DNA of 37,599 nucleotides from Catajapyx aquilonaris. Its lineage: Eukaryota. The DNA lies in the NCBI GenBank assembly GCA_000934665.2, contig KZ538212.1:62001-99599 (forward strand). The letters run 5' to 3'. The translations under genes and the position numbers were made by a program. Of this stretch, positions 1 through 37,599 are shown piece by piece. The notes beneath the pieces were generated by a model that had not been told where the DNA came from, did no database searches, and saw only the letters and a program-made list of their open reading frames with translations. Numbering within the stretch: the stretch's first letter is position 1; each line of letters opens with the position of its first letter.

Positions 1-230
1 GAAGAAACTTCAGATTACTTATTGCTTCGTCCTCTCTTCCCCCTCCCCAAAAAATCAGCCTCCAAATGGATTACAAGGGTAGTTCGTGGGGACCATAAAA
101 TGTATAATTATACACAGCACGTCGACTTGTATCGCACCCAAGGAGACACTTTTTGTCCTCCACTCCAAACTATGCCCTGATGGCGATTGCTTATTTTTAT
201 GCGCCGTGAAATAAATTCACCTGGCATTTG

Positions 231-249
231 TGCTGCTGCTGCTGCTGCT
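231..249. repeat. (TGC)6 microsatellite
   Basis: Direct reading: tgctgctgctgctgctgct. Confidence 0.85.
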
Positions 250-3200
250 ACACCGGTCTAATTATCTGGCCCATAGATAAAAGTAGGCCATTACATAGCG
301 CTAATTGGATAATGGCCATGTGCTGCCTGCCATTTCGGATCAAAGCCAATTAAAAAGTTTACTCATATTATAGGGTGTGGTGGTACATATAGCCGATACG
401 GTCGCCGTACTGTCCGGTTCTTGGGTTCGAACCTGGTACTGCTCATGGAGAAAAAAAAGGGCAGTGCAAAAAATTTTTTTTGTCATTTGACATGTACCCT
501 GCTCAATTTGATTCATAGCCTATAAGCCACGGGTTTTACCAGTCCTCCAGTTGTGTCCAGGACCACAGATGGGAAGGCTTTCGGTGAGTGATTTGCACAT
601 TAATTCGCTCTAAGTACTGTACCAGGCAGATTTAATTTCATGAGGTTAAAACGTCATCTTTATTTGGTATATATTCAGAAGAACTGTTATTAGTTACATA
701 ACCAAAACGCGCTTTTGATGGTTGTGCTTGTTAGTGTCAGTTTTGCATTACGACAACCATTGCCATTATATTTTACCCATGCACAGACGTTGGGTTATCA
801 TACACAAGAACTAGTTCCAGTAAGCATTTTTGCTCACAAGAGAATGCATGTGGTGAAATGCAACGAGCGAGCGCACTATTATTTCTTCTAATCTCGACTG
901 GCAATCTACAGAGGTGCTCTCTGATGCTGCAAGGACAATTGTTGTATAATGCATCATAATCCGCTTAATCGCATATGTCAGCGCAATGTTACACTTATAT
1001 ATACCTGCAGCATAATAAATTGCAAGAGGCCGCATAATTCATCATCGTGATTACACAGAAGTGTCTGAAAATTTGAACAAGTACTGATTGTTACGAGGTC
1101 CTTTTTAACCACAGCAAACTGATGGAGGGGGCTCCTTGCGGTGCAGAGGAAAACCTGTTTAAAGACTTTTTCCATCTGCACACAAGCCCATAAAGATGCG
1201 GCCGATTCAAAACATGAAGTTAATTCTCCGAGTTACCCGCTAATTGGACAATCCCGCACACTTGCTCCGACTGCATTATGGGGATTTATTTGATAGAAGC
1301 ATGGATTTAAGGGGTGATGTGTGGACGTCCGCCTATAAAAATCCTATCCGGTCCATTCACAGTCTTCAGCCTTGAGAGAGAGTGAATATAAGAGATGGGC
1401 AGGCAGCCTTTCCTTCATACATTAACCTACCGGAGTTTGGGGATTGGACGCGCCAGGAGGTCCACGTCACTCATGACACCCAAGGGTCATACCTATACAC
1501 ACACGAAACCGGGTTCCTTGCCCAATTTTTTATTCCTCTTCCTCGCTTTCAACGGGGATGTGTCATACACATAATATACAAACCTGCACTTTGCAGAAGG
1601 CCGCACTATAAGCTCCATTGTCACTATTTCTGGCAGTTATGTAATCAAATTAAATCACGATTCACTCTGTAGGGGAATCACTTGCGGATACATTGCTCAA
1701 TGGCGAAATTGAATCTTTTGTTTTGCACAGAGTATGTATAGAAATCGACGCCAACATTTCTTGCTAACATTGCATATAAAGTTATGCAAGTTATACTCGC
1801 GGCTTGGAGGACACATCTTTCTTGCAGTGATATCAATTTTGCGCGATTTCATGGCAGTTGTGGCATCATCAGAGTGAGAAAAACTGCAAAACTGAAGATA
1901 TTGTTTTTAAAAAAATGGTGGAAAAAATACGAAAATATTGATATTATTAGTAGGCCTAATCAACATAGAAGACTCAAAATGAGAACATAAATCCTTACGG
2001 ACCATAGTTTATGCCAAATCCTGGCTCCGAAATGTACTTCAGTTATTATATTAAATATTTCATGCTGTGGAAAATATTGGATGGCGATATTTTCTCATCA
2101 CGTTTGAGCTATTTTCGGTAAAAAAAATTTAATAGCAATCGCAGAACACAATCATTCATATTTTCAGTGAATTGGATTCCCACATGGAGTGAAAACCATA
2201 TTCAAAAAGGTGTTAATGCGTGGTCAGACTATTGAGTGTGTGACGGTAGGAAAGTTATTATGGGGTAAAAAAATTATTACAAATATTGTCGGTCCAATTT
2301 TTCCAGCCTCAACTTTCATTGCATAATTGAATTTTTCGTTAAGTATTTGTGTACTGAAAACGCAGCTGCTGGTAAGTATTTTTATCACCACTTATAGTTT
2401 GCACAAGTTGCCATAAAATTATAAGATGAGAATAATTGTCAGCATCACGTAACATGATTTAGCCTGTGTCTCCTTTTTTCTCGCCTCATTAATATATCAA
2501 TGCTCAAGGTGATTTGCGTCACCTGCACTTCCGCTCTTTAAGGAATAACTGCGGCTATGTTTATAAATGCCTTGAAACAAAACGCAATCCTTCAATACAG
2601 TTTACAGATGTAATAACATATCTTTGAATTGTTATATATGGCTGCAACGGATTTTTTGAAAAGCACCCAGCCATTTTTTCACTCCTGCCATTATCTAACC
2701 CCTTGTTAAGCATCACCTTGCATCATTTTATCTCAGGTACGTGTGAAGTCAGCTTGGATCAGGTGCATATATGCTCTTCTGCCGACATGTTCACAGTGTA
2801 GTCAGACAATAGTCAAAGTCCACGTATATTGTTCACCCCAGCAATCACATTTAAAAAAACAACAAGCATACATCCCGATGAATCTCCAATGTGCAGTATA
2901 TACATAAGCCTCCGTTTCATGGCGAGGCGACACTTTGATAGACTCAAACCGGTCTTGTGTGCATGACATGAGTCCTTGATGCGTCTTTTTTTTCTTCTTC
3001 TTCCTTCCCTGTAAGTTGTCTCTCACGTGGTGTCACTTGAGGTAACAGTACCGTCTGCTGTTTTATTATTCATACCCTGAGAGAGTGTGACCCCATAGAG
3101 TGCAAAGGCGTCCTTTTTCTTTCTCTTGGACAGCACCTGATCAGAATGCGACACTCGCCCCCCTTTTTGTCGCACGCAGATGGCAAAGTCATTCGCACCA

Positions 3201-4995
3201 CAATTAATCCAACCACAGGTCATTACCACTAGGGGCAGGTCATATATGACCAGTACGTTTTAAATTTTAAATTAAAAAATATTGTGTTTTGATAATGTTG
3301 GCGCACTGAAGTGTGTGAGTCATGATTCGGTCGAGTGTTTGCTTTTCCCACTTAGGGAGCGACACTTTGCCTCTTTTTGTCACCGCACCTTCCTTGACAC
3401 AACATGCGACCCGGATGTGTGTACTTACAACAGACATCACATTGTTCCCGACTGATACACAGGGTGGTTCATTGTCCTAACAGAGAGGGGGACAAGTTGT
3501 TTACCCTATATAGCAAAAATGGGCATGAAAGTCGTTGGGGCGAACAGTTCACCTCGTTTTGGATGGACTTGGTCAGTTAACCTGAAATGAAAAATTGCGT
3601 AATGTATCAGTTTATTTGTTAAAATGTTTGGCATATTTGGCGCAGACAAAGCGGCCGTGGTTTTTTGAAAGGGCCAAAAAAAACTGGGCATGAAAACAAT
3701 AGTTTGAATGGAGTACAGGCATATATACTGTGGGTATGACCACAAATCATTTCCTATACCTTACAGATGAACTGTTGCATTATGAACCGGAAGTTTAAAG
3801 AGACAGAATGCCGCGGTATGTTTCCAATCGCAAACAGTCATACTCACATAATGGTAATTGTGATGTGAAACCGCACGTAAAACTCAGCACTGCAAGTTCA
3901 AATTTGCAATGTACATATTTTTTTTTTGGTGGTGTAGGGACCAAGTTACATAATATGGAGCGTTCGTTACACATTTACAATGAGCACTTAACGAGCTGGC
4001 AAATTTTTTTAAAACAAATCTATCCGCCTGAATTTATGGCCAGTTGCAATCAACACAAATTTGGCAAAAATTTTCTCCAGGTCAACCTGGGTGAGGTCAT
4101 TCGCGAGATGACTCGTGTCACATTTATGCATACCGGAAGTCTCTGGTTCTATGAATGATGATTCGCACATGCGACAACACAGGTTACTCCGCAGGTGGGC
4201 AATAATCGAGTGACCTCATCCGACCAGTTTATGTGACATCATATCTTCAGAAGGGGTCAGGGTCGAAAAGTCTTTTCCTCTGGCATTTTCGCTAATAATT
4301 TTTTTTTGTGTGCTAATTCCAGACCGGAAATCTGTTTGGACAATATGTTGTGTAACCATGCGAAGTTAAATGGGTGCGGTCACGTCGTCGCGCACCTGCT
4401 AATGAGACGAAAAAGATCCGGTCGGATCCGGCTGGATGACGAATACCTTCCGGGTTTGATGTTTCTTTCAGTTGAAAAAGACGACACATACATAAGGTGC
4501 TGGAGGCGTCGGAAAATTTTTTTGAAGGCAAAGTTTGGCCAAGCGATTCGGTTCAGCCGGAATGACCAAGCCGACGTGTCATTTTTGGCAATTTTTTCGC
4601 AACAAAATCTTTTGATCGTTGAACGGGTGAGCAATAGCATGAAACTCCTTTTTCGCATGTCCTTCCTTTCAATATATATATTTTTTTGCCAATCTTGAAC
4701 CCGGCCGGTCGTATCCTTTAAACTCCGTAGTCAGTCAGGCTCCGATGGTTCCGATTGGCTCTTAATTAGCTGGGAGGGAAGAAGCTTCTCGCTCGCTCAC
4801 TTCCAAGCCTCAAGTCCATCGGTGGTTTGAAGGAGGTAATTGCACACAGAGATTGTGACTATGTGGTAGTGGGGGGGGGAAAGTCCCTTCGGAAAACGCG
4901 CATTTTGGCGTGACAAGCGGAACGTAACTCGAAGTGCATGCTCTGTTGATGGGTACAGTGGCCGACCGTTGATAGACATCGATATCTACACTCTA

Positions 4996-5097
4996 CAGGG
5001 TGCTACAGCAACATCTCGTAATTTGCTAATAAAAACAATCCTTTTTTTGACACCAGGGTTTCCATATACGGTGATTTTTGGTTTAGTGATCACCCTG
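4996..5097. mobile_element. Short Tc1/mariner-type MITE or remnant
   Basis: TA|CAGGGTG ... CACCCTG|TA: a 7-bp inverted terminus with TA on both sides, the same terminus as the 7861 element. Confidence 0.5.
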
Positions 5098-7860
5098 TAC
5101 TTGGGAGGGTGGTTGAGGAGGAGGGGTTCTCACGTACACTTTAACTCTTCCTCCGCTCGTTTCGACAGAGCACGCTTTTCTGACCCTTTTTCTTCTGTGG
5201 GAAAGTCAGGATGGAAGGTCACCCGACATCCACACAAAAAAATATATGTATGGAGAGGAAGGCAGGAGGTTTACAGAAGTAAAAATCAAGTCATTTTTAC
5301 CATGCTTTTTTGTCACGGGGTTGGGTGTGAAATCGGTGATAAACGCGGGTTGTTTTGTGCACCAGAAAAAAAAGCGACGTGTACTAATTGGATGTATAGG
5401 ACTCAATATTTGGTGATGTAAGTTGTTACGAAGGCTGTGATTCGTAATGTAATTTTTGCACTTACCAGTATAGTTTGAAATTTTTGCAACGAGCTTTTGC
5501 AACGAGGAAGGTCGTATTACATGAATTCAAATGGACTGAATTTTTTTTTCTTCTCTTGTGTTTTTTTTCTTCTTCTCGAACATGCTGGACGTTACTGGAC
5601 AGCTTCCCACACCTGCTGGCCCAAACGATCCGTGCACATCATGTGATAATAATTAACCCCTCGTGTGTGTTAGCAAGTTCCAGTTTTCTCTGTGTTGATC
5701 ACCCCCACTGGATGATTGGGCCTTAAAAACGCAATTGAACAGGTCTATAATAATGGTAGCCTGATGAGAACTGGGATGACCTGCTAATGAAGGAGACGAG
5801 TGTTTGTGTGTGGTGTAATCATGTAAAACTGGCCAAGGTGCTGGGGGTGGCGTGACGCTCATTTTTTTTTGAATTTTTCAAAACAATTTTTTGGAAGGTT
5901 GGTTGGTGCCCCTTTTTGGCTTACCACCTTGCACCGGATGGGTTCTTCTCCTTCATCCTGATGGTGGTGCTGCTGCCATGATGCACCCTCTTCATCTTGG
6001 GTCTCCTCCCCCGAAACATGCGAGCGACATGAAACGCCAGCGACACTATCTCGGCTCGAGAACAAGCTTGTGCCCTGGGGGGTCACGCAGCCCCCGCCGC
6101 TTAATTACGCTCTTCAGGTCAGCACTGCCCCGGTCGGTGGGGGGTACCAAAGTTGGAAGAAGAAGAAGAAGAAAAAAAAATAGGCAGCTGGAGAAGAGGG
6201 GGATAGATGATGCTCCTCCTCGAAGGACGACCGCCTCTCGGGTCACCTCTGGTCATCCCAAGGGCTATTCCACACTTTGGCTTCGTTTTAGGGATGATAC
6301 ATATATCAAAGGGACTGATCATGTGTATTGAAAGGGCAGGTAGTCATTTTCGTGTTTGTTGCAGTTCGCAGTGAAGTATTGTTGTGGCGGCCTTGGGACA
6401 AACGGGATCGCGACCAGTTTGCTACGAAAAAACAGCCAAAAAAGCTATTATTGGCTTATAGGGACTTTTTTTTAAAAAAAATGCTCCAAAAACTTCCCCC
6501 CAGTTAGTTTTTTGCAATAATATCTGAGGCGTAAACAAAAGCTGCTGATGACTGATCTCTCTCCCTCACTTCTATTACCCTTCTACCACCACTACCTACC
6601 CACCACACCCCGATATTCCATCTTTGCACCCCCAACGGTGCCGGTGACAGCCTTCTAGCCATTAGTCATTTCACAATCACCCGAACTTGGTGGTTTTCTA
6701 TCGAGGGTAGTGGAGAGAGAGGGGGGGTCTAAAAAAGAATAAGTTACTTCGTCAGGAGAGATATCGTGCTATCGAACAACCCGGCCTTTATAGCTTCCAA
6801 GCAATGGCATGGCAAGGACGGGTCAATCTGCAAAATATTCAGAATTTTTTAGTTGGCATCATTGATGAGTATGGAAGCCTACACGAAATGGCGGCATGGT
6901 TGCTCAAAATGGCCGTCTTTTAGGCTATTTCGACCTCCCATCCGCGCCATTGGAGTAACTTGGAGCTAGTTTGAGCTGCGCCTCTTTTTCTCTACCGTCT
7001 GTGAGGCAGCAAATAAGGTTCTTCTTGTCTTCCCACGGGGCTGTGCGCGGCTGACAAGGCCTCTTGATGGAGCACTTGCCCTGGACGCCCAACTGCCACC
7101 GGGCCGCCCCAGATAAAACTTTTCGCTGGAAAATACCAGAAGCTTCGGCTATTTTCTCACACCAACCATATAAGATAAGGACCAAGCCATTTTTGCCCAT
7201 CTTCCTTTTTTTCTCTCTCTAAAATATGAAGAAGTGTGAGTGGGTGGCGTGACGTTTAAGGTGGCGTCACCCACCCGGCCCTCTCCTGGCGCCGGCTGTC
7301 ACCATGCAGGTCGCGTGCCGGAAGTGACCCCCTTCGTCTCCCCGGGCCCTCAGATATTGGCTCTGCAACCCACCCACCCACCCCCAAAACCCTCCTTCCA
7401 AAGCACCCCCCGTCCAGTTTAGATGATGGATGACCCACGCTCCCCTGCCCAGTCACCCACTGCACTCGTCCCACTATTTATTGCAGGTGGGAAAACTATC
7501 GCTGCTAGCCACTACCGTAACACTTTCATCAGACTCATTAGTTAGTCACATATATAGAACTATCATTAATCCCTGTTATTGTAACATAATTACATAATGA
7601 AGCAAAAAGTTTGTCTGTATGTCCTGGCTACCTAATCCACTTTAGGACTACTAAGAGTGCTGAAACGTGGCACACTGATGGCTTATTGAGGGAAAACCTT
7701 TTGAGCCCTAATATCCCAAATTTGGGAACTTTCTTCTGCACCTGTGAGGCCATTCCGGCTAGTTTTGTGTAAGCGGTTGAGAAGGAAATCAGTAGATGGC
7801 GCATGCTGCTCCTTCCTGAAATTTTGGAGCTGCACGACATGGCGGAGACAAGTTAGTATA

Positions 7861-8118
7861 CAGGGTGGGTGTTAATCCTAAGCGTGTCACCAGAAAAGGT
7901 GGTGGTAGAGGGTGCAGGTGTGAGCATTTTTGCATAAGGAACTAGGTGTCGGAAACTCACCCTCACCGAGTCACTCCGCCGCGTGCCTGCCGCAAACTTG
8001 ACAGGGGCGTAACTCGGTGAGGGTGCGTTTCCGACCCCTAGTTCCTTATGCAAAAATGCTCACACCTGCGCCCTCTACCACCACCTTTTCTGGTGACACG
8101 CTTAGGATTAACACCCTG
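7861..8118. mobile_element. Palindromic Tc1/mariner-type MITE (258 bp)
   Basis: Near-perfect inverted arms of ~110 bp (gtgttaatcctaagcgtgtcaccagaaaaggtggtggtagaggg... versus ...ccctctaccaccaccttttctggtgacacgcttaggattaacac), CAGGGTG termini, TA at 7859-7860 and 8119-8120. Confidence 0.85.
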
Positions 8119-9021
8119 TAGATTGGCATGCGCCTTTGTTTGTCCAGGGTGATTCATCTGCTAACCGTCACACGACCCTGAGAGTGGCGGTAGTGTGCAG
8201 ATGCGCCATCTATGTGAGGGATATGGCACTCCTTGCCAATAATGGTTTGCGTCTAAACGTGCTCTTTTAGTTTATAGGTAGGAATTGGAGAGTGTGTAGC
8301 CAGAGTAGTATAAACAGAGTGAGGGTCGTGGGTCCCCGGTGCTCATCCATCATAGTGGTGCTTGTCAATCTGTCTCGAGACGATGTCAGCAGCGTCTTCA
8401 CTTGCCCCTTTTTTCCGGGCAATTAGGACCCTTTGGGCGTCACAACAGCCGGCGCGTTTTGCTTTTGCTTTCTTTTTTGGGGGAGAAGGGGGGGACTTGG
8501 CCCTCAGCACGTGACACGCCAGACGCGCATTGACACTCGTCATCATGGAGGCCTTGTCCGATCCATCATCGCTCAGGACGCGGGTCTTTACAGTGTCGGA
8601 AAACCAGATCAAACGTTGTGAACCGGGGGGACTCATTTGGAAGTACAGGGTGTATAAGCCAGATGCGCGCAATATTGCAAAGAACCACAAAAAAGAGAAG
8701 AGTCGTGCAGGGGTGTTTCAGTTTTTATTTTGACATGAAGCAGGTCTGCTGGGTTGGAAAAAAAAAAGAAATGAGCCGGAGACTGTGCCCTCCCAGCATC
8801 CCTGGCGGCCACTCCATCACCAGCAAAACCTTGCTTCGGAACAGCCCCCGGGAGTTTCAGCCGGCTAATAACTACCTGCCACCTAAACCAGCGCAACCAT
8901 CTCTTGGAGGAGAGGTGGAAGAAGGAGGGAAGGTCGGAAAAGGTCTGGGGGGGAAGACGGTATGTAGAAGCAAAGAAATTACCTGCAGTACAAATCTATG
9001 GAATGTCCTGGTACTCACTTA

Positions 9022-9107
9022 TGCGCATGCGCGACCCGTGGTGACGCCATTTTTGAATCACGTGACGACCATTCCCGCCATTTTGTTTGAGCCACCAGCC
9101 ATTTTCT
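9022..9107. promoter_or_regulatory. Promoter-like motif cluster (NRF1-type, E-box, YY1-type)
   Basis: TGCGCATGCGC at 9022, CACGTGAC near 9059 and three GCCATTTT motifs (~9046, 9078, 9098) within 90 bp. Motif matches only. Confidence 0.35.
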
Positions 9108-10650
9108 CATTCATTATTGGCAGCAATTTTATGAGTGTCCACATGATTAGCCAGTGACCTTCTCATAAAATACCGGACATATTTTCCTATCGCTAAGATT
9201 TGGAGATAAACACTGAAGCCTGTATCTCCGATCAGGGCCCTGCTGGACAAGGGGGTTAAAAAAAGTGTTGGAAAAAGACTTGGCGACTGGGAGCTGGAGG
9301 AGGGCGAGAGTGGACGGACAGGTTGGCTTCGGGTAAGGTCACCTGGGTCATCCGGCTCCAATCTCTTTTTCTCTCCCCCCCATTCCCCCCCACCCACCCA
9401 CCCTCATTGGCGCGCCTCTGAAACAAAGGCGTGCCCCGTTGTTTTGGGCTAGTTGACAGCGATCCAATTTTGGGAAACATTTTTTTTCTTCCCGAGGTAG
9501 GTAGACCATTTTCAGGGAGGTGGGAACGTGTGAAAGGAGTGTTTCTCTGCTGACGTCACATTATTGCTAGGGTCACACCGTGACCACCGCTTCTTGACGG
9601 GGGTATGAGGAGTGTGCTACTCATGTAGGCAGTGGAACTAATCCTGACGGCCCGATCAGGGTGGTAGTTGTCAGCACATGAATTTTATTTTTTTGTATAG
9701 TTTGCGGGCTACAGGGTGTTCCGGGGGGAAAAAAATAATGAGGAAAAATTGGCTAATTATCGATTAGGGTGTCAATCCACAGTTATGTATAGGATAAGTG
9801 GTGCTATATAAAGTGGGGGGGGGGGGGCAATCTCAAGGTCAGCGGGGGTCGGGTTACTCTTATCGCTGTCGGCCTCATATGATGGATTCCGAGCCGAAGA
9901 GAGGGGTGGAGGACACGGCCGGCTTGCGTGACCCTTATGTGACAGGGGGTCATTATTACGTCAGGTTTGGATCCCAAAAACCTGCCCTCCCCCTTATCCC
10001 CCCTACTCTCCACTCCTCCAATTCTCGAGCCCCGCCCCACAGCGTCAGAAGAATTTCCACAAAGACCGGTTGGGTGTCAAGATCTGGTCTCCTGTATATA
10101 TACTGGAGGTGTTGCCCTCTGCGAGGTCACCCAGGGTGCCAGAATGGGTGCTGCAAGGGACACACTGCGATTAGAAATAATCGGAGAATTGTTGAGTCAC
10201 CCTGTATAACATCGGAAGAAGAAAACTAGTTCTAGTTCAATCACGGTTCAATTTCGGAGAAGAATCATCGAGGTGATAAATTAGGCGGGAAAAACAACCA
10301 TTTTTTGGGGGGGTACAATCCGGGTCAAAAAGTTTCCGACAGTTGTTTCAAAGTCCGATAAAATATGGGCCCGCAAAACGTGTTCTAATCAGCGTTTGGC
10401 CTTTTCTTTGCACTTGTAGCCCCCACCGATTGATTGATTGCGTGCAATTACGAGTAATTACATGCAACTAGACCCCAATTATCATTACTTGACAGATGCG
10501 TTTGTAATTCATGAAAGTCTGGTTGCTCTTCCTATTGCTATGGCTATTTAGTTATTTCACTTTTTTTGTGTGTGTGTTGCTCTGACTCACTCTAGATAAT
10601 TTGTTTGTGGATTGGGCCCCGTCGATAAAAATCTGCGCTCGAGTTCGGAA

Positions 10651-10848
10651 TAGGTTGCCAGATGCACAAATCTTATATTTTTGTATATTTCTTTAAATTA
10701 AAATTTTTTAACCGTTCTGGCACACGGGGGGATTCGGCGTAATGAATTTTAATGGAGGGGTTTGTTTGAAACCGGCCTGCTGGTAGTCATTGACATTTAC
10801 ATACTTTTGCAGATTGGAAAGCGATTGCGCCTCGCATCTGGCAACCCT
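10651..10848. mobile_element. MITE-like element with (G)GGTTGCCAGATGC inverted termini
   Basis: aggttgccagatgc at 10652 and gcatctggcaaccct at 10834-10848 are reverse complements apart from one extra C. No clean target-site duplication seen. Confidence 0.45.
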
Positions 10849-12599
10849 CGCAGCAGCAGCTCGAGTTCAATTTGGGACATTAGAATTGTACACATTTTTG
10901 CGGGCTATATACAGATCGGTGCGGTTAGCTGCAGTCGAGATGAATGTGATCGTAATTGACTGGAGTCATTTGTGACGCTGCTGCCCTTTTCCGTTTGACA
11001 CAGTTCGTCCCCCCCCCCCTCCGTCCGTCCAACCGAGTTTTGGCTTATCCAATCGCATCAGAGTCATGGAGGCAAAGATGTCGATTAATCATCGGGATGG
11101 CACTTATTCCGAGTGACCAGCCGGACCCATCTTCCTCCCAAGGAAATGCCCTCTCCCAAAGTCATTTGTCTTTTTTGGGGGGGAAGAAGAGGGAGCCTCC
11201 AATAGTCCCCCCCCCCCTCTCCCACATCCTAGAAAACGCCAATATTTCAGACCCCCCCGAAGCCCAAGGCGATATGCCATGAAATCTTGATGAATTCACT
11301 TCGCTTTTGTCACAGAAGAGGCTCCATGAAAGGCTATGAAATATTGAATTTGTCTCGAGATCAAGGGGGAGAGGATGTGGTGGTGGGGGTGGTTGCCAAC
11401 CAGAGCGCTGTGAAATTATTCCATCTGACGGAACCGAGGCCATTTCGACAGTCTGAAATTTATAGCCTACATTATACGACATGTTAAAATTCATTAGTAA
11501 GATTTCTCTTATATAACTGTATAGTAGCGGAACCAGTTGTTCGCACTATTATGCAGATCCGAATTTATGGCATTGCCAATGGTAACCAAACACGGACAAA
11601 CAAACATATAGGCTGCAAACAAACAAACTTTGCCTTTCATATATGCAGATTATGTATACTGTATTCGTAGAATGCACATAATCCAAGGAAAGCAATTTCC
11701 AAGGTATTGCATAAATGTATCTCATCTCTGTCGTCGACATGACCTGTGTAGCACCCCCCCCCCCCCTCGACAAGACACCCACGCATTCATAGAGCCCGTG
11801 GGTGTTGGCAATCCTGGCTGGCGGCTGAGAGTCGGCATCCATCAAGGCGAGGCCCGGGCAAGGCCGCAGCGGTTATAAATTTATAAATCATTTCGATGGC
11901 GTTTGTCACTGTCACTGGACCGATGGGGGGATATTAATGATGCCATAGGAGGGCAGGGGAGAGAGGGGGGGTGGGGAAGGGGGTTGGTCGCACTGGGCGC
12001 TGCTGCCAGATCAGTCCACACCTAGACAAGCAACGACCGTCATCAATCCCCGCGATCCCCACGCTGTTATTAAGCAATTTTGGCATTAGGATTTTAAACG
12101 GGCAGAAATGAGATTTAATGACCCCTGTCTTTGACCAAGGAACGGGTTGAGGAGGGTGGCCAAATGACGTCCCCCTCCTTTTGAAAAAAAGAAAAAGAAA
12201 AGGAAGGTTGATGATGGGTAGTCGGAGGGGTGTATATCGTGCTCTTCCCAACGGCGTGTCTTGGAAGGAAAGTCCTTGCCCCCTAGAGCGCCAGGCCCCA
12301 GATGCCCTATGGCGCACAGAGCCCGCCATATTAATTGTAATCTGCTCTAAGAGAGGGTCGGCCTAGATTTCGCAGCAGCACCAGCCAAGCCAAGGCAGGT
12401 ATTGATTCCACCAATGGCGACTCTTCGCCACCCAAGACGTTTTCAGGGGGATGGGATCCCCACCGTCAAACCGTGTCATCATCATCATCATCCCCCCCTC
12501 TTTCACTTTTGGAACAACTCCGAAAAAAAATGATTGTGCGACCCCTTTTCCAGATTCATCTTTTGCCTTAATTTCGCCTTCCCCGCTCTTATCTCCCGA

Positions 12600-12960
12600 T
12601 TCCCTGTCTAATAACAAGACATCTTCTGCCTCATTCTCTGATTCCGGAGCCTGATCTGGCGTCTGGTTCCCCCATTTTCTTGTCCAGTTTCCTGCAGGGT
12701 TGATTAATTTTCTGATTCAGTTTGTCTTAAATTTCCTTTTCTTTCACACATTCCTTGTCTAATTCTGATATCCGGTCAGTTCCTTGTCTTACGACATCTG
12801 ATCCGTTCCTTGTCTTACGACATCTGATCCGTTCCTTGTCTTATACAGAATTTTGTCAATTCCTTGTCTTACTGATATCTGCTCAATTTCCTGTGGCTGA
12901 CTAGTTCATCTGTCCGATCCATTGCATTGGCCCGATATCTTGACTAGTTCCTTGCCTCTA
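12600..12960. repeat. 26-bp minisatellite with degenerate flanking copies
   Basis: gttccttgtcttacgacatctgatcc twice exactly (12779, 12805) plus a partial copy at 12831. Degenerate ttcc(t)tgtc cores occur from ~12600 to ~12960. Confidence 0.8.
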
Positions 12961-13816
12961 GATCCCTCTTGTAGTACTGCTTATTGGTCCTGATTCGGCG
13001 GATCATTGCAGGAGTTTAGACCCACTTCTCTCGTCTGATCCTCTCCCCCCCAACAGCCAACACTATCATGCGGTATCACTGATTCCTGGGCTGATTTTTT
13101 GACAATTTCACGCCCTCTTTCACGTCCTTTTCCACCACTTTGGACCTATCAAAGGGATCCCTAACTGTTTCTAGAGGGCGAGAGAAATTTTGGCGCACCT
13201 TTTTACAAACCCTTGGCTCTCCCAACCAACCGTCTGATCCTGATGGATAGGCCACCCTTCACGCGCCGAGACTCGAAACGTTTGAGGTTAAACTTGGGTA
13301 GGGGGCAAAGGTTGAAACTGACCTTCTCAGGGAGGGATGAAACGCTAAAGTTAAGTCTGAGCCAAAAAAGAAGAACCAAAAAAAAAATTTAATGGTGGGG
13401 GGGATAGAACAAGGGGGGGTCCACAAAGGGCTTTGAGGGTCGGGGAGGGTCCTCCCGTTGTCTTTGCCTCCCCCACCCACCCCCCAACAACACCCCAGCA
13501 GCCAAAACCGCCGACCCCCCATTCCCTCCTGGGATCCCGCTTCCCCCGAAAGATCAAAGAGGACTCGTTTCCACCCCCCTCCCCCCCTACCCGAATACGC
13601 GCCGACAGAACGTGCCCCCCAACCCACCACCCAGCTCCACACCCCCATTTATCCTCTAGTATGCCGCCACCATACTCCCAACAGACCCCATCCCAAAAAG
13701 TCGCGCAAGAAAATTTTGGATTATGAATACCCAGCAGCTATATCCATATACAACAGGTGCTGGAAATATCACACCTTCAAAAAAAATTGTTTCGGACACG
13801 CTGGAAGAAGTAACAG

Positions 13817-14020
13817 ACCTGAAGCTCAAATTAGCCTCAAAGAGAGGCGATCTTCCCTTCTCACACAAGCCGCTGCTAGTCTCACTAGTCACACTTCCAT
13901 ACTGTGATGCTCCTATATAATTATGGAAATGTACGTCTAGGAAGTGTCTAGCTTCCTTTGCACGGCCTGTACGACTCATACGAGGATCGCCTCTCTTGGA
14001 GGCTAATTTGAGATTCAGGT
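13817..14020. mobile_element. MITE-like element with ~36-bp terminal inverted repeats
   Basis: acctgaagctcaaattagcctcaaagagaggcgatc versus gatcgcctctcttggaggctaatttgagattcaggt (2 mismatches). No obvious target-site duplication. Confidence 0.7.
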
Positions 14021-14062
14021 ATACTATACCTTACTCCTTTCCGCCCAACTTTTCCAAGTCTA

Positions 14063-14294
14063 CACTGCAAACCGCAAAACATTAAAAAAGCATCACTGGT
14101 GAGTCTCTCATGGAACATCAATTTCTAATGCTCTTATAATGCTCTGCCGATGCTCTTGTGATGCTTTTTAGCAACAAAAAAGCATCGCAGGAGCATCACA
14201 AGAGCATTAGAAGAGCATTAGAAGAGCATTAGAAATTGATGTTCCATGAGAGACTCACCAGTGATGCTTTTTTAATGTTTTGCGGTTTACAGTG
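14063..14294. mobile_element. Palindromic MITE with CACTG termini (CMC/EnSpm-like ends), TA-flanked
   Basis: TA|CACTGCAAACCGCAAAACATTAAAAAAGCATCACTGGTGAGTCTCTCATGGAACATCAATTTCTAATGCTCTT... mirrored at the right end ...CAGTG|TA, with internal 11-bp repeats (agaagagcatt). Confidence 0.85.
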
Positions 14295-16732
14295 TATGAA
14301 GTCTATCTTGAAGCTATCTACGTGACATACGTATACGAGACTTTCCATCTCTCGACTGACCAGTAGCAATCCGGAGACGAACAACTGAGGTATAAAATCC
14401 CCCCCGTTTTGCAGCCAGTTATCGCCTCAGTGAAACTTATACTCTAGTTCGGGTGCACTGGACCAATCGCTTTTTGAGGTTGGCAAAGAGTATATGAGGG
14501 AGTTTGGGGGAGGGGGGGGGGGAAGGGAGTCGCTTTACACGCGGTGGCAGCGACCCTATTTCCAAGCCTCGAAGCAGAAGATTAAATTTCCGAGTCAAAA
14601 GACAGACGCTTCGACCCCGGAGGACCCGGAGATCCAATTGTCTCATGCGCTAACTCACCGGAAAATCCGGGGCCTCGAAAAACTGGATTCCCTTCCTATA
14701 TGCTATAGCTGATGATGATGGAACTATACATATACACCTGCTCTCACCTGCGGAATAATATTCATGTATACCCTGTATTGAACTGGATTCAGGAGATTTG
14801 AATCATTAGGTTGGAGTTTGTTGATTTGAATCATTTGATTGGAGTTGGATAATTATACTGCTGATGAGGCTTATATCTGAACGCGTGGCTGTGTATCGAG
14901 GGCAGCAGTTTGCAAGTTTGATGAAGGCAAACTGTTTGAAACTTGCAGTCAAGAATCCCGCTTAAATTATTACCTTCTAATGGGATTTGCGCCAACTCAT
15001 CACGGGACGCTTCCTTTATCAATAATTCAAGGGGACATCATGCACTCGATAGTTCTGTTTATTATCTGTGTGCGAGCACACTTGCCAGGTGCTCGCTTCC
15101 TCTGGTAACCCTGCTATTGGCACCATTGATGACGTGGATGAGCAGCCAATGAGAAGCGGCTTGGTTGACAGGGGTGCCAAGTGAAGCGGAAGTGACTGTG
15201 CGTTTCAGATTGCGAATGGTAAGCGCAGGTGTGCAGCTGGGACTGTGAATGGTCAAATGGGGGACCGAGGGTGACAGAGGCGTGGCTCGAGAGGGGGACT
15301 GTCGCACGGGATCCGATTGGCGGAGGGGCAGTCCAGGTGGGGCCCCCACCGAAAAAAGGGGCCAGGTGATGAGAGCCTATATATACAACACGACGAGGGA
15401 AAAAGCACGGGAAAAAGAAGAAAAGATGGCGCCCCGGGGAGGCCTAACCTCCTCCAGGTTTGCGTGTCGGACTTGCCCTCCTCTCAGGTGGCAAGCCGCT
15501 TTCAAATTTCTGCGCCCACTACATCTCATTGTTTTACGGCCCAATTAAAACCATTATTTATGAGACGCGTCCGAAGCACCAGACACTCTTCATATCTCGA
15601 GGGGGGTCACTCTGACACGGGGTCACCGGATCGACCCCCCCCCTGCTTGGAATAGGGATTATCCTGCACATTAGGCTGCTCAAGTAGCCTAACGTGCCGG
15701 ATGAACCCTATCAACACACAAAACCTAACCTAACCCCACCAAAACTATATGCAGCCAATGAAGTCGAATTCTCCGAAATCAACGAAGGCAATTTCTGATT
15801 AAAAATTCGCAACTGGCGTCACCAGATCTTGACGGCCCGTCAAGAGTGGGTTGGCTGCTAATTAACAGCCTCGGTCATAAAAATCCAGGTTTATGTCCCC
15901 TTTTTCCACGTATTCATTCATCATTGCAGGTGCTGGCCACCCTGTAGGCCGCAAACTATATGACATGAAAATGTGGAAAAACCGGTTGCAAAATTGGAAA
16001 AAAAAGGCCAAGTCCGACCTTCCCCTCCGAAGAAACCTAATTCTATACCCCCGGATATTTTCTCCGGAGGGGATCCGGGCAAGAGTCGCAGCGTTGATGA
16101 AGCTGTCCCCTCAGGCCATGGTCATCCATCATAAGCACTCTCTCCACCCACCTAGATTTATCCATAACCTGCGCCTTGCGCTATATAGTTGAAGGCCATC
16201 TTACTTGAGTCGCATTGGCACCCTTGCTATAGTCTTCCGAGTTGGAATCAGTGCAGTGTTGGGATATATATAGGCCAAACCGAGAGACAATCATAGCAGC
16301 CCACTGCTGTGTTTCTCCCCCCTGGAGTATTGGCTACCCTGCAGTCCCGGACCTCATCTCGAGGCCTATTGACCTGAAGATGAAACATCTCCAAGGGGGG
16401 TGAGAGAGAGAGGAAGGAAGGAAGGAAGAGGGAGAGAGGGGGCAGACGTTGGGAAGGGCATTTGTCAGGAGGCCAGTGGGCAATGAATCTTTTAGGGTCA
16501 TCCCCTCCTCCTCCTCTGCTATATACACTGGTGGCAGGGGGTCATTCCCCCAAATGGAGTGGACCCAGATGATTGTTGGGGAGTTGGAGCCCCATATCCC
16601 GGATGATGGACTGTGGCGACACTTGAGACTCGCTCTTACGCCCCTCTAATTACAAAGCACGTACTTGCCTGTAATTATTTGCAAGTGAGGTCAAAATCGA
16701 CCAAAAATTCTATAGTTAAACCGATATATTAT

Positions 16733-17313
16733 GCTAGCAATAACCGCTATCTGCTACGCTACGTTATTTTCTACCCGCTATCTGCTACGCTACGTTATTT
16801 TCTACCCGCAACTACTAGTGATAACTGCTATGTTATTTGCTACTTGCTAGTGCTACGTTATTTTCTATCAGCATCTACTAGCGATAAGACCCGGATAAGA
16901 CTGATAACTGCTATGGTATCCGCTAATTGCTAAAGATACGCCGTTATTTTCCACCCACAACGAGTTGATGACTGCTCATATCCGTTACCTGCTAGAGCTG
17001 TGTTATTTCTTATTTTTTTAAATCCGATACCAAAGTCTTTGAAGCCAAAGAACAACCTGACGTCACACCAGCCGTGTTTTCTGAACATGCGCAGCAGTAT
17101 GCTTGCAGAGCGATTCGGGAACATGATAGGAGCCAAGAGCCTGATGGAGGCGGGCTGAACGTGACGTCATACCGTTCTTTGGTTTAACGCAATGCACTTA
17201 TGATAACTGCTACTTCCTAGTAATAATTGATATAAGTTATCCGCTACTTGCTAGCGCTACGTTATTTTCTACCGTCCTACTAGTAGTGATAACTGCTATC
17301 CGCTATTTGCTAT
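16733..17313. repeat. Degenerate tandem repeat (gctacgttattttctacc / gataactgcta cores)
   Basis: Exact 31-bp duplication at 16744-16805 and several diverged copies on both sides of an inserted block. Confidence 0.8.
17045..17182. mobile_element. Inverted-repeat element nested in the 16.7-17.3 kb repeat
   Basis: ccaaagaacaacctgacgtcac versus gtgacgtcataccgttctttgg (imperfect 22-bp inverted repeat). Confidence 0.55.
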
Positions 17314-19278
17314 TTCTGACTGAATTGTTTAAAATTTCAGATTGTTCGCTCCAGGAACCAGTTGGTATAGGACCTCTTTGCTATTTTTAGCACTGGTTTC
17401 TGAAGTAAACGCTTCATGACAAGCTTGTACATGCTCAGATTTTTTTTTGTGCTCAGTTTGGTCCTCCCCCCTCCGAATCTCAGGGGTCTTACGTGGCCCC
17501 CGTCGGAAAGATTCATTCCCGGCTCAATTTATGTCGCCGCCCAGGACGCCGCCCATATTTTAAAGTTTCAATTTGCGGATGACGCCGGGTTCAGCGGGGG
17601 AAAAGGCGGCCGCATATTATGCTTCCTAACGTGCACTATAGGAATGGATCCGTCTCTATTAAGAAGTTGAGGTCCACTTCTTACATCGCAGGGTATACTA
17701 TATGTTTTCCAGCCAATCCCGTAGAGATTGGAGTTGCGGATAGAAGATGAAGGATTCGACCCTGGAGGACCCCATTTCATATACAAGAAGCAAAGGAAAA
17801 GAAAAAAAAAAGTTTGGGGTTGGGTTAAGGAGCTAACCGAGGGTTAGTTGTGTCGGGGATGCGACACCTTGTAGGGCATGCTAAAACCCGTGGAATTGCG
17901 GACGTGATGCGGGTTTTGCAGCTGGGCTGCGCATCTGGGCTCCCTTGCGGCGTGCTCCCCTGCACTCCCTGCTCATCCCGCAGACCATCTCGCGATTCCC
18001 TCGGGAACACCCTATGCTGGAAAACCAGGAGAGGGTATAGGGGATGTGCGCGGTGTCCTCTAGGGAGACCAAGAAGCCTTGAGGGCGCAAAGGAGTGGCG
18101 CCACTTCCTGTGCACGTCACGCGGAGAATCCGCCTGGGATTGCGCGAGATCGCTCCAAAATCTCAGCGGTTGACTCCACAACGATTCATATTTGATCAAC
18201 ATTGTTGGATATCCCAGACTCCTGCGGATGAAGAGCTCATGCCCCCAGACGTTTATGGGGCTAGAAGCCGGTTATAAAAATGGCGGACGGCCGGATCGTA
18301 AAACCATTCGGCAGGTTTAGGATATTCGCAGTTAAACGCCGCCCAACTCGTAACAGTTCCCATTATGAGCCATGTCATACCCATTTGCGTGTCACATCAC
18401 TGTTGACTGTTCATCCCAGCAACCAAAGTCCATCTAGCAAGCGACCCCTTTGCGCTGTCGAAGAGTGACGGCAACGACATCCATCACAGACGGCGCCTTT
18501 TCCTTCCGGCAGAGAGAACAAGTCGAATCTCTCTGTTTACTACCGACCCCAGCAACCCTACAGGGATGTTATTCTCCTGGAAATCATCTCCAGCCAGCAA
18601 GACCCATAATCGGGAGGTAACAGGCACCGAATATACCCACATCAATCCTGGAGCAATACATATAGAGAAAAAAAAGAAGCAATCTGTCGTTGACAGCTAC
18701 AGGGTGTCTCACTGCACGGATTGGGGACCAGCAACGGTGGTTGCTGGAGCGAACAAAGTCTGCCCTGTTGTGTAAAGGGGGGAGGAATTAATTTGCGATG
18801 GTGGCCTATTTTCTGCGACACAAAGCACCCCCCCTCCGTCTAATGGCCTCCGCCTCAATTAAAAGTGAATAAGAGCAAAACGGGGGCCCGCGTGGTTTGG
18901 TAGGGACTCGTGGGGGGAGAGGCGCACGTCTTAATGACTGCCGGAAGATGAGTGATGAGTGGGGCCAAGCCGGGGCGAAAGGGCAAAAGACCCCCCCGAT
19001 GCCAAAGTGCTTGTAGTCCCCCCCAGTCTAATGGCGCAAGTCATCGTGGCGACATCTGAGCGCAGAGCGACTCACGTCATGTCGCCCGGAATTATTCCAT
19101 TCATTTTTCGACAGCCTGTGTTGGACACGCAACGATTCGGAGACCCTACGTACCAATTTAGCCTTTTAATATGATATTATTAAGACCAAATTCGACTCTA
19201 AATTGTCTTGTGTCCATGCCAGGCACGGTACGTCTCCTTGCCCAATAATTTCAACTAATTGCGGGCGCTTAAACTGGG

Positions 19279-19483
19279 GGGTTTGTATCCTTCAGCAGTA
19301 TACTGTCCGTCTTGTGCGCCGCTGGCCAACGAACGTTATTGCGGCTGTGCCATTTTTACCTGTGGCATTTCTTCCAGGTCAATTATTGTGGGCTTTGTAT
19401 CCGCCAGCAATATTGTCCGTTTTATGCGCCGCAGGCCAACGAACGTTATTGCGGCTTTGCCAATTTTTGCATGTGGCATTTTT
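19279..19483. repeat. Diverged ~111-bp tandem duplication
   Basis: Two copies of ...tgtatcc..cagca.ta.tgtccgt.tt.tgcgccgc.ggccaacgaacgttattgcggct.tgcca.tttt...tgtggcattt. Confidence 0.85.
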
Positions 19484-20341
19484 ACCCACGTAAATTCCTC
19501 CAGGACGCAATTCTAGGCATGCGGATGGAGAGTCTTTGGACCAAAATGGTTTTGTTATGATCCGTGGCGCCCTCCCTGTACACATCGGGCGGATGACAAG
19601 CGTCGAGTGATGGGAAGACAAATGGCGCTCGCACGCCGCCGGGTTGCTTTTTCTGGGGTAGACGGCAGTGTTTTTCGGGGTAAAGGTGGGGTGGGGGGAG
19701 TGGGGGTGGAGGCGATAAATCACTCCGATCACAGCGATTAGTTTCTGGACCAGGCCATTAGTTTCCCCAAAGACATGGGATTGGGTGGAGGAAAGGGGGG
19801 GCGTCAGCTGGCGTAAAGTCTGTGTAACCCCGGTGACCCAGCATCGGATGGAAGCAACGTCATCGCCACTGCTTTTCTACCATTCTTGCAGCAGCAGCCT
19901 TCCCTCGCTCTTCTCTTCGGATGGATGGACTCAACCCCCCCCTTTTCTTCCTCCATCCAACCCAGTTTGGATCCAAACACTTCATTCATCAACATTTTCG
20001 GCTTGAGAGAGTCTCTGCGGAGGAGAGGAGTCGGAATAATTTGCGGGCTCACCAACCCAACCAAATAACCCCCCACCACCAGTGAAAAACCCACAACTTT
20101 GATCAGGATATGTAGTCTATATGCTCATGGGTCAGACCGCGACCGAGACGCGGTCGCCATGACGCATAATGAGCCAAAGGGACATAATAAGAGCGCATTT
20201 TAGTCGCGGTCCAGACGGGGTCGAGATTGCTTCCAACCCTTGAATCGAGCATATAGGTCTCATGACCACGTCTCGAACGCGTCTACTTGCTATAGAAAAG
20301 TCACATTCGCACTATTGATGTTCAAATCCAAACTGGCAAGT

Positions 20342-20460
20342 CAATGGGTCGAATTTCCGTCCCACTGTTAGTTACTGCTAACTTAGCAGTACCAATGCCA
20401 AAACTGGCACTGCTAAGAGTTAGGAGTTAACTAACAGTGGGACGAAAATTCCGCCCACTG
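20342..20460. mobile_element. Small palindromic MITE-like element
   Basis: caatgggtcgaatttccgtcccactgttagtta... versus ...taactaacagtgggacgaaaattccgcccactg; inner ttagcagt/actgctaa also inverted. Confidence 0.75.
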
Positions 20461-21376
20461 TCTCAAAGAGTTACCATTTCTCAAATGAGAATTTCTTATG
20501 TATTTTGGTTTACTTCTTTACAAAAAATTAATTTATAGAAAATTGAGTTGTTATTATTATCATCCTGTTGTTGTTGTCGTCGTTGTTTCTTTGCAGTGTA
20601 AAAGGAACCATCTTCGTTATGGAGATGCGTACCAGGCTGCACCTTCATTTAGAGCGCGGATTGGACAACCTTTCTGTGAGGACGACAGATGGAAGCACCA
20701 ATCACTAACCTGCCTTCCTGCCACCTGGACATTCCCTGCCATCTATCGATCGCATAGAGAACCTGATGATATTGGGCGCCAACCTTAATAATAAATATTA
20801 GCAGTCAAAATGTCCAGTTAAACTTCGTGCAGTTTTGCATTGACTTATCGATGATGTGGCCCTTCAACTATCATTCCAGCCGGAAGAAGATTGCATTAAT
20901 TGGCAATATATTAGTATTGCAGTCGATTATTGCCAATCAATGGATAAGTTTTTGTAATTGCGTCTGATTATTGCAACATTTCCTGGCAATATTTGCTGTT
21001 TTATTAACAACCGGTTCATTGCAGGATTTTCTTGTGTGTCGTACTGTACCGCATGATGTCAGGTTGGGCTTGACTGATTGGCTGCTCTTTAAAGGTAGGG
21101 CTATTAGTAGGAGGGTGATAAGAAGCATACCCGTGGTTTTAATGCCTGGGTATGGTACCAAAGGAGTGAGTGATGGGATTATGATGAAGCACGCCGGGAG
21201 TGGTGAAGATCACGTGTGAATTAAGGAGAAGGTGAACACAATGTTACATCGTTGCGTCGCATACTTGAACCACAGTCATTATGCAGTACATGGGGATTAT
21301 TAATGTAGGCTAAGCTTTGTTAAACCTGACTCAAAGTGCGTTGTTATTGACATTCTCATTGCAAGTTGGACCAAAG

Positions 21377-23728
21377 ATGAAGGCAGCAGTGTCGTTTGAC
21401 AGAATTCTGGAGTCGGTTGGAGGATTTGGGGTGTGGCAGGTGTCCATCATCGCCATCACGTTCGCTTCCGGCACACTCTTCCTCTTCCACAACCTCTGCT
21501 ACGTGGTGGATTCGACCTCGCCCGGTCACTGGTGCGAGGTCAACCAACTGGACGGGGTCAACTGGACCCACCAAGAGATCAAGGAAATCAGCATCCCAAG
21601 GTACAAGCTGCACAGGATGTTATAGCCTACCAATTAATTGCAATAATTACAGGGAAGAAGATTCGCAGTTTAGCAGGTGTGCAATGTATGACCGGAATTA
21701 CTCTGTACTTTCGCGCATGACTTATGAGGAAGCGGCTAACATGACGTCCAATCAGACCGATATTATTCCGTGCCAGTCTTGGCACTACGACGGATACCCT
21801 TACAGTCAGACCACAGTCAGACAGGTAATGCGCTTCTACAATGAGGCTAATCACATGCTAATCACATGTTAATTACAGTGGGACTTGGTGTGTGACAGGA
21901 AGGCACTTCGACCAACAATCCAAACCGTGGCCACTTTCGGAGTGCTATGCTCCGGATTAGTGACAGGGCTGTTGGCTGACAAGTATGTTTTAAAGGGGAT
22001 GTAACCAGTATATAGTCAATAGATTAACCGTAGTTGGTACAACTGCTTTCAGAATCGGACGCAGAAAGACAATTCTGGCTGGAGTCCTCGTCATAATTCC
22101 AAGCCTCTTCATGGCCGCCATGTCCAGCAACTACTACCTGTTTCTTCTGCTACGTTTCATCACCGGATTGGCCGCCTTCGGAATTTACGCCAATTGCTAC
22201 GTACTTGGTAATTGCACACATTTTTAATCAGGATGTTCATTGATATGAGCTCAAAACCTTGCTAGAGTTATTATTTTATCTGATTTTTTTTGACATTCAG
22301 TTATTTCAGTTTCAGAAGTGATGGTGACCTCAAAGCGGGCCAATGCCTGCCTAGTGTTCGACATGGGTGCCGCACTAGGGGTCATCCTGTCAGCGGTGAC
22401 CTCTTACTGGCTGCCAAACTGGAGGCACTTGCATTTGGCAGCGGCTGGACTCAGCTGTACTTTCCTGCTCTACTTCAGGTATGCGAGCCAACGAACGTTA
22501 TCGTGGCTTTGCCATGGTCACCTGTTGTCATTGGGTTTGCGACCCACATAATATTATATTCAGGTACGTTCCGGAGTCTCCAAGATGGCTCATACTCAAA
22601 GGGAGGTTTGCAGAAGCGGAAAAGATACTGTTGAAAGCATCAGAAATGAACAGGACTGAACCACCCAGTGCTGACAACCTAAGAAGTATGATGGAAGACT
22701 TCAGACAATCCGTAAGTTCATTTTACATGTCGCTACAAGTGATCGTGACTTGAGTACATCAGGAGATAGGTCCGATTGGCAAGGAGACGAAGAGCAGCAC
22801 GTGGGACAAAGTGAAGCACGTGGCTGTCCTGTGGCGTACCCGAGAGATGAGGTCCAGAAGCCTCAAGATGTTCTGGGCCTGGTTCGTCATCGGTACGGCC
22901 AGCCACGCTCTCATTTACATGGGAGCACGTCTCCCGGCCGGTCCACACCTGGTCATGCTGGTCAAAGGTTGCGAGAAGTTCCTGGTCCGGTTCCTAGTCA
23001 TGTGGCAGATCGCTCTGGTCGGCAGAAGACCACTGTTCTCCACCTGCTTCTTCATCATCGCCATATTCGTCGCCATCTTCATCGCCACAAAAGACGGTAC
23101 TGTCACTCTTGTTATATTATAGCGCTACAGTTATCGTGATTTGATTATATCTAGATAACGAGGCATCGTAGACCAAATGACACCTCTACACAAAGTAATC
23201 CTCTGCTGACCAGGAGTAGTTTGACTGTTACACGCCCTTTAGTTGAAAAGCAGGGCAATTAAGTTGTAACGCGTTGATTGCATATTTCCTCAGAGCTTGA
23301 GTACGGAGCAGTTGCGCTGATTGTCGTGGCCATGGTTGCGGATGATTGCAACTTCACAAACGTTTATATCTACACCGCGGAGCTGTTTCCGACGGAAGTT
23401 AGAAGTTACAGCATCAGTGCGGGTTGTCTGCACGCCAGGATCGGAGGGATGCTGGCTCCATTTCTTGTGGATTATCTGGCAAGGACTTGATACATTTTTT
23501 GGGGGGAACAACTGATGACATTGTTATATACGGTGGCGTCGTTTTTTCCAGGGCGCCAGAAACGAGTATGTGCCAGGACTGACCCTAATCGTGGTCAGCG
23601 CGTTTGCCGGATTGACCAGTGCCATGTTGCCTGAGACCAGAGGTTGCAAGTTGCCAGAGTCGGTCGCTGAGGTTGAAAAGAGTCGCGACAAGAAAGTGGA
23701 GCCTGTCACTCAAGACACTCGATTATGA
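21377..23728 (+). CDS. SLC22-family (organic cation/anion transporter-like, MFS) gene, copy 1; 9 coding exons, ~555 aa
   Basis: Exons joined in frame: 21377-21600, 21653-21824, 21879-21982, 22053-22207, 22310-22478, 22564-22711, 22763-23096, 23294-23478, 23552-23728 (1668 nt including TGA). SLC22 hallmarks: N-terminal FDxILExVGGFGxWQ, Cys-containing N-glycosylated loop 1 (NWT, NYS), WDLVC, GLLADKIGRRK (MFS A-motif), PESPRWL, ELFPTEVR, LPETRG. The 104- and 155-nt exons match the typical SLC22 layout. Introns are GT-AG except the last (probable GC-AG). Confidence 0.93.
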
Positions 23729-23835
23729 TTGGACGCTCTCGCAATGATTATATGCTGTGTAAAAAAAATATTGAGGTGAGTGTGACGCGCATAACAAAAT
23801 TATCGCTGCTCGCCTTCTTTTATCTGATACCAAAC

Positions 23836-23841
23836 AATAAA
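23836..23841 (+). terminator. Probable polyadenylation signal of SLC22 copy 1
   Basis: AATAAA about 110 nt after the TGA stop at 23726-23728. Confidence 0.5.
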
Positions 23842-24076
23842 TTATGTGTATCGGGCATTGCTTGTTTAATATTGACCCAACACTACTTTACTGATAGTTC
23901 ATCATTGACTGGCAGTTCCAGTCATCGCCAGCTGGAGTGACATTCGTAATTGGTAAGACGTGCAATTGGGTTGAATTGTGCACAGCTTCCATGGTGATAT
24001 TCGCGACTATGTTGATTCCCAGTGCTCATTAATCAGGTAAATGCTATTTAAATTATTTGAATGTGACAGAACTGAG

Positions 24077-26529
24077 ATGAAGACTTCCTTTGACTCGATA
24101 CTCGAAGTGATTGGAGGATTCGGGAGGTGGCAGGGGACCATTATTGCGGCCACTTTCGCATCCGGGGTGATATTGTTGTTCAACATAATTTGTTACGTGT
24201 TCGATTCGGCTGCACCCAGAGAGTTCTGGTGCAAGTTAGAGGGACTGGAAGGGGTCAACTGGACAGAGGAACAGGTCAAGGCCATCACCATTCCTAGGTA
24301 TATTCCGCTTATTGACTCCGGACGGAAGTTGCTTCATGTATATAATAGAGAAAATATTGTTGCAGTTATGGGCAAGGAGAGCTGAGCCAGTGCTGGATGT
24401 ACGACCGAAATTACTCTGCATTGTCTCCCATGACATACGACGAAGCTTCTCTGGTTGTGGCCTCCGAAGAGCAACCCAGACATATTCCTTGCCGTGACTG
24501 GACATTCAAACACTCTAGGTTCATCTCGACTACTGCAACCGAAGTATATACTTGCCTAAAATGTATTAAAGTGATAATAGTGTGTAAGTATAGTGACTTA
24601 TTATGATATTTGTCCCCAGTGGGACTTGGTGTGCGAGAAGGAAGTTCTTCGTCCGACCATCCAGACCGTGGCCAATTTCGGAGTCTTGTGCTCTGGATTA
24701 GTTTCGGGATTACTTGCCGACAAGTACGTCCACAATTTTGGTCAATCAAGTTTAAAGCGTATTATATCGACGCGTAAATGCTATTACCCTCGGTGGCACA
24801 TTTCCGGCTTCAGCTAATGTAAACTGAAAATAGCAAATGGTACAGTACAATATGACCATATATGTATAAGTGTTTACAATATTCCGAAAGTACAGTAGTT
24901 CGCCGAATTCGTCGTGTATTTGCTGATTGTACTTGATTTTCTTTTATACAGATTTGGTCGCAAGAAAGTCATTCTTGGAATGTCGTTGGTGCTTATTCCC
25001 AGCATGTTCGGAACAGCTCTTTCGCCCAACTACTACCTGTATTTGCTTCTGCGATTCATCACTGGGTTCGCTTCTTACGGGATATATTCCAGCTGCTACG
25101 TTCTTGGTAATAATCTGATGTTCATCATGTGGATGAACTTTGTCAACTCTAATGCACGACACTCTCATGTCTTCTCTGACAGTTGCAGAAGTGGTTCACA
25201 CTCGTCGGCGGTCCACCGCCTGCCTCCTGTTCGACACTGGTGCTGCTGTCGGCTTTATCTTCACCTCCGGAGTTTCATACTGGCTGCGTGAATGGAGACA
25301 CTTACACTTGGTCGCAGCTGGAGTCAGCTGCTTGCTTCTCATCAGCTTCAGGTGAGCTCAATAGTGAATCGAGCAGTCCAGTGTACTGACAATACATTCA
25401 GGTTGGTACCGGAGTCTCCGAGGTGGTTGATCCTCAAAGGAAGAATGTCCGAAGCAGAAGAAGTCCTTCTCCGAGCAGCCAGGATGAACGGAAGGATACA
25501 GATGACCAACTCCGATGACCTGAGGACACTGATGGAGGACCTCAGGCAGTCATCGGTACGTGCCTTTCACATCTGAATTCAGACTCTCGCACGACTCTCT
25601 CTTGCAATAGGCGATTGGTGACCTGAATGACACGCGTGAAGGGAAGTGTCACAATCTGAAGCACGTGGCCGTCATTTTCCTGACTCCTGTGATGAGGGCC
25701 ATGAGCCTGAACCTCTTTTGGCTTTGGTTCGTTATTGGGTTGGCCGGACACTGCTTGCTCCTGATTGGTGCTCGTCTTCCTGCTGGTCCACATCTGGTCA
25801 TCTTCATCTTCGGTTGCGAGAAGCTTCTGGTCCGCTTCCTGGTCATCTGGCTCATTGTTCGAATCGGAAGGCGTCGGCTCGTGGCCTATTCCTTTCTGAC
25901 AATATCCGTCTTCCTTGTCTCCTTTCTCCTCGCTAATACAGGTATTTGAGCTCTATATTTATTCAAATTAACAGCCAGCCATCTGCCATAAGTTAACGCC
26001 CAGCACTTACGATAGGAACCAACAGTCTTTATGACAGATCTGGACTACGTGACAGTGGGCTTGCTTCTCGCTGCCAGGGTAGGAGACGACATCAACTTTG
26101 CTGCCATTTACATCTACACAGGGGAGCTCTATCCCACTGAGGTCAGAGGTCACGGCATCACGACAGGTGCTTTCAGTTCACGGATAGCAGCGATGCTCTC
26201 TCCTTTTCTTGTGGATCATATGGCAAGTTGTTTAGCATTCGTCTCTGTAATTATCGGCAATGTAGCTAGTAAACGATGCAATATCTTGTAAGCCGGGGAA
26301 TACAACTACAGGTGACCTAACCACTAATTTTCTTCAGCCGTCCGGCTATGGATACGTGCCAGGGGTGGTGCTGACAGTGTGCAGCTTTTTGGCTGGACTC
26401 ACCACATTGTTGCTGCCCGAAACCAGAGGTCGAGTGCTGACAGAGACTGTGCAACAATTGGAGCAACAATGCAGAGGCAACGAGCGTGGTCTTAAAAATG
26501 TAATCAGTCTCAGGCAACCTGATCTGTAG
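24077..26529 (+). CDS. SLC22-family transporter gene, copy 2 (tandem paralogue); 9 coding exons, ~562 aa
   Basis: Exons 24077-24297, 24366-24543, 24620-24723, 24952-25106, 25183-25351, 25402-25555, 25611-25941, 26038-26222, 26338-26529 (1689 nt including TAG). Same motifs (WDLVC, LADKFGRKK, PESPRWL, ELYPTEVR, LPETRG) and same intron positions and phases as copy 1. Confidence 0.93.
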
Positions 26530-26615
26530 ACATGGACCTTACATTGAAAGAGATCAAGCTGACCTTTTCGCACCTTCAACAATCCGACACTTATAGGAAA
26601 TGTAACCGAATTGGG

Positions 26616-26621
26616 AATAAA
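26616..26621 (+). terminator. Probable polyadenylation signal of SLC22 copy 2
   Basis: AATAAA about 90 nt after the TAG stop at 26527-26529. Confidence 0.5.
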
Positions 26622-27294
26622 ATATACCCAGTCTATACCATCAAATAAGAAATCCATTGATAGTATTCGCATCAAACGGAAATAAGACGCAATGCATGGT
26701 ATATGCACGCTGTATAACTATAGGCTAATACAGTTCCTTTGGACCGGATTTCCTGGAGATTTCCGAACTCGTATTCCGAAGGTCGCTTAAAAAAAAAAAC
26801 CAAGTGTGTGCGTGGGTGTGCTTGTCTAAAAAGACAGGAGATTCCCTGTTCCTCAGAGTGAGGACACTAATAATTTTGCCTTTTTTCATTGTTGGGTCGA
26901 ATGTTGCGACAACCTGCCGCCGGGTGGGACTCTGGCAGTTTGCGCGTTACTTTTTTAAAAAAAAGGTTAATAATAATAACTTCCCGTTGTCCCAACTGAC
27001 CAACTGACCCAGTTTGCCCGGCAGCCTTACCATGAAGTGTTTCCTTACGCAATGTGTGACAGGTGATCAATCCTCACCTTCGTTTCAAGTAAGTCCTGAC
27101 CGTTAACTTTTTGTTGTTTTTTTCTGGTGAAGGAAAAAAAAATCACTGCTTTTTCGCTTTTAAGACACCTGGTGTCTCTGCAGTGACTGAGGTAGCAGTT
27201 ACATTCAATAACGAGTAAGTGCGTCCTTGCCTTTTCCAGCCACCCGAATGCGGCCATGGGTAGAACAGGTGAGCAGCGACGAGCGTAACCGTCC

Positions 27295-27296
<2 letters not shown>

Positions 27297-27332
<36 letters not shown>

Positions 27333-27377
27333 TAATAATGATAATAATAATGATAATAATAATAATAATAATAATAA
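27297..27377. repeat. (AAT)n microsatellite with occasional GAT units
   Basis: Direct reading; it explains the poly-Ile ORF at 27227. Confidence 0.95.
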
Positions 27378-27699
27378 GCTACAGTATTTCCAATTCGGTA
27401 TTGTGTGATGGAGACGTGATTTTAGAGGTCAATGGAATTAAGTGAGGATGAGACACACGATTTTAATTATTCACCATTTGCGCGATTGCGCGTCCAATCA
27501 AATGACAACCTTTTCCGCGCACGTTCGTCTGGGCAGTATTGACGTACCGTACATATAAATGCAATAAGTATAATTATTGGCCAAGGAATCAAGGTCAGGA
27601 AGACAAGTTGGTCTCGATTTGGATTTTGGGTAAGGACGAAGGTCACTCCAGGCAGGAAAAAGGGTCACTTGTTGACAGACACGCGCCAGAGAGGGCAGG

Positions 27700-30600
27700 T
27701 ATATAAACACGTGACCCCATTTGACATGCATAACCACATCCAATCAAATTCGCCTTCCAACTACCTACCCACCCCCTCGGATGATAAGAACGAACTTGGA
27801 CAGCTTCTCCTCTGCCACAGTCTCTCGGCTTCCTTTGACCTGAACACTTGGCAGAAGAGGAGGATTATTGGACAGGGAAGAAGGGAGCTTCATTCACACA
27901 GCTCGTATCATATGTTACGAAGGATTTCACGAAGGATTTTTACGAGTTGTTTTACGAGTGATTCATTTGACGAATGGTGGTGTTCGCCCTGGGGCCAGTG
28001 TGGATCATTGTAGTGCCGTGTGGTGATGGTGACGTGTGGTTTGGGTGTCTCATGTGGTGTTTGGTGAATACTATAATCAATAAGGTTTGCAAACCTGCCC
28101 CATTTTGCCCCCCCCCCCCCCTTTTGNCCCTTTTGCTCCCCTTTTCGATGACGGTCTAATTTTCCCTTCCAATTGTTATCAGTTGCAGGATGAGGGCAGG
28201 AAAGGACTTGGTTTAGGCCTGCTTGATTATTGTTGGAGATTTGAAGGGAATTATGCGAACGTGGTTTTTGCAGTTTGATCTAGTGCCGATCAATTTCAGG
28301 TGGATGGCCGCATTGGATTGATGCGTCATGGACAGCACCTGAACCTGATACTTGCATTGCAGATATCTCTGTAATAATTGGCAATTTATTTTAATGGAAG
28401 TGGACGGTGGGGGAGGGAAGGGTCATTGCGCCATCCCCACCTCGTGTCCAGTCTGGATCGAGATGCTTGCCTGGGATCCAGCCATGGCAACAGTGGCTCT
28501 TCAGGTAAGCTAGTGACATGCACACACGTTCTTAGGACAATTGACGGGTTATCAAAGTGCATTGGTGCCTCTACCATCTGACATTGGCGTAAGATTTGGA
28601 AATGGTACATTTTACATGTGAAAAATCTGATGAAATTGAATTGTAGTTAATTTCTAGTTTCATCTTTCATGGATGAGTGAAATGATCTTGTTTTTGGGAG
28701 ACGCTTGCAGTCTTAGTCAAGTGTTCAAAATTTTTTGGACAGCATGAATACATTGCATTTCCATATGACATTTACAATTTCTGCAATTGATGTAATGAAG
28801 TAATTGCTGCATTCAATAATTAAGGGCTTGAGTTTGATTTACCACCGTTTTATTAAATTTTTCTCCATTGTATAATTGAATGTTGCTCTCATTTACAACA
28901 AGGTGAATGTACTCGCCTTTAGTTATTGTGGTTTGGCACATTACATTTTACTAATTGTGTTCCTTTTTGCATATGGTTGCGCAATTACATGTGGGATGTT
29001 GATGGTGCGACTCTTCTCCGCCAACGTGCTGCTGCCTTCGTGGGAGCCTGCCCTTGAGACCTCTTTCAAGCAATCAGCACTGGCACTCGGGAACACCTGC
29101 TGAGGTCATGAGTCTTTCTTCAGGCCATCCAAAATCACAATGTTCTTCGGACACTACAAAGGAGATCGGGTGAGCAAAAGTCACATTTATAAGCATAGCC
29201 AGAGATAATTAGGAACTTGCATGATGATTCATAATAATTGCAACAATGGGTGGATATGTGTTTTAAAATCCCCTTGCCTACTAATCTAATTGCTTTCAAT
29301 GAGTATGGCAAGGACATCACATGCCTCTGGAGGGGTCACTGTTATTGCTGACAGCATCATTCTCAGTTGGAAGCAGTCGTGGTGAACCTGGGCAACATCA
29401 TGAAGAACCTTCAAGAATGGGACCATGCGTGGATGAGAAACCAGAACCGACAGCCCACAGCAGGGCGATGAGCCTTCCTTCTCCCCATTCCCAGCACCTG
29501 TGCACAATAAGGAGATGGTATGCCACTAACATGCAGGAGACTAATGTTGTTGGAATGCTACTTATTCCTAGTTGTCTAATGTGGGTTACTGCGTTGTTAC
29601 CGGTTCTTCTAATGGTGGTGGCCGTGACAATCCATAGTTAACTTGCGTTGCTGGATTGTCTGCGAGTTAATCTGATTGATGCTGCACCCATTTTGGCCAG
29701 TTTCAGATCCCTCTGTGAAAGGCATGCACTTGATCCCTCTTATGCATCCGCCCCATCTCCTAAAACTACAGTAAGTGACAGGGACTATTGCAACTTGGAC
29801 TTTTCTCATATTAAATGTTTGTTTTCTCACTGCACTTGCCTCATCTGGCATTTCTGTCAAGAGTCAAGAGCTGGGAAAGGTCTTCCTCATTTGTTTCTTG
29901 ATCCTAAGCTGGATTGTGATGCCAGTTTGTGTATGAGCGGCTGGAGACAAGTTGGATCGTAGCAAAGGCTGTGATCTACACAGAGCAAGCCGGAGATTTG
30001 CCAGGACGGAAGATTGCGTGGTATCTATAGCTACGTTGGGAATTTATCTACATTGTGTTAGTAAATGGAATGAAGAAGTGGCAGGCCGAGGGTTTATTAA
30101 TTGTGGTTTTTTTCAGGAATGAAGAGTGGCAGACACTGTCATCATTGGATGGCCATGGTGCCACCGTAGACGGGACCGTTGCCTACTAGGAAGAAGGGAG
30201 ACAGCCGTCACTATTAGCAGCCCAAGTTACCCGATGGTGCGCAATGGACAGACGTGTCGCCGGTGCTAACCATATCTGGTGGTCTTGTTGGAGGCGAGGC
30301 AGGACTGATGTGTGTTGATGGAGACTGCACTTGATGGGACCCTCCAGCATCGATGGCTACTGCAGCATATGGGACACCAAAGGGGTATGACAGCAACGGG
30401 GCCAGCCATCTCGACTTACAGTGAGCAGTGTCTTCTGAACGGACTGCAACTATTGTCAAAATGCACAGGATGGTCGCTTGCCCTGCGTCTGAAGAGGCAG
30501 CAAGTGGGTGTTCCCCAGGTTAAGGGCCCAATCAGCATTCATCGTGGACTTCCAACCGCGTCACTCCTGCGGTGACCATGACGTGGCCTCCAGCTGGACA

Positions 30601-33600
30601 CAAGCCTTCACGTATTCAACTACATCAATTGAAATGGACTCCACAGGGAAGGACTCTGCTGTAGATGGAAATAGTGTACAGCTTCCAGCTCAGGTTTTTC
30701 TTCCCCCTGTGGCAATCATGCTAATATCCACTAATTTTGTTTCAATCTTATGGTGCCTAGTATTTCAGTTGTTGCCCACCACCACAACATGGCAACCCTA
30801 GATGACAGCCACTGGAGGCCTCATCGTATTGCATATCAATGTCAGTCAAATAGGGTAGAGTGGCCACTTTCAATGTTTTGGTGTATGTTGGGTGTTGGAA
30901 TGTGTGGTTGTCACTAACTATTGTTGCACCAATATCTTGAAATATTTTAAATGGCCACATGAGTGATTCATAAGTATGATCTAATTCATTTGTTCAGAGT
31001 CGTTTTAGGTCGCTCCTTGGTAAAAGGATCATCAGCTGGACATGAGTGAATAAGGACACAGTACAACACATAGTAAATATTTAATGTATATAATTTTTCA
31101 TATCATTCCAAGAACATTTCTTTCAGGGATGAGGTGACGGGAATGTCAGCTGCCAACCTGACGAGTTACAACACGATGGCAACCCCCTCTTCAGAAGTAC
31201 ACATCTTGGCAAGTACATCAAGTTGTCTGTGATTGATAGCATCGGCTGCCCTGCTGTGCGCGTCAGAGGTAGGCAGCTCTTGGTGGCATCCATCTACGTC
31301 TTGGACTAAGCTGGTGATGCGGTGTCCCTCTGCCCAGTGACCTCCCATGTAAACAGTGAATCCAACCTGTCTGTTTTTAGATTATGTTATAAGATTCATG
31401 GTCCATCCATCGGACGTGAGGAGGCTGCTGCAGATAAGGGAATGCAGTTGGAGGCAGCAACAGAGACAGCCATCCGAAATATCTGAAGCTTCAGCCAGCC
31501 AGGGGATAATATGGAGAGAATGTGGTTGGCGACTTGTGATCTAATTTGGGATTAATGGGACTTGACTTTCAGATTCCTTATCCAAGGATGTGTGGCTTCA
31601 CTTCAGGCTCGTTCAGATGGAGGAATGTCAACTGGCATAAGAGCATTACAACTAGTTCACTACTGAATCTAATGTGACGTACTGCCCTTGGGTCATCACA
31701 CAGCTATAGAAGGATCACCTCCAGGAGTCTCGTCACTCTTGTCATCATTCCATACGTAGTTATATTTGTATAAATTACTTTATTCTACAGGATCATCTGC
31801 TCACTGGTTGTCACATTATTTGATGCATTGATTCCTCGGTTATAGTGTATTCCATAAATCCTTGTTGCAATGCTACCTCAATTTCGCAGAGGTAACACCA
31901 CGGACAATGTTTCAATATAGTTCTTTGGTCGAAGATGATCAAGTGACCAAGTTACATGTTTTCCTGTAGGTAGGCCTATGTGTGTATGTATGTATGTGGT
32001 TGTGACTAACTATACATGCACTATTGTTGCACCAATATTTTTGAATATTTGTAATGACCATGTCTGACAAGTGAGTGATCCATATGATCTAATGCGTATG
32101 TTCGGAGCCGTTTTAGGCGACTGCTTGGTTGAACGGACCATCAGCTCTGATGTCACACACCTTGTGGACTCCAGGTTGAAGGCTGCAATACATAACAGCA
32201 TGGAATATTAGTAAATATTTAATGTACTGTACAAGATTTTTCCATCTAGGGTCTTGCTGAAGGGGATCGCTATTTAACCAGCTCAATGGACTGGCTGGTA
32301 CGAAGCAGAGCAGGAGCTGTGGTTACCAGCCCATTTCACACCTGACGTGTGTCCCGTACATGATGTTCTCGTGAGCTTGTGATCAACCTCGCAGACACAA
32401 CAGCATGAGTAAGCCATGATGTCGCCAGAGTGTGATGGAGGCAGCTCAGGGTTTTCTTCTGCCGAAATAATTTGTTTCAGGTATATCAATATGGCAGCTC
32501 AGATGTTGGCTATGGACCAGGACTGCTACACGGCAACCCTCTCTCCAGGCAAAGGAAAACTTTGGGAGAAGGCAAGGATTTCCAGTCTGGCGACCTCTGC
32601 TGCTAATATGTGCAAATGAAAAGGTCAAGTGATTGGTGTTGCCACATTTCCCCAGTTATGTGCAGTGTTGCATGTAGGCCTAATGTTATGTACTGCTAAC
32701 TTGAATGCTTGGCTTGAATGCAACTTGGCTGATGGGATTTCGACGTGGTATGTCCATTTCGAGTTCTGGGACTTTGCGTTAACATCCTTGATTCAGTTGA
32801 TTGGGAATGCTGATTCAAATGACTGTTGTCTACAATACTAATAAAGTGTGTGTAATAAGTGTGTGTTTCAGGAATGAATAGTGACAGGAATATTCATCTT
32901 CGCAGGAAGATGCTGCCAACACTGGACCTGATGAAGGACAAGATAAATGCGATGCCCAACAGTCATCATCCCTCCCGAACTCCACCATAGGCGGTGGAAA
33001 CAGCTGGAAGCAAATTGCCAGGGCGGACATACAATGCTGGAAATGCGACGAGGTATTTACGTACATTTTTTTTCCTGTAGTTCAGACATTATCTTTTTCT
33101 CTCCTCTGTGGGAAATGAAAGTGTGGGATTATGTGACGTGGCTTGAGACCCATCCATATTCTCAGGAGTTGGGCAAGATGTGCAGCACTTGAAGACGTAG
33201 GAGCGATCTCCGGCCTTTTGTCATCGTTGGATATTCTGGTCAGCCACGAGATGAAGAGGACCAAGCACTTCACATCTGGAGGACAAGAATGCTGCCAATG
33301 TTTGACCTAATTAGGGTCTGTAAATGATGATGGCCCATAAACATCCCATCACATCCCATCATCTCCCACTTCCCAGCACAGTACATTGTGTCACTAACAC
33401 GGGATTTAATAACTTGCATGTTTTAACCGGTTTTAACATATTGAGCTGCACTTGCACTTCTCTTTCAGGACCTCTTCAGGCATCCTATAGTACCCTGCCA
33501 ATGCTGTAAGAAATGTAGGGAATATTTGGACTGTTTTCAGGCTATTCCTTCTGGGAATGTCACTTGCGTATGGAAATATGGATTGTTGCTGCGAATCAGC

Positions 33601-33619
33601 TTCTCCTGTTTGTAATAAA
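27700..33619 (+). ncRNA. Candidate multi-exon non-coding transcription unit
   Basis: TATATAAA at 27700; recurrent pyrimidine-rich CAG acceptors on the + strand (ending 28188, 28299, 29706, 30116, 31126, 31572, 31790, 32480, 32871, 33468, 33540); GTAAG donors (28505, 28589, 29771, 33506); AATAAA at 33614; no long ORF in the track. Confidence 0.35.
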
Positions 33620-33964
33620 TTAGTGAAATATACCATTACTACCTTTGTAAGTGGCAAATGATGTCTTCGTTGATTCATTGGTTTCTAGTGGTGGCAACAA
33701 TGGCAATGCCACAAGTGAATACCAGTGAATGTGCTCTTTCCAATAGCCTATGCATCATCTTCATTTTGATATGCATTATTGTACTGTAATAATTATGTGA
33801 AATGTAATGTAAAAAAAAGGAATGGCAGGTGCACTTTTAAAATTGAAATTTGTCTGATTTTGAGCTTTCCAGTCGTTTGAATTGCATGTGATGCGATGAT
33901 AAAAGTGCATCATTATTATTTTGTTGGCATGGTCGCCCATAATTTTTGAATATTGATTCATATA

Positions 33965-34174
33965 CAGAGTGTCCCAACTTTTTTGTCCAAAGAGTTATCG
34001 GAAATATTGCACTATAAGCTGCTGCTATGTAAGCAGTGACTTGCAACTGGTTTGTCGGAGGAATGGGGAACACTCACTGTGAACCTTAGGTTGAATTGAC
34101 ATACACTGCTTACAAAGTAGCAGCTTAGTGCAGTATTTCTGATAACTGTTTGGACGAAAAGTTTAGACACCCTG
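33965..34174. mobile_element. Diverged Tc1/mariner-type MITE (210 bp)
   Basis: TA|cagagtgtcccaacttttttgtccaaagagttatcggaaatattgcacta... versus ...tagtgcagtatttctgataactgtttggacgaaaagtttagacaccctg|TA; imperfect arms of ~70 bp. Confidence 0.8.
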
Positions 34175-35954
34175 TATAGTATGGGTGTGGGAGCACCTTC
34201 AATATTGCCTGTGTTAGTGGTTAAGAAGCAATGAAGTTGGAGTCCCTTTTGCAGAATGATCCCTGCTGCGATGAGGACTTGTTCTGGGTGCGGGAATGAA
34301 GGCCGACCTGTGGCCATCTCTCCATATCCAGTGCGGCACCACTGGATGTTGGACGCAGGCCATGTCTGTGCGCTTCCAAGACTGGCAAATGGAAAATGGT
34401 ATGGAGCCTGAGGGTGCAATGTAATATAATTTAAATTCTTAAATTTAGACAATCCTGTTTCAGAAGAAATGTCACTTTTAATCAGTGACTTTAATGGTAG
34501 GCTCAGGCGACATCACTTGAACATATTTAGGGTCTGAAAAGTTGTCTGCATTAGACTGAGCAAAGAAAAATATTTCCTCGTGTTTCATATTTATGGAAAC
34601 AAACGAAGAGCTTACATGCAAAAGGGGTCTTATCCATATTTTGAAATTTTCAGTATTCATGAAAAACCTGTACAGGCCAAACCAAATCGCCTAGCAAAGC
34701 TGCATTGATTTGTAAATATAGCAAACAAATACGTCAATCGAAATTGATAATCACCTTCCCTGAAAGGTGGTTACCTGAGCAGATAATCCGCTTTAAGTTA
34801 TGGATATGTATCCATTTGCTTGAAAATGCGGATATGTCCCCATATGCCTAAAAATGAAAGTATTCGAGGTGATAGAATCCTCTAGTTCAAAATGCCCAAG
34901 TGCACTGACGAATGTTAAACAGTAAACAAAAACTACCTCAACTTCTGGTTTAATTTCACAGGTACACCATTGAGTGTGAAAAGGTAATTAATACCAACCT
35001 TAGACTGTTGTGTTATATCTTTTAAAAACACTTTAGGTTTGAAAACTGTGTCAAAAATGATATTGAGAAGTGCTCATTTTAAATCTGAATCAGTCATTTC
35101 AGTCCAAAGATAAACATAAGCAAGCTTCATACAGTATATCACGAAGCGGAAATAACCGTTAATAGCATGAAACATATACTCTCTTGAATAATGGAGATTT
35201 ATGTGGAGCCTTAGAACAAGGAAATTTGCGCACCACACATATTGGCGGGATAACAATGTTAACTTTAACCTATCCCTAAATTCTCTAATTTTTATTAGCA
35301 ATTTAAAATTAACAATTTCAGCTTTCAGATAGCACCCTCATATTAATCTTATCCCATAAAAATAATTTTAAAGTGTGACCTGGATGCATACTATCACATG
35401 GCATTAGCCAAAGGTATTATTTTTAATGGGAAATGTTCGCAGAATTGACTGTGGGAAGCAGGTTAACAACAACGGCAAACAATGAAAAGTATTTGCAATT
35501 AAATATCAAGATTGTGGTCTTAACAACCTTTGTACGTTGCTTGCATTTAGTTTTATCTGGTAAAACGACCCGAGTGGATTTTGATTTTAAAAATGATTAT
35601 TGATGTTTACATGTGAAAAAGCAAGTGTCAGACTTTCCTGCAACACAGAAAAAAAAAGAGCATTTAGGTCAAAACCGGGACATTCCAAATATCACATACT
35701 GTAGTTCATATATTTACATCCTCGCAATGTACCTTATTGGCAACAAGAAAATATGACCAATCATTTTAATACGAGATTGGGAAAATGTTACACATTAGAG
35801 TTTCCGTGCATCATACGTATATGTAACTTTAAATTAAATATTTAATTACTCTGCGGCCCTTTTCAAGAGCACAAAAACAGCACTTGCATTAGGACTATGT
35901 ATCAATGACCGACTCTTTAATACATTCCCTACCATAAACAGCAGTCCAATGTAG

Positions 35955-36042
35955 ATATGGCAATAAATTTTAATAGCGAATTCTATGTGGATAATTCTGA
36001 CATTATCCACATAGAATTCGCTATTAAAATTTATTGCCATAT
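35955..36042. repeat. Perfect 41-bp inverted repeat with 6-nt loop
   Basis: atatggcaataaattttaatagcgaattctatgtggataat-tctgac-attatccacatagaattcgctattaaaatttattgccatat. Confidence 0.9.
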
Positions 36043-36792
36043 TATATGACCTCAAATATCTCCTCGTGGGGCTCGATTGAGCTAGGATAACATGTTTCCA
36101 TCACTTACTGCGGCATCTTTTCATGTACGTTAGAGTAATGACATGAAACATTCATGAATCCTGAATAACTATACTGGATACAAAGGTTCATTTAAACCTT
36201 TTGTGCTTTAACAGGATTTCCCACATGATCTCGCGAATAACTTGCAATGATATTTCGTTTTGCATTATCGTAATGCGGCTCCTCGCGCGTCATCTCCAAA
36301 CAACGTGCCAACATGTTATAATTATTGGAATTACCACTTTTACTTATCAATTGGCAATACCGGTACCGCTTCCTTGTTACATTTACAGACATCCGTTTAA
36401 AAAAAATTGTACAAATATTTTTCCGCTCATTTTAAATCGTACAGCAGCCCCCTGCACACCGCCGAGCCGGATCTTTATCGCTAGTAGTCTTGTGGTCGCC
36501 TGTGTGGAGATAGAAGGGAGAGGAATTACTTACCTTTTCTTTTTACACGATGCAGCTGGCCAGGGGGCCAAGGCGACCACGGGGTCTAGATCCACCTACC
36601 TTTTGATCACGATGAAGACGCGCTACCGACTCCGCCAAGAGGCGGGTACGAAATTTCTATGTTTGAAACTCATACTTGTTCCTCCTCACCTCCCCCGACC
36701 CCCCCGACTCACTCACCTCCCCGGCCCTCCCCGAGTGCCAACCGGGCCTTGTAGGAATGAGTACTAGTTTCAAGCGCTGGTTATTCGTGGAT

Positions 36793-36883
36793 GGCTGCCC
36801 TAGCCCAGTCGGCATCGCTCCTTTCCCTGATTCTAAGGGAAAGGGTTGCTGGATCGAATCCAGCAAATGCGAGTGCCTTTTTT
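36793..36883 (+). ncRNA. Putative Pol III tRNA-like or vault-RNA-like small RNA, unit 1
   Basis: A-box-like TAGCCCAGTCGG, 9-bp hairpin CCTTTCCCT/AGGGAAAGG, T-arm/B-box-like GCTGG-ATCGAAT-CCAGC, T6 run. Confidence 0.5.
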
Positions 36884-37003
36884 CAGGCTACCAACCATGC
36901 TAATATTTGTAGCTATTATGAATAGCCATTAAATTTCTCTTTTATAACTGTTATTTGGTTTGGAGAATTGGGTACAAGTTCGAAGCGCTGGATTTCCGTG
37001 GAT

Positions 37004-37092
37004 GGCTGCTAGCCCAGTCGGTAACACTCCTTTCCCTTATTCTAAAGGAAAGGGTTGCAGGATTGAATCTAGCCAAAGCGAGTGCCTTTTTT
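37004..37092 (+). ncRNA. Putative Pol III tRNA-like or vault-RNA-like small RNA, unit 2
   Basis: Same layout; the B box is degenerate (GGATTGAATCT), so this copy may be inactive. Confidence 0.4.
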
Positions 37093-37210
37093 CCGGCCAT
37101 TAACCAGACTAATATTTGTAGCTATTATAAATAGCTATTAAATTTCCCATTTACAACTGTTATTGGGTATTGGAGGAATGACTAGTTTCAACCGTTGGAT
37201 TTTCGTGGAT

Positions 37211-37300
37211 GGCTGGCTAGCCCAGTCGGTAACACTCCTTTCCCTTATTCTAAAGGAAAGGGTTGCAGGATCGAATCCAGCCAAAGCGACTGCCTTTTTT
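37211..37300 (+). ncRNA. Putative Pol III tRNA-like or vault-RNA-like small RNA, unit 3
   Basis: GGCTGGC-TAGCCCAGTCGG...CCTTTCC/GGAAAGG hairpin...GGATCGAATCC...GCC-TTTTTT. Confidence 0.5.
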
Positions 37301-37599
37301 CCGGCCACCAATATTTGTAGCTATTATGAATAGCTATTAAATTTCCCATTTATAACTGTTATTGGTCGTTGCAGGAATGGGTACGAGTTCCAAGAGAAGA
37401 ATTTTCGTTGGTGGCTGTCTGGCACGGTCATTGGCGCGCTTTCCTACTAATCTGAGGGTCTGTGGTTCAATTCCCACAAGTCGGACTCTGGATTATACGA
37501 AAGAAAAACATATATACCGTCTGACCTCTTCTCCCCTTCGTCACTTGGGCTTGTTGCCCAGATGGTGGGGGGAGTAGGGGTTGGGGGGGATATAGGGGG

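What the first reader, a model, noticed from the sequence alone, without database searches (positions are those of the whole stretch)
36754..37373. Tandem cluster of ~90-nt Pol III-type RNA units with tRNA-like or vault-RNA-like layout
Seen: each ~205-bp unit has a conserved upstream block, then GGCTG(G)C, an A-box-like TAGCCCAGTCGG, a 7-9-bp hairpin where a tRNA anticodon arm would sit, a T-arm-like GGATCGAATCC and a CCTTTTTT end. The ends do not form a tRNA acceptor stem, so these are not tRNAs. Established: vault RNAs are short type-2 Pol III transcripts, often clustered; human ones start GGCUGGC, have A box, variable central stem-loop and B box, and end CCUUUU. Inference: this may be an unannotated invertebrate vault-RNA cluster or a new family of tRNA-derived RNAs. 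The flanks are duplicated along with the RNA part, which points to DNA-level amplification rather than retroposition.
Basis: partly seen in the sequence, partly recalled or inferred. Interest (0 to 1): 0.75.

Follow-up and report, generated by a model that had tools for sequence, protein, structure and literature searches.

The report
Tandem tRNA-derived repeats, not vault RNA
These short tandem units are real, but they are decayed tRNA-derived genes copied many times inside a large repeated DNA block, with no sign of selection on RNA shape, and the animal's true vault RNA genes lie elsewhere in its genome.

Summary
In detail: three ~90-nt units (36793, 37004, 37211; spacing 211/207 bp) with A box, B box, hairpin and T6. 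They are not vault RNAs. Rfam Vault does not hit them but passes three genes elsewhere in this genome, which also has MVP. Those genes close with a 6-bp end stem that only 6 of 43 units approach. The units are tRNA-derived: best matches are the genome's tRNA-Lys(CTT) (5' part) and a dispersed tRNA-like cassette (3' part); earlier scan notes described such a cassette on other DNA of this genome. Units vary as fast as their spacers (2.12 vs 2.00 changes/site) with no covariation; only the A/B boxes are marginally conserved. Expression is untested. Best reading: a promoter-bearing tRNA-pseudogene array amplified as DNA. A snaR/4.5SH-like functional RNA is not excluded. One vault gene shows a weak residual resemblance.

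The parts
27180..37599 (.). One copy of a >=10-kb non-coding repeated block that carries the array near its right, unassembled end; left ends are ragged between copies
   Evidence: BLAST of fetched contigs against the window, 72-92% identity; 12 matches on 11 contigs for the left part; no Pfam match over cut-off in 90 and 129 open frames
36570..36644 (-). Module u0: divergently oriented tRNA-like module (A box, B box; this copy's B box is damaged), no nearby terminator (first T4 at 36406)
   Evidence: 25 matches on 22 contigs; B box intact in 20 of 21 distinct copies
36645..36689 (-). Upstream block of u0, related to the upstream blocks of the plus-strand units
   Evidence: 62% identity to unit upstream blocks against a 48% random baseline, bodies 54-55%; a degenerate pattern for the block matches 11 places, all in these clusters
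36749..36792 (+). Upstream block (type A) of unit 1; candidate TFIIIB-binding region
   Evidence: repeat family D2; function inferred
36793..36883 (+). Unit 1: tRNA-derived Pol III-type unit (A box, 9-bp hairpin, B box, trailer, T6)
36960..37092 (+). Upstream block and unit 2 (RNA part 37004-37092; B box damaged)
37119..37137 (.). 8-bp palindrome in the AT-rich spacer (repeated, with changes, in each spacer); the spacer stretch just before it is as conserved as the A box
   Evidence: sequence; fold z -2.4; 0.50 derived alleles/site against 0.93 in the A box
37169..37300 (+). Upstream block and unit 3 (RNA part 37211-37300); its trailer and T-run match those of one tRNA-Lys(CTT) gene on contig C120
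37369..37486 (+). Upstream block (type B) and module u4 (37413-37486): diverged tRNA-like head without the 6-nt insertion and without a T4 terminator before the window ends
   Evidence: 7 matches, all at contig ends
37520..37585 (+). Long G.U-rich hairpin downstream of u4, followed by G-rich sequence where the contigs break
   Evidence: -40 kcal/mol, z -3.3, 1 of 200 shuffles as good; present in all 7 copies compared

Best explanation
The units are tRNA-derived pseudogene modules that kept the parts of a type-2 Pol III gene (A box, B box, oligo-T terminator, an upstream block) but lost the cloverleaf. History: a tRNA-like ancestor with its upstream block duplicated into a small cluster (u0 on the minus strand, the unit, u4). 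The unit gained about 6 nt in the anticodon-arm region, giving the extended hairpin. It was then multiplied head-to-tail by unequal crossing-over, and the whole >=10-kb block was copied to 16-22 or more places as DNA. Working (inferred from general Pol III knowledge, not shown): TFIIIC binds A/B, Pol III starts between about -6 and +1 and stops at the T-run; a 90-96-nt product without an acceptor stem cannot be matured or charged as tRNA and is probably turned over. The RNA shape is not what is being kept; at most the promoter is.
For: Shown: a profile of 43 units hits all 12 tRNA-Lys genes in the loci given (E 5e-6 to 8e-3), best over positions 3-89 of 90 on the gene whose trailer matches unit 3, and none of the 3 vault genes. 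Lys-CTT ranks first among 50 distinct tRNA genes of 16 anticodon labels (18.9 bits; Met-CAT 15.0). The 5' 21 nt fit tRNA-Lys best (z 6.5), the rest fits a dispersed tRNA-like cassette best (z 5.3). All 40 scored matches lie in arrays on 16 contigs, each with u0 and the same upstream flank. RNA part and spacer vary alike: pi 0.156 vs 0.157 (39 units); 2.12 vs 2.00 changes/site, p 0.40 (36 units); 1.21 vs 1.22 derived alleles/site. Hairpin: 1 compensatory cell against 1.0 in shuffles; 6 tolerated and 11 disruptive alleles against 4.1 and 13.0 expected, p 0.20. In 14 first units the flank 36543-36744 is better conserved (pi 0.06-0.09) than the unit (0.156). Type-B upstream blocks are 89% identical to that of u4 while the bodies are 59%, as expected from unequal crossing-over.
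Against: A and B boxes change less than other sites (1.36 vs 2.22 changes/site; site permutation p 0.023, contiguous-window p 0.054). A T-run of 5 or more is present in 46 of 49 units, the 3 misses being two contig ends and one insertion, and the central hairpin is predicted in 34 of 43. The upstream block is somewhat better kept than the body between old paralogues (62% vs 54-55%). Copies are young and recombine, so the tests have limited power and tree-based counts are rough. The parent is not unique (tRNA-Lys and the cassette score alike overall) and several tRNA isotypes were not sampled. The carrier block is unclassified.
Confidence: 0.6

Rival explanations
1. A young, expressed, lineage-specific small-RNA family that works like primate snaR or rodent 4.5SH: Pol III makes a 90-96-nt hairpin RNA from many copies, dosage is set by array length, and the RNA binds a double-strand or tRNA-binding protein.
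For: 28 of 49 units pass all three motif tests (A box, B box, T5+); boxes marginally conserved; hairpin predicted in 34 of 43; same mode of spread as snaR (PMC3045588, passages).
Against: No excess conservation or covariation in the RNA body; mean folding z only -1.27, <= -2 in 10 of 43.
Confidence: 0.17
2. The cluster is kept for a DNA-level or element-level job: TFIIIC-bound boxes act as a boundary or recruitment site, or the terminator-less modules u0 and u4 drive read-through transcripts (u4 into the long hairpin, like a tRNA-hairpin cassette) that serve the repeated block, for example a giant non-autonomous element or a subtelomeric repeat.
For: Conservation is limited to promoter boxes, as in Helenus (PMC10886601, sections read); five modules in divergent layout; u0 region is the best-conserved part; every array copy found lies within about 1.5 kb of a contig end; a 14-nt G-rich minisatellite occurs in exact tandem form on only 2 contigs, both carrying the block.
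Against: No terminal repeats, target duplications or coding capacity were found; the right end is unassembled; repeats break short-read assemblies anyway; ordinary TTAGG arrays are plentiful.
Confidence: 0.13
3. A divergent vault-RNA subfamily, or a chimera built partly from a vault gene, that binds TEP1 or the vault.
For: The genome has MVP and a TROVE gene. One vault gene (C907) shares its first 12 nt with some units and resembles them weakly in the upstream block (z 3.2; fourth of 86 sequences, second outside the family) and beyond nt 21 (z 2.9, 0 of 200 shuffles).
Against: No Rfam Vault hit. End-to-end pairing averages 2.3 bp, >=4 in 6 of 43, against 5.3-6.2 in the three vault genes. The TTACTTCG signature is matched within 2 mismatches in 1 of 45 units but within 0-1 in all three vault genes. 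The other two vault genes show no similarity beyond nt 21 (z 0.0), and tRNA-Lys and the cassette each fit better over their part.
Confidence: 0.06
4. A tandem array of a TRIM with tRNA-derived LTRs (Helenus type) or of a SINE head.
For: Unit size and tRNA-Lys-like boxes recall hymenopteran Helenus, and tandem arrays of Helenus are known (PMC10886601).
Against: No primer-binding site (longest match 8 nt to the 3' ends of 42 tRNAs), longest purine run 7 in the spacer; a terminator inside each unit; no solo or dispersed copies among 40 scored matches; no target-site duplication or tail.
Confidence: 0.04

Closest known systems
tRNA pseudogene (tDNA) clusters and tRNA-derived repeats of eukaryotes (PMC2888827, passages read)
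   Same: Clustered, fast-turning-over tRNA-derived sequences with A/B boxes, evolving like unconstrained DNA.
   Different: These units are too remodelled for ARAGORN or Rfam tRNA, keep their own terminator and upstream block, and ride in a >=10-kb repeated block.
Primate snaR and rodent 4.5SH RNA genes (PMC3045588, passages read)
   Same: Short lineage-specific Pol III units derived from an older Pol III element, in tandem arrays spread by segmental duplication.
   Different: Those are 7SL/Alu/B1-derived and shown to be expressed (snaR binds NF90); these are tRNA-derived, period ~210 bp, expression unknown. A works-like comparison only.
Vault RNA (Rfam RF00006; PMC7904556 passages, PMC8824774 section 20)
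   Same: 80-150 nt, type-2 Pol III layout, GGC start, CC plus T-run end, clustering.
   Different: No panhandle joining the ends, no TTACTTCG signature, no Rfam score; tRNA-colinear body.
Helenus / TRIMp3 non-autonomous LTR elements (PMC10886601, parts 3 and 4 of 6 read)
   Same: tRNA-derived sequence kept mainly at boxes A and B inside a repeated element; tandem arrays occur.
   Different: No PBS, PPT, TSD or solo LTRs here; internal terminator.
tRNA-like cassette of the foldback elements of this same genome (earlier notes e1-7500488, e1-7497663; sequences seen)
   Same: Similar 3' part with GGATCGAATCC B box; profile score 13-16 bits; carried by DNA repeats.
   Different: Different A-box region and upstream sequence; dispersed in large numbers as inward-facing pairs rather than head-to-tail arrays.

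Membership tests
Vault RNA (RF00006) | Score at or above the Rfam gathering threshold (34 bits) | tested here: not met
   No Vault match at E<=10 in 35000-37599 or 37195-37310; none in two array loci holding 11 units while three genes elsewhere pass
Vault RNA (RF00006) | Panhandle stem joining 5' and 3' ends | tested here: not met
   Mean 2.26 expected pairs, >=4 in 6 of 43; vault genes 5.3-6.2; 58% of cells paired, no covariation, for one hand-drawn closing stem
Vault RNA (RF00006) | Box A followed by the TTACTTCG signature (PMC8824774) | tested here: not met
   1 of 45 units within 2 mismatches; vault genes 0, 1, 1 mismatches
Vault RNA (RF00006) | Type-2 Pol III layout, 80-150 nt, oligo-T end | tested here: met
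   A box 33, B box 46, T5+ 46, all three 28 of 49
Vault RNA (RF00006) | Host has vault proteins | tested here: met
   MVP repeats on C7; one TROVE gene on C1228, not resolved as TEP1 or Ro60
Vault RNA (RF00006) | Association with TEP1 or the vault particle | not testable with these tools
   needs immunoprecipitation
Functional tRNA (RF00005) | Cloverleaf with 7-bp acceptor stem and 5-bp T stem | tested here: not met
tRNA-derived sequence (pseudogene-type) | Colinear, significant similarity to a tRNA gene of the genome | tested here: met
   E 5e-6 to 8e-3 on 12 tRNA-Lys genes; Lys-CTT first of 16 labels sampled; not all isotypes sampled
tRNA-derived SINE | Dispersed copies with body, tail and target-site duplication | tested here: not met
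   All 40 scored matches in arrays with shared flanks; 9 of 49 candidates unscored and counts are lower bounds
Helenus / TRIMp3 | PBS and PPT between tRNA-bearing LTRs; 4-bp TSD; solo LTRs | tested here: not met
   Longest PBS-like match 8 nt among 42 tRNA ends, longest purine run 7; no solo copies
Y RNA / stem-bulge RNA | Rfam match and Ro60-binding end stem | tested here: not met
   No Rfam match; no stable end stem
snaR / 4.5SH-like functional Pol III RNA (works-like) | Discrete, abundant transcript with a protein partner | not testable with these tools
Subtelomeric repeat | Position next to the telomeric array | tested here: inconclusive
   All copies run off contig ends; no continuation found

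The most novel reading that the evidence does not exclude
A lineage-specific, expressed family of tRNA-derived small RNAs in an arthropod, encoded by a five-module Pol III cluster (one divergent module, a 2-8-unit array, and a terminator-less tRNA-like head that reads into a pre-miRNA-sized hairpin) that has been amplified to 16-22 or more loci: an invertebrate counterpart of snaR/4.5SH, possibly with a part borrowed from a vault gene.
Probability: 0.2. Interest if true: 0.62.

Novelty: new variant of a known kind. Interest (0 to 1): 0.3.

Why it matters
As a neutral repeat it matters little: it is one more way tRNA genes seed repeats, and a warning that a GGC...CC-T-run layout with A/B boxes is not enough to call a vault RNA. 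If it is expressed, it would be a rare case of a new Pol III small-RNA family caught between pseudogene and function, with some 50 variants to compare. The side result may be worth more: three canonical vault RNA genes plus MVP in an arthropod genome. Four literature searches listed no paper describing arthropod vault RNAs, but the library is incomplete and database annotations were not checked.

Tried and rejected
No RNA holder was listed for 36300-37599, so no reads were laid; this says nothing on expression. Rfam scans gave only hairpin-type chance hits below cut-off. A genome-wide scan with the unit model was not possible, so solitary distant copies are not excluded; the model was run on 14 held sources only. 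Lowered ARAGORN thresholds gave only spurious intron-spanning calls. Pfam on 90 and 129 open frames of the block gave nothing over cut-off, and a six-frame cross-copy comparison showed no protein I could recognise, so no transposase, helicase or RT was found. Telomere reading of the 14-nt G-rich repeat: weakened because TTAGG arrays are abundant (432 pattern matches) and a copy lies reversed inside C12374; not excluded. Searches for the block's right end found only the source contig each time. Initiator tRNA-Met and tRNA-Ala(AGC), which share the GGATCGA loop, were rejected as parents (profile score at most about 4 bits; lower ranks). U6 upstream sequence shows only a short look-alike and did not rank among the top 12 upstream matches. 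My first hairpin register was off by one and was redone; only its T-arm rows are used. Phage and metagenome collections gave no match. The sigma-70 scan is irrelevant to a eukaryote. The trypanosome vault-RNA paper by Kolev et al. was not held and Stadler 2009 was not read; both are known to me only through citing papers or recall. No supplements were read.

Full report
Observation. The window ends in a head-to-tail repeat (period 209, 3.2 copies). Three ~90-nt units start at 36793, 37004 and 37211, each with an A-box motif, a central hairpin, a B-box motif and six T. Whole repeats are 84.7-91.9% identical. They are not tRNAs: ARAGORN finds none, Rfam gives no tRNA or Vault match at E<=10, and the acceptor register holds 2-5 of 7 pairs in the 30 of 43 units scored.

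Copy number and context. A search of the own genome (286 Mb, 20,583 contigs) gave 40 scored matches of 49 candidates on 16 contigs; from those contigs I extracted 49 units in arrays of 1-8, some cut by contig ends. The flanks are shared: window 27180/27304-37599 is one copy of a block of 10 kb or more, 72-92% identical between copies, with internal duplications and insertions. Left ends differ between copies and show no common terminus; four large contigs compared over 8-12 kb of left flank shared no long homology beyond the block. The right end is unassembled: all 7 matches to 37405-37599 stop within 80 nt of a contig end and two searches for a continuation returned only their source. No coding capacity was found in 90 and 129 frames. 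Some contigs may be alleles (C4626 is 97-99% identical in the array). Earlier notes call this genome an arthropod; I did not test that directly, though TTAGG arrays fit it (recalled: TTAGG is the usual arthropod telomeric motif).

Two further modules. On the minus strand, 36644-36570 is a tRNA-like module (u0) found 25 times on 22 contigs, with an intact B box in 20 of 21 distinct copies, the window's being the damaged one. At 37413-37486 lies a diverged head (u4) with no T4 before the window ends, followed by a hairpin of -40 kcal/mol (z -3.3). All three module types share a ~40-nt upstream block: u0 against units 62% upstream and 54-55% in the body, baseline 48%; u4 against type-B units 89% and 59%. 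The second pair is best read as chimeras from unequal crossing-over between a unit and u4 (inference), not as selection.

Vault test. The genome has MVP (4 repeat matches on C7) and a TROVE gene, so the idea was fair; MVP is reported from several non-winged hexapods and other arthropods (PMC11219742, passages). But the Rfam Vault model finds three other genes over its cut-off (42.6, 35.2, 34.7 bits; only 49 of 15,687 candidates were scored, so there may be more) and none in two array loci holding 11 units. Vault RNAs are defined by boxes plus a panhandle joining the ends (PMC8824774, section 20; PMC7904556, passages). The three genes form 5.3-6.2 end-to-end pairs; the units average 2.26, with 4 or more in 6 of 43. 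The TTACTTCG signature is matched in 1 of 45 units within 2 mismatches and in all three genes within 0-1. Against this: the C907 vault gene resembles the units weakly in the upstream block (z 3.2, fourth of 86 sequences), the first 21 nt (z 3.6) and the rest (z 2.9, 0 of 200 shuffles, 12 of 45 units used). The other two vault genes do not beyond nt 21. I keep a small probability for a vault-derived part.

Origin. A sequence profile of 43 units (6 of 49 left out: 2 duplicates, 2 cut by contig ends, 1 with N, 1 interrupted) hits all 12 tRNA-Lys genes in the loci supplied, best across positions 3-89 on the gene whose trailer and T-run match unit 3, and no vault gene. Lys-CTT ranks first among 50 distinct genes of 16 anticodon labels (the script failed after printing this table). 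My tRNA sample was enriched for Lys by the pattern used and lacks several isotypes. A dispersed tRNA-like cassette, which makes up most of the 100 listed of 304 matches to a T-arm pattern and which I take to be the one earlier notes describe in foldback elements, scores 13-16 bits and fits nt 22-end better than tRNA-Lys (z 5.3 vs 2.3), while tRNA-Lys fits nt 1-21 better (z 6.5 vs 2.1). So the units are tRNA-derived; whether from tRNA-Lys alone or as a chimera with the cassette is open.

Selection. RNA part and spacer vary alike: pi 0.156 and 0.157 (39 of 49 units with full flanks); 2.12 and 2.00 parsimony changes per site, p 0.40 (36 rows after dropping 3 with broken flanks); 1.21 and 1.22 derived alleles per site. 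The hairpin shows 1 compensatory cell against 1.0 in shuffles, and 6 tolerated to 11 disruptive alleles against 4.1 to 13.0 expected (p 0.20). RNAalifold gives only -5.1 kcal/mol. In 14 first units the flank holding u0 is better conserved (pi 0.06-0.09) than the unit (0.156). On the other side, A and B boxes change less than other sites (1.36 vs 2.22; p 0.023 by site, 0.054 by contiguous window), the T-run is present in all 46 units that are complete at that end, and the hairpin is predicted in 34 of 43; but a 16-nt spacer stretch is better conserved than either box. Recombination among units makes these counts rough.

How it most likely works. Shown: anatomy, tRNA ancestry, DNA-level amplification, no detectable constraint on RNA structure. 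Inferred from general knowledge of type-2 Pol III genes: the 28 of 49 units with all three signals could be transcribed into 90-96-nt RNAs that cannot be matured or charged as tRNA and are probably degraded. I put this passenger reading at 0.6, a functional snaR/4.5SH-like RNA at 0.17 (same mode of spread, PMC3045588, passages), a DNA-level or element-level role at 0.13, a vault derivative at 0.06 and a TRIM or SINE at 0.04 (no PBS or PPT; Helenus features from PMC10886601).

Verdict. Real feature, not a vault-RNA cluster; a new variant of a known kind (tRNA-derived Pol III repeats in clusters, PMC2888827, passages). Look-ups by sequence in the scan's notes found no earlier report of this family. 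Interest 0.3. The canonical vault genes found on the way deserve their own follow-up.

Noticed in passing
L055:1501-1588 + (C1565), L056:1501-1583 - (C907), L057:1501-1592 - (C20579); MVP at G000:C7:181864-183085; TROVE gene at G000:C1228:42956-46382: Three vault RNA genes over the Rfam cut-off, with 6-bp closing stem and signature but no canonical B box, and a CRE-like TGACGT upstream in two of them; MVP and a TROVE gene are present. Possibly undescribed arthropod vault RNAs (searches listed no such paper).
   Followed up: partly
window 35955-36042: Perfect 41-bp inverted repeat with a 6-nt loop; the other copies of the block printed lack it, so it looks like a recent template-switch event private to this copy. 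It explains the weak miRNA-family hits.
   Followed up: partly
L042 (C12705) end, L075 (C17801) end, L041 (C12374) end: A 14-nt G-rich minisatellite is joined directly to the block at two different points and lies reversed in a third contig; the exact two-copy pattern occurs on only 2 contigs. Internal minisatellite or end-healing, unresolved.
   Followed up: partly
L035:6564 onward (C7659): A tRNA-derived SINE has inserted into the spacer palindrome of one array, flanked by an apparent duplication of spacer sequence.
   Followed up: no
window 21381-26500: Tandem, partly repeated MFS/sugar-transporter-type gene pieces left of the block (weak Pfam hits); C4626 has paralogous pieces at 67-78% identity.
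   Followed up: no
window 27690-27720 and 28500-33500: A TATA-like motif next to CACGTG, followed by many splice-acceptor-like sites and ~1.1-kb internal duplications, suggests the block holds a decayed spliced transcription unit; no protein family was found.
   Followed up: partly
L179-L208 and L209, L212: The dispersed tRNA-like cassette and two U6 genes both carry AGTACATG about 27-33 nt upstream, in place of a TATA box; type-A units have a similar AGTAC motif at about -33. Possible species-specific Pol III upstream element, not tested statistically.
   Followed up: no
L103, L104 (C120): A tandem cluster of near-identical tRNA-Lys(CTT) genes spaced 360-700 bp with related upstream sequences, one of which is the best non-family match to the unit upstream block.
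   Followed up: partly
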